Assembly: GCA_977020255.1 (NCBI GenBank)
Contig: CDROCS010000253.1
Location: 4,092,001 to 4,156,000, forward strand
Length of the DNA: 64,000 nt
DNA from: Obrimoposthia wandeli
Taxonomy: Eukaryota
Direction of reading: 5' to 3'
Shown: positions 1 through 64,000 of the stretch, piece after piece
Layout of the letters: each line of letters begins with the position of its first letter
Numbering within the stretch: position 1 is the stretch's first letter
The notes under the pieces: generated by a model
Told to the model about the DNA's origin: nothing
Databases searched by the model: none
Seen by the model: the letters and a program-made list of their open reading frames with translations, nothing else
Position numbers and translations under genes: made by a program

Positions 1-981
1 GCGAAAAGCAGCGCAAAGTTTTTCTCTTATGCCTTTAATTTTACCATTTATCTGCGTAAGTTCATCTGACCACATTTTTCTCAATGCAGGTGTTTTCAAA
101 ATGGTTTTGACAATTTCAGCACCATTAGACGGAGGTACCCAATAGGTGGTTTTACTCATAATAGCGAGTTGAGATTGTGCTTTATCTGCTTCTTCTTGTG
201 TTGGACTTAGAATATAAGCCGCGCCTACTCTATCACTGTATACACCGAAATTTTTCGAACAACTCACGCAAAGCGCTAAGCGTTCAACCGTATTGGCAAC
301 AATAAGCAAGCCCGCAGCATCTTCATTTAATCCGTCGGCAAAGCCTTGATAAGCGGTGTCGATTAAAGGCAAGAAGTTAGTTGCTTTTGCTAGCTGGGCA
401 ATTTGCTGCCAATGTTGCGCTGTTAAACGTAATCCTGACGGGTTATGGCAAGAGCCATGCAGTAACACCACGTCATTTTCGCCTAATTGCTCTAGTGTAT
501 TGAACATGCCATGTGCATCAAGGGTCATGGTTTTATGGTCAATAAAAGGATATTCCTCATAAGCCAAACCTGCGGCGATAATGGTGGGGATATGGTTGGC
601 ATACGTTGGGTCACTTACCCAAATTTTGGCCGTAGGGTTTGCGAGTTTAATTAACTCTAATATGGCGCGTAAACCGCCACTGCCACCAGCCGTTTGAACA
701 CCACTGACATAGCCATTAACGGCTTGGTTGGCAAACACCAGATCTTGTAGTAATTGAACGTATTCAAGATCACCTTTTGAACCAACATAACTTTTATTTC
801 GTCCTGCATTGGCGAGCTGTTGGTCAGCTTGCTTCACTGCTTTCATTAACAAGGTGTTGTCATTGCTATCTTTATAAACACCGACGGTTAAGTCCACTTT
901 AAAAGGTCTTTCATCTTTAGATGAACGTGCCATTAAGTCTATGATTTCGTCAACAACAGGTAGGGAAATATTGGCAAACAT
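1..981 (-). CDS. Aromatic amino acid/aspartate aminotransferase (AspC/TyrB family, class I PLP), 3' end runs off the window
   Basis: Not in the ORF track (no stop inside the window). Manual translation from ATG at 981 gives MFANISLPVVDEII...KVDLTVGVYKD...QTAGGSGGLR...LLHGSCHNPSG...DTAYQGF...SCSKNFGVYSDRVG, the AspC/TyrB motifs including the PLP lysine. Confidence 0.93.
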   Translation of the reverse strand, partial: MFANISLPVVDEIIDLMARSSKDERPFKVDLTVGVYKDSNDNTLLMKAVKQADQQLANAGRNKSYVGSKGDLEYVQLLQDLVFANQAVNGYVSGVQTAGGSGGLRAILELIKLANPTAKIWVSDPTYANHIPTIIAAGLAYEEYPFIDHKTMTLDAHGMFNTLEQLGENDVVLLHGSCHNPSGLRLTAQHWQQIAQLAKATNFLPLIDTAYQGFADGLNEDAAGLLIVANTVERLALCVSCSKNFGVYSDRVGAAYILSPTQEEADKAQSQLAIMSKTTYWVPPSNGAEIVKTILKTPALRKMWSDELTQINGKIKGIREKLCAAFR

Positions 982-1232
982 GGGATCTCTTCAATTAAAT
1001 AGCAAAAAAAATACATTCAAAGCAAGAGTATACTATACCCATGCCCCTTCAAAATATATCTGTTGTGGAAGAATAAGTAATTTAGACCAAGGCACTATAG
1101 AGAGTTAACTCGCAAGTATATACCCATGTTACATGGATGGTGTTATGAGATAATGCAGGAGTAATTATCCTGAGCACATTGTCGTAACAACCCTTAATAA
1201 AAAACTTTACGTTTTCAATAAAAAACTAATCA

Positions 1233-1256
1233 CTACTGACACCATGCTGTCAGTAG
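1233..1256. promoter_or_regulatory. Perfect palindrome CTACTGACA-N6-TGTCAGTAG, candidate operator of the YafY-type WYL regulator
   Basis: 9-bp perfect arms 67 bp upstream of the VOC start. Followed by an extended -10-like TGCTATTGT at about 1262-1270. Confidence 0.6.
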
Positions 1257-1322
1257 CACAGTGCTATTGTTCCCTTATCGCAATCAAATCGATTGCGAAT
1301 TTATTAATTAAGGGAATACAAT

Positions 1323-1706
1323 ATGTTAGAGCATTCACCATTGGTATGGGCTGAAATATCTGTTACTGATATGAACCGAGCAGTTTCATTTTATCAAACG
1401 CATTTTGGTTTAACGTTTAAACACGAAGTAATGAATGACATGGAAATGTCTATTGCTGAAACGGCCAATATAGGCGATCCAAGTTTTGCCCTTTTAAAAC
1501 ACGATATGATGGTGCCAAGTCGAGATGGCAGCACAGTGTATTTACATCTTAGTTTGACGTTAAATGACAAAGTGAATGAGATTAAAGCAGCGGGAGTTGA
1601 AATTTTATTACCTCCAATGCCGATTAAAGATGGCGAATGTGGCTACATTGCTATTTTTGTAGATAGCGAAGGAAATAAAGTTGGGTTGTGGTCTCAAAGT
1701 CTGTAA
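1323..1706 (+). CDS. VOC family protein (glyoxalase/bleomycin resistance)
   Basis: 127 aa; WAEISVTDMNRAVSFY and GYIAIFVDSEGNKVGLWS are typical VOC-fold motifs. Confidence 0.9.
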   Translation: MLEHSPLVWAEISVTDMNRAVSFYQTHFGLTFKHEVMNDMEMSIAETANIGDPSFALLKHDMMVPSRDGSTVYLHLSLTLNDKVNEIKAAGVEILLPPMPIKDGECGYIAIFVDSEGNKVGLWSQSL

Positions 1707-1707
1707 C

Positions 1708-1974
1708 TATACCCAAGCCACTTGAAGATGCGTATTTCAGGACGCCTGAGCGATTTATGATCAAGGCGCATCTTTTTATTAAGGGTTATTCCCTTAAAAA
1801 ACGAGGCAACGAAGAGCATAAACTGCTCAGGAGTCCCCGTAGGGCTGGTTTAGAAACGCTTTATGCTACGTTATTGATTTCGACAATAGAATAACTATTC
1901 TCTTCAATCAATGCCTTGCCTAAAAGCGTTTCTAATTCCAGCTGAAACCTGCATCTTCAAGTGACTTGGGTATA
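1708..1974. mobile_element. 267-bp ERIC/MITE-like non-autonomous element with 24-bp terminal inverted repeats and two internal long hairpins
   Basis: Left end TATACCCAAGCCACTTGAAGATGC (1708-1731) and right end GCATCTTCAAGTGACTTGGGTATA (1951-1974) are inverted with 1 mismatch and have TA termini. Internal arms: 1740-1759/1817-1836 and 1845-1863/1921-1941. Confidence 0.8.
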
Positions 1975-2022
1975 TACCCGTTCCTCTTGAAGATCCAGGT
2001 ATAAATATTAAAGGTTCACAAC

Positions 2023-2439
2023 ATGTCTAACTCAACAACAAATTGCCTTTGTGGTGCTGTAAAAATCACGGTAGAAAACATTAATCCTAAATTTACAGTG
2101 TGCCATTGCAAAGCATGTAGAACATGGGGTGGCGCACCATTTTTCGCAGTAAAATGTGGTACAAAAGTAAAAATTGAAGGTGATGATAAAATTAACATGT
2201 TCAAGTCATCTTCTTGGGCATCTCGTGGTTTTTGCACCGAATGTGGAACGCATCTGTTTTATAAATTAGACGCGACGGGTGAATACAATATGCCGGTAGG
2301 TTTATTTCCAGATTTGAAAGGGTTAACAATGGATATGCAATATTTTAGTGACATGCGACCGAGTTATTACTGTTTTTCAAATGAAACAAAAGAAATGACT
2401 ACCGATGAGATAATGGCTTATTTTGCCACTCAAATGTAA
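2023..2439 (+). CDS. GFA family (CENP-V/GFA) Zn-binding protein
   Basis: CLCGAV, CHCKACR and RGFCTECGTHLF cysteine motifs. Confidence 0.92.
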   Translation: MSNSTTNCLCGAVKITVENINPKFTVCHCKACRTWGGAPFFAVKCGTKVKIEGDDKINMFKSSSWASRGFCTECGTHLFYKLDATGEYNMPVGLFPDLKGLTMDMQYFSDMRPSYYCFSNETKEMTTDEIMAYFATQM

Positions 2440-2471
2440 CTAACACCGCACTCTTAACCGTATATAAAAGT

Positions 2472-2508
2472 AAACCATAAACCCAGTTCAATGCTGGGTT
2501 TATGGTTT
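2472..2508 (+). terminator. Perfect 15-bp hairpin between the GFA and YafY genes
   Basis: AAACCATAAACCCAG-ttcaatg-CTGGGTTTATGGTTT. Confidence 0.65.
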
Positions 2509-2534
2509 ATACCAATTGAAGTAATGAGATAATA

Positions 2535-3215
2535 ATGCGCCGTGCAGACAGACTTTTTCAAATCATTCAGTTGTTAAAGAATCGCCGTTTAACTACCGCG
2601 AGTTTATTAGCAGAAGTACTCGAGGTGTCTACAAGAACTATTTATCGAGATATTCAAGATCTCATTGCCAATGGTATTCCTGTGGAAGGTGAAGCAGGTG
2701 TCGGATATTTATTACGTCGTGAAGTAGACGTACCACCACTTATGTTTAACGAGTCAGAACTTGAAGCGATTCAAGTAGGCATGAGAATGGTAGAAGCTTG
2801 GGGAGGTAGCGAACTCGCCAGTGCAGCCAAACAAGCAATGATCAAAATATCTGCCGTATTACCTGAGAGACTGCAAACATTTAACTCATTAATGTTTGCA
2901 CCTAAGTTTCATGCCAAATCAAATGAATTTCAACATCTCGACCTTTTACGTAAAGCGGCCACCGATAGACAATACCTTCAAATGGATTATGAAGACGCTA
3001 AAAAAGCACAAACCAGTCGAGAAATACGCCCACTCGCTATCCATTTATGGAGAGGCTGTTGGACACTCTTAACCTGGTGTGAACTTAGAAGTAACTTTAG
3101 AAATTTTCGTATCGACAGGATAGTATTGATTAGCCTCACTCCACGATTTTTTCCTGTGGTAGAGGGTGAAGAACTCGATGACTTCATCAAGGAAATGCAG
3201 AGAAAATATGGATAA
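2535..3215 (+). CDS. YafY-family HTH-WYL transcriptional regulator
   Basis: MRRADRLFQIIQLL...LEVSTRTIYRDI N-terminal HTH; C-terminal WYL domain (RPLAIH...WTLLTWCELRSNFRNFRIDRI). Confidence 0.93.
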   Translation: MRRADRLFQIIQLLKNRRLTTASLLAEVLEVSTRTIYRDIQDLIANGIPVEGEAGVGYLLRREVDVPPLMFNESELEAIQVGMRMVEAWGGSELASAAKQAMIKISAVLPERLQTFNSLMFAPKFHAKSNEFQHLDLLRKAATDRQYLQMDYEDAKKAQTSREIRPLAIHLWRGCWTLLTWCELRSNFRNFRIDRIVLISLTPRFFPVVEGEELDDFIKEMQRKYG

Positions 3216-3307
3216 TTACCGTATCCCCTTTCATTTAACCAAAGTAAACAAGGACTAATATCAATTGGTATAATAACCAATTGAATGCCTCGGTCACTTA
3301 AATGGAC

Positions 3308-4606
3308 TTATTCTGGCTTAGAGTATCCCGACCAGATATCAGCATTTATGGTGGTTTTCTTTTTGCGTTTTTTCTTACCTGTGCCTTCAGGCGCTGCCAT
3401 TGGTTTCTCTACCGCTAAAATTGAATCTTCGGTAATTTCAGCGGCTTCAAAACCTTCAACTTGCTCACGTTCAAGCCTGAATTTGTTCTTCTTTTCGATC
3501 ACGGTGAAGTGATGATAATCTTCATGGTCGATAAGCGATATGGCTAAACCTACTTCGCCAGCACGGCCACTTCGACCAATACGGTGCATGTAGTCTGATG
3601 GACTTCTTGGTAAGTTAAAGTTGATGACCACCGGTAGTTTTTCAATATCTAAACCACGGGCTGCAATATCGGTCGCAATTAATACTTCAATATCGCCAGC
3701 TTTAAATCCGTCAAGCACTCGGCTACGTTCGCTTTGACCTTTATCGCCATGAAACACGGCGGCAGTAATGCCACGTTTAGCCAATTTTTCAGCTAAGTGT
3801 TCACAATGGTGTTTAGCATTGACGAAAATAAGCGCTTGTCGCCATTGCTCTTGGTGAATTAAATGCGCTAATACCGCTGTTTTTTCGCCTTTATTAACAG
3901 TAAAAACACGTTGTACTAAAGTGCTGGCATCCGCACTTTGCAACTGTATTTCCATCGGATTGTTAAGCAACTCTTGGGTTAACGTTGTTACTTGTTCAGG
4001 AAAGGTCGCTGAAAATAATAAGGTTTGTTTTTTCTTTGGCGTTAATGCTAACAGCGCGGTTAGCTCTTCAGTAAAACCTAGGCTTAACATGCGATCAGCT
4101 TCATCAAGCACTAAGGTTTTAACCTTATCGAGCTTAATCGCATTATGTGAAATTAAATCAAGTAATCGACCCGGTGTTGCTACCAAAATATCAGTGCCAC
4201 CACGTAATGCGAGCATTTGAATATTAACTGATACACCACCAAAAACGGCAACAGTTTTAATCTCGCCGTTAAAGTGCACTGCATACGATTTAATGCTGTC
4301 AGCAACTTGCTTGGCAAGTTCACGGGTAGGTACTAAAATCAGTCCGGTAACATAGTTACCTTTACTGTTTTTGCTGCCCGAAGAAATGTCAGCACGTAAT
4401 TTCTGCAACATAGGCAGTGCAAAGGTGGCTGTTTTACCCGAGCCAGTATTAGCCCCTGCAATTAAGTCACGTCCCGCTAATACACTTGGGATAGCTTGCG
4501 CTTGAATCGGCGTTGGCTGATGATATTCCAGCTCAGCTAATCGCGCTAATAAGGGTGTAATAAGGCCAAGTTCAGTAAAGGTGGCTGTGGTTGCGGCAGT
4601 GGTCAT
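3308..4606 (-). CDS. DEAD-box RNA helicase (RhlE-like)
   Basis: Q motif PTPIQ, TGSGKT, PTRELA, DEAD, SAT, HRIGRSGRAG. Confidence 0.95.
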   Translation of the reverse strand: MTTAATTATFTELGLITPLLARLAELEYHQPTPIQAQAIPSVLAGRDLIAGANTGSGKTATFALPMLQKLRADISSGSKNSKGNYVTGLILVPTRELAKQVADSIKSYAVHFNGEIKTVAVFGGVSVNIQMLALRGGTDILVATPGRLLDLISHNAIKLDKVKTLVLDEADRMLSLGFTEELTALLALTPKKKQTLLFSATFPEQVTTLTQELLNNPMEIQLQSADASTLVQRVFTVNKGEKTAVLAHLIHQEQWRQALIFVNAKHHCEHLAEKLAKRGITAAVFHGDKGQSERSRVLDGFKAGDIEVLIATDIAARGLDIEKLPVVINFNLPRSPSDYMHRIGRSGRAGEVGLAISLIDHEDYHHFTVIEKKNKFRLEREQVEGFEAAEITEDSILAVEKPMAAPEGTGKKKRKKKTTINADIWSGYSKPE

Positions 4607-4837
4607 TAATATAAAGGGCTCAAAGGGTAATTAATAGTCGGCTATTTTAGCGTATTTATGCCCTGGTCAGTTAGTGAAATCGCTCAAACAATGCGGTAAT
4701 GTTTTTTAGTTCAATGCAAACCAAGTAGAGATAGCATTTGATTTGATGCGAAGTTCCAAGAGAATTGACGAGGAGTTATTGCAAATTAACCTAAATAACA
4801 ACGACTCCTCGTTATTTTATAATAACAACCCATGACA

Positions 4838-5242
4838 TTATTGTTGGTGTATTAAACCGGTATCATCTCTTTCAAAACCATGGCATATGTAGTCACTTAT
4901 TTTCCGTTTTTTCTTCGCTATTTGATGAAAATGCTCATAACCCACTGAAAATGCAAACGGGTTAGCGTTGTAGTCTGCATAAGATTGATCGCTGCCGTTG
5001 TTAGCCTCTCTTGCGCCAGCAGCGAAAGAACTTAAGAAATCATCTCTGTTGTTGAGCAAAATGGTTATGGCACCGCTCCCGCCTTCAACAAGTTCTAGCG
5101 CGCCTAATTCAATGTATTTATCAACAACTGCGTTATTGAAAAAACCACTGTATTGTTCGGTTTCAACATCATAGGAAACCGGTGAATCATCTGAAGCTTC
5201 CATTAATGAGACAAATAGTTCTCTTACTTTTTTCGAAATCAC
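4838..5242 (-). CDS. Hypothetical protein (134 aa, GTG start)
   Basis: Non-overlapping ORF with protein-like composition; no motif recognised. Confidence 0.65.
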   Translation of the reverse strand: MISKKVRELFVSLMEASDDSPVSYDVETEQYSGFFNNAVVDKYIELGALELVEGGSGAITILLNNRDDFLSSFAAGAREANNGSDQSYADYNANPFAFSVGYEHFHQIAKKKRKISDYICHGFERDDTGLIHQQ

Positions 5243-5486
5243 ACACTATTCCTTGCTTAGCCGTTTATTATATTAAATGGTTGAATTATACAGTCATTAT
5301 TCATGCTAAAGTGAAAGTCATTGTTAAATACAGTTAGCGTACTTATGAAAAAGAAGGCGTTATGATACTATGTCGGGTGACTTCATTATTCACAGTAAAC
5401 ATTGAAGGTTCTATTTTCATCCTATTGACTAACATATCGATTTTTAGACTTATCCATTTATATGAATTCTTAATAATTAAAAACTT

Positions 5487-8400
5487 ATGGCCAAAAACAT
5501 TTTTACACCTGAATTGCTTGAACAACATTTTACTAAAAATGAATGGAAGAAAGGTACGAGGATTTTTAATGCCCAGGGCGTTAAAACTTGCGCACTTGAC
5601 GGTGAAATAATTCGCGGTGTAGTTTTTAGTGAGCGCTCTGGCCAATCGAGTTACTTAACGCGTTTAGTCTTTGAGGGTAAATATGGTGATATTGCCAGCT
5701 ATTGTGATTGTTATGTCGGTCGCGATTGCAAACATGGTTCAGCCTTAGCACAGTGTTATATTCATGACCATTTTGATTGCAATAGTATTGCTTCACCTGA
5801 AAAAACGATTGATAACTGGCTTAACCGTTTTCAAGCTCAGCCAAGTAGATACCCACCCAATAACCAACAAAAGTCGTTATTATATTTTTTAAAACCTAAT
5901 AGTTATAACGAAGACGATTATTATGCTTTAGGTATTAAATCAGCTCGACCAACAAATAGTGGTGGTTGGAGCAATACCCTTGGCAGTGAACATTCTGCGG
6001 TGTCGTTAATTAATAGTGCTTATGCTGATAATGATGATGTTGATGTACTCACTGAACTTATGCGTACTAATCAATTTGGCGATACCGTTAAGTATTTTGA
6101 TTTATTCGAACGAATTATAAAAACAAATCGCTGTTTTTGGCACACCGACTACGATTTGAACGAAGCGATCACATTAAGTGAACCATTAGAAGCACAGTGG
6201 CAGTGGTTAGCACTGGGTAATAATTTACATACATTACAGCTTGTTTTAATGCAGCCTTCATCAAGTATTCGTATTATCAAAGCACAACCGCTTTGTTTTT
6301 ATGACATACGTAAAAATTGCTTTGGAAAAATTAATACCAATACTCAATGTGATTTCGAAGCGGGCTTACTCAACTCTCCTATTTTTGAAGAAGATAAGTT
6401 ACCTTGGATAATGAGTAAGTTGTCTATGTCGTTAGGTGATGCAGTACAGCGATTACCTAAACCCAAAACAAAATATTCACAAGAGTTATCACAACCCGAC
6501 GTGTATTTGCACTTTTCTACGCCGGTAGAATCTAATCGACAAACGGGTTATGCGCAGGTTGATTTCTCCTATCAAGGTAATTTAGTTAATCCGCATAATG
6601 AGCGTGTTACGGTTACTCCTGCAAATTTAAGTGCTTGTGATGCCGATGGTGATGGCTCAAATGAGATAAAGCTTTATCGAGATTTAGCCTTTGAACAAAC
6701 GGTTATTGATAAACTTACTACGTTAAAATTTAATGCTCAGCCTAAACCTAAGCGTTACACTTTTACCAATGAAGAAGAGTTGGATAGAGATAAAACACCT
6801 GATTTTTTAATGCTGATGCAAGGCAGTTTTTTTTGGCAACGCTTTTTACATCAAGAAGTACAATTACTGAAAGATCTGGGCTGGCATATTAGCTTTGCTG
6901 ATGATTTTTATTATAAAGCGCTTTCTACCGACAGCATCTTTGATGCCGAAGTTATTGAAACCGATGACCACGATTTTTTCTCATTAGGGTTAAACTTAAC
7001 CATTGATGGGAGAAAAATGCCTGCGTTCCCTATCTTGCTTAGTGCGATTGAACAGCTACCTAAATCGGCCTTACTTGATCGTAAAAAAGAACAACTTATT
7101 GCGCCTGATTCACCTATTTATGTTGATCTAGATAATGGTGATTTTGTTGCTTTGCGTTATCAAAGTGTACAGCCCATATTAAAACAGTTTATTGAACTCT
7201 TTATGCCTAATGCCTTAAATGAAGATGGCACGATGAAGCTATCGCGTTTTCAAGGTCATCAAACCTTGTCGGTATTAGATGACCAAGGCATGATTGCCAA
7301 AGGCGCAAGTAGATTAAGAGAACTGGCCGATAAACTAAGAGATTTTCAACAAGTCACCTCTATTCCTGTACCGAAAGGTTTAAATGCGACATTAAGAACG
7401 TATCAGCATCAGGGGCTCAACTGGTTACAGTTTTTACGCGAATATCAATTAAACGGTATTTTGGCTGATGACATGGGTTTAGGTAAAACGATTCAAACTT
7501 TGGCGCATTTGTTAATTGAAAAACAGCAAGGTCGACTTACCAGACCAGTATTAATTGTTGCACCCACCAGTGTTATTTTTAACTGGGCTAATGAAATAGA
7601 AAAATTTACCCCACAACTTTCTTATCAAGTATTACACGGTAGTAAACGTAAAGAGCATTTCGATTGTCTTGAGGGACTTGAAAATGGCGAAAGTCGGGTT
7701 GATATAATCATCACCAGTTATGCGTTAATTACTAAAGATTTAGAACACTATAGTGAACAAAAGTTTTATTACCTTGTACTTGATGAAGCTCACTATATAA
7801 AAAATAGCAAAACTAAATTATACCAAGCATTTTTGTCACTTAAGGCGCAGCATAAATTGTGCTTAACGGGCACGCCGATGGAAAATCATTTAGGCGAATT
7901 CTGGGCGCAATTTAACTTTTTACTGCCCGGATTTTTAGGCGGACAAAGACAATTTACCAAGCTATTTAGAACTCCCATAGAAAAACATGGTGAGCTTGAG
8001 CGTAAGCAGATATTAAATCAGCGTATTAAGCCGTTTATTTTACGCAGAACCAAAGACAAAATTGCTACTGAGTTACCGCCCAAAACTGAAATTATTCAAA
8101 CCTTGCGTATTGAAGGTAAACAAGCGGAGTTATATGAATCAGTACGTTTAGCTATGGATAGCCGCTTAAAAGATATTATTGCTGATAAAGGTTTAAAACG
8201 TAGTCAGATAGAAGTATTGGATGCGTTATTAAAACTAAGACAGGTATGTAATCATCCTAAGTTATTGTCACTTGAAGGCGCTAAAAAAGTAAATCAATCT
8301 GCTAAGCTTGATTATTTAATGGAAACATTGCCTGAGCAAATTGAAGAAGGTCGCAAAATATTAATCTTTTCTCAGTTTACTAGTATGCTTGCTTTGATAG

Positions 8401-8813
8401 AGGCAGAGCTTATTGAAGCGGGTATTGGTTATGTTAAATTAACAGGCTCAACCACTAAAAGACAAGAAGTTGTTGATAAATTTCAACGCGGTGAAGTGCC
8501 GGTATTTTTAATTAGCTTAAGAGCAGGTGGCGTAGGTTTAAATTTAACAGCAGCAGATACGGTTATTCATTTTGATCCTTGGTGGAACCCTGCGGTAGAA
8601 AACCAAGCGACGGATAGAGCTTATCGTATTGGCCAAGACAAACCTGTATTTGTTTACAAATTGATTATTGAAAATTCAATAGAAGAGAAAATTCAAAAAA
8701 TACAGCAAAACAAAGCAGAGCTAGCAAAAGCGCTATTATCCGAAGAAGTAAGTGATAACAAACTTAGTTTAACGGATGACATTTTAGGTGCCCTGCTTTC
8801 ACCACTGAGCTAA
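5487..8813 (+). CDS. SWIM zinc finger-SNF2/SWI2 family helicase
   Basis: N-terminal YCDCYVGRDCKH (SWIM); GILADDMGLGKT, LDEAH, LTGTPMENH, GGVGLNLTAADTV, WWNPAVENQATDRAYRIGQ. Confidence 0.95.
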   Translation: MAKNIFTPELLEQHFTKNEWKKGTRIFNAQGVKTCALDGEIIRGVVFSERSGQSSYLTRLVFEGKYGDIASYCDCYVGRDCKHGSALAQCYIHDHFDCNSIASPEKTIDNWLNRFQAQPSRYPPNNQQKSLLYFLKPNSYNEDDYYALGIKSARPTNSGGWSNTLGSEHSAVSLINSAYADNDDVDVLTELMRTNQFGDTVKYFDLFERIIKTNRCFWHTDYDLNEAITLSEPLEAQWQWLALGNNLHTLQLVLMQPSSSIRIIKAQPLCFYDIRKNCFGKINTNTQCDFEAGLLNSPIFEEDKLPWIMSKLSMSLGDAVQRLPKPKTKYSQELSQPDVYLHFSTPVESNRQTGYAQVDFSYQGNLVNPHNERVTVTPANLSACDADGDGSNEIKLYRDLAFEQTVIDKLTTLKFNAQPKPKRYTFTNEEELDRDKTPDFLMLMQGSFFWQRFLHQEVQLLKDLGWHISFADDFYYKALSTDSIFDAEVIETDDHDFFSLGLNLTIDGRKMPAFPILLSAIEQLPKSALLDRKKEQLIAPDSPIYVDLDNGDFVALRYQSVQPILKQFIELFMPNALNEDGTMKLSRFQGHQTLSVLDDQGMIAKGASRLRELADKLRDFQQVTSIPVPKGLNATLRTYQHQGLNWLQFLREYQLNGILADDMGLGKTIQTLAHLLIEKQQGRLTRPVLIVAPTSVIFNWANEIEKFTPQLSYQVLHGSKRKEHFDCLEGLENGESRVDIIITSYALITKDLEHYSEQKFYYLVLDEAHYIKNSKTKLYQAFLSLKAQHKLCLTGTPMENHLGEFWAQFNFLLPGFLGGQRQFTKLFRTPIEKHGELERKQILNQRIKPFILRRTKDKIATELPPKTEIIQTLRIEGKQAELYESVRLAMDSRLKDIIADKGLKRSQIEVLDALLKLRQVCNHPKLLSLEGAKKVNQSAKLDYLMETLPEQIEEGRKILIFSQFTSMLALIEAELIEAGIGYVKLTGSTTKRQEVVDKFQRGEVPVFLISLRAGGVGLNLTAADTVIHFDPWWNPAVENQATDRAYRIGQDKPVFVYKLIIENSIEEKIQKIQQNKAELAKALLSEEVSDNKLSLTDDILGALLSPLS

Positions 8814-8860
8814 TATAAAAGTAATACAAGCTATAGCTCACTGCCTGCGATAAAACAAAA

Positions 8861-8887
8861 AAGGCCGATATATTAGGTGTCGGCCTT
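8861..8887. terminator. Bidirectional hairpin terminator between convergent genes
   Basis: AAGGCCGATA-TATTAGG-TGTCGGCCTT, with an A run immediately before (U-tract on the minus strand) and a further A run after, between the SNF2 and amidohydrolase stops. Confidence 0.6.
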
Positions 8888-8918
8888 AAAAAATAATGCT
8901 AATACTCTACTGTATTAA

Positions 8919-10655
8919 TTATTGTTGGTAGATGACTTCACCATTAAATACCGTCATAACTATTTTTGTTTGGTTAATATTTTTTGGTTCAATATCGAAT
9001 AGACTTCTATCTAAAATAACAAAGTCTGCAAGTTTACCGACCTCAATACTACCTACTTTATCTTCTTGTCTCATAACGTAAGCGCCATTAAGAGTATAAG
9101 CTTTGATAGCTTTGGTTAAGGTTAGCGCTTGAGGTGCTCTGGTCACTGCATTTTGTAAGCCTATAAATGGATTAAAAGGACTGACATTCCAATCACTGCT
9201 TAACGTAACACGTGCTCCTGCAGCGTCTAATGATTTAATAGGTACTGCGTTATCAGATCTTACAGCACCAATTAATTCGTCATTTTCATGCCAATGTTCA
9301 GGGTTAGTAAAATTCCCTGCAACTTGTGCATCCGCGGTAACATTTAATTGTGCAAAGCGTGGAATATCTGCTGGGTCAATTATTTCCACATGGGTAATTC
9401 TATGACGTCCTTTATCGCTCCCTGAGTTTTCTATTGCATTAAGCGCTTCTCTAATGCCACGGTCACCGATGGCATGTATGTGAAAATCAAAACCTGTTGG
9501 CTCTAGTGCCGTTATATATTGCTCAATACGTTCTTGTGAGAAGTAATTGAGGCCTTTATTCTCAGGAAGTCCGATTAAATCAATATTGTATTGAGCTAAC
9601 ATCGCCGAAGTTCCGTTTACAATGATGCCATCTGAATATAATTTAATTTGATTAAATTTTAATAAGCTGTCTGATTCATTGGTATATAGTTTTTTTAAAG
9701 CTGCTAATTGTTTAGTATCATCTGACGTTGGATATGCCCAAAGCCCTACCGCAACACGCGCGGTTAATACATCATTTTTCTGCGCTGTAAGCCATGTTTT
9801 ATGATCATCTCTTTTCCAAAAACTTCTCGCATCACTGATCGAAGTAATGCCATGTTTAGCTAGCTCGGGTAAGGTATATTCAATTAAGCCATCGTAATCA
9901 TTTTGCAAACTTTGACTTGTTGGTGTCATCGCTATATCCATAACCATGTTGCCAGCGTTATCAATTAATATGCCGTTCAATTCACCCGTATTTTCATCAC
10001 GTAAAATTCTTCCGCCTGTTGGGTGCGGCGTGTTTTTAGTAAAACCCGCTAAGGCAAGTGCTGCTGAATTGACCCACATAGAATGAGAGGTTTGTTCCAT
10101 AATAATAACCGGGCGATCAGATACGGCTTCATCAATAATAGTTAAGGGCGAACGCACTGATTCAAGTAAGGTAAAAATAGAATGTCCGTAACCGATTAAC
10201 CACCCTTTACCAGGATTCTCTTGTGATGCCTTTTTAATACTTTGAATAAAATTTTCAGAGTTCTGTTCATCAACACTGATAGCAAATTGCGTATTCTCTG
10301 AAGCCGATTCAATCGGATGCATGTGTACATCATGAAAGCCCGGCATCATCATCTTTCCAGATAAGTCGGTAACGGTAGTAGAAGAATCAACATAAGCTTG
10401 TACATTGTCATTACTGCCAACAAAAATGATTTTATTATCTTTTATTGCGACCGCATCAGCCCACTCTTGTTGATCATTTACTGTATACACTTTGCCATTT
10501 TTGAAAACTTGTGTTGCCATCTCAGTTGTTGGATTTTTTGGCATTACTTTTGTCTGCTTGGTTTTGCTGCCTGAACTACCACAGCCCACGAATAAGAGGC
10601 TTGATACCATCAACATCGTTATGATTTTCGATCTATTTTTACTTAATTTATTCAT
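8919..10655 (-). CDS. Amidohydrolase_3 (YtcJ-like) metal-dependent hydrolase, probable lipoprotein
   Basis: PGFHDVHMH, KLYSDG, HIHAIGDRG, RHRITHVE, LSSDW motifs; N-terminal hydrophobic stretch ending LFVGC (lipobox-like). Confidence 0.9.
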   Translation of the reverse strand: MNKLSKNRSKIITMLMVSSLLFVGCGSSGSKTKQTKVMPKNPTTEMATQVFKNGKVYTVNDQQEWADAVAIKDNKIIFVGSNDNVQAYVDSSTTVTDLSGKMMMPGFHDVHMHPIESASENTQFAISVDEQNSENFIQSIKKASQENPGKGWLIGYGHSIFTLLESVRSPLTIIDEAVSDRPVIIMEQTSHSMWVNSAALALAGFTKNTPHPTGGRILRDENTGELNGILIDNAGNMVMDIAMTPTSQSLQNDYDGLIEYTLPELAKHGITSISDARSFWKRDDHKTWLTAQKNDVLTARVAVGLWAYPTSDDTKQLAALKKLYTNESDSLLKFNQIKLYSDGIIVNGTSAMLAQYNIDLIGLPENKGLNYFSQERIEQYITALEPTGFDFHIHAIGDRGIREALNAIENSGSDKGRHRITHVEIIDPADIPRFAQLNVTADAQVAGNFTNPEHWHENDELIGAVRSDNAVPIKSLDAAGARVTLSSDWNVSPFNPFIGLQNAVTRAPQALTLTKAIKAYTLNGAYVMRQEDKVGSIEVGKLADFVILDRSLFDIEPKNINQTKIVMTVFNGEVIYQQ

Positions 10656-10788
10656 TTAGGTACTTCCCTCAATAATGCGTTAATTCATTTGCTGGTAATT
10701 AGTTTAACCAATGTTAGGTAACCAAAAGGTAACGGGCCTAGCTTTGCCATGTGTTAACCTTATACCAATTCCATCACAAGGCTGAGTT

Positions 10789-11460
10789 ATGTTGATATTG
10801 TTAGTTGAAGATGAATCTGATCTTGCCGAATTGACTATTGATTTTCTTGAAACGCTTAACATGGAATGTGACTATGCATTTGATGGTGCCAATGCGCTGA
10901 CTTTAATAAATAAAAATCATTATGATGTTATTGTACTTGATGTAAACATGCCAAGACTGGACGGTTTTAGCGTATGTGAAAGAGTTCGTGCACAGGGTAA
11001 TTCAACCCCTATTATTTTTCTAACTGCGCACGATAGCTTGGCTGACAAGCTTAACGGCTTCTCTCTAGGTGCTGATGATTATTTAACTAAACCTTTTGAG
11101 TTAGAAGAGTTAGCGGTAAGAATTCAACTGCTCGCTAACCGCAAAACTAAAATATCGATAACAGAACTGTTTTCTTTAAATTCATTATCAATAGATTATC
11201 AAAAACGCCGTGTTAGTCGTTCTGACCGTTTAATTGCACTCTCCCCTACTCAATGGCAATTACTGGTGTTACTTGCAAAGCATAGTCCCAATGTTGTTGA
11301 TCGTATGACCATAGAAAATGAAATATGGCCTGACCAAACACCCAGTAAAGACATGCTAAAAACGTTAATATTTAGATTAAGGAATTTAGTAGATAGTACC
11401 CATGAAGCTAAGTTAGTTCATACCATTCGTGGTGCGGGGATATCGTTAAAAGAAGACTAA
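10789..11460 (+). CDS. OmpR-family response regulator
   Basis: LLVEDE, VLDVNMP, DDYLTKPF receiver motifs plus winged-helix C-terminus (HTIRGAG). Confidence 0.95.
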   Translation: MLILLVEDESDLAELTIDFLETLNMECDYAFDGANALTLINKNHYDVIVLDVNMPRLDGFSVCERVRAQGNSTPIIFLTAHDSLADKLNGFSLGADDYLTKPFELEELAVRIQLLANRKTKISITELFSLNSLSIDYQKRRVSRSDRLIALSPTQWQLLVLLAKHSPNVVDRMTIENEIWPDQTPSKDMLKTLIFRLRNLVDSTHEAKLVHTIRGAGISLKED

Positions 11461-11500
11461 AACAATACAATGTACATAAGTAAATTAGTGAGTAAAACAC

Positions 11501-12880
11501 ATGATTAGCCAGTCCAAAAATTCATTGCATCAATTTTTAAATCAGCGCTATTTAGCAATATTAATTTTATTAATCATGCTGTTTAGTGTCGTTATTTTAT
11601 TTATGCGTTATAGCGCTATGGATGATACGACAGATTACTATATGCAGTATGACGCGCAAGTGCTGAGTGAGTATTATCAAGTAACGGATGATATTGTTGA
11701 ATTTGATGCTGGACGTAAAGAGTTTTATTGGGGTGTAAGCCGCTTACCTAAACGTTATCAATTATTATTGGAGCTTAATGATGACCACACTAGCCTAGTA
11801 CTCAATGAGACAAGAATATATCAACTGGCTGATAAAATTGTTTATCTTTTGCCTTACGATTCGGTTGAAAAAAAAGAAGTCTTCTTTGTTTTGCACTTGT
11901 TTGATGTAGAAAGTGAGGCCATGTTCTATCAGTCTTGGCAGAACGTTTTTATCTTGTTAGTTGCCTTACTTTTATTATTCGTTATTTTTTATAGTTTACA
12001 TACTAATAGACAAATAACCCGACAAATGGCAGATTTTTCTGTTTGGGTTCAAGCAATGAGTCACCTTGACTACGCTGAACTACAACGACAAAAAACACCT
12101 GAATCGATAAGCTTTAAAGAGCTAATTAACACGGCTAATTCCTTACAAGCTAGTTTATTAACTCAATATGATTTACAACATAAAGAACAAGTATTGTTAA
12201 CACGAGAAAAACATTTTCTTAGCTGCTTAAGTCATGAATTAAGAACGCCGATGGCAATTATTGCGGCGGCACTGACACTGTTGAATAAAAGTGATGCAAT
12301 AACAACTAAAGATAGAAGTAAGCTGGTAAAGCTGAACAAGGCTCATCTGAATATGAAACAGTTGACTAATACCTTACTACAACTTTGGCGCGGACAGCAA
12401 GATTCATCTCAAAGCAACATACAGAGTGAGCTACAAAATAAACTACAACATAAGATATTTCTATTAGATGAATTAGTCGAAAATTCAGTGTCGGCTTGTC
12501 AGCAACATTTTTCTAAAAGAAGCATTTCCTTCGCGGTAAATATGCAGGGTAATACAAGGTTATTCAGTCATTTAGAACTAGCAGATATTTTAATCAGTAA
12601 CTTATTACGAAATGCTTGCCAATACAGTGTCGATGGTAAGATAAATGTTGATATAAATAGCCATTGTTTATTTATTGAAAATGACATTTTAGAGGTGAAT
12701 GCAGCTGGGAACATAACGACAAAACTTGATGAGTCGGATATTACCTACGGTTATGGTATAGGACTCTTTTTGGCTGAAGCAATTTGCCAGCAACAGAACT
12801 GGCAGTTAAAAATCACATCAAAAGCACAACTATTTACAGTACAAGTGATATTTCATGATGTACAAAAAAATCAAGCCTAG
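11501..12880 (+). CDS. Sensor histidine kinase
   Basis: Two TM segments, H-box SHELRTPM, N-box NLLRNA, G-box GYGIGL. Confidence 0.93.
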   Translation: MISQSKNSLHQFLNQRYLAILILLIMLFSVVILFMRYSAMDDTTDYYMQYDAQVLSEYYQVTDDIVEFDAGRKEFYWGVSRLPKRYQLLLELNDDHTSLVLNETRIYQLADKIVYLLPYDSVEKKEVFFVLHLFDVESEAMFYQSWQNVFILLVALLLLFVIFYSLHTNRQITRQMADFSVWVQAMSHLDYAELQRQKTPESISFKELINTANSLQASLLTQYDLQHKEQVLLTREKHFLSCLSHELRTPMAIIAAALTLLNKSDAITTKDRSKLVKLNKAHLNMKQLTNTLLQLWRGQQDSSQSNIQSELQNKLQHKIFLLDELVENSVSACQQHFSKRSISFAVNMQGNTRLFSHLELADILISNLLRNACQYSVDGKINVDINSHCLFIENDILEVNAAGNITTKLDESDITYGYGIGLFLAEAICQQQNWQLKITSKAQLFTVQVIFHDVQKNQA

Positions 12881-12983
12881 GTTAAAGATATTAGTCTGAA
12901 TATATTATCTTTAGCCTAGGCTTGTGGATGAGTAATCGAAGGAGCAAAACTTGGTTCACTCTCTCATTAAGTAAGTCAGTCAT

Positions 12984-13787
12984 TTACTGTTGAATAAATT
13001 CTTGTTTTATTAATATGCCATCATCTAACCACATAAGCAGATAGTTTAAGGCAACTTGGCTTGCTTCATCTTCATTCACTTCTTCGAGTAAAAAATCACA
13101 TAAAGCGGTAAAGCTTGCGCCATTTAAAATCATAGTAATAAGATTGTATTCTTGTGCTGGCAAGGAACGAAATTGCGTTAAACGATCATTATTTCGCCAA
13201 AGCAACCAGTTGCTGTGCTGTGCTTTTGCTGGCTCAGGTGATTGCTCTTGTTTTAGGGCTTGCCAAGTTTCCACACTATTGTAATGAAAATGCGCCAGTT
13301 GCACACTTGGGTGAAAACGAAAAACTAAATCAGGCCACTGTTCAGGCGGGGTATTTGCGAGCAAATCACGGGTAAATCGGGTTGCGTCAGCCGCATCAAA
13401 AGCCACCATAAGTAAGCGTTCAAAATGAGCTAATTCGCTAATAATAGGGTGATCTTTAAAGGGTGCGTTATTGGCCAAAAACAAAGGTAATTTATCAGCG
13501 AAATATCTAAGCGAGGTATTATCAGAAGGGTAAGCGTTAATATAACCTAACACCATTTGGTCAAATAAATCATCACCAAGGAAAAATCCTAACATTTCAT
13601 GGTCGTTTTCAATGGTTTCTTTGAGTCTTACTTGGTAAGCGTTTTTGTATATATGCAGGCGAACATCACGGGTAATGTTGCCATGGTCCTTAATCTGATC
13701 CCTTATTTTAGTGGTAACAGCGGGATCGTCATCCACTAAGTAATTAATTAATTTTTGCTGTAATGAAGCTAACGGTAATTTATCCAC
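12984..13787 (-). CDS. DUF2063-type MNIO partner protein (BufC/HvfC-like)
   Basis: RLHIYKNAYQVRL and ELAHFERLL, C-terminal LLWR...QFR; directly downstream of the DUF692 gene. Confidence 0.85.
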   Translation of the reverse strand: MDKLPLASLQQKLINYLVDDDPAVTTKIRDQIKDHGNITRDVRLHIYKNAYQVRLKETIENDHEMLGFFLGDDLFDQMVLGYINAYPSDNTSLRYFADKLPLFLANNAPFKDHPIISELAHFERLLMVAFDAADATRFTRDLLANTPPEQWPDLVFRFHPSVQLAHFHYNSVETWQALKQEQSPEPAKAQHSNWLLWRNNDRLTQFRSLPAQEYNLITMILNGASFTALCDFLLEEVNEDEASQVALNYLLMWLDDGILIKQEFIQQ

Positions 13788-14720
13788 TTACGTTATTTTC
13801 TCCTGTTGCTGTAATTGCTCCAGTTGCCCTAACGTGGCGTAAGCAATATTTCGTGCCGTTTCAACTTCTGTTAATAACTCAGCCAAAGGGGGAATGTTAT
13901 CATCGCGTTCAATCATGGTACTTACCCAGCCAAACCTTTCCAGTGCTTGTTTATATAGAGCCCAAACAGGATCAGCAACCGGATGGTCATGGGTATCGAT
14001 AACATAATTTCCGTAATCGGTATGCCCTGCTAAATGAAATTGTTTCACCTTGTCTTTGTCGATACCTTCAAGATAATCTTGCGGCTTAAAGTCATGATTT
14101 CGTGCACTGACATAAATATTATTAATATCTAATAATATGTTACAACCAGAACGACGAGCAACTTGATTAAAAAATTCCCACTCACTCATTTCTGATTCTT
14201 TATAAGTGATGTAGCTTGATAAGTTTTCTAAAAGAATAGGACGCCCTAAAAAGTTTTGTACTTGATCTACACGGTCACAAACATGATTCAGTGCTTCTTC
14301 GTTATAAGGTAAAGGCAGTAGATCATGGCTATTAGTTTGATTAACGCCAGTCCAACACAGGTGATCAGATATCCATTGTGGCTGTAACTCATTTACTAGG
14401 ACTTTTAACTTTCGTAAATACTGCATATTTAACGGATCAGTTGAGCCTATAGACAAGGATACCCCGTGCATTACCATAGGGTAAAGCTCACGAATTGCGT
14501 GTAAATAGTGTTTGGGCTTGCCACCGTCAACCATAAAATTTTCAGAAACAACTTCAAACCAGTCAATATCAGGTTTAGTTGATAACACATCTTGAAAATG
14601 ATCTGTTCTTAGCCCTAGACCAAAGCCGAGGAAGTCATCCGGTGGAGCGATACTATCAACAGCGCTAGAGAGTGAAAACTCTCTAGCGCTAGCTTGATTT
14701 TTTATCAAGTTATGAACCAA
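13788..14720 (-). CDS. DUF692 multinuclear non-heme iron oxidative enzyme (MNIO; BufB/HvfB-like)
   Basis: GLGLR, WFEVVSENF, MHGVSLSIG, SDHLCW, LLENLSSY, LLDINNIYV, FHLAGH, IDTHD, MIERD. Confidence 0.95.
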   Translation of the reverse strand: MVHNLIKNQASAREFSLSSAVDSIAPPDDFLGFGLGLRTDHFQDVLSTKPDIDWFEVVSENFMVDGGKPKHYLHAIRELYPMVMHGVSLSIGSTDPLNMQYLRKLKVLVNELQPQWISDHLCWTGVNQTNSHDLLPLPYNEEALNHVCDRVDQVQNFLGRPILLENLSSYITYKESEMSEWEFFNQVARRSGCNILLDINNIYVSARNHDFKPQDYLEGIDKDKVKQFHLAGHTDYGNYVIDTHDHPVADPVWALYKQALERFGWVSTMIERDDNIPPLAELLTEVETARNIAYATLGQLEQLQQQEKIT

Positions 14721-15195
14721 CAGTGCCGCCTACATCATCACAAGTATTTGCTGGTAATGCGACAAAACCATGGCCTTTACAAACGGCTTGACCTTTACAG
14801 GCATTTTCAGCTGTTTTACAGTCATTATGACCACTACATTTGTTTACGCCGTAACAATGCGTTAATTCAGCTGTGTTAACGACACCACGCCAATCATCTT
14901 GTACCTTTCCGCCAATGTCATCACACGTTTTAGTCGACATAGCAACAAAACCATGTCCCTTACATACTGCTTGACCTTTACAGGCATTTTCAGCCGTTTT
15001 ACAGTCGTTATGACCATTACATTTATTTACGCCGTAACAATGCGCCATTTCAACGGTATTGGTTGCGCTAGTTTTAGCTGTTTTAGTACTTGAGTCGCCT
15101 GCAACTGCAGTACATCCCATTAAGCCTGCAACCGCTAATGCTACTGCGGTACCTTGAAGCTTTGTTTTAGTGCTCTGATTCATTGTATTCTCCAT
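14710..15195 (-). CDS. Cys-rich exported RiPP precursor with two tandem bufferin (BufA2-like) domains; probable start at 15183
   Basis: Signal-like N-terminus, then HCYGVNKCxGHNDCKTAENACKGQAVCKGHGFV...TCDD twice with a 61-aa (183-bp) period. GGAGA RBS precedes the ATG at 15183. Confidence 0.88.
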   Translation of the reverse strand: MENTMNQSTKTKLQGTAVALAVAGLMGCTAVAGDSSTKTAKTSATNTVEMAHCYGVNKCNGHNDCKTAENACKGQAVCKGHGFVAMSTKTCDDIGGKVQDDWRGVVNTAELTHCYGVNKCSGHNDCKTAENACKGQAVCKGHGFVALPANTCDDVGGTVGS

Positions 15196-15514
15196 TATTT
15201 TTAGACATTTATTTTTTATAGATCAGGCCACATTTTGCTTTAAGCTAAGTTACATAAATTACCTATGAATCATGTTCAGTTTAAATAAAAATATTGCCTA
15301 CAGCACCTTTAACCTTAGTTCAAGATCATCATTTTCTTAAAATAATTATGACCAATTATAAAAGTTACCACCTAATTTGACCTGCTAATCTATTTATAAC
15401 TTTCATTTTTATTTGAATAATAAATTTATATTTTTATGAAATTTTAGAGCCCGTTTACCGTTCGGTACGTAAAAGTAACAGCGTAATAAAGAGAGTCTTT
15501 TGTGCAACAATAAA

Positions 15515-16726
15515 TTAAATTTTTAACTTTCTCACTAATAGAGGCGTGGTTGTTGCTTGAACGATAAGGGTAAAAAGTACCATGCCAAATCCTATAGATT
15601 GTATCGTCCACCAATAGGGTAACTCGGTAGGTAATGACAATACTAAAGCAATGGTAACTGCTCCGCGTAATCCTCCCCAAATCATGATAGGTGGGTATTT
15701 TGGATTAATCGGCTGCCCTATAGTGAGATGATTTAACCAAACAGAAAAATATACGGCAATGACACGCGCAATAAAAGCTCCCACTATCGCTAATATTATT
15801 GCCAGCCACATTTGGGTAAACATAGTAAGACTGACCACTAATCCCAGCAATACAAAAACAAAAATATTGGCAATGAAGCCAAGTGATTCCCATATATTGT
15901 GCAATCCTGCGTGAACGTCTTTTAGCTGATGATGTGCTGCTTTTTTTAGCAGTAAAGCGGCGAACATAACGGCGACAATACCTGATACATGAAATAAGTG
16001 TTCAGCGATGTAGAAAGTCCCATAGGCTAGAAACAGTGTGATAATGACCATATGTGGTACAGATATATCAATTAACCTAACCACAAGTGCTGCAATATAT
16101 CCCAGCACACTACCCACAATAATACCGCCAAAAAAGACTTGGCTAAACGTTAAAAGAGCTGACGTTAGATTTGGCTCACTTTGGCCTAAAGCAATACTGA
16201 GAATTATACTAAATAAAACAATGGCCGTTGCATCATTAAATAAGCTCTCCCCTTCGATTAACACGTTTAAATCATCAGGCGCTTTTAACGCTTTTAATTG
16301 ACCGACAACAGCAACTGGGTCTGTTGCTGAAATAACCACGCCTGTTAATAAAGCGGCGATAAAAGGAAAACCTGGGTGTGCTATGCCAAAATAAAGAAAA
16401 ACAGCGATAACAAGCGTAGAAATGATCAAGCCGAGGGTCGCCAGTGTTAGTACGTTGGGTAAATATTTGAACAAAAGTTTACTGTTCAAAGCAAAAGCCG
16501 CTTCAAATATTAATACTGGCAGTAGTATAAATAACATTAAGTCTTGGAAGTTACTGGCACGTACGCCGGTATCTATACCAAACGCTACCGTGAATAAGGA
16601 TAAGACAAATCCGAGTATGACTAATAATAATGTGTAGGGAATTCGTATAAAACGAGCAAGGACAATAGCAAAAACACCAACGGCTAAAATTAGCAAGGTA
16701 ATAGAAACAATCATGTGAATATTCAT
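15515..16726 (-). CDS. Cation:proton antiporter (CPA1/Na+/H+ exchanger family)
   Basis: Multi-TM; SATDPVAV, EGESLFNDATA, WGGLRGAV motifs. Confidence 0.93.
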   Translation of the reverse strand: MNIHMIVSITLLILAVGVFAIVLARFIRIPYTLLLVILGFVLSLFTVAFGIDTGVRASNFQDLMLFILLPVLIFEAAFALNSKLLFKYLPNVLTLATLGLIISTLVIAVFLYFGIAHPGFPFIAALLTGVVISATDPVAVVGQLKALKAPDDLNVLIEGESLFNDATAIVLFSIILSIALGQSEPNLTSALLTFSQVFFGGIIVGSVLGYIAALVVRLIDISVPHMVIITLFLAYGTFYIAEHLFHVSGIVAVMFAALLLKKAAHHQLKDVHAGLHNIWESLGFIANIFVFVLLGLVVSLTMFTQMWLAIILAIVGAFIARVIAVYFSVWLNHLTIGQPINPKYPPIMIWGGLRGAVTIALVLSLPTELPYWWTIQSIGFGMVLFTLIVQATTTPLLVRKLKI

Positions 16727-16933
16727 AGCTTATTTATCCCCCTCTTGCATTATCATCAATTTTTTTGAATCTTTATGAGGTATAGCTAAGCTTAGTCGAT
16801 ATAGCAAAATGCAGCGATTGGAGAGTATGTGTTGAGTGTTTTTTGAATTATTTTAGGTATAAAAAAAGCTCCAATGATATTGAAGCTTGGGATGTCGGTG
16901 TTTTAATCGATATATAATTAGACGTTCATATCA

Positions 16934-17473
16934 CTACTTAATTAAGACCAGTATTTCTTTAAATACGGGTATTCGGCAGTCTTTAACCAGTTCAAATAAA
17001 CACATTTCTAATCCCGTTAACTCTACGCCATGGTTAACAAGTTTGTTTATGCCCAAATTTTTATTCTCAAGCGTTCGTGAAGAAACACAGTCAGAAACTA
17101 ATTGCACCCCAAATCCCATCTGCTTTAGACTTAACGCTGTCTGATAAACACAAATATGTGCCTCAATACCGCAAATAATCCAGGTATCTACATTAGCGGC
17201 TTTAACCGCTGCTATAAATTGAGCGTCTGCACAGCCATCAAAAGTGTATTTTACAATGGGTTTTTGTGGCTCAAGTAATGAACTCAGTTCTTCAACCGTT
17301 GGGCCAATTTTCTCTGGATTTTGTTCAAGCCATAATATCGGTAAATCAAGCGCTTGCACACCTTTGATAAGCTTTTCACAATTGGAAACTAACGTATTAC
17401 TCTCATGGACTAAACGCGTCAATTTACCTTGAATATCTACAACAATCAGACCGGTATTTTCTTTTTTTAACAT
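16934..17473 (-). CDS. Isochorismatase-family hydrolase
   Basis: IVVDIQGKL, KYTF, GIEAHICVYQTA motifs. Confidence 0.92.
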   Translation of the reverse strand: MLKKENTGLIVVDIQGKLTRLVHESNTLVSNCEKLIKGVQALDLPILWLEQNPEKIGPTVEELSSLLEPQKPIVKYTFDGCADAQFIAAVKAANVDTWIICGIEAHICVYQTALSLKQMGFGVQLVSDCVSSRTLENKNLGINKLVNHGVELTGLEMCLFELVKDCRIPVFKEILVLIK

Positions 17474-17571
17474 AATAAGCTCCTTGGGTTATCCCCTTAT
17501 AATGTCCCTTTAAACGGACAAATAGCTAGCTTTATTGCCTTGCAGAACAGAATTAAACTGTTTAGAGTCTT

Positions 17572-18069
17572 CTATTTAGTAGGCGACATAGTATCTGGCA
17601 TCAATACCGCGATAACTTGCCCTTTTGAGCAGATAACATCATTGGCCGATAGCGTTATATCAACAACAATCTTACGATCTTTAACTTGACTAAAACGTCC
17701 GATTAATTCCAACTCAACACCTTGTGGTGTCGGTGCTAAAAAACTAACATTTAACGCGCCAGTGACGAATCGTAATGCAGGCGAACTGCCCATTTCACGA
17801 TTTTGTGCAAGATAAGCCATAGCTGAGGCACTGCCCGTGCCATGACAGTCAATCAATGAGGCTGTCATGCCGCCATAAACAAAACCAGGAATCGCGGTAA
17901 AAATATCAGCAGGTGTAAAACGCGCAATAGTAACACTAGCTAACAAATCATTCTTATCAATATGCTGCCAGTAACTTTTTAACTGGTGACCATCTTGATT
18001 ATTTTTACCACAGCCATAACAATGACTTAACTCTTCAGGGTAACAATCTTGGAAAGCTTGTTCGTTCAT
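17572..18069 (-). CDS. PaaI-family (hotdog) thioesterase
   Basis: CYGCG, GFVYGGMTASLIDCH, FVTGALNVSFLAPTP. Confidence 0.9.
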   Translation of the reverse strand: MNEQAFQDCYPEELSHCYGCGKNNQDGHQLKSYWQHIDKNDLLASVTIARFTPADIFTAIPGFVYGGMTASLIDCHGTGSASAMAYLAQNREMGSSPALRFVTGALNVSFLAPTPQGVELELIGRFSQVKDRKIVVDITLSANDVICSKGQVIAVLMPDTMSPTK

Positions 18070-18205
18070 AAGAGACCTTATTTAATTTGATGAGCAACAT
18101 AGACAAATAATGAGTGAAAATTTGCCGATGCTGATGGTTTTAGGATAATTTCACTTTTGATAAAGTGATAGATAAAATCGTTGCTAAAAGATTAGTAACG
18201 CTAAC

Positions 18206-19477
18206 TTAGCCAATAGGTCGTAAATCATCAATAACTTTGCCATCATCTGCTAATGTGCCAACGCTAACTAATTCAACCGCACCATTGAGTTTGGTGATTT
18301 TTTTCAAACTCGTGCTAATACTGTCAATTTCACCAGCAATATCAGCGTCAGAATACGCTTTAGTATCTAACTCACATTGTAAGTTCATTTGGTCATTGTA
18401 ATTAACTTGAGTCACTGACAAACGCATTTTAGTGATGTGAGGATAAGCTTGTCTTACTTGCTCTATCTGCTCTGCATGCACAAACATACCTTTAATTTTA
18501 GTCGTTTGGTCGGCGCGACCTAACCAGCCCTTAATACACATATTCGTTCGACCACAGGCACTTATCCCTGATTTCACTGCAGATAAATCTCCAGTAGCAA
18601 AACGAATAAGCGGATAATCGATATTAAAGCTAGTGACAACAACTTCGCCTATTTCGCCATCGGCAACAGGCTCTAATGTGCCTGGACGGACAATTTCTAC
18701 CAGTAAATCTTCAGCAATAATAAAACCATCATCGCTTTTAGATTCAAAGCCAATAAGGCCAACATCGGCACTAGCATAGGCTTGTAAGGTGTTAATACCT
18801 GCTGCATCAAATTCAGCTCTAAGCCCTTTAGGCAGTGCTTCGCCTGTAACTAATGCTTTGGTAACACTTGAAATATCTCGGTTTTCAGCTTTAGCTTTAT
18901 CAAGTAAAATTTTCAAAAATGATGGTGTACCGCTGTAACCTTGAGGTTTTAAGTGCTCAATGATGTCAAGTTGCTGCTCAGTTTGTCCTGGCCCAGCAGG
19001 AATAACCACACAACCACAAGCTCTAGCGCCTGAGTCCAGAATAAACCCGCCTGGTGTTAAGTGATAAGACAAACAATTTTGCACTACATCGCCGGCTCTA
19101 AACCCAGCAGCATAGAATGCTTGGCCCACACGCCACCAATCATCACTGGTATTTTCAGGATCATAAATAGGTCCCGGTGATTGAAAAATTCTGCCTATGT
19201 TAGCCTTTTTAGCATTTAAGCCACCTAGTGGTGAGTCTTTTGCTTGTAGCTTCATTAAATCTGATTTACGGGTAATGGGAAGTTGCGCAAGCAATGCTCG
19301 GCTAGTAATTTTTTCAGCATCTATGTGCTGTAAAGCTTGCTCATAATGCTGACATTCTTGCTTAGCATAGGTGATAAAAGAAGGTAAACGCTCTAATAGA
19401 GACTGTTCACGTAATTCAGGATTTTGACATTCTCTTTCGTAAAAATATTGTTTCATGGTAACTCGATAATTTTTCAA
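18206..19477 (-). CDS. Phenylacetate-CoA ligase (PaaK)-like acyl-CoA ligase
   Basis: IFQSPGPIY, GTPSFL, ALVTGE, YASADVG, PLIRFATGDLS, GRADQTTKIKGMFV. Confidence 0.9.
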   Translation of the reverse strand: MKNYRVTMKQYFYERECQNPELREQSLLERLPSFITYAKQECQHYEQALQHIDAEKITSRALLAQLPITRKSDLMKLQAKDSPLGGLNAKKANIGRIFQSPGPIYDPENTSDDWWRVGQAFYAAGFRAGDVVQNCLSYHLTPGGFILDSGARACGCVVIPAGPGQTEQQLDIIEHLKPQGYSGTPSFLKILLDKAKAENRDISSVTKALVTGEALPKGLRAEFDAAGINTLQAYASADVGLIGFESKSDDGFIIAEDLLVEIVRPGTLEPVADGEIGEVVVTSFNIDYPLIRFATGDLSAVKSGISACGRTNMCIKGWLGRADQTTKIKGMFVHAEQIEQVRQAYPHITKMRLSVTQVNYNDQMNLQCELDTKAYSDADIAGEIDSISTSLKKITKLNGAVELVSVGTLADDGKVIDDLRPIG

Positions 19478-19556
19478 ATATGATCATTTCTAAATATGAA
19501 AACGTTAATTTTTCATGCTTTTTCTTATATCGTTTTTCATGTACTTTCAGAAAGCA

Positions 19557-19640
19557 GCCAGTTCGTTCTATTTTTAGGAGATAGCGCGGAGCTTACGAAT
19601 GTAAGTGAGCACTTTCGACAACAAAATCGAGTGAAATGGC
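19557..19640. repeat. ERIC-core-like hairpin lacking terminal repeats
   Basis: Central GGAGCTTAC-gaat-GTAAGTGA (19588-19608) resembles the ERIC core GGAGCTTAC-N4-GTAAGTGA; imperfect flanking arms. Confidence 0.5.
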
Positions 19641-19662
19641 AATAAGCTGGAATGTACATAGG

Positions 19663-20484
19663 TTATAACCAACGTTTACGTCTTTTATAAGACTTTAAGT
19701 TTTTAAAGCTTTTACGTTCTTCGTTGCCGCCACCTAAATAGAACTCTTTTACATCTTCATTGCTAAGCAATTGCTCTTGCGTACCATCAAGTACAATTTT
19801 ACCCGACTCCATAATGTAGCCATAATCAGCAGCCCTTATTGCATAGTTAGCATTTTGCTCAACCAACAACATGGTAATACCTTGATCTTGATTGATCTTT
19901 TTAATAATTCCGAAAACTTCTTTAACTAATAATGGAGATAAACCCATCGATGGTTCATCTAAACAGATCATTTTAGGACGAGCCATTAATGCTCTACCTA
20001 TGGCTAACATCTGTTGTTCACCACCTGATAAGTAACCCGCTAGACCTGTACGTTCTTTTAAACGAGGGAAATAGTTAAACACCATTTCAAGATCTTGATT
20101 TATTTGTGAATCGTTACGTGTATAAGCACCTAATTTTAGGTTTTCGATTGAGGTCATATCTTCGATAATACGACGACCTTCCATCACCTGAATTAAACCA
20201 CTACGGACAACATCCTCACCATTTTTCTTGTCAATACGCTCGCCCATAAAGGTAATGTCACCCTTAGTCACTTCACCGTATTCACTTTTAAGTAAGCCTG
20301 AAATCGCTTTCAGTGTTGTTGATTTCCCTGCACCATTAGGGCCAAGTAACGTGACAACGTCTCCTTCTGGTACGTCTAAGGTTACCCCTCGAAGTACTTG
20401 AATAACTTCGTCATAAACCACTTCAATGTTGTTAACCGATAACATGGGTGTAGCTGTTTGAATTTTAACTGCCGCCTGTGACAT
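19663..20484 (-). CDS. ABC transporter ATP-binding protein (LivF-like)
   Basis: GPNGAGKST, LSGGEQQMLAIGRALM, LDEPSMGL. Confidence 0.95.
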   Translation of the reverse strand: MSQAAVKIQTATPMLSVNNIEVVYDEVIQVLRGVTLDVPEGDVVTLLGPNGAGKSTTLKAISGLLKSEYGEVTKGDITFMGERIDKKNGEDVVRSGLIQVMEGRRIIEDMTSIENLKLGAYTRNDSQINQDLEMVFNYFPRLKERTGLAGYLSGGEQQMLAIGRALMARPKMICLDEPSMGLSPLLVKEVFGIIKKINQDQGITMLLVEQNANYAIRAADYGYIMESGKIVLDGTQEQLLSNEDVKEFYLGGGNEERKSFKNLKSYKRRKRWL

Positions 20485-20600
20485 AAATTTATACTCCGTT
20501 GAAACTATAACTACCCAACTTGTTGCTATTTAGCCTAATGGCTACAAGCTGAATAGTTATAAAATAATAGAACTTTCTACTAACTATTTAATGACGAGGA

Positions 20601-21875
20601 TTAGTAACCTAACCAATCATCACGACGTTCCAAGGTAACTTGTGATTCTTTTTCAACTTTAACACCACCGTTTTCGTAGTTACCTTTATAGATATTTACT
20701 TGGTTAATACCACGATGATCGTCATTGGTCCAAGTAGCAGCTAAACAAACACCTTCTAGACCTTTAGGTACCCAATTTTTCTTAACGTACATACCTTTTT
20801 TAACGTTTTCGCCAGTAATACCACCGTTCTCTTTAGCCCACTCCATTGCTTCTTTCATGAAGTATGTTGAACATACGCCGCGCATATAGTGATGAACGCG
20901 CGATTGTTCGCCTGATTTATCTGACATTTTTGAAATTTCATGTACCAATTTCATACCGGGTACATCATCACCCCAAAATGGTGTCATTGTTGGGAAGACG
21001 TAATCTTTGATACCTGAACCTGCAGCATTAAACATGTTTGCATCGCCACCCCAGATACTTGACATAAATTGAATATCTACACCAACAGTGTCACAAGATT
21101 TTATTAACGACAGCACTGAACCACCTATGTTAGCGACATAACCGTAGTTTGAACCCGAGCTTTTAATACTCAAACATTGCGCTTTAAAATCACCTGGTTT
21201 CATAGAGACAACCACTGGCTGTAAAACATCAAAGCCAAGCTCTTCCGCATATTCTGCACAAGCCGCTTTAGGCGCATTTGGGAAAGGATGGTTTGCACCA
21301 ATATGGGTGAATTTTGGTTTTCCGTTGCTGCCTTTGCTTTTCCAATCTTCAGCGGCCCATTGCACTAAACCACGACAAGCATCTGAGTAAGAAGCGCCAT
21401 AAAAGAAGTTATAAGGTGCTGGTTTCTTAGTGTGAGGGTTTTTGCCTGTTGGATCGGTTAAATGCCCAGAATAAGAGGCAGAAAAAACCGGTGTTTTATC
21501 ACGGGCAACAAACGAGATTAACGCTTCAGTATCCGCAGTACCCCAACCTTGCATAGCTACCATGCCTTCGCGTGATTTCCATTTTTTATAAGCGGCAATG
21601 GCTTGTGGCACTTTATAACCATAATCAATGGTTTCAGATCTAAGTTTAGTACCGCTAATACCACCATGGGCATTGATATAAGCAAGTGAATCACGCACAC
21701 CATTAGCATAGTTTTTACCTACAAAAGCAGTAGGACCTGACATGTCGGCTAAGTGACCAACAAAAACAGAGTCTTCTGCTTGAACTTGGCTAGTAAAACT
21801 TAAAGCGATACAAGTAGTAATTGAACTTAGTAATAATTTTTTATTGTTAACTCTAGTCATTTGAACGTTCCTCAA
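20601..21875 (-). CDS. ABC transporter substrate-binding protein (LivJ/branched-chain type); probable ATG start at 21860
   Basis: Signal peptide, VGHLADMSGPTAFVG, GWGTADTEAL; GAGG RBS before ATG 21860. Confidence 0.92.
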   Translation of the reverse strand: MRNVQMTRVNNKKLLLSSITTCIALSFTSQVQAEDSVFVGHLADMSGPTAFVGKNYANGVRDSLAYINAHGGISGTKLRSETIDYGYKVPQAIAAYKKWKSREGMVAMQGWGTADTEALISFVARDKTPVFSASYSGHLTDPTGKNPHTKKPAPYNFFYGASYSDACRGLVQWAAEDWKSKGSNGKPKFTHIGANHPFPNAPKAACAEYAEELGFDVLQPVVVSMKPGDFKAQCLSIKSSGSNYGYVANIGGSVLSLIKSCDTVGVDIQFMSSIWGGDANMFNAAGSGIKDYVFPTMTPFWGDDVPGMKLVHEISKMSDKSGEQSRVHHYMRGVCSTYFMKEAMEWAKENGGITGENVKKGMYVKKNWVPKGLEGVCLAATWTNDDHRGINQVNIYKGNYENGGVKVEKESQVTLERRDDWLGY

Positions 21876-22032
21876 CTTTTTATTTAGTACTGGCTTATAT
21901 AAGTAACCCGTTTATATAAGCCGGTAAGCAAGTGTTATTTTTATGTTTACTATTGCTTTTTAGCAGTTAGATAAATTGATTCATCTTGTCTAACTGCGCT
22001 TATTCACCATTCATTTTTCAGTGTTTTAAAAC

Positions 22033-23106
22033 CTAGTAAGCAAATGGATAGAATTTCCAATAATTTTTGATTTGTGCCCAACGATGCGCTATTCCTTCTG
22101 GCTCAAAAATTAAGAAGCCGATAATAACTAGGCCAATAGCCATTTCTTTGATGTAAGCTAAACCATCGACCACCATTGGGATATTGCCCCAATCAGTCAT
22201 TTTCATTACGCCAACACCGCTTTCTAATACTTCAGGTAAGAACACCATGAAGATGACTCCCATCAACGTACCTTTTATCGAACCTAAGCCACCGATAATG
22301 ATCATCGCTAAGAATTGAATAGACATCATGATGGTAAAACCTTCCGCCGATACATAACCTAAGTAATGAGCATATAACGCACCGCCAATACCGGCATAAA
22401 AAGAAGAGATACCAAATGAAAGTAAGCGATATTTATTTAACTTTACGCCCATGATTTCAGCAGATAAGTAATGGTCACGTACCGCAACAAAAGCACGTCC
22501 ATCACGGCTACGCATTAAGTTACAACCCCAGATAAACATAAAGACTAAAGAAAATAGCGCTATATAGTAAAAGCTTTGGTCGGTATCAAAAGCAAAACCG
22601 AATAAGCTTACTGGTTCGGCCATTGAACCTGATGCACCACCAGAGAACCAATCTGCACGAGCGAAGAAATCTTCTATAATAAATTGCGAGGCAAGTGTCG
22701 CTATCGCTAAATACAAACCTTTAATTCGAGCAGCTGGCGCACCAAACATCATGCCAACGCCCATGGTTAAGAAACCCGCTAAAGGAATACATAAAAACAC
22801 GGGAATATGTAAGCTGGTATTTAACCAGGCCGAGGCAAATGCACCAAAGCCAAAGAAAGCACCATGACCTAACGATATTTGCCCGGTGTAGCCAACTAAA
22901 ATATTCAAACCTAAGGCAGCAATGCCTAAGTAGGATATTTGAATTAATAAGGTAATAAAGTAACCATCAACAACTAACGGTGCAAAGCACAACGCTATAA
23001 TGGTAAAAATGGTCACCCAGCGGATGGTTTTTGTTTCAAAAATTGTATTATCTTGTTTATAGCTAGTACGGAAATCTCCGCACGGGCGCATACTTAAACT
23101 AGACAT
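22033..23106 (-). CDS. ABC transporter permease (LivM-like)
   Basis: GYTGQISLGHGAFFG, GRAFVAVRD, IIGGLGS. Confidence 0.94.
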   Translation of the reverse strand: MSSLSMRPCGDFRTSYKQDNTIFETKTIRWVTIFTIIALCFAPLVVDGYFITLLIQISYLGIAALGLNILVGYTGQISLGHGAFFGFGAFASAWLNTSLHIPVFLCIPLAGFLTMGVGMMFGAPAARIKGLYLAIATLASQFIIEDFFARADWFSGGASGSMAEPVSLFGFAFDTDQSFYYIALFSLVFMFIWGCNLMRSRDGRAFVAVRDHYLSAEIMGVKLNKYRLLSFGISSFYAGIGGALYAHYLGYVSAEGFTIMMSIQFLAMIIIGGLGSIKGTLMGVIFMVFLPEVLESGVGVMKMTDWGNIPMVVDGLAYIKEMAIGLVIIGFLIFEPEGIAHRWAQIKNYWKFYPFAY

Positions 23107-23209
23107 AAATCACTCCTAAATAATTGTTCGTTTTATTGATATTGTTAATTAAATTACGCTGGGCTTAACTAAACTCAGCTAAGCTCAGCTAAACAGCTCT
23201 AGATTTATG

Positions 23210-24103
23210 CTATATACGCTCAATGTCTTTGGTGCCGAATAAACCGTAAGGTTTGAACCAAAGAATAATTAACAACACATAAAATGGTGCGATATCGTAC
23301 ATATTACCAATGTGTAAATATTGACTATCAAAAAACTCAGCGACGTTTTCTAATACACCGATGATAAGACCGCCAACAATGGCGCCAACAATTGAATCCA
23401 ATCCGCCTAAAATAACTGCTGGGAATACTTTGATACCCATAATAGAAAGTGAATCTGAAACACCATTAACCATACCCAAAACTATCCCTGCAGTGGCAGA
23501 AACAGTTGCTGCAATACCCCAACTCATCGCAAATACATGCTTTACAGACACACCTAGACTTTGCGAAGCTTGTTGATCAAACGCAGTCGCTCTCATGGCT
23601 AAGCCATGTTTAGAGTGTTTAAAGAATAAATAGAACGCGACCATGATGATTAACGCAATTACCGTGCTCATTAAGTACGCCATTTCCACATTTAATCCTA
23701 AGATGTTAATACTTTGCGTATCAAATACTTGCGGGTAACTTTGTGGGGAGACACCAAATATCCATTTCATTAACGATTGGAAGAAAATAGAGAGCCCGAT
23801 AGTGACCATGATCACCGAAATAATAGGCTCACCAATCATAGGGCGCAGTACAACCATTTGTAACAGCACACCAAAACCAGCCATAAAGACCAGTGATAGT
23901 ATGAACCCTAGAAAGAATGGTAATTCTAAGTAAATCAATGACGCCCAACATACCCAGGCGCCAATAAGTAAAAACTCACCTTGGGCAAAGTTAACTATTT
24001 GTGTTGATTTATAAACCAACACAAAACACATACCAATAACACCGTACAACAAGCCAACAATAAGGCCATTGACGACTAATTGAGTTAAGAGTTCAAAATT
24101 CAT
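23210..24103 (-). CDS. ABC transporter permease (LivH-like)
   Basis: VNFAQGEF, GLAMRATA, ILGGLDSIVGAIVGG. Confidence 0.94.
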   Translation of the reverse strand: MNFELLTQLVVNGLIVGLLYGVIGMCFVLVYKSTQIVNFAQGEFLLIGAWVCWASLIYLELPFFLGFILSLVFMAGFGVLLQMVVLRPMIGEPIISVIMVTIGLSIFFQSLMKWIFGVSPQSYPQVFDTQSINILGLNVEMAYLMSTVIALIIMVAFYLFFKHSKHGLAMRATAFDQQASQSLGVSVKHVFAMSWGIAATVSATAGIVLGMVNGVSDSLSIMGIKVFPAVILGGLDSIVGAIVGGLIIGVLENVAEFFDSQYLHIGNMYDIAPFYVLLIILWFKPYGLFGTKDIERI

Positions 24104-26070
24104 GATGCTTTCCTCTGAGTTTGACTACTTGTTGATGAAACAGCACTACCATCATTTTCAATGACCGTAGCCACCTTAAGTGTTGTTTGAATACGTGAGC
24201 TACCACCATCTTGGAAGGTGATCACAGTATCAATATCAACTATCTCTTTGTTATCATAAATAGACTCAATAATGTCACCATATTTATCAGCAATAACAGT
24301 GCGTCGTACTTTACGCGTACGCGTTAATTCACCGTCATCTGCATCGAGCTCTTTATAAAGTAAAATAAACTTATTGATTTTTTGTGCGTCAGGTAATGTC
24401 GCGTTAACCTTTTCCACTTCTTCACTAAGCTTTTGATAAACCTCAGGCAAAGCGGAAAGACTGGTGTAGTTAGTAAAACCTAAACCTTGTTGTTCTGCCC
24501 ACTTAGAAACAATAGAGAAGCGAATACAAATAATGGCACTCAAGTAAGGTTTATCTTTACCCAAGATAACGGCTTCACCAATAAATGATGAGAATTTCAG
24601 TTTGTTTTCAATATATTGTGGTGAGTACTGAATACCATTACTGGTTTTAGCTAAATCTTTAATTCGGTCAATAATAACTAAGTGCCCTGAAGGTTTGAAA
24701 TAACCCGCATCGCCGGTATGCATCCAGCCATCAATAACATCTTCGTCATAGGCTTTTTGATTATCTAAATAACCGGTAAACATACCCACTGTTCTAGCGA
24801 TAACCTCACCAACACCTTCTTTATCCGTGTTAATGACTTTTACTTCGGCGGTATCAAAAGCAACTCCAACACTGTCGTAATCAACATCATTTTCGTTGTG
24901 TACTGTGTAAGCACCACATAATTCTGTTTGACCATAAAGCTGACGTAGCGGAACACCAATAGTTTGGAAGAACCTAAAAGTATCAGGACCCATTGCCGCG
25001 CCACCGGTTGCCGCTGATTTCAAATTACTGAAACCTAATCTATCTTTTAAGGCATTCATCAGTAAGAAATCGGCAAACTTAGAACGTTTACCCTCTAATT
25101 GTGCCTTTTCAGATATCGCAAAAGCATAATCAAATAATTTTTGTTTCAGTGGCGTTGAATCCATCATGCGGGCTTTAACGTCGGCTAAAATGCCTTCCCA
25201 AACGCGTGGTGCAAGTAAAACAAAATGAGGTCCAATTTCACGTAAATCGGCCATCAGTGTTTCTTGCCCTTCAACAAAGTTGACTATTTGACGAGAAATT
25301 AAGGCTTGGCCAACGGCATAAACTTGTTCCATGATCCATGGCAGTGGCAATACGGATACATAGTTATCGCCTGGTTGGCGAGGGTCAGCACGTAAATATG
25401 AACTACAGTGCTTAACAAAATTACCGCCACCTAAAAAGGCAATCTTAGGTTTTGAGGTTGTGCCTGATGTAGTACAGTAAATAGCAGTTTCATCAGCATT
25501 AGTTGCATCAACATAGGTGTCATATAACTCAGGTGACAATTTTTCTATTGCTTGTCCCTGCTTATATATCTCTTCAATGCTGATCAAGCGTTTATCGTCA
25601 TATTTGCGCATACCGCGCGGATCACAATAAACAATAATTTTTACATCGGAAATTTCTTCGCCTAACTCAAGCAACTTATCACACTGCTCTTCGTCTTCTG
25701 CGATAACAACAGTCGCATTACTTTTATTAAGTAAGTAAACCACTTCTTCATGTAAGGAGTCTTGGAAAATACCGATAGAGTAACAACCCATAGCATGCGC
25801 AGCTACTTCACCCCAAACCCACTCTGGTCTGTTATCACCTAATAAGGCGATAGCTTCTTTCGGATTAACACCCAATTTTATTAGCGCGAGTGATAACCAT
25901 TTAACGCGATTATTATAATCTTTCCAGTTAAATTCGTTCCAAATACCAAACTCTTTTTCACGCATGGCTGTATCATTTGGCCAGTTTTTAGCGTTATGTC
26001 TCAGTATTTTTGGAAAAGTGTCTAACTCCCCCATTTCATAATCTTTTGTTGCTGCTTGTAAGTTAGACAT
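24100..26070 (-). CDS. Long-chain-fatty-acid-CoA ligase (AMP-binding) embedded in the ABC operon
   Basis: TTSGTTSKPK P-loop, YGQTE, WMHTGDAG, IDRIKD. Overlaps the neighbouring genes by 1 and 4 bp, suggesting translational coupling. Confidence 0.93.
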   Translation of the reverse strand: MSNLQAATKDYEMGELDTFPKILRHNAKNWPNDTAMREKEFGIWNEFNWKDYNNRVKWLSLALIKLGVNPKEAIALLGDNRPEWVWGEVAAHAMGCYSIGIFQDSLHEEVVYLLNKSNATVVIAEDEEQCDKLLELGEEISDVKIIVYCDPRGMRKYDDKRLISIEEIYKQGQAIEKLSPELYDTYVDATNADETAIYCTTSGTTSKPKIAFLGGGNFVKHCSSYLRADPRQPGDNYVSVLPLPWIMEQVYAVGQALISRQIVNFVEGQETLMADLREIGPHFVLLAPRVWEGILADVKARMMDSTPLKQKLFDYAFAISEKAQLEGKRSKFADFLLMNALKDRLGFSNLKSAATGGAAMGPDTFRFFQTIGVPLRQLYGQTELCGAYTVHNENDVDYDSVGVAFDTAEVKVINTDKEGVGEVIARTVGMFTGYLDNQKAYDEDVIDGWMHTGDAGYFKPSGHLVIIDRIKDLAKTSNGIQYSPQYIENKLKFSSFIGEAVILGKDKPYLSAIICIRFSIVSKWAEQQGLGFTNYTSLSALPEVYQKLSEEVEKVNATLPDAQKINKFILLYKELDADDGELTRTRKVRRTVIADKYGDIIESIYDNKEIVDIDTVITFQDGGSSRIQTTLKVATVIENDGSAVSSTSSQTQRKAS

Positions 26071-26927
26071 TAGCTAGCCTCCCTCTCTTTATCGGTATTA
26101 GTGTCTTCTACTTCATCATCATCTTCGATACCAAGATAAGCGCGTTTAACATGTGGATCAGCCATCACTTCATCAGGTAAACCTGACATCAGCTTCTTAC
26201 CAAAATCAAGCACCATCACTTGGTGTGAAATATCCATTACTACGCCCATATCATGCTCAATCATCACTACTGTGATACCAAACTCTTCATTTAAATCGAG
26301 GATATAACGTGCCATATCTTCTTTTTCTTCTAAATTCATACCAGCCATTGGTTCATCAAGAAGAATTAATTTGGGTTTCAATGCCATGGCACGCGCTAGC
26401 TCAACACGCTTACGTAGACCATAAGACAAGGTGCCAGCAACAGATTTTCTGATATGAGAAATTTCTAGAAAATCGATAATTTCTTCACAATAACGACGGT
26501 GAGCAAGCTCTTCTTTTTGTGCCGGTGATGCCCAATATAAAGGACCCGTTAACCAGTTATTTTTCAATAGGTGATGACGGCCAACCATGATGTTGTCTAA
26601 AACCGACATATGACCAAACAGGGCTAAATTTTGAAAGGTTCGCCCCATACCAAGATCTGCTCTGTCATTTGGACGTAAATCAGTGACAATTTTGTCATTG
26701 AAAATAACATTTCCTGCAGTAGGCTCATATCGTCCAGAAATACAGTTAAGCATGGAGGTTTTACCAGCTCCGTTAGGACCGATAATGGAAAATACAGAGC
26801 CACGGGGAACTTCAAAGCTAACGTCGGTTAATGCTTTTACGCCACCGAACGCTAATGAAACATTCTCTACTTTGAGTATTGACTCAGTCATACTCACACT
26901 CCTCAATTGATAAAATAATATATGCAT
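26070..26927 (-). CDS. ABC transporter ATP-binding protein (LivG-like); probable start at 26891
   Basis: GPNGAGKTS, LSYGLRKRVELARA, LDEPMAG; GAGGAG RBS before ATG 26891. Confidence 0.95.
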   Translation of the reverse strand: MHILFYQLRSVSMTESILKVENVSLAFGGVKALTDVSFEVPRGSVFSIIGPNGAGKTSMLNCISGRYEPTAGNVIFNDKIVTDLRPNDRADLGMGRTFQNLALFGHMSVLDNIMVGRHHLLKNNWLTGPLYWASPAQKEELAHRRYCEEIIDFLEISHIRKSVAGTLSYGLRKRVELARAMALKPKLILLDEPMAGMNLEEKEDMARYILDLNEEFGITVVMIEHDMGVVMDISHQVMVLDFGKKLMSGLPDEVMADPHVKRAYLGIEDDDEVEDTNTDKEREAS

Positions 26928-26929
26928 AG

Positions 26930-26956
26930 AAAAAAGAGGGGGAACACTTCCCCCTC
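26930..26956 (-). terminator. Intrinsic terminator between the porin gene and the ABC genes
   Basis: GAGGGGG-aacactt-CCCCCTC hairpin with a U-tract on the minus strand (A run 26930-26935). Confidence 0.6.
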
Positions 26957-27003
26957 AAAAACGTAACAACAAAATGGGCGTTGTTACGTATACCAAGATA
27001 AAA

Positions 27004-28059
27004 CTAAAGTACGTACTTCATTGTTACTTGCGCATAATTTGAATCAGCATCTAGGCTGTCCTGTTTGAACTGGCCTACTTCAACACCTACCGCTAATTGC
27101 TTAGTTAAGTTTTGAAATAAGTTAACACTCCATTGACTGCTCTCAGCACCTGAAAAATCAGCTTCGGCTGCACCATAAAGTACGGTAGATCTTAATGTTT
27201 CAGTCCAATAATGGCGGTAAGCGGCAAGGTAAGCCGTGGTGTCTTCAACTTTTTCAACACCAGCACCATCTGTATTAATATCTTTAGTAAAGCCAACGCC
27301 AACATAACGACCTACTTCACCTTGATGGAATTGAAATCTGAAATCATCTTTACCAATAGTGTTAATACGACCGGCAATTGAACCACCAATGGCTGTTTCA
27401 GACTCACCCGAATTAGTATTTAGTTGACGACCTAAAGCAGAAAATGAAACAGAGCCCCAGTCACCTTTTAAGTTATAACGCGCTACCATATCTGGAACGC
27501 TGTCATTGGCGGTATCACCACCCCACGTTTCAGGATTCTCTAGTGAGAATTGGAAATCACCAACTGTGTAGCGAACTTGACCTTGACGAATAAACACTAA
27601 GCCCATTGTTGCACCAGCGAAATCTGCTGTTTCAGGAATAGCACTGGTATTCATAAAGGTTGACCACGTTTGCCCAGCTAGCACGTCTTTATATTTGATA
27701 AAAGCATGACGAAGACGAGGATGTGCAGAGTTTGAAACTACTTCGTTACCACCGCCGCCCCAAAAATCCATTTCAAGAAAGCCCATAACATCACCATGGG
27801 TATACTTAGTATTGAAACGAGTTTCATTAACAAAAAGATTAACCTGTGAAGCATCTTGAGGAAGTTTAGCGCCTGAACCAGTCCAAAAAGGCTTATAGGC
27901 TACATTACCATCAACATAGCGAGCATCGACTTTGATATATCCACCGAAAGATATTTTATCTTCATCTGATATTTTAATTTCGTAACCAGCATTTGCTGCG
28001 CTAGCAGCCACAAGTAAAGGTGAGGCGAGTAGTAGTTTTTTTAATTTATTGCTAACCAT
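27004..28059 (-). CDS. DcaP-family outer-membrane porin
   Basis: Signal peptide, FGGYIKVD, PRLRHAF, GQTWSTF, RQGQVRY, C-terminal aromatic beta-strand (MKYVL). Confidence 0.88.
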   Translation of the reverse strand: MVSNKLKKLLLASPLLVAASAANAGYEIKISDEDKISFGGYIKVDARYVDGNVAYKPFWTGSGAKLPQDASQVNLFVNETRFNTKYTHGDVMGFLEMDFWGGGGNEVVSNSAHPRLRHAFIKYKDVLAGQTWSTFMNTSAIPETADFAGATMGLVFIRQGQVRYTVGDFQFSLENPETWGGDTANDSVPDMVARYNLKGDWGSVSFSALGRQLNTNSGESETAIGGSIAGRINTIGKDDFRFQFHQGEVGRYVGVGFTKDINTDGAGVEKVEDTTAYLAAYRHYWTETLRSTVLYGAAEADFSGAESSQWSVNLFQNLTKQLAVGVEVGQFKQDSLDADSNYAQVTMKYVL

Positions 28060-28308
28060 TGCTATTTCCCTTGTTATATTTATTTTTTATTTGAACTTAT
28101 TATGTTTATCGAACTCAGGTTTACCTAATCATCATAAGCCAGTACAAAAATGTAACAATCGGAAATAAGACTTAGCACCAAGCGATTAGTCCTTTAGTCG
28201 TAGACAATAATCTACCGAAGGATTAGCGTTTAAGCCTTAGAAATATAGGGGTTTTTATCTAAAGAAATATGTTAACTTTAGTGGTAGATAAGTAGTTAAG
28301 AGAATTAT

Positions 28309-31300
28309 ATGTTTGCAAATTGGTTGCTGGTTAGCGTTAGTATTGGCTATATAGGTCTGTTGTTTCTTATTGCGCATTTAGGCGGAAAATATCGCAATAA
28401 ACTAAAAGCAAAACAACAAACGGTTATTTATGCTTTATCCTTAGGTGTCTATTGTACTTCTTGGGGGTTTTTAGGTACGACAGCACAAGCCGCTAATCAC
28501 TCTTTTACTTTCTTCTCTGTTTATTTAGCGCCAATTCTACTTTTTATTTTTGCTTGGCCCTTTATTCAAAGAATTATAAAAACCAGTTTGCAGCTTAAAA
28601 TCACTTCGATTGCCGACTTGTTATCAGCACGCTTTGGTAAATCGCAAACCTTAGCGATTATTATTACCTTAGTCGCCTTAATAGGCACCATGCCCTATAT
28701 CGCATTACAGCTAAAAGCGATTGTTAATTCTTATCAAATATTACAAGAAACTCAAGACCTACCCATTTGGCAAATAGGTTTAGTGGTTAGCATTATCCTC
28801 GCTGTTTTCACTATTATTTTTGGTATTCGTACCATAGACATCTCTGAGCGGCATCCTGGGGTAATGATAGCGATAGCTTTTGAATCGCTGGTGAAATTAA
28901 TTGCTTTTATTTTAGTTGGTCTATTCGTCTGTTTTATTATTTATGACTCACCTATGGATATTTGGGCGTTATCTAAAGATCAGTTTGATATTAATAAACA
29001 GTTTGAATTTAATAATCTTTTTAGTTTATTCGGCATGCTAATTATCGTTATGTCTGCTTTTTTATGTTTACCAAGACAATTCCAAGTGATGTTTGTTGAA
29101 ATAAAAGATAAAAAATCAAGCGGTATGGCAAGGTGGCTTTTACCCGTTTATTTACTTATTTTTGGCTTTTTTGCCGCTTTTCTCGGTTTAGCTGGTAATT
29201 TAAATTATGGTGATTCATTAGCTGCCGACGCTTATGTACTTTTCTTACCTGCTTTGAACGGCCAAGTATGGTTATCATTATTTGCCTTTTTAGGGGCGGT
29301 ATCTGCAGCAAGCTCGATGGTTATTGTGTCGACTATTGCACTGAGTACTATGCTCAGCAATGAGATTGTTTTCCCGGTGATGTTTAATTTTTCTCGCCAG
29401 AAGCACCAAGACTTTAAGCACTTTCAATTGCAATTATTGTTTATCCGTAAAACATTAGTTTTACTGGTTATTTTTCTAAGTTACGGCTTATTATTGTTAT
29501 CACCACCAGATACCTTATCTTCATTAGGTGAAGTCGCTTTTGGCGCAATGGCGCAAATAGGTCCGGCTTTATTCGCTGCCTTTTATTGGCGTAAAGCAAC
29601 CCTTGCCGGTGTACTTGCTGGCATAAGTAGTGGCTTTATTATTTGGGTTTTCTTTAATTTAATACCGCAGTTAGGCATATATGCTCATCCCTTTGAAAAC
29701 ACAGATTTACCTAAAACGACGGTAATAACCCTGATTGGTTTGCTCATTAATATTATCGCGCTTTGGCTTGTTTCTTTAGTTACCAGACAAAGTATTCGTG
29801 AACAAATGCAAAGTGAATTTTTTTATAAAGACAGAAAAAAAATCCAGTGGAGTTTACCTACGCAACCCAAAGTAGATATTGTCGAGTTAGAGTTTTTAGT
29901 AGCGAGATTCATAGGTAAAGAAAAAGCAACCCAGTGCTTTGAAAAGTTTCATTCAATGAATCAAAGTAAAAACAACAAAAAATTTAATGAAGCGATATTA
30001 TTCCATGCAGAAAATACCCTTGCCCGTGTTTTAGGCTCTGCTTCGGCAAAGTTGGTTACGTCTTTGGCGATTAGTAGTCGAGGCATGGCCTTTGATCAAG
30101 TCGCTAAATTAGTGGAAGATAATTCCACTCAGCAATTAGAGTTTAGCCGCACGGTATTACAAAGTGCTATTGAAAATGTGAGTGAAGGTATTTCGGTTAT
30201 TGATAGTGAGCTAAAGTTGGTTGCTTGGAATAAGCAATACTTAGATATTTTTAGCTATCCTGAAGCATTCGTTTATATTGGTCGCCCTATCAGTGAGTTA
30301 ATACATTTCAATTTAAGTCAACAAGGTTATTTTGCTAGAGATATTGATTTACGCGTTAAAAAGCGTATTCAGTATCTTATGGAAGGTAGTCGCCATAACT
30401 CTGAATATAAGCTAAAGAATGGTAAAAATATTCGTATAGAAGGCAGCCCTATCCCCGGCGGCGGCTTTGTGATGATATTCTCTGATATTACTCAATATCG
30501 TCATACAGAAGAGGTATTGAAAGAAGAAAATACCGATCTCGAATCAAGGGTACAGTTTCGCACTGCCGAGCTTGAACAAGCTAACAATGAGTTGGCACTT
30601 GCTAACCTTGAACTAATACAAGCACAAGCCAAAGCAGAACAAGCACACGTAAAGAAAAGTCAGTATTTAAAAGCGTGTAGCCATGATTTATTACAACCGC
30701 TATCAGCCGCACGATTATTTTCTTCTGCGGTTTCTTTAAGTCCAAGAGTAACCAATGATGAACGAGAACAAATAAAAAAAATAGATAACTCTTTAGAAAT
30801 AGCGAATAGTTTGTTGCTTGATCTCAATGAAATAGCACGTATTGAAAGTGGTAATATCACACCAACTATTGAGCCAATTGAAATTAAAGAACTTTTCACT
30901 ATGTTAGCCAATGAATTTAATGCCTTAACAGATGAATATCAAATAGACTTTCACTGTAAAATGAGCAAAGTTTACGTGGCGAGTGACATCACTTTACTGG
31001 CAAGAATTGTACAAAATTTTCTGAGTAATGCCTTTCGTTATGCCCATAAAGGTGACAAAAATAGCCAGAGTAAAGTCTTATTAGGTTGTCGAAGACAAGG
31101 TGATGAAATATCTATTCAAGTTTTTGACAACGGCCCTGGCATTCCAACAGACAAACAGCAGCAAGTTTTTGAGCAGTTTACCCAATTAAACAATAGTAAT
31201 GTTATGGGCCCTAAAGGGCTGGGGTTAGGATTAAATATTGCCCAAAGTTTGGCAAATATTCTTGACCATACCATTAATTTAAAATCGAAATCGGGTCATG

Positions 31301-31863
31301 GTTGCTTATTCAGTGTCAATGCCCCGATAACTCAAGCACCGATAATAAAGGAGCACTTTTTACCTCCGGCGAGTATGAGCTTACATGGTGTTGGCGTATT
31401 GTGCATAGACAATGAACCCACCATACTTGATGGTATGTCTAAATTATTAAGTGCGTGGCAGTGTCAGGTTTTTACCGCTGTTGACGCTCAGCAAGCCAGA
31501 GAGCTTTATGCAAAACACGAAGATGAGATTGATATTTTACTGGTCGATTATCAACTAGACGGTTGCCAAGACGATAACATTATTATGGCCCCTGATATGT
31601 TGATCAATAAGAGAAATAACCGTTCATATTCAATGGATGCGGTAAATGGTATAGCACTTATTAAGCAATTAAGATCAATGAGCCAATATGCTCTACCTGC
31701 CATTCTTATTACTGCTACAACAGATGAAAACCTGATGACATTAACTAAACAGCACAATATTGGCTATCTACGAAAAATAATCAAACCGCTGGCGTTACGT
31801 GCTTTGATGAGCTCATTACTCACTGAAGAACTCGCCAAGAATTACTCTCAAAGTACGTTATAG
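28309..31863 (+). CDS. crbS: CrbS/CbrA-type hybrid sensor kinase (Na+/solute symporter-like TM domain, PAS, HisKA, HATPase, REC)
   Basis: N-terminal YALSLGVYCTSW SLC5-like domain, PAS (LVAWNKQY), H-box SHDLLQPL, GLGLGL, C-terminal receiver. Confidence 0.88.
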   Translation: MFANWLLVSVSIGYIGLLFLIAHLGGKYRNKLKAKQQTVIYALSLGVYCTSWGFLGTTAQAANHSFTFFSVYLAPILLFIFAWPFIQRIIKTSLQLKITSIADLLSARFGKSQTLAIIITLVALIGTMPYIALQLKAIVNSYQILQETQDLPIWQIGLVVSIILAVFTIIFGIRTIDISERHPGVMIAIAFESLVKLIAFILVGLFVCFIIYDSPMDIWALSKDQFDINKQFEFNNLFSLFGMLIIVMSAFLCLPRQFQVMFVEIKDKKSSGMARWLLPVYLLIFGFFAAFLGLAGNLNYGDSLAADAYVLFLPALNGQVWLSLFAFLGAVSAASSMVIVSTIALSTMLSNEIVFPVMFNFSRQKHQDFKHFQLQLLFIRKTLVLLVIFLSYGLLLLSPPDTLSSLGEVAFGAMAQIGPALFAAFYWRKATLAGVLAGISSGFIIWVFFNLIPQLGIYAHPFENTDLPKTTVITLIGLLINIIALWLVSLVTRQSIREQMQSEFFYKDRKKIQWSLPTQPKVDIVELEFLVARFIGKEKATQCFEKFHSMNQSKNNKKFNEAILFHAENTLARVLGSASAKLVTSLAISSRGMAFDQVAKLVEDNSTQQLEFSRTVLQSAIENVSEGISVIDSELKLVAWNKQYLDIFSYPEAFVYIGRPISELIHFNLSQQGYFARDIDLRVKKRIQYLMEGSRHNSEYKLKNGKNIRIEGSPIPGGGFVMIFSDITQYRHTEEVLKEENTDLESRVQFRTAELEQANNELALANLELIQAQAKAEQAHVKKSQYLKACSHDLLQPLSAARLFSSAVSLSPRVTNDEREQIKKIDNSLEIANSLLLDLNEIARIESGNITPTIEPIEIKELFTMLANEFNALTDEYQIDFHCKMSKVYVASDITLLARIVQNFLSNAFRYAHKGDKNSQSKVLLGCRRQGDEISIQVFDNGPGIPTDKQQQVFEQFTQLNNSNVMGPKGLGLGLNIAQSLANILDHTINLKSKSGHGCLFSVNAPITQAPIIKEHFLPPASMSLHGVGVLCIDNEPTILDGMSKLLSAWQCQVFTAVDAQQARELYAKHEDEIDILLVDYQLDGCQDDNIIMAPDMLINKRNNRSYSMDAVNGIALIKQLRSMSQYALPAILITATTDENLMTLTKQHNIGYLRKIIKPLALRALMSSLLTEELAKNYSQSTL

Positions 31864-31884
31864 ATGATTAATTGTTATAGATGG

Positions 31885-32535
31885 TTACTGGCCAAAAGTA
31901 CTTTGATGTAATTGTAATTCATTTAAAGCGATCACCGCTTGAGTGCGATTTCGTACGCCCAACTTTAAAAAAATAATACTCGCATGACTCTTGATAGTAG
32001 ATTCTGATGTACCGAGTTGAGCAGCTATCTGCTTGTTCAGTAAACCATCAGCAAACATTAATAAAATCTCATGTTGCTTAGGGGTTAAAGACGCTATTTT
32101 ATCATCAGTGCTAGCCGTTTTTTCACTCGGGTTAAACTCACCATCAGGTGTCCATAATGTACCATTAAGTACTTCTTTTATCGCGACAACCATTTTAGGT
32201 ACCGGCGTTGATTTAGGAATAAAACCAGCGGCGCCAAAACTCATGGCTTTATGAATAGTTTCTTTATCTTCAAAGCCAGAAATAATTACAATACCTAAGT
32301 CAGGATAGCTACGTCTAATACTAATCAAACTGTTAAAACCATGCGCCCCAGGTATATCAAGATCAAGCAAGAGTAAATCTGCTTTTTCTTTGTTTTGTAA
32401 GTGCAGTTCAAGCTCAGGAATATTTTGTGCGTCAATAATTAAAGCACCATTAAAGTGGGATTTTAAGGTGATAGTTAACGCTTGGCGAAATAGAGGATGA
32501 TCATCTGCCAGTATTATTTTCATGTTATCGAACAT
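31885..32535 (-). CDS. crbR: LuxR/NarL-family response regulator (CrbR-like)
   Basis: ADDHPLFR, LLDLDIPG, LTPKQ...GLLNKQIA HTH; convergent with crbS as is usual for this pair. Confidence 0.85.
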   Translation of the reverse strand: MFDNMKIILADDHPLFRQALTITLKSHFNGALIIDAQNIPELELHLQNKEKADLLLLDLDIPGAHGFNSLISIRRSYPDLGIVIISGFEDKETIHKAMSFGAAGFIPKSTPVPKMVVAIKEVLNGTLWTPDGEFNPSEKTASTDDKIASLTPKQHEILLMFADGLLNKQIAAQLGTSESTIKSHASIIFLKLGVRNRTQAVIALNELQLHQSTFGQ

Positions 32536-32695
32536 AATTAAACTCAGACCTTAGCCGACTATGATTATTATAATATCGACTTTTTTTAGTAAGTGAAAAC
32601 TTTCCATGTAACAAACACAATAACAAAGTCTGTATAAAGCTGCTAGCGAGTTTTTGAATTTATCTCCGCTGTATTTAGCTATATTTAATGAAGCG

Positions 32696-33613
32696 TTATT
32701 CTTTTGGGTTTAACAAATCAGCATGTTCTAGTACCAATTGTTTTAAGTATTGCCAAACGGTATTTACATGTGACAAACGTTTACTCTCGGGATGAGTAAC
32801 CAACCAGAAGCTCCTACTGATACTAATTTCTTGGCTATGAAGCTTAATGAGGTTTTTGTCTTGCTCGGCCAAAAAACAGGGTAAAATACCAATACCTAAA
32901 CCACTTTTAATGGCAAAATATTGGCTGATAATACTGGTACTACTAAAGCTTGCCTTTAACTCGCCCGCTAAGTAACGGTCTAACTCTTTTATATAGGATA
33001 GCTGATCGGTAAAGATTAAATTATCCACGTAGGTGACCCATTTATGTTCGGCCAAATGATCAAGCGCTATGCCCTGCGGATATTGCTCTAAGTTCTTATC
33101 TAAGTAATCCTGATGTACGTAAAGTTGTAATTTATAATCACACAGTTTTGACACTATCATCGAGGTGCTTTTGGGCCGCTCTACCGCAATAGCGATATCC
33201 GCTTCATTTCTGCTAATTTTGACATAACGTGAGAAGAGTAATAAATGTACGTCAATGTTGGGGTGTCGCTGTTGTAATGTCAGCAAGTTAGGTGAAACAA
33301 AAAAATTACCTAATGCTTCGGTAACGCCAATGCGTACTAGGCCACAATTTTCTTCATTGTTATTATGTATGTTAGATAACGCATGTTGCGCATCTTGCTC
33401 CATTTTACAGGCTGAACTAAGCAACATTTCACCATCAGGCGTTAATACATGCCCCTCTTGCGTACGGTCAAATAGCTTAGTGCCTATGCTCTCTTCTAAC
33501 TTATGTAAACGCCTAGACACAGTAGATGCATCCATAGTTAAGCGTTTAGCCGCTGTTGATAGTCGCTCAGCACGAGCAACTTCAAGAAATACTTTAATAT
33601 CATCCCAATTCAT
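32696..33613 (-). CDS. LysR-family regulator divergent from mmsAB (MmsR-like)
   Basis: MNWDDIKVFLEVAR...STVSRR HTH. Confidence 0.92.
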   Translation of the reverse strand: MNWDDIKVFLEVARAERLSTAAKRLTMDASTVSRRLHKLEESIGTKLFDRTQEGHVLTPDGEMLLSSACKMEQDAQHALSNIHNNNEENCGLVRIGVTEALGNFFVSPNLLTLQQRHPNIDVHLLLFSRYVKISRNEADIAIAVERPKSTSMIVSKLCDYKLQLYVHQDYLDKNLEQYPQGIALDHLAEHKWVTYVDNLIFTDQLSYIKELDRYLAGELKASFSSTSIISQYFAIKSGLGIGILPCFLAEQDKNLIKLHSQEISISRSFWLVTHPESKRLSHVNTVWQYLKQLVLEHADLLNPKE

Positions 33614-33756
33614 CTAGTTAGTCTACTCTTTCCAGAACGCTATTGCAAAAACGCAAAGCGCATTGCATTTATGTTTATTGTGACAACATAAAGAAAAGCC
33701 TATCTTGCTTATATCGATTTAAATAATTTTAATGTTTTTAATAAATAGAGGTTGCT

Positions 33757-35259
33757 ATGAGTATTACTGAAGTTCCACTAATCATTAATGGTAAAAAAGT
33801 TCGTTCTCAAACTACAGAATGGTTGGATGTTTTAAATCCTGCCACTCAAGAAGTTGTTGCTCGTGTACCCGTTGCAACGCCTGAAGAAGTTGAATTAGCT
33901 GTTCAGAGTGCACACACTGCATACAAGTCTTGGTCTAGAACCTCTTTAACTAATCGCATGCGTATAATGGTAAATTTTGCACATTTGGTGCGTGAAAACA
34001 CTCAAGAGCTTGCTGAGTTAGTAACACTGGAACATGGTAAAACATTACCTGATGCTGAAGGTGAAGTAGGTAGAGCCTTAGAAGCCATTGAAAATGCTTG
34101 TTCAGTAACTCGCTTACAAATGGGTGATATGGGTAATAATGTTGCTACTGGTGTAGACACTTATACCTTGCATAAGCCACTTGGCGTAGGCTTAGGTATT
34201 ACCGCTTTTAATTTCCCATTAATGCTAGCAGCCTTTATGTTTCCGCCTGCCATTGCTTGTGGTAATACTTTTGTACTTAAACCTTCAGAGCAAGCCCCTT
34301 CATCAACAGTACGTTTTGTCGAACTTGCTATTGAAGCAGGTTTACCAGCAGGCGTTATCAATGTTGTTCACGGCGGTCCTGATGCAGTTAATGCGTTAAT
34401 TGAACATGAACACGTGAAAGCAGTATCGTTTATTGGCTCAACTCATGTTGGTACGCATATATATAATCATGCGAGCAAACACGGAAAACGAGCACAATCT
34501 ATGATGGGCGCTAAAAACCATATGGTTATTATGCCTGATGCAAATAAAGACAGAGCCATTAATGATTTATTGGGTTCAGCTTTTGGTGCAGCGGGTCAGC
34601 GTTGTATGGCTAACCCTGTTACTATTTTAGTAGGTAAAGCGCGTGACTGGTTACCTGAAATAGTTGAACGAGCGAAGTTAATGAAAGTAGGTCCTGGCTC
34701 TCAGCGTGATGCTGACTTAGGCCCTGTAGTATCACCTCAAGCCAAAAAACGTATTATCAGCTTACTTGATAGTGGTGTTGAGCAAGGTGCTACCATGTTA
34801 ATTGATGGCAGAGACTGTCAAGTTGAAGGTTATCCAAAGGGTAACTTTGTTGGTCCAACGTTATTTACCAATGTTACTACTGACATGGATATTTATACGC
34901 AAGAGATCTTTGGCCCTGCATTATGTGTGTTAGAAGCAGAAACATTAGAACAAGCCATTGAAATTATTAATGCTAATCCTAATGGCAATGGTACGTCTCT
35001 TTTCACCTCTTCAGGTTGGAATGCACGATTATTTGAAAACGAAATTGATGTTGGCCAAGTAGGTATTAACGTTCCTATTCCGGTGCCTGTAGCTTTCTTT
35101 AGCTTTACCGGTTCAAGAGCTTCGAAATTGGGTGACTTAGGACCAAACGGTAAACAAACCGTTAGTTTTTGGACACAAACGAAGTCAGTAACAACGCGTT
35201 GGTTTGAACCAGATCATGAAGATGGTTTGAATGTTCACACCACCATTAGCATGAAATAA
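33757..35259 (+). CDS. mmsA: CoA-acylating methylmalonate-semialdehyde dehydrogenase
   Basis: [47 protein letters not shown]. Confidence 0.96.
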
Positions 35260-35271
35260 CAGGAGAACATC

Positions 35272-36162
35272 ATGGCGAATATTGCGTTTATAGGTTTAGG
35301 AAATATGGGTGGCCCAATGGCCATCAACTTAGTTAAAGCCGGACATCAGGTTTGTGTTTTTGATTTATCAGAGCAAGCTGTTGCTAACGTGGTAGAACAC
35401 GGTGCAACAACAAAATCACAAGCCAGTGACTGCGTTAAAGATGCACAATATATCATTTCAATGCTACCTGCTGGCAAACATGTCGAGTCAGTCTATTTGT
35501 CAGAAAATGGTTTAATAAATCATATAGCCAAAGGCGCTTTAGTCATTGACTCATCGACCATTGATTCTGCTACGTCAATTAAAGTTGCGACCACATTATT
35601 AGAAAAAGGTATTAATTTTATTGATGCTCCTGTATCTGGCGGTGTTGGCGGCGCAGTTGCGGGTACTTTAAGCTTTATGGTTGGTGGTACTGAAGCTGAT
35701 TTTAATCAGGCTAAGCCCGTGTTAGATAAGATGGGAAAAAATGTTTTCCATGCTGGTAACCACGGCGCTGGTCAGGTGGCTAAAGCCTGTAATAACATGT
35801 TGTTATCCGTATTAATGTTAGCAACATCAGAAGCATTACAATTGGGTATAAGCAATGGTTTAGATCCATCGGTATTATCAAATATTATCAGTAAAAGTTC
35901 AGGCAGTAACTGGACACTTGATGTCTATAACCCTTGTCCTGGTGTGATGGAAAACGTACCATCATCTAATGATTATCAAGGTGGTTTTATGGTTGATTTG
36001 ATGGCCAAAGATTTAGGCTTGGCGATGGACACTGCAGTAAAAAGTCACTCATCAACACCTATGGGTGCGTTGGCGCGCAGTTTATATGCCATGCACGCTG
36101 CAAACGGTAATGGTGCTAAAGATTTTTCAAGTGCTTTTAATCTTTTCAATCAAGTAAAGTAA
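35272..36162 (+). CDS. mmsB: 3-hydroxyisobutyrate dehydrogenase
   Basis: FIGLGNMGGPMA, DAPVSGG, KACNNM, YNPCPGV, GFMVDLMAKDL. Confidence 0.96.
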   Translation: MANIAFIGLGNMGGPMAINLVKAGHQVCVFDLSEQAVANVVEHGATTKSQASDCVKDAQYIISMLPAGKHVESVYLSENGLINHIAKGALVIDSSTIDSATSIKVATTLLEKGINFIDAPVSGGVGGAVAGTLSFMVGGTEADFNQAKPVLDKMGKNVFHAGNHGAGQVAKACNNMLLSVLMLATSEALQLGISNGLDPSVLSNIISKSSGSNWTLDVYNPCPGVMENVPSSNDYQGGFMVDLMAKDLGLAMDTAVKSHSSTPMGALARSLYAMHAANGNGAKDFSSAFNLFNQVK

Positions 36163-36222
36163 TACCTGTTTCATTAATTTATTCTTTTGGGAATAATTAA
36201 TTTTGCTATTACAAACAACTCA

Positions 36223-36252
36223 AAGGCCGATATATTATGTATCGGCTTTTTT
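36223..36252 (+). terminator. Terminator after mmsB
   Basis: AAGGCCGATA-TATTATG-TATCGGCTTTTTT hairpin with T-run. Confidence 0.65.
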
Positions 36253-36437
36253 AGTTAATGTCAGCAGTTTACTCCTATCCCACCTTCCCTATTATGTATC
36301 TCCACGTTATTACCTGAGAGGCAATAGCTCAACTCATCAGTTCAACTTAATCATTAATGCTTAATTAGGACAGCTAAAACTAAGGCTGCTAGTCCCACTT
36401 ATATCGTTACCAACATAAATAAAACAATAAAATATTT

Positions 36438-36460
36438 GCAAATAACAATCGTTATCATTA
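36438..36460. promoter_or_regulatory. Candidate Fur box
   Basis: GCAAATAACAATCGTTATCATTA (reverse strand TAATGATAACGATTGTTATTTGC) resembles the GATAATGATAATCATTATC consensus, about 50 bp upstream of a TonB receptor. Confidence 0.65.
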
Positions 36461-36509
36461 GTATCCGCATTCTTTTATAGTTACCCATTTAAACATAACG
36501 AATAAAAAC

Positions 36510-38714
36510 ATGACAAAAAATAAAATATTAAACATGAAAAAAGTGTCTTTAGGCACTGTACTTATCTCATCACTTGTTAGCCAAGTATCAGCGCAAGAGA
36601 TAAATGCTGACAATAGTTATGAGTCAGACACCATAGAACATATTGAAGTTTCTGGTAGACCTATGAGTGATATTGACAGACCTGCCACCGCAGCAACTAA
36701 AATGGATGTATCTATCAAAGATACTGGCCGTTCTATGATGCAACTTGATGCCAATGACTTGAAAATTCGTGCCATACAAGATGTCAGAGAAGCATTTAAT
36801 TATGTTGCAGGTTTTAGAGCAAATGGTCCTGCAGATCGTACTTACATAGCACGTGGTTTCTCAACAAGCATAGACAATGTAATGGTTGATGGTTTACGTT
36901 CATTACAAGGTGGTGAAGGTGGAACTGGCTCTAAATTACCAAGTACCTTTAATGCAGAAAACACTACCTTCCTTCGTGGCCCAGAAGCGATTCTTTACGG
37001 TGCTGGTGTTGCTGGTGGTTTAATTAATATTACCAGTAAAAAACCCCAAACAACGGCTAAAACAACCATAGGACTTAATAATCGTAGCTACGTATCAAGC
37101 GATACAGGTAATTTTAAACGAAACAATACCAGCTTTAACCTAGACAGTACTGGCCCAATAACTGACGAAAGTATGCTATATCGTATTTTAGCGCAATATA
37201 CGCCTTCAGGTGATCACTTTCAAGATGGCCGAGAAATTGAAGAACTGTTACTCGATGCGGCCTTAAGCTTCGACATTGGTGAAAACACTACCATATTACC
37301 GCGTTTTGAAAGAACCGATCGTAAACGCACTGGTGGTAGTGGTTATGCTGATGGTGTATTTGAATCAAACTTTGCAACAGGTAAAGTTACCACGTATGGC
37401 AAACCCATTAATCGTGGTAAGTATTACGGTAGCCCAATAGATGTAGGTGAAAATAAATCAACCAGTACTAGCGTACTTATCAAACATCAGTTAACTGATG
37501 ATTGGAAACTTGCAGCAAACGTACGCCATAACGAAACCACGTCTAACGCATTAGATTTATATATTTCTGATTCATCGGCATTAGAGAATGAAGTAGGTAA
37601 AGATACAGTAAACCGTAAATGGGTTTACTCCGCTGGCGATGACAGCTATAACTTATTTGATATTACCCTTGAAGGTAAAGTCGCAACAGGTAGCATTGAT
37701 CATCACCTACTTGCTGGTTATAACTATCGAGATATGGATATAAAGTTTGCCCGTAGTTTTCAAGATAGCGCAGATGCGGTTGGAAAAAATCCAATTTCAG
37801 CCTCAAATCCAGACAAGCAAGTAACTGGTCCTATTCCTAATGGCTTGGTCGATAGCCCTTACAAACCTCGCACTCAAACCGATACTAATATTTACCTAAA
37901 AGACCGTATTAGTTTAGCTAATACTACCGTAGCTGTTGGTCTTGCTTATGTTAAACAAGATCAGGAAGAGTTAAGTAGTGGTGAAACAATCGCTTCCACC
38001 TTTGACGAAACACTTTGGGATTTAGGCATAGTACAAAAAATTAATGACGATATTAATGTCTTTGCTACTTATAGCCGCGCCTATGAACCAATTAAAGGTC
38101 GCTATATTGTTGAATACGGCCATGGAAAAACAGACTATAAACCTATTGAAGGCAATAACTACGAGTTAGGTATTAAAGGTGATTTACTCAATCACAATTT
38201 AACCGCTGCCTTAACACTATTCGCTTTAGACCGTACTAACAGTACCAAATGGGAAAGAGGCGAAGATGGATGGATATTAACGCAACTTTCGGGCAAAAGC
38301 TTTGAGTCAAAAGGGGTTGAAGTAGACGCAGCAATGTACTTTACGCCAAAATTCAATAGCAGTGTAAGTTACGCCTTTACTGACGCGCATGACACCATAG
38401 GTGACGATAAAGGTGTACAAGCAAACAACACACCAAAACATGCAATATCTTTGTGGAACAACTACATGTTTGATGAAAATGTCAGCTTTTCTTTAGGTCT
38501 GCGTTATGAATCTGAACGTAATGATAGTGACTATAAAATGAAAGGCTATATTGAAGCCGATGTCGGTGCATATTACAAAACAGACGATTGGGATGCTGGC
38601 TTGGTAATTAATAACATATTTGATAAAAACAGAGTAGAAGCAGGCGCTAACTGGGTTACAGTACAGCCCAATACACCGAGAGCTGTGAACGTGTCATTTA
38701 ACTATCACTTTTAA
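36510..38714 (+). CDS. TonB-dependent siderophore receptor
   Basis: Signal peptide, TonB box-like EHIEVSG, plug motif RGPEAILYG, C-terminal PRAVNVSFNYHF. Confidence 0.93.
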   Translation: MTKNKILNMKKVSLGTVLISSLVSQVSAQEINADNSYESDTIEHIEVSGRPMSDIDRPATAATKMDVSIKDTGRSMMQLDANDLKIRAIQDVREAFNYVAGFRANGPADRTYIARGFSTSIDNVMVDGLRSLQGGEGGTGSKLPSTFNAENTTFLRGPEAILYGAGVAGGLINITSKKPQTTAKTTIGLNNRSYVSSDTGNFKRNNTSFNLDSTGPITDESMLYRILAQYTPSGDHFQDGREIEELLLDAALSFDIGENTTILPRFERTDRKRTGGSGYADGVFESNFATGKVTTYGKPINRGKYYGSPIDVGENKSTSTSVLIKHQLTDDWKLAANVRHNETTSNALDLYISDSSALENEVGKDTVNRKWVYSAGDDSYNLFDITLEGKVATGSIDHHLLAGYNYRDMDIKFARSFQDSADAVGKNPISASNPDKQVTGPIPNGLVDSPYKPRTQTDTNIYLKDRISLANTTVAVGLAYVKQDQEELSSGETIASTFDETLWDLGIVQKINDDINVFATYSRAYEPIKGRYIVEYGHGKTDYKPIEGNNYELGIKGDLLNHNLTAALTLFALDRTNSTKWERGEDGWILTQLSGKSFESKGVEVDAAMYFTPKFNSSVSYAFTDAHDTIGDDKGVQANNTPKHAISLWNNYMFDENVSFSLGLRYESERNDSDYKMKGYIEADVGAYYKTDDWDAGLVINNIFDKNRVEAGANWVTVQPNTPRAVNVSFNYHF

Positions 38715-38842
38715 TGAGCACTTTTAACTGTTATTTCTAACGAGCAGTTCTAGTTATCACTGCTCGTTATTATTTAAAACACAACTAGGTAAACACTCTC
38801 CCTTATAGCAGGCATCTGTTTACGGGAGAGTTCACAAAAACC

Positions 38843-39514
38843 ATGATTACAAAATTACCCCAAGTACTTTCTCCACAGCAAGTTTGCTCTATTATTCAAT
38901 TGATTGATCATGGCCGCTTTATTAATGGCAAAAATACTGCTGGCTGGCATGCCAAAGAAGTGAAAAACAATCTGCAATGGCAAGGCGATCATCAATTAAA
39001 TGAACAAATACAACAAGGAATGCAAGGAGCCTTAACGCAGCACCCACAGTTTTCAGGGGCTGCTTATGCCAAGTCTATGATGCCCTTTATTATTAGCGAA
39101 TCAACTTTAGGTGGTGGCTACGGAGATCATATTGATGATGCGCTAATGGTAAATGAAACCGTGCTACGTACTGATATTTCATGCACTGTATTTTTAACAC
39201 CACCAGAAGATTACGAAGGTGGTGAACTGGTGATGAATTTATCAGGCATGGAAATGGCGTTTAAACTAAACGCGGGTGATGCCATTATTTATCCTAGCAC
39301 TACATTACACCGAGTAAACCCAGTGACATCTGGCTCAAGAAAAGTTGCACTGACTTGGATTGAAAGCCATATTCCTCAGGCTTCACAACGTGAAATTTTA
39401 TTTGATTTAGACTATGCCCGTAAAGACATTATGGCAGAAAATGGTAAAACCGATGCCTTTGATCGTATCACCAAAACGCATGCAAACTTATTACGACAAT
39501 GGGCTATGACATAA
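38843..39514 (+). CDS. piuC: Fe(II)/2-oxoglutarate-dependent dioxygenase (PiuC/YbiX)
   Basis: KNNLQ, YGDHIDDA, RTDISCTVFL, YEGGEL, YPSTTLHRVNPVTSGSR. Confidence 0.9.
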   Translation: MITKLPQVLSPQQVCSIIQLIDHGRFINGKNTAGWHAKEVKNNLQWQGDHQLNEQIQQGMQGALTQHPQFSGAAYAKSMMPFIISESTLGGGYGDHIDDALMVNETVLRTDISCTVFLTPPEDYEGGELVMNLSGMEMAFKLNAGDAIIYPSTTLHRVNPVTSGSRKVALTWIESHIPQASQREILFDLDYARKDIMAENGKTDAFDRITKTHANLLRQWAMT

Positions 39515-39586
39515 TAATTCGTCAGTAGATAAAGGTATTAGCTAATGTTGAATAGTTGTATTTGGATATTAAGATTATTTCACTTA

Positions 39587-39650
39587 ATACCCATAATATT
39601 TCAAAATACAAGCTTGAAGTCGCCAGAGCGATTTATGATCAAGACCACTC
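39587..39650. repeat. Truncated left-end fragment of the TATACCC ERIC-like element
   Basis: Colinear over 57 nt with 1709-1765, ending in the identical GAGCGATTTATGATCAAG. Confidence 0.7.
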
Positions 39651-39661
39651 TGTTATTAGCG

Positions 39662-40769
39662 CTACTCCCTTAGTTCTCTACGCAATAATTTACCGACACT
39701 CGATTTAGGAATTTCATCAATAAAGACCACATGTTTAGGCGCCTTATAAGCAGTTAACCCTTGGCGGCAAAACTTGATAACATCTTGTTTGGTAATATTT
39801 GCATCTGCTGAGTCTTTATCCGTAACAATGAAAAGCTTAACAGCTTCACCAGTTTTCTCATCATCAACACCGATACAGGCCGACTCTAATATGCCGGGCA
39901 TTTTGGCCACTTCAGCTTCAATTTCATTAGGATAAACATTAAAACCCGAAACGTTAATCATATCTTTTATCCGATCTACAATATGAAAAAAACCATGCTC
40001 GTCGAGCATAGCAACATCGCCCGTTTTGAAATAACCATCATCGGTCATACATTCTCTTGTTGCTGCCGCATCATTCCAATAACCCGACATAACTTGCGGG
40101 CCTTTCGCACATAACTCACCCGATTGACCTTGAGCAACACTATTACCCATGTCATCACGAATTGAAATATCGGTGTTGGGCATAGGTACACCAATACCTG
40201 GGACATATTCACTTTGATTTTTTTCTTTAGAGGAAGTACCAAAATTTAACGTTAAAATAGGGGAAGTTTCTGATAAGCCATAACCTTCATGTAGTTTAAC
40301 ACCAGTCACTTGTTGCCATTTATCAGCCACCGCTTGTTGTACTGCTGCACCGCCGCCAATGCAAAGTTTTAATGAGGAAAAATCAACATCTTCAAAACCC
40401 GGCGTATGTAATAAGCCGTTATATAAGGTGTTCACGCCAGTAAACATAGTAGCAGGTGTATTTTTCCAAACCTCAACAAAGCTGGCCATATCGCGCGGGT
40501 TAGTGACTAAAACATAAGGTATTAGGACACATTAGCGCCACACGATCATTTTTAACTACGTTTAATTCATTTTGCAAAAATGCGGCGAAATCACGTGATA
40601 ATTCATCTACTTGCTCAAAAGTAAGTTCCGCACCAAAATTACTATAAGCGGTATTCTTATGATATTTTGCTGTTGTTTGCTGAAGTAAATCGATTAGAGA
40701 AGAATAACGGTTTAAATCGACATTATGAGCCACGTTTTCTGGATAATTTGTAAACCAAGGTTTAGTCAT
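39662..40769 (-). pseudogene. FadD-like long-chain acyl-CoA ligase with an internal deletion and frameshift
   Basis: The N-terminal piece MTKPW...VALMCPNTLCF (40500-40769) joins out of frame to LVTNPRDM...EGYGLSE...TGD...GKLLRRELRE. The intervening ~190 aa, including the YTGGTTG P-loop expected in FadD, are absent. Confidence 0.85.
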
Positions 40770-40866
40770 GTGCTTTCCTTAAATAACTCGCTTTATTTCA
40801 ACTTAATAATAAATATATTAGAAAAAGCATATAAATAAAACAGTAGTAAGGGATATTTAAAAAGTA

Positions 40867-40940
40867 TATACCCATCACACCTCAATATGCAGTTTCAGCA
40901 GCTTGAGGTGTAATGGGTATATATCCAAGCCACTTGAAAC
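40867..40940. repeat. 55-bp mini TATACCC...GGGTATA element plus an abutting truncated copy
   Basis: TATACCCATCACACCTCAA...TTGAGGTGTAATGGGTATA (40867-40921), followed by TATCCAAGCCACTTGAAAC matching the left end at 1708. Confidence 0.75.
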
Positions 40941-41019
40941 TATTAGAGTAAAAGTTAATATAACTAAACAATAAAGACTGGCAAATTAATGGAGAATAGA
41001 GCGTGGTTATAATCGTTTA

Positions 41020-42213
41020 ATGATCATGTACTTCAAAGTTGAACCTGTCCGTATAAATTATTCTACCAATAGTAAGGAGAACAACGTGGTAGCAAATGTT
41101 GAAAATCAACAACCTGAATTAAATAAAGAGATTGGCCCAAACTGGTTTGCTTCTGTAATGGGAACAGGCATTATTGCTAATGCAGCTGTTGGTTTGCCTA
41201 TGGTGGGTCAATATCTAGGTCAATTCGGACTTGTGATCTGGATTATCGCGTCACTCATGTTAATTGTAATGCTGCTACTAAAGACAGTTCAAACAATTAC
41301 TAACCCTCATATTATCAAACGCCAATTCAACGATCCGGTTATGGCTCAGTTCTTTGGTGCGCCTCCAATGGCGCTGCTGACTATTGCCGGTGGAACGTTA
41401 TTATTTGGACATCACCTTTTCAGCCAAGAAATAGTGATGATAATTGCCTGGAGCCTTTGGATAACGGGCACCATTATTGGGTTGATTACAGCCGTTATTA
41501 TACCTTATCGTCTTTTTACCCATCATGAAGTACGTGGCGATGCTGCCTTCGGTGGCTGGCTTATGCCAGTAGTTCCCCCTATGGTATCAGCCGCAATAGG
41601 GGCGATGATCCTTCCCCACGTTCAAGACCCTTTATTACAACAAACGCTTCTCTATGCTTGTTACGCAATGTTTGGTACCAGCTTAATTGCAGCAATGATT
41701 ATTCTGACCTTAATCTGGGGTCGATTAGTACACTCAGGTACTTCCGGCGGCGCACGCGTACCAACATTATGGTTAGTGTTAGGGCCATTAGGACAATCTA
41801 TCACCGCAGCAGGCGCTTTAGGTGCAGTTGCCTTAACGGTTGTTGAGCAACCGATTGCGGGTAGTTTGCATAATATGGCTATATTGTATGGGGTTCCCGT
41901 TTGGGGTTTTGCATTTTACTGGTCAATTTTAGCAAGTTTTCTTACCGTACGAGCACTACGTAGAAAAATGCCTTTTGCACTCACTTGGTGGGCGTTTACC
42001 TTCCCTGTCGGCACCTGTGTAACAGGTACTACCCAGTTAGCCTTACATACTGGATTACCCGCATTTGAATGGGCTGCGGTTATTTTATTTGCAGGGCTAC
42101 TATGTGCCTGGGTCATAGCAGCACTAGGGACTATTAAAGGTCTTAAGACCGGTCATATTATGAAAAACCATGTCAGCCCTCCTATCATTATCGCTAAAAA
42201 AGGCCCTAGATAA
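41020..42213 (+). CDS. TDT/SLAC1-family transporter (C4-dicarboxylate/malate/tellurite-resistance); probable GTG start at 41086
   Basis: PNWFASVMGTG, WLMPVVPPMV, WWAFTFPVG; AAGGAG RBS before GTG 41086. Confidence 0.92.
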   Translation: MIMYFKVEPVRINYSTNSKENNVVANVENQQPELNKEIGPNWFASVMGTGIIANAAVGLPMVGQYLGQFGLVIWIIASLMLIVMLLLKTVQTITNPHIIKRQFNDPVMAQFFGAPPMALLTIAGGTLLFGHHLFSQEIVMIIAWSLWITGTIIGLITAVIIPYRLFTHHEVRGDAAFGGWLMPVVPPMVSAAIGAMILPHVQDPLLQQTLLYACYAMFGTSLIAAMIILTLIWGRLVHSGTSGGARVPTLWLVLGPLGQSITAAGALGAVALTVVEQPIAGSLHNMAILYGVPVWGFAFYWSILASFLTVRALRRKMPFALTWWAFTFPVGTCVTGTTQLALHTGLPAFEWAAVILFAGLLCAWVIAALGTIKGLKTGHIMKNHVSPPIIIAKKGPR

Positions 42214-42267
42214 TAACAATGACTGTCGTTAGTTAAAATCTAGAACGAAAGATGAACACTCACAGAC

Positions 42268-44568
42268 TTAATAAGGGTTCAGTGAATGTTCATACCGTTT
42301 AAGCAATATGATAGCTACATTATTTTTATGCCATTCTACATAATCATTTTTACTCATTGGTTTTGCAATTAAATAACCTTGAATTGAGTCAATATGCATG
42401 CTTTTTAATATCTCGAATTGCGCCAAGGCTTCAACCCCTTCAGCAACCACTGATATGTTAAGACTTTTTGCCAAACTTATTATCATTTGAACAACAGTAA
42501 ACCCTTTACCATCGTCTAAAACTTTATCAATGAAACTTTTATCAATTTTTAATTCTTTAACAGGAAAAGCACTTAAGTGTGTTAAGCAAGAATAACCGGT
42601 ACCAAAATCATCTATTGAGAATATAAATCCCTTTTCTTTGAGTTCTTCCATTTGTTGTATCGTATTTTCTATATCACTTGACAACATTGACTCAGTAATT
42701 TCTAACTTAATTTGTGATGAGCGGATATTGAAGGCATTAATTGTATTAAGTAATTCATACTTTAAAGTGGATGAGTTAAATTGACATTGACTGATGTTGA
42801 TTGAAACAGTGAATAACTCATCAATCATATTCTCAGCACTAAGTTGATTAATTAAAACACAGACATCCCGCAGTACAATATTTTGTAACTTTTGAATTAG
42901 CCCATATTGTTCGGCAATCGCTAGAAAATTATTGGGTGCTATGAGTCCTTTCGTAGGATGCTTCCAACGAATAAGTGCCTCCGCCCCAACAACCTTACCT
43001 AACGCATTGATTTTAGGTTGAAAGTGAGCACAAAACTCATCACAAGCTATCGCTCTAACAATATCAGCTTCAAGCTCAGTCTGCTGTTCTAGCAACGTTT
43101 GCAATTCAGGATCATAGAAACTATAACTATTACCTCCTTTCATTTTAGAACGATACATTGCCGTGTCTGCAAACTTCAATATATTATCGGTGACTGAGTT
43201 ATCACTATTTACTAAGCAAATACCGATACTACAACTTACTTGAAATGCTAATCCCTCTACTTCAAATTTTTCATGGAATACACTTTGTAGTTTTTGAGCA
43301 ACGACTTCTGCTTCGAGGTTAGCTTGTTTATTATCCTCACCAATATACTCCAACAAAAGAATGAACTCATCACCGCCAACCCTAGCTAACGTATCAGATG
43401 CTCTAATAACAGCACTCAACCTTTTAGCTAAGTCCATTAAAACTTTATCACCTGCACTATGTCCTAATGAGTCATTAATTCTTTTAAAGTTATCTAAATC
43501 CAAAAATAATAAGGCACCCGTTTTATGGGTACGTTTTATTCTTTCTACGCACATAGTTAACCTTTCGTTGAGCATTCTCCGGTTAGGTAGGCTGGTTAAG
43601 GGGTCAAAAAAAGCTAACCTCTCCACTTCTTTTTCAGCATTCCTTCGGATGGTAATATCTCTAGCCATCCATACAACATGTCTTTGGGATAGGTTACTTG
43701 GTTGATAATGATCAATCGGGGCGATTCTTCCTTCAAAAATAATTGTTTCGCTTTGAACCTCAAGTTCATATTCAAAAATTTGAACCTCATTAGTCGCTAA
43801 CGTTTTTTCGATCACAGCCATAATCGGCTGAGAATCATTTTCGGGTAAGACGTCCTTTACATTTTTGTTGATGAGCTGACTTAGCGAGTTATATAACAAT
43901 TTATCGGATGAGCCATAAATATCAGTATATTCACCCTCTTCACTTAAAATTAAAATTAAATCAGGCATGACTTTAGTAAAAGCCTTAAACTTTTCATTAC
44001 TTTGCTGAAAATCAACAATGAGTTGCTTGACCTTAAGTGACTCAACACTCTTTTCTAATGCTATGCTGGAAAAGTGTACGAAGTAGTCGATTAACTCTAA
44101 GTCTTTAGTAGACGGGGCTTTAGGAGAGCTATGATAGATGGCAAAGGTACCAATAATGGCTGATTGTGTCGAAATAATAGGCGTTGACCAGCATGATTTA
44201 AGGCCAAAGCCTACTGCAAGTTCCTTAAAATCTATCCATAACGGTGATTTTTCGATGTCTTCAACAATAATCTGGGACTTTTGATATACTGCTGTCCCGC
44301 ATGACCCTGCGCTTGGGCCTATATGCATCCCATTTATCAACTGACAATATGCATAATCGATATTGGGTGCTGCACGGTGGAAAAGCTGATCTCCCTTCAA
44401 CAGTAAGATTGAGCATCTTGCTGATTTATCATCAATCATTTCTTCAATAGATAAACAAATATCGTCAAGAACATCATTTAAAGGCGTACCTAACGCAATT
44501 TTAGATAATATCTCTTGTTGGTGATTTAATAGTCTTCTTAACCTAACGGTATCCATATCCATATCCAT
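42268..44568 (-). CDS. GAF-PAS-GGDEF-EAL c-di-GMP signalling protein
   Basis: GAF (AGSCGTAV, SCWSTPI), PAS, RVGGDEF, GAEALIRW, IDDFGTGYS, EGVE. Confidence 0.94.
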   Translation of the reverse strand: MDMDMDTVRLRRLLNHQQEILSKIALGTPLNDVLDDICLSIEEMIDDKSARCSILLLKGDQLFHRAAPNIDYAYCQLINGMHIGPSAGSCGTAVYQKSQIIVEDIEKSPLWIDFKELAVGFGLKSCWSTPIISTQSAIIGTFAIYHSSPKAPSTKDLELIDYFVHFSSIALEKSVESLKVKQLIVDFQQSNEKFKAFTKVMPDLILILSEEGEYTDIYGSSDKLLYNSLSQLINKNVKDVLPENDSQPIMAVIEKTLATNEVQIFEYELEVQSETIIFEGRIAPIDHYQPSNLSQRHVVWMARDITIRRNAEKEVERLAFFDPLTSLPNRRMLNERLTMCVERIKRTHKTGALLFLDLDNFKRINDSLGHSAGDKVLMDLAKRLSAVIRASDTLARVGGDEFILLLEYIGEDNKQANLEAEVVAQKLQSVFHEKFEVEGLAFQVSCSIGICLVNSDNSVTDNILKFADTAMYRSKMKGGNSYSFYDPELQTLLEQQTELEADIVRAIACDEFCAHFQPKINALGKVVGAEALIRWKHPTKGLIAPNNFLAIAEQYGLIQKLQNIVLRDVCVLINQLSAENMIDELFTVSINISQCQFNSSTLKYELLNTINAFNIRSSQIKLEITESMLSSDIENTIQQMEELKEKGFIFSIDDFGTGYSCLTHLSAFPVKELKIDKSFIDKVLDDGKGFTVVQMIISLAKSLNISVVAEGVEALAQFEILKSMHIDSIQGYLIAKPMSKNDYVEWHKNNVAIILLKRYEHSLNPY

Positions 44569-44672
44569 AGTCTATATTCCATCATAGATTTTAATTATAT
44601 CAATTCCTAATTTATAAGAAAACACCCTAAACGTCAAAGCCTTAAAGGGATTTAAATCAGTGAATGCATTCT

Positions 44673-44712
44673 TATATCACCATGTCACCTCAAAATGTAG
44701 AGTTAAGCTGGG
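44673..44712. repeat. Degenerate end fragment of the TATACCC element
   Basis: TATATCACCATGTCACCTCAAAATGTAGAGTTAAGCTGG aligns with the reverse complement of the right end at 1938-1974. Confidence 0.45.
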
Positions 44713-44737
44713 GAACACCCATGAAAATGCATAAAAA

Positions 44738-45520
44738 CTATCCCTTCGATTTTAAGTCGATAGTATTCATAAATAACCTTGGGTGGTCAATTTTATCCAG
44801 CATCGAAATATCCGGTAAACAATCGTCATCAACATAATCAACATAATCGCCCGTCGAATCAAAAACTAACATATCCAGCGCTAACCGATCTAACCCGTAT
44901 ATACCACGGTGGATCATATCAGCCGAAAAAACTAACAAGTCGCCCGCAGCTAACTTAATTTTTTTACCCGTAGAGAGGCTTTCATTACTCACCCTGCCCT
45001 TTTCCTCTTGTCGCACATCAAATTCTTCATCATTATCCCATCGTTTATGCGTTCCTGGCACCAGCTCCATGCCAAGTTCATCAAATAAAGGAATTCTAAA
45101 ATGTACTACTTGCGTCTCCTGAATGACCTTTTTTTGATCTTCAACGTCATAATCATATTGGCAGTCTCTATGCCAAAAATCTTTTTGTTGAGGGTTAACT
45201 GGATTAAAAAACAATTGAGTATTCATAAACGCTGGATTAGCCGCCATCACAGAATCAATAATATTCATTATTTTTTTTGAACTGATAAAGTTAAAAAGTT
45301 GCACCCGGTCGTCATACGCTAAGTACTGACTCCCGGTTATTAAGGAAGAATTGAATGCTTCCTCCTGATAGAATGTTGCGTTATCTTTTTTCCATGATTC
45401 GTGAAATTTTAATATCACTTTTCTAAGTGCTGAAATTTCAGATACATTAAAATAATCTCTAATAACAAAGTAACCTTGATCGTGATAACTACTGTTCAAT
45501 TGACTTCGATTGTTTACCAT
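44738..45520 (-). CDS. Phytanoyl-CoA dioxygenase (PhyH) family protein
   Basis: FWHRDCQ (HxD), LVPGTHKRW, GDLLVFSADMIHRG. Confidence 0.92.
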   Translation of the reverse strand: MVNNRSQLNSSYHDQGYFVIRDYFNVSEISALRKVILKFHESWKKDNATFYQEEAFNSSLITGSQYLAYDDRVQLFNFISSKKIMNIIDSVMAANPAFMNTQLFFNPVNPQQKDFWHRDCQYDYDVEDQKKVIQETQVVHFRIPLFDELGMELVPGTHKRWDNDEEFDVRQEEKGRVSNESLSTGKKIKLAAGDLLVFSADMIHRGIYGLDRLALDMLVFDSTGDYVDYVDDDCLPDISMLDKIDHPRLFMNTIDLKSKG

Positions 45521-45774
45521 TAACGCCTTGCCTTTTAATTATCGCTAAGTGATCACGATTGGTATCACCATTATAACTATTAGGTACAGCCTTGATAAGA
45601 TTTATATCGATGACTACACAAAGTGTTTGAGATGACTAATCACTGTTATTTGTATTAAAATACAAATAATGAAGTCCCTAATTAAACAGTACCGTTAATT
45701 TGTGTTAATTTCCCTGCTGGTAAAGAACAATAAATATTGATCTATTTTGATAACTATAGAAGTAGCAAATCCCG

Positions 45775-46140
45775 ATGAATAAAAGTATTTTTATTAATGT
45801 TGCCCAAATAATGCGAAGCATTATAATTTTATTAACTTTTCTGTATTTTGGAAAATGGTTACAACAAATAAGCCAACTGCCAATTCCCGGCAGTATTTTT
45901 GGCTTAATCTTATTATTTATCACCTTAAACCTTCGCCTTATTCCTATAGATTACTTGCTTCCTACCGGGAGTTTTCTACTTAACTATATAACACTTTTTT
46001 TTGTGCCTGTTGGTGTCGGTTTATTGCAATATACCGAATTATTATCAATACATTGGTTAACTATTGTTGTGAGTAGTGTTGTCAGCACCATAGCTGTTTT
46101 GCTCAGTGTAGGTTTTATTTATCAAAGGTTATCAAAATGA
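45775..46140 (+). CDS. CidA/LrgA family membrane protein
   Basis: PIPGSIFGLILLF and LFFVPVGVG; ATGA overlap with the LrgB gene. Confidence 0.92.
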   Translation: MNKSIFINVAQIMRSIIILLTFLYFGKWLQQISQLPIPGSIFGLILLFITLNLRLIPIDYLLPTGSFLLNYITLFFVPVGVGLLQYTELLSIHWLTIVVSSVVSTIAVLLSVGFIYQRLSK

Positions 46141-46829
46141 TTTATCTTTACCTACTTGCTACCGTGTTAGTATTTTTAAGCGCAAAAAAACTGTTATCCC
46201 CTTTTAAAACACCACTGGCAAATCCACTTTTAGTGAGTATTTTATTTTTCATCGGAATTTTTAGCTTAACCCCACTTAACTACCAAGATTATGCAGAAGC
46301 AAATAAACCTTTTATATGGCTTTTAGAGCCCGCAGTTGTTGCGCTAGCCATTCCATTATTTTATCAAGTAGCGCAAATGAAAGCGCAATTTTTTGCGATA
46401 ACCATAAGTTGTTGTACAGGGGTGATTATCGCCATGTCATCTTGCTTATCTGTCGCATTATTATTAACTGACGATAAAACCTTATTACTCTCTTTATTAC
46501 CAAAATCAGTGACTAGTCCAATTGCCATGGCAGTCGCTAACGAAACAGGTGGTTTAGCTTCTTTAGCGGCAGCGGTTGTTATTGCTGTTGGTTTGTTAGG
46601 TGCGTTAGGTGGTTTTAGTTTACTCAAGTTTTGTAAAATAACGAATCCTCAAGCTCAAGGTTTAGCTATGGGGTGCAGTGCCCATGCAATAGGAACAGCG
46701 AAAGCAATGGAAGTAGGAAGCCAACAAGGTGCCTTCAGCTCTCTTGCTTTGGTAATTAGTGGTATTCTAACAGCAATTTTAGCCCCCTTTTTTGCCCTGC
46801 TAATCGATATACTTACGCCTGTATTATAA
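46137..46829 (+). CDS. CidB/LrgB family membrane protein
   Basis: LEPAVVALAIPL, PKSVTSPIA, GCSAHAIGTA. Confidence 0.93.
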   Translation: MIYLYLLATVLVFLSAKKLLSPFKTPLANPLLVSILFFIGIFSLTPLNYQDYAEANKPFIWLLEPAVVALAIPLFYQVAQMKAQFFAITISCCTGVIIAMSSCLSVALLLTDDKTLLLSLLPKSVTSPIAMAVANETGGLASLAAAVVIAVGLLGALGGFSLLKFCKITNPQAQGLAMGCSAHAIGTAKAMEVGSQQGAFSSLALVISGILTAILAPFFALLIDILTPVL

Positions 46830-47124
46830 AGAGAACAAAGGCTGTTGTAGCAGCCTAAATAGACATATCACTTATGGTCGTGACGCTATTTATACCTGTA
46901 CACTGTTTATTTCCTTTCAAATGACTAACCTGTATTGATGCACAATCGAGCTTAATCAGCCTGTCAACTCACAACTTTCGAGTTAAGCAGCGTTCATCGC
47001 AACTTAGTAATGAAAGAAACTCATACTTTATGAGTAGATTCATTTCATCCTTAAGGTCTACATCTGCACAGGACAATTGATAATATACTTACACTGAGTA
47101 TTTTAGTTATATAAAGGGAATAAA

Positions 47125-47508
47125 ATGAAAAGCAAAATATTGGGTATGTCAATTTTAGCAGCGACCATCTCTTTTACTTCATTTGCGCAAGGTAATAATG
47201 AAGTGATGATGCAAGCCGCAGGGCAAGAGATTTTTAAAAAGTGTAGTGCATGTCACTCAACCGATACTAGCAAAAATACATTTGGTCCTAGTTTAGTTGG
47301 CGTAATAAATCGTAAAGCAGCATCTCTTCCTCGTTTTGCCTATTCTGAAGCATTAAAGAAATCAGGTTTAACTTGGACTGAAGCCAACCTTCGTCGCTGG
47401 ATTGCAGGTAATGATATTTTAGTGCCAGGTACTCGTATGCGTCATGTGCAAATTACAGACATAGCCGAACAGGATTATTTATTGGCGTATCTAAAGTCAT
47501 TAAAATAA
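47125..47508 (+). CDS. Class I (c2-type) periplasmic cytochrome c
   Basis: Signal peptide, CSACH heme motif, GPSLVGV, PGTRM. Confidence 0.93.
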   Translation: MKSKILGMSILAATISFTSFAQGNNEVMMQAAGQEIFKKCSACHSTDTSKNTFGPSLVGVINRKAASLPRFAYSEALKKSGLTWTEANLRRWIAGNDILVPGTRMRHVQITDIAEQDYLLAYLKSLK

Positions 47509-47532
47509 TGAAGAGTGCTTTTATCATATGAC

Positions 47533-47570
47533 AAAAGAGCTTTGATATTAAATTTAAAGGCTCTTTTTTA
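47533..47570 (+). terminator. Terminator after the cytochrome c gene
   Basis: AAAAGAGCTTT...AAAGGCTCTTTTTTA hairpin with T-run. Confidence 0.6.
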
Positions 47571-47769
47571 ATACAAAAAATTCAACTGTGAAGTTGTCGC
47601 GTATCCAAAAAAATATTTTTCATTAGCAATATCAATGAATTAATACTCTAATAAATTAGTAATAGCTGTTAAGGATTTTATCATAAAGCCTTTTCCGCAC
47701 TTACAGGCCTGTCCTTATATCGAATAACTAACTGGCATTTATCATAGCCTCCTTCGACATTAAGTGGAT

Positions 47770-47896
47770 TGTATTTACTTAGCATTGATAAATAATCTTG
47801 GATGGTTAATTTAATCCCACATTGAGATTTCTGGTAAACAATCGCCATCAACATAGCCAAAAAACTGCCGCTCTATCAAGAGCGAATATATCCATT
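47770..47896 (-). pseudogene. Decayed 3' remnant of a second phyH-family gene
   Basis: Minus strand reads GYVDGDCLPEISMWD*INHPRLFINAK* versus DYVDDDCLPDISMLDKIDHPRLFMNT in the intact PhyH. 47781-47855 vs 44762-44836 is 62/75 nt identical, ungapped (hand count). Confidence 0.85.
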
Positions 47897-50800
47897 ATTA
47901 AATCACCTGCGTGAGGTGCGACCCCGAAAATATAGACCTTGATTCATGGGTACCTGTTTCAATCCACGCACCTGCGTGAGGTGCGACTATCATATACGGT
48001 CTGTTGGTCTTCGGTTAAACGTTTCAATCCACGCACCTGCGTGAGGTGCGACGGTTTTACATCACAAGGCATTGAAAGCGCTGGTATGTTTCAATCCACG
48101 CACCTGCGTGAGGTGCGACATATTAAAAGAAATGCGTGTTCTATACCCACATGTTTCAATCCACGCACCTGCGTGAGGTGCGACTCACAGGACTACTCTG
48201 CAAGTGAGTTGATATCGGTTTCAATCCACGCACCTGCGTGAGGTGCGACGATCCGTCAAGTGCGGCCAGTGTTTCCGCTAATGTTTCAATCCACGCACCT
48301 GCGTGAGGTGCGACAGCCCGTTAATTGATTTTTATGAATCATTGAAGGTTTCAATCCACGCACCTGCGTGAGGTGCGACGAGCGGCAAAGCGTGTTTAAT
48401 ATCACCGTCAAGTTTCAATCCACGCACCTGCGTGAGGTGCGACTCAGTCTGAAAATGAACGCCTAAAATTTCAAGAGTTTCAATCCACGCACCTGCGTGA
48501 GGTGCGACAGCTAGCAGCTTCACAACGTAAGCGCATATCTTGTTTCAATCCACGCACCTGCGTGAGGTGCGACCCCAAGCATTGGCCGGCTTACGTCACG
48601 CGGCTGTTTCAATCCACGCACCTGCGTGAGGTGCGACGCCTTTGTTGCTGTATGGTGCTTTGACTTTATAGTTTCAATCCACGCACCTGCGTGAGGTGCG
48701 ACTAATGAAAGTTCAGCAGTCTTTAATTGATTTCTTGTTTCAATCCACGCACCTGCGTGAGGTGCGACGGTTTGGTGTGCTGCGGTTGATAGAGATCAGG
48801 CGTTTCAATCCACGCACCTGCGTGAGGTGCGACCAAGAAACCGAAGAAGCCAAAGCGCTTTTGACTGTTTCAATCCACGCACCTGCGTGAGGTGCGACTA
48901 AGTATATCGCACGTATCAAATGTGGTTGATGTAGTTTCAATCCACGCACCTGCGTGAGGTGCGACTTCTCCATATAATGTTAGCGCATTCGATTTATTCG
49001 TTTCAATCCACGCACCTGCGTGAGGTGCGACATTAAGTCAATACCGGCATCAGTTTGAGGCACGTTTCAATCCACGCACCTGCGTGAGGTGCGACAAAAG
49101 CATCAAGGGCTGATACGGTAATTGATCCGTTTCAATCCACGCACCTGCGTGAGGTGCGACTCTGCATCAAACGCCTTTTTTTGACGGTAAACAGTTTCAA
49201 TCCACGCACCTGCGTGAGGTGCGACAGAGTTAATGCTTTTAAATATAGAGCATATTTTAGTTTCAATCCACGCACCTGCGTGAGGTGCGACATTAGTTAT
49301 CAAAACAAAGGTTATAGTTTGATTAGTTTCAATCCACGCACCTGCGTGAGGTGCGACATTGCATCACTCTATTACTGAGTTAAAAGCTGTTTCAATCCAC
49401 GCACCTGCGTGAGGTGCGACGGTCAAGCAACAATTGAATGTTACCACTATCAAGTTTCAATCCACGCACCTGCGTGAGGTGCGACAACCTATGCCCCCAA
49501 AGTAAAGGGCAAAGATGTTTCCAATCCACGCACCTGCGTGAGGTGCGACGCATTATGTTGAAGCTGGTTATAATGTACGTGTTTCAATCCACGCAACTGC
49601 GTGAGGTGCGACAAGCGGCTAAATTACTTAGCGAACAAGCAACAGTTTCAATCCACACGCACCTGCGTGGTGCGACAATCTTTCCGTCCAGCACATCTGT
49701 AAGTATGGTTTCAATCCACGCACCTGCGTGAGGTGCGACCTCGTCAGTTTATGTTGGTAAAGAGCGGTAGCAGTTTCAATCCACGCACCTGCGTGAGGTG
49801 CGACCTCGTCGGTTTATGTTGGTAAAAGGCGGTAGCAGTTTCAATCCACGCACTACGTGAGGTGCGACGCTAAGCGCAAACACACCGTCGGCATCATCAA
49901 TGTTTCAATCCACGCACCTGCGTGAGTGCGACCACATTCAATTAGATTTTGTCTCACCTGCATTGTTTCAATCCACGCACCTGCGTGAGGTGCATTTAAC
50001 GGGGCTGACCCATTCCGTGCGATGGTTTGTTTCAATCCACGCACCTGCGTGAGTGCGACGTCTAAGCTGAGTATAACCCCTCGCTTAAATCGTTTCAATC
50101 CACGCACCTGCGTGAGTGCGACGCTGCTTACCTAGCGATGGGGCGTTCCTCCTGTTTCAATCCACGCACCTGCGTGAGGGTGCGACTGCTGCTGTACTAG
50201 CGCGGACTGTTGCGATGTTGTTTCAATCACGCACCTGCGTGAGGTTACGACGTAAACATAATAGCTTGTCTCCCGACATTGCTTTGTTTCAATCCACGCA
50301 CCTGGGTGAGGTGCATTTTGTTTGCAATAATTATTTAGTGGGAACATAGTGTTTCAATCACGCACCTGCGTGAGGAATTGCGACTTATGTTATTAACTTA
50401 AAACGTAAACACTTAGGGTAGTTTCAATCCACGCACCTGCGTGAGGTGCGACGAAACCATCCCTTGCCATTTGTATGAGTCTACCGTTTCAATCCACGCA
50501 CCTGCGTGAGTGCGACGTTACTAATAATAATGCAATTAGTGCCTCTTATGTTTCAATCACGCACCTGCGTGAGGTGCGACTGTTGATTATATTTGTTAGC
50601 ATTATACGCCAGTTTCAATCCACGCACCTGCGTGAGGTGCGACTAGGGTGCTTAATCATAAGACCTCTAATGTACTGTTTCAATCCACGCACCTGCGTGG
50701 TGCGACATCCCTACCTCACCGCAAATGTATAGCGTTTGTGTTTCAATCCACACCTGCGTGAGGTGCGACCTTCAAGCTGTGCACCCACTAATGCGATGCT

Positions 50801-51740
50801 AGGTTTCAATCCACGCACCTGCGTGAGGTGCGACAAATTAGTAATCGCATTATTTAATACTTGAGATGTTTCAATCCACGCACCTGCGTGAGGTGCGACA
50901 ACCCACATCACAGAAAAACCGCGCGGATTTAGTTTCAATCCACGCACCTGCGTGAGTGCGACCAGCAGAAACAGGTTCGGGTTGGATGGATAACGTGTTT
51001 CAATCACGCACCTGCGTGAGTGCGACACGTCTTTGACAAGGATCTAGCTGAAAGAAACTGTGTTTCAATCACACCTGCGTGAGTGCGACTTACCTATGAA
51101 TGTTAAACCTCATTGGATTAAGAGTTTCAATCCACGCACCTGCGTGAGGTGCGACACATCACCGTCGCCATCATCGGGCATATATAAATGTTTCAATCCA
51201 CGCACCTGCGTGAGGTGCGACAAACGCGACGAACTGAAGCCCATCTGGCACAGGGTTTCAATCCACGCACCTGCGTGGTGCGACAGAAAATGATAAGGTT
51301 GATTATGACTGGGTTGGTGTTTCAATCCACACCTGCGTGAGGGTGCGACACGTGGCGTTAACAGTGTTGGTCAATCGCTAGGCGGTTTCAATCCACGCAC
51401 CTGCGTGAGTGCGACTAAACGTCAGCAGTTTAATAGTGATTATGTCGCGTTTCAATCCACGCACCTGCGTGAGGTGCGACCTTACATGATTACATCGTCA
51501 CAAGGTCGCAACCTAGTTTCAATCACGCACCTGCGTGAGGTGCGACAATTTAGCTGTACCGATTCAAGTCGAAATAATAGTTTCAATCCACGCACCTGCG
51601 TGAGGTGCGACAAAAGGAAGAATGAAGATCCGCGTAACATATGTTTCCAATCCACGCACCTGCGTGAGGTGCATTTATAAATACATCAACGCCCCGCGTG
51701 TTAATGGAGTTTCAATCCACGCACCTGCGTGAGGTGCGAC
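47891..51740 (-). CRISPR. Type I-C CRISPR array: 59 repeats plus one truncated terminal repeat, 59 spacers of about 31-35 bp
   Basis: Repeat GTTTCAATCCACGCACCTGCGTGAGGTGCGAC (+), i.e. GTCGCACCTCACGCAGGTGCGTGGATTGAAAC in the transcribed sense. First full copy 47956-47987, last 51709-51740. Only the last 19 nt of the terminal copy (47904-47922) match. Confidence 0.98.
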
Positions 51741-51925
51741 TGCCTTCTTTCAAAGACAGATATAGCCTACCTGAAAACAAGCTTTAGCGCTATCCTGATA
51801 AACTTTCTAAATCACAGACAGGAGCAAGCCGTCTAAACAGGCAAGTATAAATAAAATCCATATTATTAAAGAGCTTATAAACTGCGCTAACCTCCCAGGG
51901 TTTTCATGAGAGCAATAGGTTAGCG
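51741..51925 (-). promoter_or_regulatory. CRISPR leader with a 9-bp inverted repeat next to cas2
   Basis: AT-rich non-coding stretch between cas2 and the first repeat; CGCTAACCT (51885-51893) / AGGTTAGCG (51917-51925). Confidence 0.8.
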
Positions 51926-52219
51926 TTACAACATTAAGGTATCTCTGAAAATATCGAAACTTGGCTTAGCACCATGATGTTCAATTTTTTGCTGACCTTT
52001 ATTACCTAACTTATAAAACCGTAAGCTATCACAGCTTTCATCATAAGTATCAAACAGCTTACTTTTAAACATTATCCACTGGGCACTGTCGATATCACAC
52101 TCAAAAACGGAGTACTGCACTCTAATACCATAGTCTTGGCAAATTTTTGCTATGCGACGTAATCTCTGTTGACCATTACCTTGTCCAAATGAGACATCAT
52201 AAGTTACTAAAACCAACAT
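51926..52219 (-). CDS. cas2: CRISPR-associated endonuclease Cas2
   Basis: MLVLVTYDV...RLRRIAKIC...RVQYSVFEC...DSLRFY. Confidence 0.97.
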   Translation of the reverse strand: MLVLVTYDVSFGQGNGQQRLRRIAKICQDYGIRVQYSVFECDIDSAQWIMFKSKLFDTYDESCDSLRFYKLGNKGQQKIEHHGAKPSFDIFRDTLML

Positions 52220-52252
52220 TGTTATCTCCTTTAAAAGTTATTGCTATTAATT

Positions 52253-53287
52253 TTAACGACTCAGAAAAGGTGGGTAATAGGCTAAATCACCGCGTAAATG
52301 TCTGGCTAACAACATCGCTTGAATATGCGGTAATAAGCCAATCTCAACTTTTTCTTTTAAAAATGGATGTTCAATCACTTGCTGTTTTTTTTGCTGTAAG
52401 GCACTAAATAATACTTTACGAGCAGGGTCTTTTAATTTAACAGCGCCACTGGCTTCACATTCAAAATCGCTGGCCTTAATTTGTTGCCTATTAATTAAGC
52501 TTAATACCAACCTATCAACGAGGTAAGCACGAAACTCTTCTAAAAGATCTTGGGCTAAACTGTCACGCCCAGGTCTATCGGCATGTAAAAAACCTATTTG
52601 CGGGTCTAACCCGACACCTTGTAAGGCACCACTAATATCTTGCCCAACCACCGAATATAATAAAGAAAGCATGGCATTAACGGCATCTTTCGGCGGCCGT
52701 CGGTTACGACCAGTGAAAGGGAAGTCTTTATGCAATGACGTTTTTATCAATTGTTGAAAAACTGAAAAGTATTGTGCTGCGGCATCACCTTCGATACCCC
52801 GAAGTTTATCTAGGCTATTTGCATTTTTAGCTTGTTCAACTGAAAATTTTAATCGTTCAACAACGGTTTTTATTGCCACGTTATCTTGATGGTTACGAAG
52901 TTGCCGCTGTAACAAACCCCGACTGTTCTGAATTTTAGCCGCAATCATCACCCGTGCAATTTCAATAGCATTTGATGTTGCTGATAAAGGATCACTCTGC
53001 CGGTATTGTGCCCGCCGTAACAAAACATTACCCGATTGCCGACCTTGAATTCTCGCTTGAAAACGACCAAATAAATCAAAGTAACAAAGATTGACATTAT
53101 TTTTTGCGCAATGTGCCATCAGGCCAGCAGAAACATTGGTTTGACCAAAACAAAAAATATTACTTATCGAATGTATTGGCAGCTTTAATAAGGTTGTTTT
53201 ATCTTCTTTAATGACAATGGCTTCACGCTCTTTATGCGCATAGAGCTTGTCTTTGGTCAGATACAGACTGTTTTGTAGCTTTTTCAT
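52253..53287 (-). CDS. cas1: Type I-C Cas1
   Basis: MKKLQNSLY, LRGIEGDAA, RNRRPPKDAVNAMLS, GFLHADRPGRDSLAQDLLEEFR. Confidence 0.97.
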   Translation of the reverse strand: MKKLQNSLYLTKDKLYAHKEREAIVIKEDKTTLLKLPIHSISNIFCFGQTNVSAGLMAHCAKNNVNLCYFDLFGRFQARIQGRQSGNVLLRRAQYRQSDPLSATSNAIEIARVMIAAKIQNSRGLLQRQLRNHQDNVAIKTVVERLKFSVEQAKNANSLDKLRGIEGDAAAQYFSVFQQLIKTSLHKDFPFTGRNRRPPKDAVNAMLSLLYSVVGQDISGALQGVGLDPQIGFLHADRPGRDSLAQDLLEEFRAYLVDRLVLSLINRQQIKASDFECEASGAVKLKDPARKVLFSALQQKKQQVIEHPFLKEKVEIGLLPHIQAMLLARHLRGDLAYYPPFLSR

Positions 53288-53308
53288 AAAATAAATTACC
53301 GTCCTTGT

Positions 53309-53965
53309 TTATTCATCACTTTCGTCACTCTCATCAAACTTGGAAAAAAGTTGGTTAATATAGCGGGCGCTGTGATCTTGCTCGATCACTTTAGGGTTAC
53401 AAATATCAATTAGCGAGCAAGCCTTGCATTTTTTCTCATATTTAGGCTTAGGTAAGTCCCCCGAAATGAAAATCAATCTGACCTTATTAATAGTATCTAA
53501 TGTTTCCTGTCGCAGCTTGTCATCAAAAGCCACATATTCTCGCTTACGGGTTTTCCAGTACCACAGATAACCCTCATTGACAGTTTTACCGGTCATTTCT
53601 TCCAAACAGAGACCTTGTGCGCAAAGCTGAATTTTGTCCCAGTTATCCGACTTAGCTTTGCCTTTTTTGTATTCTATGGGCGTCAGTTTGCCAGTACTTA
53701 ATTCTTTTTCCATTAAATCAAGCTTACCTGTTAAGCCAAGCTGCGCAGCGCTGACCATTACGGCACGCTCAAAACGAATCCCGTTGCGAGTTTCAGGCTC
53801 GCCACTATCTACCCGTTTATGTAGTAAATTGCCTTGAGCGGTTAAATAATTATCCGCCCAAGCTTGCTCGTTATGAATAAGTGCGCACTGACGTGGACAA
53901 AAGGCATAATGTTGCAGTGCCGAAAGAGGGATAAAACGAACATCCTTGTTCATGTGGTTTACCAT
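53309..53965 (-). CDS. cas4: Cas4
   Basis: LSALQHYAFCPRQ, GKLDLME, PIEYKKG, QLCAQ, C-terminal CKACSLIDIC Fe-S cysteines. Confidence 0.96.
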   Translation of the reverse strand: MVNHMNKDVRFIPLSALQHYAFCPRQCALIHNEQAWADNYLTAQGNLLHKRVDSGEPETRNGIRFERAVMVSAAQLGLTGKLDLMEKELSTGKLTPIEYKKGKAKSDNWDKIQLCAQGLCLEEMTGKTVNEGYLWYWKTRKREYVAFDDKLRQETLDTINKVRLIFISGDLPKPKYEKKCKACSLIDICNPKVIEQDHSARYINQLFSKFDESDESDE

Positions 53966-53969
53966 GACT

Positions 53970-54842
53970 TTAAAAGCCCTCTATAATTTCCGGTTGCAAG
54001 TTTTCAAGTACATTTAGTAATGAATCATGTAATGCCGAAGTATCGAATGCTAGACCTTGTTTAAGATGAGACTTCAAGGTTTTGTGTACTTTAGCCGATG
54101 AATATTGGCCTGATTTAGAGTTATGTTGCCACCAAATTACTTTTTCTACTGCCATTGAACCTTCAGGCCGTGCTGATGAAGCATCCCCTTCAAAAAGTTT
54201 AGGTAATACCGCTTTAATCTTTTCTGCATCCTCATTATTAAAACCTGTTTTTTCAGAAAGTTGTGGAGTCATTGCGCCAAAGGCGACATACGTTGCCGCA
54301 TCGACTCTATGTTTCATTCCCATAGTATCTGAGCTTTTTTTACTACCATCTCCCTCACCACTGACACTTTTGGTAATTTGGGTACTGGTTATGCTGATAG
54401 GCTCAAGACTAAAAGCTGATTGGATAGTAACTGGACCACGTACTGGAATAGAGACTCCATCAGCACCCGTTGTTTTTGAAAATGCAAACACTTGACCAAA
54501 CGCCCGCACATCAAACCACTTATCACAACACTTTTTGGCCGCTTCCGCTATCGGTGTTTTCTTGGCATTAAAGGTCGATTTTCCTAAACCAACCTCATCG
54601 GATTCCGCTCTATTTCTGATACTCGGCATACCATCTGTTTTCTTTTCATCAGACTGTATTAAAATACTTTCACCTTGCTCTTGTAAACGATCGCGTATTT
54701 TACGTTTGATACAAACATCTGTGATTTCACCAAAGCCATCATAGTCGGTACGGGGACGATTACCATTTAGTGGATCGCCATTTGGGTTAGCGTTTTTAAC
54801 GGAAAATATAATGGCGAAATCGATTTTGTTTTGTAAACTCAT
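53970..54842 (-). CDS. cas7c: Type I-C Cas7c (Csd2)
   Basis: NANPNGDP, TDVCIKRKIRD, FDVRAFGQVF, RGPVT, MGMKH, SSARPEG. Confidence 0.97.
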   Translation of the reverse strand: MSLQNKIDFAIIFSVKNANPNGDPLNGNRPRTDYDGFGEITDVCIKRKIRDRLQEQGESILIQSDEKKTDGMPSIRNRAESDEVGLGKSTFNAKKTPIAEAAKKCCDKWFDVRAFGQVFAFSKTTGADGVSIPVRGPVTIQSAFSLEPISITSTQITKSVSGEGDGSKKSSDTMGMKHRVDAATYVAFGAMTPQLSEKTGFNNEDAEKIKAVLPKLFEGDASSARPEGSMAVEKVIWWQHNSKSGQYSSAKVHKTLKSHLKQGLAFDTSALHDSLLNVLENLQPEIIEGF

Positions 54843-54853
54843 GGTTTATATCC

Positions 54854-56815
54854 TTATTGATTTTTATCTAATGTTGTTGCTTCTTTCTTAGCATTTAGTA
54901 CTAAACGTTGGCAGTGAAAACCTAATAAGAATTCACCTGATAAGTTTTTTTCAGAAGTAAAGTCTTCATCATGAAACAAGCTTAAGATTTCATCCAAAAG
55001 ATCTTTTCTTATTTTTATAAAACCACCACTACTATTTTGTAAACGGTGCATATAAGGCTGTAACGATAATTCAAGGTTACGCCATGTTGAACAAGGCCTA
55101 TCAGCAAAACGGTGCATCATTCTCTCTGCCGTAGTTGTGCGTTTCTCCCCTGCTTTATAAAGTGCGTATGACTCAATATTTTCAGCAACGGCTAATAATC
55201 GTCCATAGAGATAATCACGTGATCTATTCCCTTCTTCTAATGCCATGTCGTAATCCTTTCTTTCATTAAGTTTATTTGTTCGCTTGCAGTAACCTTTATA
55301 TAAAGCACAAGCTATGCCTAAGTTCTGTTCCCATAACCAACTCTCATCACGCTTATATGCCACACGATTAGTTGCGCGCTTCACCGCATAATTAACAATA
55401 TCTATCGGCAGCGGCTTACCTTCAATAATGCAAGGCATTAACCGTTCAATAATATTTTTCTTAAGGGAGTCAGTAACATTTTCACCGTAAACTGCTTTGA
55501 TGATTTTTTTAGGTGCTGGTGCGCATAATGGCCAAATGGTGTAGTTAATTGCCTTTTTATTGGTTTGCGTAACTTCCTTTTTTTGACGCTGTGGCCAAGC
55601 AAAGTCCAGATGCCATTTAGTTAAGATATCAATAAACTCTTGAGCTATGGTTTCCCGATAATAGATAATACTCAGGCGACCATTATTACCTGATGTGGAA
55701 TCAATACCTAAAATAACAATATCTTCATGAGCCTCTAACTTGCCATTTGACAAGTATCCTGACATTAATTTATTTAACCTAATGGCATAAGACTGACCAA
55801 TATCGGCACTATGTTCTTCTGTTGGCGCGGTATAATCGGCATCCTGCCTGAACCTTGCCCAAGGATCTTGCATAGGCTCAGGAATATCCTTACCTGAGAC
55901 AGCCCATGAAACAAACGCTTGATCACCATTTCTAAAACTTTGGCGACTTACTAGCCAACGCAGCGCATTATGTGCTTTTTGAGTAACATCAAAACTTATT
56001 CCAGCAACTTGATAACCATTAGACTCAGTTGTTTTTTTTGTATCGGTGAAGCGTCCTTTAAACGTAAAGCCATCAAAGTCATTACCTGATATTAGCTTAG
56101 CTTTATCTCCTGTATGCCTAATTTTAGCAGGATGATTAGTTGCTAGAACAGAGTAACTTCCAGTAACATAACAAATTCCTTTATGACCACCATTTAGGCC
56201 ATCAAAATTAATCCAGCTCTGTTGTAGTGTTTTATCAAGCCAAGTATTTCTCTGTGGATCACCAGGGATTTCAACAGTCCAACAAACCAACGCCGAACCT
56301 TGCTCTAACAGCCCCTTATCTTTTGGTAACACTCTAAATAATTTTGGCTGTTCTTCCTCTGATAACCACTTAGTTAACAGAGTATTATTCTGTGTATATA
56401 AAATATTATGCTTAATCAAATCAGCAACCATTGTCGCTTTAGATACATACCGCAACACCGCCTGCGCTGCTGGATGTACAAACTCTGACTCGCACCATTG
56501 AGTTAATAATGCTTTGTACTCATTAAAACCACTTTTTTTCAAACCACCAAAATCACTATAATCGCCAGCAACATATTGAATTTTATCAGCAAGTGAATGT
56601 GGCGAAATACCACTACTACGTCCTGCTGATTTTTCCGTTGCAGGTAGCACCACCTGTATTTTTTCTAATACTTCTGCCCGTATAAAGTCACCGTCACCGC
56701 TGATCACCACATTAATATGAGCATTTTGTAAGGTATGGCTTATTGGCATCAACTGCTGTTCATTAGATGCCATCGCTTGTTCATAAGTATCGTATAACTT
56801 AGCCATCCAGCTCAT
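54854..56815 (-). CDS. cas8c: Type I-C Cas8c (Csd1)
   Basis: MSWMAKLYDTY, GICYVTG, AKLISGND, GRLSIIYY, RDYLYGRLLAVAE, FLLGFHCQR. Confidence 0.96.
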   Translation of the reverse strand: MSWMAKLYDTYEQAMASNEQQLMPISHTLQNAHINVVISGDGDFIRAEVLEKIQVVLPATEKSAGRSSGISPHSLADKIQYVAGDYSDFGGLKKSGFNEYKALLTQWCESEFVHPAAQAVLRYVSKATMVADLIKHNILYTQNNTLLTKWLSEEEQPKLFRVLPKDKGLLEQGSALVCWTVEIPGDPQRNTWLDKTLQQSWINFDGLNGGHKGICYVTGSYSVLATNHPAKIRHTGDKAKLISGNDFDGFTFKGRFTDTKKTTESNGYQVAGISFDVTQKAHNALRWLVSRQSFRNGDQAFVSWAVSGKDIPEPMQDPWARFRQDADYTAPTEEHSADIGQSYAIRLNKLMSGYLSNGKLEAHEDIVILGIDSTSGNNGRLSIIYYRETIAQEFIDILTKWHLDFAWPQRQKKEVTQTNKKAINYTIWPLCAPAPKKIIKAVYGENVTDSLKKNIIERLMPCIIEGKPLPIDIVNYAVKRATNRVAYKRDESWLWEQNLGIACALYKGYCKRTNKLNERKDYDMALEEGNRSRDYLYGRLLAVAENIESYALYKAGEKRTTTAERMMHRFADRPCSTWRNLELSLQPYMHRLQNSSGGFIKIRKDLLDEILSLFHDEDFTSEKNLSGEFLLGFHCQRLVLNAKKEATTLDKNQ

Positions 56816-57528
56816 AAGTTTTCCTCCAACTCAGCAGCTAATACGTCAACCGCTTGAATGTTTTCGTCTAATGCAAACGTTTTTGGATCCATATCACGAA
56901 CAAAGCGCTTAATGTCACAAGCTTCAGGGCGCGGAAATTCAATAACACCTTTTTTCATACACGCATGCCAAAAACGGCTATGCAGTTCTTTAACGCCCGT
57001 TTCATCTGGGTAGTCAAAACCATGAAACATTAAACCAAAACCTAATTCATCAATATCATCATAAGCGCCATCACCTTCACCAAATAGGCAAGGCTCAACA
57101 TAGGCTTGGCAATCTCTCACCCCTAAAAAAACATCTTGCCGCCCCCCTTTCTCTAGCATACGTTTGGCAATACTAAAATGTTTTCCATCAATGCGATCTG
57201 CCTTTAATTCTGGACGATATTCATTCCATTCAAAATGCGCTTCGACCTGATATTCCACGTCATGTAAAAAAGTATAAATAGCCAAGGAGTTTCCACCACC
57301 CCAGTTCAATGGCTTAGTCCCTTTGGTTTGTGTTCTTAATTGTTTGATCACGCGCACTTTGTCAACATACCAAGTTAAGGTTGGTTTCCAATAGATCGAC
57401 TTCAGCACGCCTTTAATCGCTTCATAGGTGGGTAAATGATAAGAACATTTTTCACCGCCAACCTTGGTAATGGGATCAGTAAAAAGCGCATAACGCCCAT
57501 AGACCCGAAAACTAATACTATTTTTCAT
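56812..57528 (-). CDS. cas5c: Type I-C Cas5c (crRNA-processing Cas5d)
   Basis: ALFTDP, SYHLPTYEA, IYWKP, LHDVEYQVEAHF, FLGVRDC. Confidence 0.97.
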   Translation of the reverse strand: MKNSISFRVYGRYALFTDPITKVGGEKCSYHLPTYEAIKGVLKSIYWKPTLTWYVDKVRVIKQLRTQTKGTKPLNWGGGNSLAIYTFLHDVEYQVEAHFEWNEYRPELKADRIDGKHFSIAKRMLEKGGRQDVFLGVRDCQAYVEPCLFGEGDGAYDDIDELGFGLMFHGFDYPDETGVKELHSRFWHACMKKGVIEFPRPEACDIKRFVRDMDPKTFALDENIQAVDVLAAELEENL

Positions 57529-57565
57529 GAATTATCCTCATACATTCATCCTTTTGTTGTACTAT

Positions 57566-60052
57566 TTAGCAGATGAGTTCTTGTTGTAGTGCACAATTTT
57601 CGACACTGACACCAAAATCATCGCTGTAAAATCTTTCATCCAAATAAAATATTCCTTGTCCTTCGCCTAGTTCATTTTTTAACTCGATAATCGCTTCTTT
57701 ATCCACTAATTTTTGCCAGATATTAGGAAATAAGTTAACACTGTATTTTTGACATTCTTTTACTAAGACAAAATAAGATTTAGCATCAAATTTTTTGCTG
57801 ACACTACATAGCTCAGCTAATAAATTTTTACCTTCAGCAAAAGGCACTATTAATGACTTTGTTGGGGCGTCTATTGCTTTAAATAATTTTCCAGTAGTCA
57901 TAAAGGCATGTTTTAGCGGGCTAGGAAAATTTCTCGCTTTAGGATCTAAACTATTTAAACTCAATAGATTGAGTAAATTATCATCACGCTCAGCTATTGA
58001 GTTGCGCTTAGCTGTATATGGGTAGTTCATTTCTTCACTACGCTCATAAAAATAATAATTAAAATATTGCTGCATCACCTCAGGCAATAAAAAGTCTTTC
58101 CCTTGATATTCATTGAAAATACGTTTTGTGGCGGCAATACCAACTTTAATATCAGTCAGTAAATCAATATTCTCTTGTTCTGGATTAATTACCGTTACTT
58201 GTGCCGTCGATAAACGACCATTGCGATTACATCGCCCTGCCGCTTGGGCAATAGAGTCAAGTCCCGCTAAAAATCGAATAACCGCGTTAAAGTCGACATC
58301 CACGCCCGCTTCAATTAAAGCGGTACTAATACATAAAGTGGGTAATTGAGCCGTTAATCTTGCTCGTATTTCATCTAATAACATCTTTCGATGAGCAGGA
58401 CACTGAGAAGTACTTAAATGGAAAACGGTATTTTCATCCATCCCCTGCGCAATACTAGAGAGATATAACTGTTGTGCCCAATTTTTGGTATTTACAATGA
58501 TCAAGCAGCTCTTTTTTTTCTCCATTTCATCAGCTGCCAATTGCGTTATTTCAGCTAATGACCAACCTTGACTCGTGGTTTGATCAACAATGTTCACTCG
58601 TTTTAATTCATCGAATAATTTTCTAACATCAGGCGTTAATTCATGCTCTGCTGGCAAGTGTAATTGCCCTTTTTCAGGATAGGTTAGTTGGTTTAGTAAA
58701 GGCTGAGTTGCCGTGCACATCAGTGCCGTTGTTCGACAATATGCCGTAAGGAAATTAATTGAATTACAAAAAAGGTGAGTACAATTGATGGGTAGCGTTT
58801 GTATTTCATCAAACACTAACACGCTATTAGCAAGTTGGTGTAACCGACGTACGCCACGAGTACCGCCACTAAAAAGAGTTTCTAAAAATTGTACCATGGT
58901 GGTTAACACGATGGGAGCATCCCAGTTTTCACTGACCAATTGACTACGCCATGTTTGTTGTTCTGGCTCTAAGTTTGAATGATGTTCAAATACCCAGGGT
59001 GTGTTATCTCCATCTTGCTCTAGTACTTTACGTATTTCTTGAGCATTTTGATCGATAATTGAGGTGTAAGGAATAATATAAATAATACGGTCTAACTGAT
59101 GAGTTTTAGCGTGGTGCAGCGCATAACGTAAACTTGAATACGTTTTACCGCCGCCTGTTGGTACGGTTAAGCTATAGATCCCTTGTTTTTCATTAGCTGT
59201 TTCTCGGCAATTATTTGAAATTTTTTGTCTGATATAATCAATTGAATTTCGTGGTTTTAATTGTTCAACAAATTGCTCAACTCGCTGACATGCTACCGAC
59301 CAATCAGGCGCAACTAAACACCGATGTTGTTTATTTTCTGGCATTTCAAAGTCAGCACTACTAATGCGATCAGCATCAATTAAACAACTGAACATAAATT
59401 TAGTGTACAAACCTAAATTAAAGCGTTGTGTAGTTTGGCTAAAGGTAAAACCTTTATATTCATCACCAGTGATTACTTGTAAAAAATCTATCGCTTCTTT
59501 AATTAAAGCTGATGAAAAGAGCATACTTGCCTCATCAAGTACTTGCTGATCAGCCGATTTTTTACATTCATTAAGGTGGGTTTTTTCATCTTCCTTTTGA
59601 ATACGGTTAATAAAGCCCTTGCCATTCGCGTTTTCAAGACTGTCGATTAGTCCACCATGGTGTGATGCAATACATTGCGCTAATGCTTGGATGACAGTAA
59701 AAGCTAGTGTTGCTTGTTCGGAGTTTCTATCTGGGTATTGTGTTGAGATAAGCTGAAAAAAATCATTAAATAGCCATTGCGCCCCTGCGGTTGAATGATC
59801 AACCTTTCCTTTAAGGCTTTTGGCATTAACGTACTCTTCATCACCAGAATCGATTAAGCCGACAGCAGATTTTATATAAACCTGAAACGTCTGACTGTAT
59901 TTACCAAAGTCATGTAATAAACCAATTAGTTTACCTGCGTTTTCTTGGCCTATTTTTTTCGCAAACAATCCCGATAAATCATGAACTTCAAAAAGATGCT
60001 GCTCTACAGTTTGGTGATTAATACCATCTTTGGCTGGGTGTGCTATATACAT
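57566..60052 (-). CDS. cas3: Cas3 HD nuclease-helicase
   Basis: GLLHDFGK (HD), LIDADR, VPTGGGKT, VFDEIQ, IAQAAGRCNR. Confidence 0.97.
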   Translation of the reverse strand: MYIAHPAKDGINHQTVEQHLFEVHDLSGLFAKKIGQENAGKLIGLLHDFGKYSQTFQVYIKSAVGLIDSGDEEYVNAKSLKGKVDHSTAGAQWLFNDFFQLISTQYPDRNSEQATLAFTVIQALAQCIASHHGGLIDSLENANGKGFINRIQKEDEKTHLNECKKSADQQVLDEASMLFSSALIKEAIDFLQVITGDEYKGFTFSQTTQRFNLGLYTKFMFSCLIDADRISSADFEMPENKQHRCLVAPDWSVACQRVEQFVEQLKPRNSIDYIRQKISNNCRETANEKQGIYSLTVPTGGGKTYSSLRYALHHAKTHQLDRIIYIIPYTSIIDQNAQEIRKVLEQDGDNTPWVFEHHSNLEPEQQTWRSQLVSENWDAPIVLTTMVQFLETLFSGGTRGVRRLHQLANSVLVFDEIQTLPINCTHLFCNSINFLTAYCRTTALMCTATQPLLNQLTYPEKGQLHLPAEHELTPDVRKLFDELKRVNIVDQTTSQGWSLAEITQLAADEMEKKKSCLIIVNTKNWAQQLYLSSIAQGMDENTVFHLSTSQCPAHRKMLLDEIRARLTAQLPTLCISTALIEAGVDVDFNAVIRFLAGLDSIAQAAGRCNRNGRLSTAQVTVINPEQENIDLLTDIKVGIAATKRIFNEYQGKDFLLPEVMQQYFNYYFYERSEEMNYPYTAKRNSIAERDDNLLNLLSLNSLDPKARNFPSPLKHAFMTTGKLFKAIDAPTKSLIVPFAEGKNLLAELCSVSKKFDAKSYFVLVKECQKYSVNLFPNIWQKLVDKEAIIELKNELGEGQGIFYLDERFYSDDFGVSVENCALQQELIC

Positions 60053-60148
60053 ATTATTTAAATTCCTTTTTATACTTCCGTTTTATTCGCTTATTTAGCC
60101 TTATCTACTCATTATTCTCAATACTGTAATTTCTCACATGTAAACAAA

Positions 60149-60991
60149 CTATACGGGTTGTGGTAAATAAGGCGCGATACGCTTCCTGCTATCTCGTGTC
60201 AGCACTATTTGTTGTTCTTCCGGCGTATTTTTGTAGTTATCTATATGTAAACGACGTAATAAGTAGTTAACTAAAGCAGCTCGTGTGGGGATTATTTTTT
60301 TACCTTGGTGCATTTGAAAGTCTTGCTCTATTATGCGTTTTTGCTGGTCGTTAAACCTTGGATCAGCTTCTATCACTACATCGACTATAGTGTTCCACTT
60401 TTCATCTTGTGCAGCGCTATGTGAGGCTTTACCTTCAAACGTTGCTGCACCATTAAAGCGGGATAAGGTGAAGTCTCTAAATTGATTGTTTTTGTTGCAG
60501 TAAGCCCGAACATGCCAACGTAACCCGTCAAATATTAGGGCATGTGGCTGTATTATTCGGTCTAGATAATTGGGGCTTGATAGTGATATATAACCAATAT
60601 CAATTTGAAGTTGCTCTCTTATCGCTCTGAGAATTGGTCTGATTTGTAGTGGATTGATATTGCGTAGCGGTGCTTCAACTTCTAAAACGATATTTGAAAG
60701 CAAGTGATTAGCATCATCAGTAAATTCTATAGCCGTTAAATACTGCGAAAAAGAATTTAAAGCGCTACTGTGGATAAAAGATTGATTAAAGTCATCGGTA
60801 GCAATATAGGCTTTTTGAGATAAGTCGTATTGCAAATGCTTAGGGAATTGTTCACGATACTGTTTGAGTATGCTACTTGCCGCTTGTCTGGAAAGTTGAA
60901 ATTTAGTGGTAATATGGCTTGTGTTTATCTGCCCTTCCCACCCAACTACGTTATTAATAAACGTAAAACGCTCCCTCGTTTCTTTTGACAT
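60149..60991 (-). CDS. WYL-domain transcriptional regulator (BrxR/CapW-like wHTH-WYL-WCX)
   Basis: ERFTFI...WEGQINTSHI...F.LSRQAAS N-terminus; IQPHAL.FDGLRWHVRAYC...FRDFTLSRF WYL core; 96 bp upstream of cas3, same strand. Confidence 0.88.
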   Translation of the reverse strand: MSKETRERFTFINNVVGWEGQINTSHITTKFQLSRQAASSILKQYREQFPKHLQYDLSQKAYIATDDFNQSFIHSSALNSFSQYLTAIEFTDDANHLLSNIVLEVEAPLRNINPLQIRPILRAIREQLQIDIGYISLSSPNYLDRIIQPHALIFDGLRWHVRAYCNKNNQFRDFTLSRFNGAATFEGKASHSAAQDEKWNTIVDVVIEADPRFNDQQKRIIEQDFQMHQGKKIIPTRAALVNYLLRRLHIDNYKNTPEEQQIVLTRDSRKRIAPYLPQPV

Positions 60992-61207
60992 ATCCCTGCT
61001 ACATAACTATCCATTTGTAGAGACACTTTCACACGAGAAAACACAAAAGGCAATTGATATACATCATAAAAAGATTAAGAATACTCGTAACAGTTATTAC
61101 TACTATCTTAATTTTTTGCTGGTAAGCTATTGTTCAATGACCACTTAAACCTTGTGTTATCTCCCGTGTTACCTAAAACCGTGGATTAAATTAGATTACT
61201 TCAGACA

Positions 61208-61245
61208 TAAAAAAACCTGAGAGGCTTATATTGGCCTTTCAGGTT
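61208..61245 (-). terminator. Intrinsic terminator after tRNA-Leu
   Basis: AACCTGAGAGGC/GCCTTTCAGGTT stem with an A run at 61209-61215 (U-tract on the minus strand). Confidence 0.7.
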
Positions 61246-61271
61246 CTTATTTTATTGTTAAAACAATCTAG

Positions 61272-61356
61272 TGGTGCGGATGGGGGGACTTGAACCCCCA
61301 CGACCTAAGTCACCAGCCCCTCAAGCTGACGCGTCTACCAATTCCGCCACATCCGC
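61272..61356 (-). tRNA. tRNA-Leu (anticodon GAG)
   Basis: GCGGATGTGGCGGAATTGGTAGACGCG-TCAGC-TTGAGGG-GCTGG...GGTTCAAGTCC...ATCCGCACCA, 85 nt with long variable arm and encoded CCA; position after secG is typical. Confidence 0.97.
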
Positions 61357-61393
61357 GCAATACTAGATTTTTAACTCTAACTAACTTGAGGTG

Positions 61394-61798
61394 TTAGTCT
61401 GGAACGTTACTGCTATCTTCTTTATTAGCAGGTTCGTCTGATGCTGGTACATCACTGTTTTGAACAGCTGGTAATGTAGTTGCTTCAGCACTTTCACTTG
61501 GAATTGCATCAACAGCCTGTTCTGCAGGAACTGCTAAGTTATTCCATTCATCAACAGACTTAGTACGGTTAGCTGTTAAGTTACCTAAAATTAAGCTGAT
61601 AACAAAGAAACCTACTGCTAAATACGTAGTTGCTGATGTTAGGAAGTTACCTGAACCACCTGAACCAAAAACAGTGGCAGAAGAGCCTGCACCAAAAGAT
61701 GCGCCCATATCTGCGCCTTTACCTTGTTGGATTAATACTAAACCAATTAGGGCTAAAGCAATAAGTACGTAAACTATAATTAATACTTGATACAACAT
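61394..61798 (-). CDS. secG: Preprotein translocase subunit SecG
   Basis: LIQQGKGADMGASFGAGSSATVFGS; start placed at ATG 61798 just after the tpiA stop, not at the ORF-track position 61825. Confidence 0.96.
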   Translation of the reverse strand: MLYQVLIIVYVLIALALIGLVLIQQGKGADMGASFGAGSSATVFGSGGSGNFLTSATTYLAVGFFVISLILGNLTANRTKSVDEWNNLAVPAEQAVDAIPSESAEATTLPAVQNSDVPASDEPANKEDSSNVPD

Positions 61799-61800
61799 TT

Positions 61801-62571
61801 CTATTTTCCTTTCGCTGCAGAACAAATAATTTTAAATTGTTCCGCTTTTAAACTAGCACCGCCAATAAGACCACCGTCTATATCAGTTTGTGCGAATAAT
61901 TCTTCACAGTTAGCCGCGTTAACGCTGCCACCGTAGAGTAGTGGTACTTTATTCGCCACTTGCTCATTTTGCTGAGCTAAGAATTGACGAATAAATTGAT
62001 GTGTTTCTTGTGCCATGGCACTTGATGCTGTTTTGCCTGTTCCTATGGCCCAAACTGGCTCATAAGCAATAACAACATTGTTAAATTTCTCTATGCCTAT
62101 TTCATCGATAACAGGCTGAATTTGTGCTGATAACACAGTTTCTGTCTCTGCAGTTGCTCGTTCTGCTTCGCTTTCGCCAATACATAAGATTGGGGTTAAG
62201 CCAGCATTTAATGCTGCATGAACTTTTTTAGCAACTTGGGTAGAGGTTTCTTTATAGATACTTCTACGTTCAGAGTGACCAACTATTACATAGTTAATCG
62301 CTAAGTTTTGCAACATAGCTGTGGATATTTCACCTGTGTAAGCGCCACTTTCATGTTCACTCACATTCTGAGAGCCTACATGAATAGCTTCATTTAAGTT
62401 AGCTGTTTTTATTTTCTGATTAAGCTCAGATAAATAAGGAAAGCTAGGACAAATAACCACATCAACGTGTGATGATAGTTTAATATCTGCTAACGCTGAA
62501 ACCATAGTATCAACTAGGGCTGAGTCACCGTTCATTTTCCAATTTGCGGCTACAATTGCTTGTCTAGTCAT
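61801..62571 (-). CDS. tpiA: Triosephosphate isomerase
   Basis: AANWKMNG, VGHSERR, AYEPVWAIGTG, LYGGSV, DGGLIGGASL. Confidence 0.98.
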   Translation of the reverse strand: MTRQAIVAANWKMNGDSALVDTMVSALADIKLSSHVDVVICPSFPYLSELNQKIKTANLNEAIHVGSQNVSEHESGAYTGEISTAMLQNLAINYVIVGHSERRSIYKETSTQVAKKVHAALNAGLTPILCIGESEAERATAETETVLSAQIQPVIDEIGIEKFNNVVIAYEPVWAIGTGKTASSAMAQETHQFIRQFLAQQNEQVANKVPLLYGGSVNAANCEELFAQTDIDGGLIGGASLKAEQFKIICSAAKGK

Positions 62572-62767
62572 TTGTACCTCTTAACCTAGGTTGTTATCTT
62601 ATGACTGCAGTTAAGATTAAAATGGAGTCATTGCTAAAATGAAGCCGCGAGATAGTAACTAACCTACGCAAAAGATACAAGTATTTAACACATATCTTTT
62701 ACTGGTTGCAGTTTTTTTATACTTATCGCGGCATTTAGCGATTAATAGCGGTGATTAATCGCCGTAA

Positions 62768-64000
62768 TTACTTAACGAGTTTTACTAAATCGGCAATTTT
62801 GTTCGCTAATAAAGTGACTTCATCCATACAAGGACCTTCAACCATTACACGAATAAGTGGCTCAGTACCTGATTTACGCAGTAACACTCGACCGCGACCG
62901 GTTAGCGTTTCGTTAACTTCATCAACAGCCGCTAGTACATCGGTATCGTTTAATGGGTTGTTTTGCCCAGCGAAACGAACATTAACAAGTAGTTGCGGTA
63001 GCATGGTAATGCCTTGGCGTAATTCATGTAATGATTTTTTCTGCTTAATTACTGCGGTCAGTACATTAAGCGCGGCAATAATACCGTCACCGGTAGAGGT
63101 GTGATTTAGGTTTATAACATGACCTGAGTTTTCTGCACCAAGCTGCCAACCTTTTTCTCTTAATAATTCCATTACATGACGGTCACCAACATTACTGCGG
63201 GCAAACTCGATATCTAATTCTTTTAAGGCTAACTCTAAGCCCATATTACTCATTAAAGTACCAACGACACCGCCATCCTTGCGACCAGAATTTAGGTCGT
63301 TACAAGCGATGATATAGATGATTTCATCACCATCAATAACATAACCAGTATGGTCAACCATCATAATACGATCGCCATCACCATCAAGGGCAATACCTAA
63401 ATCGGCGTTATGTTCAACAACCGCTTTGCTAATTCCATCCATTGATGTTGCGCCACAACCATCATTAATATTAGTTCCGTTAGGCGTCGTGCCTATTTCG
63501 ATAACCGTAGCACCTAATTCACGAAATACGTTGGGCGCTATGTGGTAGGTTGCGCCATGGGCACAATCAACCACTATGGTTAAATCTTTTAATGACTTTC
63601 TACTAGGGAAATTACTTTTACAAAATTCTATGTAACGCCCTGCTGCATCGTTGATACGATTTGCTTTACCTAGTTTTGCGGATTCAACACAACCCATTGG
63701 TTTGTCTAATTCAGCTTCAATGGCTAATTCAACATCATCAGGTAGTTTCTGGCCTGTGCTTGAGAAAAATTTGATGCCATTGTCATAAAAAGGGTTATGC
63801 GATGCACTAATAACGATGCCGGCTTCGGCTCTGAATGTTTTAGTAAGGTAAGCAATACCTGGCGTTGGCATAGGTCCAAGAAGACCTACATCGATACCTG
63901 CCGCTGAAAAACCCGCTTCAAGCGCTGATTCAAGCATGTAACCTGAGATACGAGTATCTTTACCGATAAGTACCTTTTTAGTGCCTTGTCCTGCGAGTAC
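62768..64000 (-). CDS. glmM: Phosphoglucosamine mutase, 5' end outside the window
   Basis: Frame open to the window edge ([14 protein letters not shown]); [34 protein letters not shown]. Confidence 0.97.

What the first reader, a model, noticed from the sequence alone, without database searches (positions are those of the whole stretch)
12984..15195. MNIO RiPP cluster with a tandem double-domain, 12-Cys bufferin-like precursor
Seen: precursor, DUF692 and DUF2063 genes are tightly coupled (11-bp overlap, then abutting). After the signal region the precursor has two near-identical 61-aa domains (183-bp period; 14764-14860 vs 14947-15044). Each has six Cys in the pattern CYGVNKC-x5-C-x6-C-x5-C-x12-C plus conserved His, and the DNA differences are mostly silent. 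Known: DUF692 enzymes (MbnB, ChrH, BufB, HvfB) oxidatively modify Cys of precursor peptides; bufferins and oxazolins are exported metal-binding products with thiooxazole-type heterocycles. Inference: a two-module metal-buffering peptide with roughly doubled capacity, possibly cleaved in the QDDWRGVV linker. The LMGC motif may make it a membrane-anchored lipoprotein rather than a soluble periplasmic peptide. I do not know of a characterised tandem, lipid-anchored member.
Basis: partly seen in the sequence, partly recalled or inferred. Interest (0 to 1): 0.7.

Follow-up and report, generated by a model that had tools for sequence, protein, structure and literature searches.

The report
Tandem lipoprotein bufferin-2 copper-peptide operon
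This is an ordinary three-gene bufferin-2 operon of a marine Colwellia, in which an iron enzyme turns cysteines of an exported peptide into copper-binding rings; its doubled, lipid-anchored precursor is real, but that form is already in print and common in marine bacteria.

Summary
Window 12984-15195 (minus strand) carries bufA2-bufB-bufC. The precursor matches NCBIfam BufA2 twice (140.7 bits, cut-off 60), BufB scores 396.6 (cut-off 310), and BufC has DUF2063. The two 55-aa domains are 78% identical with dN/dS about 0.06. Synonymous divergence is near saturation, so the duplication is old and both copies are under selection.

One correction: the true start is ATG 15183 (157 aa), not 15195.

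The novelty claim does not hold. Leprevost et al. named the family BUF_6/12Cys. Their 2025 survey reports 12 Cys in about 10% of Buf2 and lipoprotein signals in about 16%. It also models a 12-Cys protein from Cognaticolwellia aestuarii, about 81% identical to this one. I found the same 12-Cys plus lipobox form in at least 67 of 80 species loci. No tandem member has been characterised biochemically.

The proposed cleavage in the linker is unsupported. D96, W98 and G100 are at least 90% conserved and the linker is modelled as a confident beta strand.

Small additions:
- 0 of 25 single-domain BufA2 in an even sample carry a lipobox.
- A stem-loop after bufA is conserved in structure, not sequence, in 73 of 81 loci.
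- In two metatranscriptomes a contig over bufA ends 5 nt past that stem-loop.

Verdict: already known, low interest.

The parts
15184..15385 (-). 5' leader and promoter region of bufA2 (extent inferred)
   Evidence: Metatranscriptome contigs reach 15381 (X9) and 15291 (X20). TATAAA hexamers sit at 15398-15393 and 15220-15215. The motif at 15236-15215 is conserved in all five Colwellia. No Rfam family matches and the leader is not unusually structured (z -0.2).
14710..15183 (-). bufA2: 157-aa tandem 12-Cys bufferin-2 precursor
   Evidence: NF050166 scores 140.9 bits against a cut-off of 60, in two stretches. The start codon is fixed by comparison with relatives.
15112..15183 (-). Signal peptide with lipobox L-M-G-C (Cys24)
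   Evidence: Fits the lipobox pattern. Cys24 and G23 are at least 90% conserved in the 30-sequence alignment A1. G11, A17 and A19 reach at least 90% and A15 is invariant in both A1 and the 110-sequence A3. About 98 of 120 protein homologues and at least 67 of 80 species loci carry a lipobox.
14899..15063 (-). Bufferin domain 1 (residues 41-95, six Cys)
   Evidence: First BufA2 HMM stretch. Groups with domain 1 of other species in the domain tree.
14881..14898 (-). Conserved inter-domain linker (DDWRG)
   Evidence: D96, W98 and G100 are at least 90% conserved. Predicted beta strand 93-103 at pLDDT about 90.
14716..14880 (-). Bufferin domain 2 (residues 102-156, six Cys)
   Evidence: Second BufA2 HMM stretch. 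pS 0.56 and pN 0.06 against domain 1.
14661..14690 (-). Perfect stem-loop (14 predicted pairs) just after the bufA stop, inside the 5' end of bufB
   Evidence: Region MFE -39.2 kcal/mol, z -3.95. A stable hairpin sits at this junction in 73 of 81 loci with unrelated sequences. An RNA-library contig ends at 14656.
13788..14720 (-). bufB: MNIO bufferin maturase (310 aa if it starts at TTG 14720)
   Evidence: NF050167 396.6 bits (cut-off 310) and PF05114 382 bits. E 2.4e-44 to PDB 3BWW. The ERD-D274-N Asp is the marker of the Cys-Lys MNIO class (PMC13097082).
12984..13787 (-). bufC: DUF2063 partner protein with an RRE-like C-terminal domain
   Evidence: PF09836 53.6 bits (cut-off 27.2). NGO1945_C 22.1 bits (below its cut-off of 27). 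HvfC model 52 bits (below its cut-off).
12862..12924 (-). Intrinsic terminator closing the operon (long hairpin plus a T7 run), shared with the convergent kinase gene
   Evidence: Sequence. The fold gives -33.7 kcal/mol for 12860-12990.

Best explanation
This is a bufA2-bufB-bufC (bufferin 2) operon on a 4.68-Mb Colwellia chromosome.

Shown here:
- All three proteins are family members.
- The precursor is an old, selectively maintained tandem of two six-Cys bufferin domains. They sit behind a lipoprotein-type signal peptide and a disordered S/T/A tether.

Inferred by homology to Caulobacter Buf2:
- In the cytoplasm the BufB-BufC complex oxidises the four central Cys of each domain to 5-thiooxazoles.
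- After Sec export the first and last Cys of each domain form a disulfide. That gives 8 heterocycles and 2 disulfides, a predicted shift of about -36 Da.

Inferred from the lipobox:
- Lgt, LspA and Lnt acylate Cys24. Because residue +2 is Thr, Lol probably carries the product to the inner face of the outer membrane.
- There the product would act as a tethered, roughly double-capacity sink for copper or another thiophilic metal.

Inferred from structure conservation and from where RNA contigs lie:
- A stem-loop just after bufA gives an abundant bufA-only transcript and sparse read-through into bufBC. This would set a high substrate-to-enzyme ratio.
For: - Family scores are above curated cut-offs for BufA2 (two stretches) and BufB, and DUF2063 is present in BufC.
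- BufB carries Asp274 in ERD-D-N. PMC13097082 ties this position to Cys-Lys substrates, and each domain here has three C-K motifs.
- The gene order bufA-B-C is kept in 76-79 of 80 species loci.
- Domains 1 and 2 give pS 0.56 and pN 0.06. Domain labels need 8 changes on the tree against 53 when shuffled.
- The lipobox is conserved. UniRef names several orthologues 'Lipoprotein'.
- In the AF2 model residues 1-39 are disordered and the linker is ordered.
- Chemistry and copper role of Caulobacter Buf2: CysI-CysVI disulfide, four central Cys at -4 Da each, copper induction (PMC11626156).
- Lipidation of an MNIO RiPP through the SPII pathway has been shown for DybA (PMC13056109).
- The hairpin gives z <= -2 in 73 of 81 loci, with median energy -18.4 against -8.85 kcal/mol for control stretches inside bufB.
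- In two metatranscriptome runs, a contig over 14656-15381 is separate from the bufBC contig 13054-14569. The contig depth figures are 296.6 against 18.3.
- In X20 the figures are 131-169 against 11.7 and 3.1, and the two DNA-like runs (X1, X3) show no step at the bufA-bufB junction.
Against: - Nothing here tests modification, lipidation, location or metal binding.
- No copper gene or known copper regulator is linked. The neighbouring two-component system is adjacent only in one other Colwellia, and its regulator scores below the heavy-metal subfamily cut-off.
- An A-V-A site at residues 26-28 could also serve signal peptidase I. About 15% of tandem orthologues lack the Cys.
- The hairpin has no U-tract in Colwellia, so termination as opposed to processing is open.
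- The read-laying tool states that contig depth is a poor measure of expression. The RNA contigs come from a relative that is 91-94% identical, and no silent control stretch could be laid.
Confidence: 0.8

Rival explanations
1. The precursor is cut by signal peptidase I (for example after A-V-A at residues 26-28) and acts as a soluble periplasmic tandem bufferin. On this view the Cys24 lipobox is unused.
For: About 15-20% of tandem orthologues have no Cys in the signal peptide and end in typical AxA sites. NCBIfam names the family 'periplasmic'. All 25 single-domain BufA2 sampled have type I signal peptides.
Against: Cys24 and G23 are at least 90% conserved in the 30-sequence alignment A1. The sequence fits the lipobox pattern. 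A disordered S/T/A tether typical of lipoproteins follows it. Lipoprotein-signal bufferins are predicted independently in two papers.
Confidence: 0.15
2. The tandem protein is a polyprotein that is cleaved in the DDWRG linker into two single-domain bufferins.
For: Multi-core RiPP precursors are cleaved into units in other families (general knowledge). The linker contains an Arg.
Against: The linker is among the best-conserved and most confidently modelled parts, as a beta strand at pLDDT about 90. No protease gene is conserved beside bufABC in 80 loci. Bufferins are known to act as small folded proteins without core cleavage (PMC11626156).
Confidence: 0.05
3. The system handles something other than copper, such as another soft metal (Hg, Ag, Cd, Zn) or redox stress.
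For: No copper gene is linked here. MerC-Buf2 fusions suggest that some bufferins serve mercury (PMC12452194). Sigma and anti-sigma copper regulators are not found in Buf2 clusters.
Against: The only tested Buf2 is copper-induced and protects against copper. All characterised 5-thiooxazole peptides bind copper.
Confidence: 0.2

Closest known systems
Bufferin 2 of Caulobacter vibrioides (bufA2B2C2; PMC11626156)
   Same: Same three-gene order without doxX. Same precursor family (six-Cys domain with C-K motifs), the same BufB subfamily, and a DUF2063 partner. The precursor is exported by Sec.
   Different: The Caulobacter precursor has one domain and a type I signal peptide and is SigF-regulated. 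Here there are two domains, a lipobox, and no linked sigma or anti-sigma genes.
12-Cys Buf2 of Cognaticolwellia aestuarii (WP_077285100), modelled in PMC12452194
   Same: It is an orthologue: locus L015, 81-82% identical. It has the same tandem 12-Cys architecture, the same LMGC lipobox and the same bufABC core.
   Different: That locus has an HvfX/DoxX-family gene directly upstream. The window's operon has none, and the only HvfX gene on this chromosome lies about 630 kb away. Neither protein has been characterised experimentally.
Lipo-DybA and chryseobasin-type lipidated MNIO RiPPs (PMC13056109)
   Same: An MNIO-modified peptide that carries a lipobox and is triacylated through Lgt, LspA and Lnt. 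That paper also lists bufferins among the predicted RiPP-lipoproteins.
   Different: It uses a ChrH-type MNIO with macrocycle and hydantoin chemistry, occurs in Bacteroidota and Neisseria, and is not a thiooxazole metallophore.
Oxazolin (HvfA), fontiphorin and bulbicupramide: the EGKCG-repeat captophorins
   Same: A BufB-like MNIO with a DUF2063 partner installs many 5-thiooxazoles on one exported, copper-binding protein.
   Different: These are Lys-Cys 5-mer repeats in an extended or helical protein, not folded six-Cys domains. Their MNIO has Phe where this BufB has Asp274.

Membership tests
BufA2 / Buf2 (BUF_6/12Cys) bufferin precursor | Match to the curated family model above its cut-off | tested here: met
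   NF050166 scores 140.7-140.9 bits against a cut-off of 60, in two stretches. All 110 aligned homologues also match.
BufA2 / Buf2 (BUF_6/12Cys) bufferin precursor | Six (or twelve) conserved Cys in the family spacing | tested here: met
   Twelve mature Cys, all invariant in 110 homologues.
BufA2 / Buf2 (BUF_6/12Cys) bufferin precursor | N-terminal Sec-type signal peptide instead of a classical leader | tested here: met
   Lys-rich n-region, Ala/Leu-rich h-region and a lipobox. No SignalP tool was available.
BufA2 / Buf2 (BUF_6/12Cys) bufferin precursor | Gene order precursor-MNIO-DUF2063 | tested here: met
   The order is conserved in 76-79 of 80 loci.
BufA2 / Buf2 (BUF_6/12Cys) bufferin precursor | Central Cys converted to 5-thiooxazoles; copper binding | not testable with these tools
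   Needs mass spectrometry, UV spectra and metal titration.
BufB (MNIO bufferin maturase) | Equivalog model above its cut-off, and the MNIO fold family | tested here: met
   NF050167 396.6 bits (cut-off 310) and PF05114 382 bits. PDB 3BWW at E 2.4e-44, sharing the HG, DH, EN, D-x-NN, H-x-AGH, DTH and ERD motifs.
BufB (MNIO bufferin maturase) | Asp at the substrate-Lys-contacting position of Cys-Lys-class MNIOs | tested here: met
   ERD-D274-N in the window. The same Asp occurs in 55 of the 63 loci where the motif was found. The criterion comes from PMC13097082.
BufC (PME type 1 partner) | N-terminal DUF2063 plus a C-terminal RRE-like domain | tested here: inconclusive
   DUF2063 is met (53.6 bits, cut-off 27.2). 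The C-terminal NGO1945_C domain scores 22.1 bits, below its cut-off of 27. The HvfC model scores 52 bits, below its cut-off of 142. No sequence hit in the PDB.
Bacterial lipoprotein (SPII substrate) | Lipobox [LVI]-x-[GAS]-C at the end of the h-region, with a positively charged n-region | tested here: met
   VALAVAGLMGC fits the PROSITE-type pattern, with K6 and K8 in the n-region. The lipobox is conserved in most orthologues.
Bacterial lipoprotein (SPII substrate) | Acylated N-terminal Cys and membrane association | not testable with these tools
   Needs globomycin treatment, mass spectrometry and cell fractionation.
Four-gene bufABCD cluster | A DoxX/HvfX gene in the operon | tested here: not met
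   No DoxX/HvfX gene lies next to the operon. A stand-alone HvfX-family gene lies at C253:3474141-3474740. This is not disqualifying, because Caulobacter buf2 also lacks it.

The most novel reading that the evidence does not exclude
Tandem 12-Cys Buf2 may be a distinct, ancient subclass of mainly marine Gammaproteobacteria. Domain doubling is almost always coupled to lipid anchoring: 0 of 25 single-domain against about 85% of tandem precursors carry a lipobox. The product would be an outer-membrane-tethered, high-capacity metal sink. Its precursor mRNA would be kept roughly ten-fold above the maturase mRNA by a structure-conserved stem-loop after bufA. Neither the coupling nor the stem-loop is mentioned in the papers I read.
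Probability: 0.45. Interest if true: 0.35.

Novelty: already known. Interest (0 to 1): 0.2.

Why it matters
Bufferins are among the largest RiPP families and a widespread bacterial answer to copper stress. The tandem, lipid-anchored form is common in marine Gammaproteobacteria (Colwellia, Pseudoalteromonas, Shewanella, Endozoicomonas and others) but has never been studied at the bench. A Colwellia or Pseudoalteromonas member would be a sensible model for three questions:
- How does one signal peptide guide BufBC over eight Cys in two domains?
- Does lipidation place the metallophore at the outer membrane?
- How is the precursor-to-enzyme ratio set?

As a genome-scan finding it adds nothing categorically new. 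NCBI's annotation pipeline already has a model that names this gene.

Tried and rejected
- The Pfam scan of the precursor gave nothing. Only NCBIfam has a BufA2 model.
- PDB searches by sequence profile and by Foldseek found no relative of the precursor. BufC had no PDB sequence hit.
- Recent duplication or gene conversion cannot explain the near-identical domains. pS is 0.56 (dS about 1), and domain 1 clusters with domain 1 of other species.
- The adjacent two-component system is probably not the dedicated regulator. It is adjacent only in C. psychrerythraea ND2E, and its regulator scores below the heavy-metal subfamily cut-off.
- No sigma-70 consensus promoter was found upstream of bufA by the simple scan. 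No inverted-repeat operator is convincing. There is no Rfam family and no unusual structure in the leader.
- My first fixed-window hairpin finder missed many stems. I replaced it with a sliding-window test against shuffles and an in-gene control.
- The upstream ATG at 15195 is rejected as the start.
Full report
**What is there**

Window 12984-15195 holds three co-directional ORFs on the minus strand.
- The first ORF matches NCBIfam NF050166, the BufA2 family periplasmic bufferin-type metallophore. It scores 140.7 bits against a cut-off of 60, in two separate stretches.
- The second matches NF050167 (MNIO family bufferin maturase, 396.6 bits, cut-off 310) and Pfam PF05114.
- The third carries DUF2063 (53.6 bits, cut-off 27.2) and a sub-threshold NGO1945_C domain.

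This is a bufA2-bufB-bufC operon. A long hairpin followed by seven T at 12862-12924 closes it opposite a convergent histidine-kinase gene.

**Checking the observation**

The repeat is real.
- The best self-match has a period of 183 nt.
- 14764-14860 versus 14947-15043 is identical at 89 of 97 nt.
- The two 55-residue units share 43 of 55 residues.
- Each unit has the stated C-x5-C-x5-C-x6-C-x5-C-x12-C pattern.

By Nei-Gojobori counting, domain 1 against domain 2 gives pS 0.56 and pN 0.06, so dS is about 1.0 and dN/dS about 0.06. It also means the duplication is old and both copies are under strong purifying selection, not recently copied.

A tree of 160 domains from 80 proteins separates the domain-1 and domain-2 labels with 8 changes, against about 53 for shuffled labels. 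A single origin is not excluded.

One correction concerns the start codon. In four Colwellia relatives the sequence before the start carries an extra G, which throws the ATG at 15195 out of frame. The ATG at 15183, with GGAG 6 nt upstream, is invariant. The precursor is therefore 157 aa, as in its nearest database homologues.

The bufB start is less certain. TTG 14720 gives the 11-nt overlap and is the only in-frame start codon shared by all five Colwellia copies. The four substitutions upstream of the hairpin between the window and L007 are synonymous in that frame.

**Host**

The window lies on a 4,677,312-bp contig (C253) of a 1.35-Gb, 6,912-contig assembly. The precursor is 95-96% identical to those of Colwellia psychrerythraea and C. 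demingiae. The contig is therefore essentially a Colwellia chromosome inside a much larger mixed assembly.

**How common is the architecture**

- A protein search returned 1,523 hits. Of the best 120, 114 have exactly twelve mature Cys and about 98 have a lipobox.
- In one-genome-per-species contigs, 375 stretches encode a relative. Of the best 80 loci, 76 have twelve Cys. Of those, 67 match my lipobox pattern and two more have L-F-[GS]-C.
- The hosts are mostly marine Gammaproteobacteria: Colwellia, Cognaticolwellia, Thalassomonas, Psychrobium, Shewanella, Pseudoalteromonas, Paraglaciecola, Amphritea, Endozoicomonas, Kangiellaceae and Marinicella.
- In an even sample of 401 Pseudomonadota genomes, 22 have BufA2 above the cut-off. 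Only 2 are tandem, and both have a lipobox. The 25 single-domain precursors from the other 20 genomes all have type I signal peptides.

Tandem architecture and lipobox thus go together strongly. The tandem forms are related to one another, so these are not independent events.

**What is already published**

- Leprevost et al. 2024 (PMC11626156) named the family BUF_6/12Cys for its six or twelve conserved Cys.
  - For Caulobacter Buf2 they showed that CysI and CysVI stay unmodified and probably form a disulfide.
  - The four central Cys each lose 4 Da, and the product absorbs near 305 nm.
  - The operon is copper-induced and lacks doxX.
- The 2025 survey (PMC12452194) states that 10% of Buf2 have 12 Cys as duplicated domains and that about 16% have lipoprotein signal peptides.
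  - Its modelled 12-Cys example is WP_077285100 of Cognaticolwellia aestuarii.
  - That species is my locus L015, 81-82% identical to the window's protein.
- PMC13056109 shows experimentally that an MNIO RiPP (DybA) is triacylated through the lipoprotein pathway. It lists bufferins among predicted RiPP-lipoproteins.
- PMC13097082 defines the Cys-Lys class of these MNIOs by an Asp in place of FonB Phe250. The window's BufB has that Asp (ERD-D274-N), and PDB 3BWW has Phe there.

I found no paper that characterises a tandem member at the bench.

**Mechanism**

Shown: family membership, architecture, and conservation.

Inferred by homology:
- BufBC converts the four central Cys of each domain to 5-thiooxazoles.
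- The outer Cys pair of each domain forms a disulfide after export.
- The predicted total is 8 heterocycles and 2 disulfides, about -36 Da.

Inferred from sequence:
- The signal peptide ends in L-M-G-C and fits the lipobox pattern.
- The residue after Cys24 is Thr, not Asp. By the E. coli rule the product would go to the outer membrane.
- The next 16 or so residues are S/T/A-rich, and AlphaFold gives pLDDT below 50 for residues 1-39, as for a flexible tether.
- The h-region is unusually conserved for a signal peptide: A15 is invariant and G11, A17 and A19 reach at least 90%. This fits the published suggestion that the signal peptide is part of what BufBC recognises.

The linker is not a loose spacer. 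D96, W98 and G100 are at least 90% conserved, and residues 93-103 are modelled as a beta strand at pLDDT about 90. No protease accompanies the operon in 80 loci. I therefore rate cleavage between the domains as unlikely.

**An addition: the bufA-bufB stem-loop**

A perfect stem-loop (14 predicted pairs) lies at 14661-14690, just after the bufA stop. The surrounding region folds at -39.2 kcal/mol with z -3.95. Across 81 loci the sequence at this junction is unrelated between genera, yet the structure recurs.
- 73 loci have a local fold with z <= -2 against shuffles.
- The median energy is -18.4 kcal/mol, against -8.85 for same-length stretches inside bufB.
- 76 of 81 junctions reach -12 kcal/mol, against 19 of 78 controls.
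- In several genera the stem is followed by a T-run and so looks like a true intrinsic terminator. In Colwellia it is not, and it lies within the first codons of bufB.

Two marine metatranscriptome runs hold contigs of a 91-94% identical relative.
- One contig spans 14656-15381. It covers the leader and bufA and ends 5 nt past the stem.
- A separate contig spans 13054-14569 and covers bufB and bufC.
- Their depth figures are 296.6 and 18.3. In the second run the figures are 131-169 against 11.7 and 3.1.
- The two DNA-like runs (X1, X3) show no step at the bufA-bufB junction.

The tool warns that contig depth is a poor measure of expression. It also warns that DNA can be present in RNA libraries, and I could not lay a silent control stretch. 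I therefore treat this as suggestive only. It fits the familiar RiPP design of an abundant precursor transcript with limited read-through into the enzyme genes. None of the search terms for it (terminator, hairpin, stem-loop, attenuation, stoichiometry) occurs in the 2025 bufferin survey.

**Regulation is unresolved**

- No consensus promoter was found.
- A 22-nt motif at 15236-15215, ending in TATAAA, is conserved in all five Colwellia. That includes one relative whose upstream region is otherwise replaced.
- RNA-library contigs extend further upstream, to 15291 and 15381, where another TATAAA sits at 15398-15393.
- The neighbouring OmpR-type two-component system is linked only in one other strain. 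Its regulator's best match, the heavy-metal regulator subfamily, is below the cut-off.

**Verdict**

However, the tandem 12-Cys form and the lipoprotein signal are both already described for this family, with the published example from the sister genus. NCBI's own model would also name this gene. The finding is already known and of low interest. The tandem-lipobox coupling and the conserved stem-loop are modest additions.

Noticed in passing
G000:C253:1712312-1714378 (L109 2113-4179, + strand): A second bufferin operon lies on the same Colwellia chromosome. It encodes a 95-aa, four-Cys precursor with a type I signal peptide, which looks like Buf1/DUF2282. A BufB (364 bits to NF050167) and a 259-aa BufC-like gene follow it. 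The organism therefore has two systems, as Caulobacter does.
   Followed up: partly
G000:C253:3474141-3474740 (L110 1603-2331, - strand): A stand-alone HvfX/DoxX-family gene (206 bits to NF050144) lies about 630 kb from the buf2 operon and is not next to any MNIO gene.
   Followed up: partly
G000:C2815:26636-29881 (L002): A second tandem lipoprotein bufA2 (160 aa) sits on another contig, from a Cognaticolwellia-like bacterium, with an HvfX-family gene directly upstream. Its bufB looks broken: the ORF stops after 189 aa, HMM positions 145-205 are missing, and there is one TAG.
   Followed up: partly
whole assembly G000: The assembly has 1.35 Gb in 6,912 contigs, with at least 18 BufB-like genes on many different contigs. 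It is a mixed assembly (a metagenome, or a host plus its microbiome). C253 is a near-complete 4.68-Mb Colwellia chromosome within it.
   Followed up: no
window 15215-15236 (- strand): A 22-nt motif ending in TATAAA is conserved in all five Colwellia upstream regions. That includes L009, where the rest of the upstream sequence is replaced. It could be a proximal promoter or an operator. RNA-library contigs nevertheless start further upstream.
   Followed up: partly
window 10789-12880 (+ strand): An OmpR-type response regulator and a histidine kinase converge on the buf operon. The regulator's best NCBIfam hit is the heavy-metal subfamily (172 bits, cut-off 279). This adjacency is seen only in C. 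psychrerythraea ND2E among 80 loci.
   Followed up: partly
loci L098, L102, L103 (genomes G227, G299, G326): Some Pseudomonadota carry two adjacent single-domain bufA2 genes instead of one two-domain gene. This is a different route to two bufferin modules per operon.
   Followed up: no
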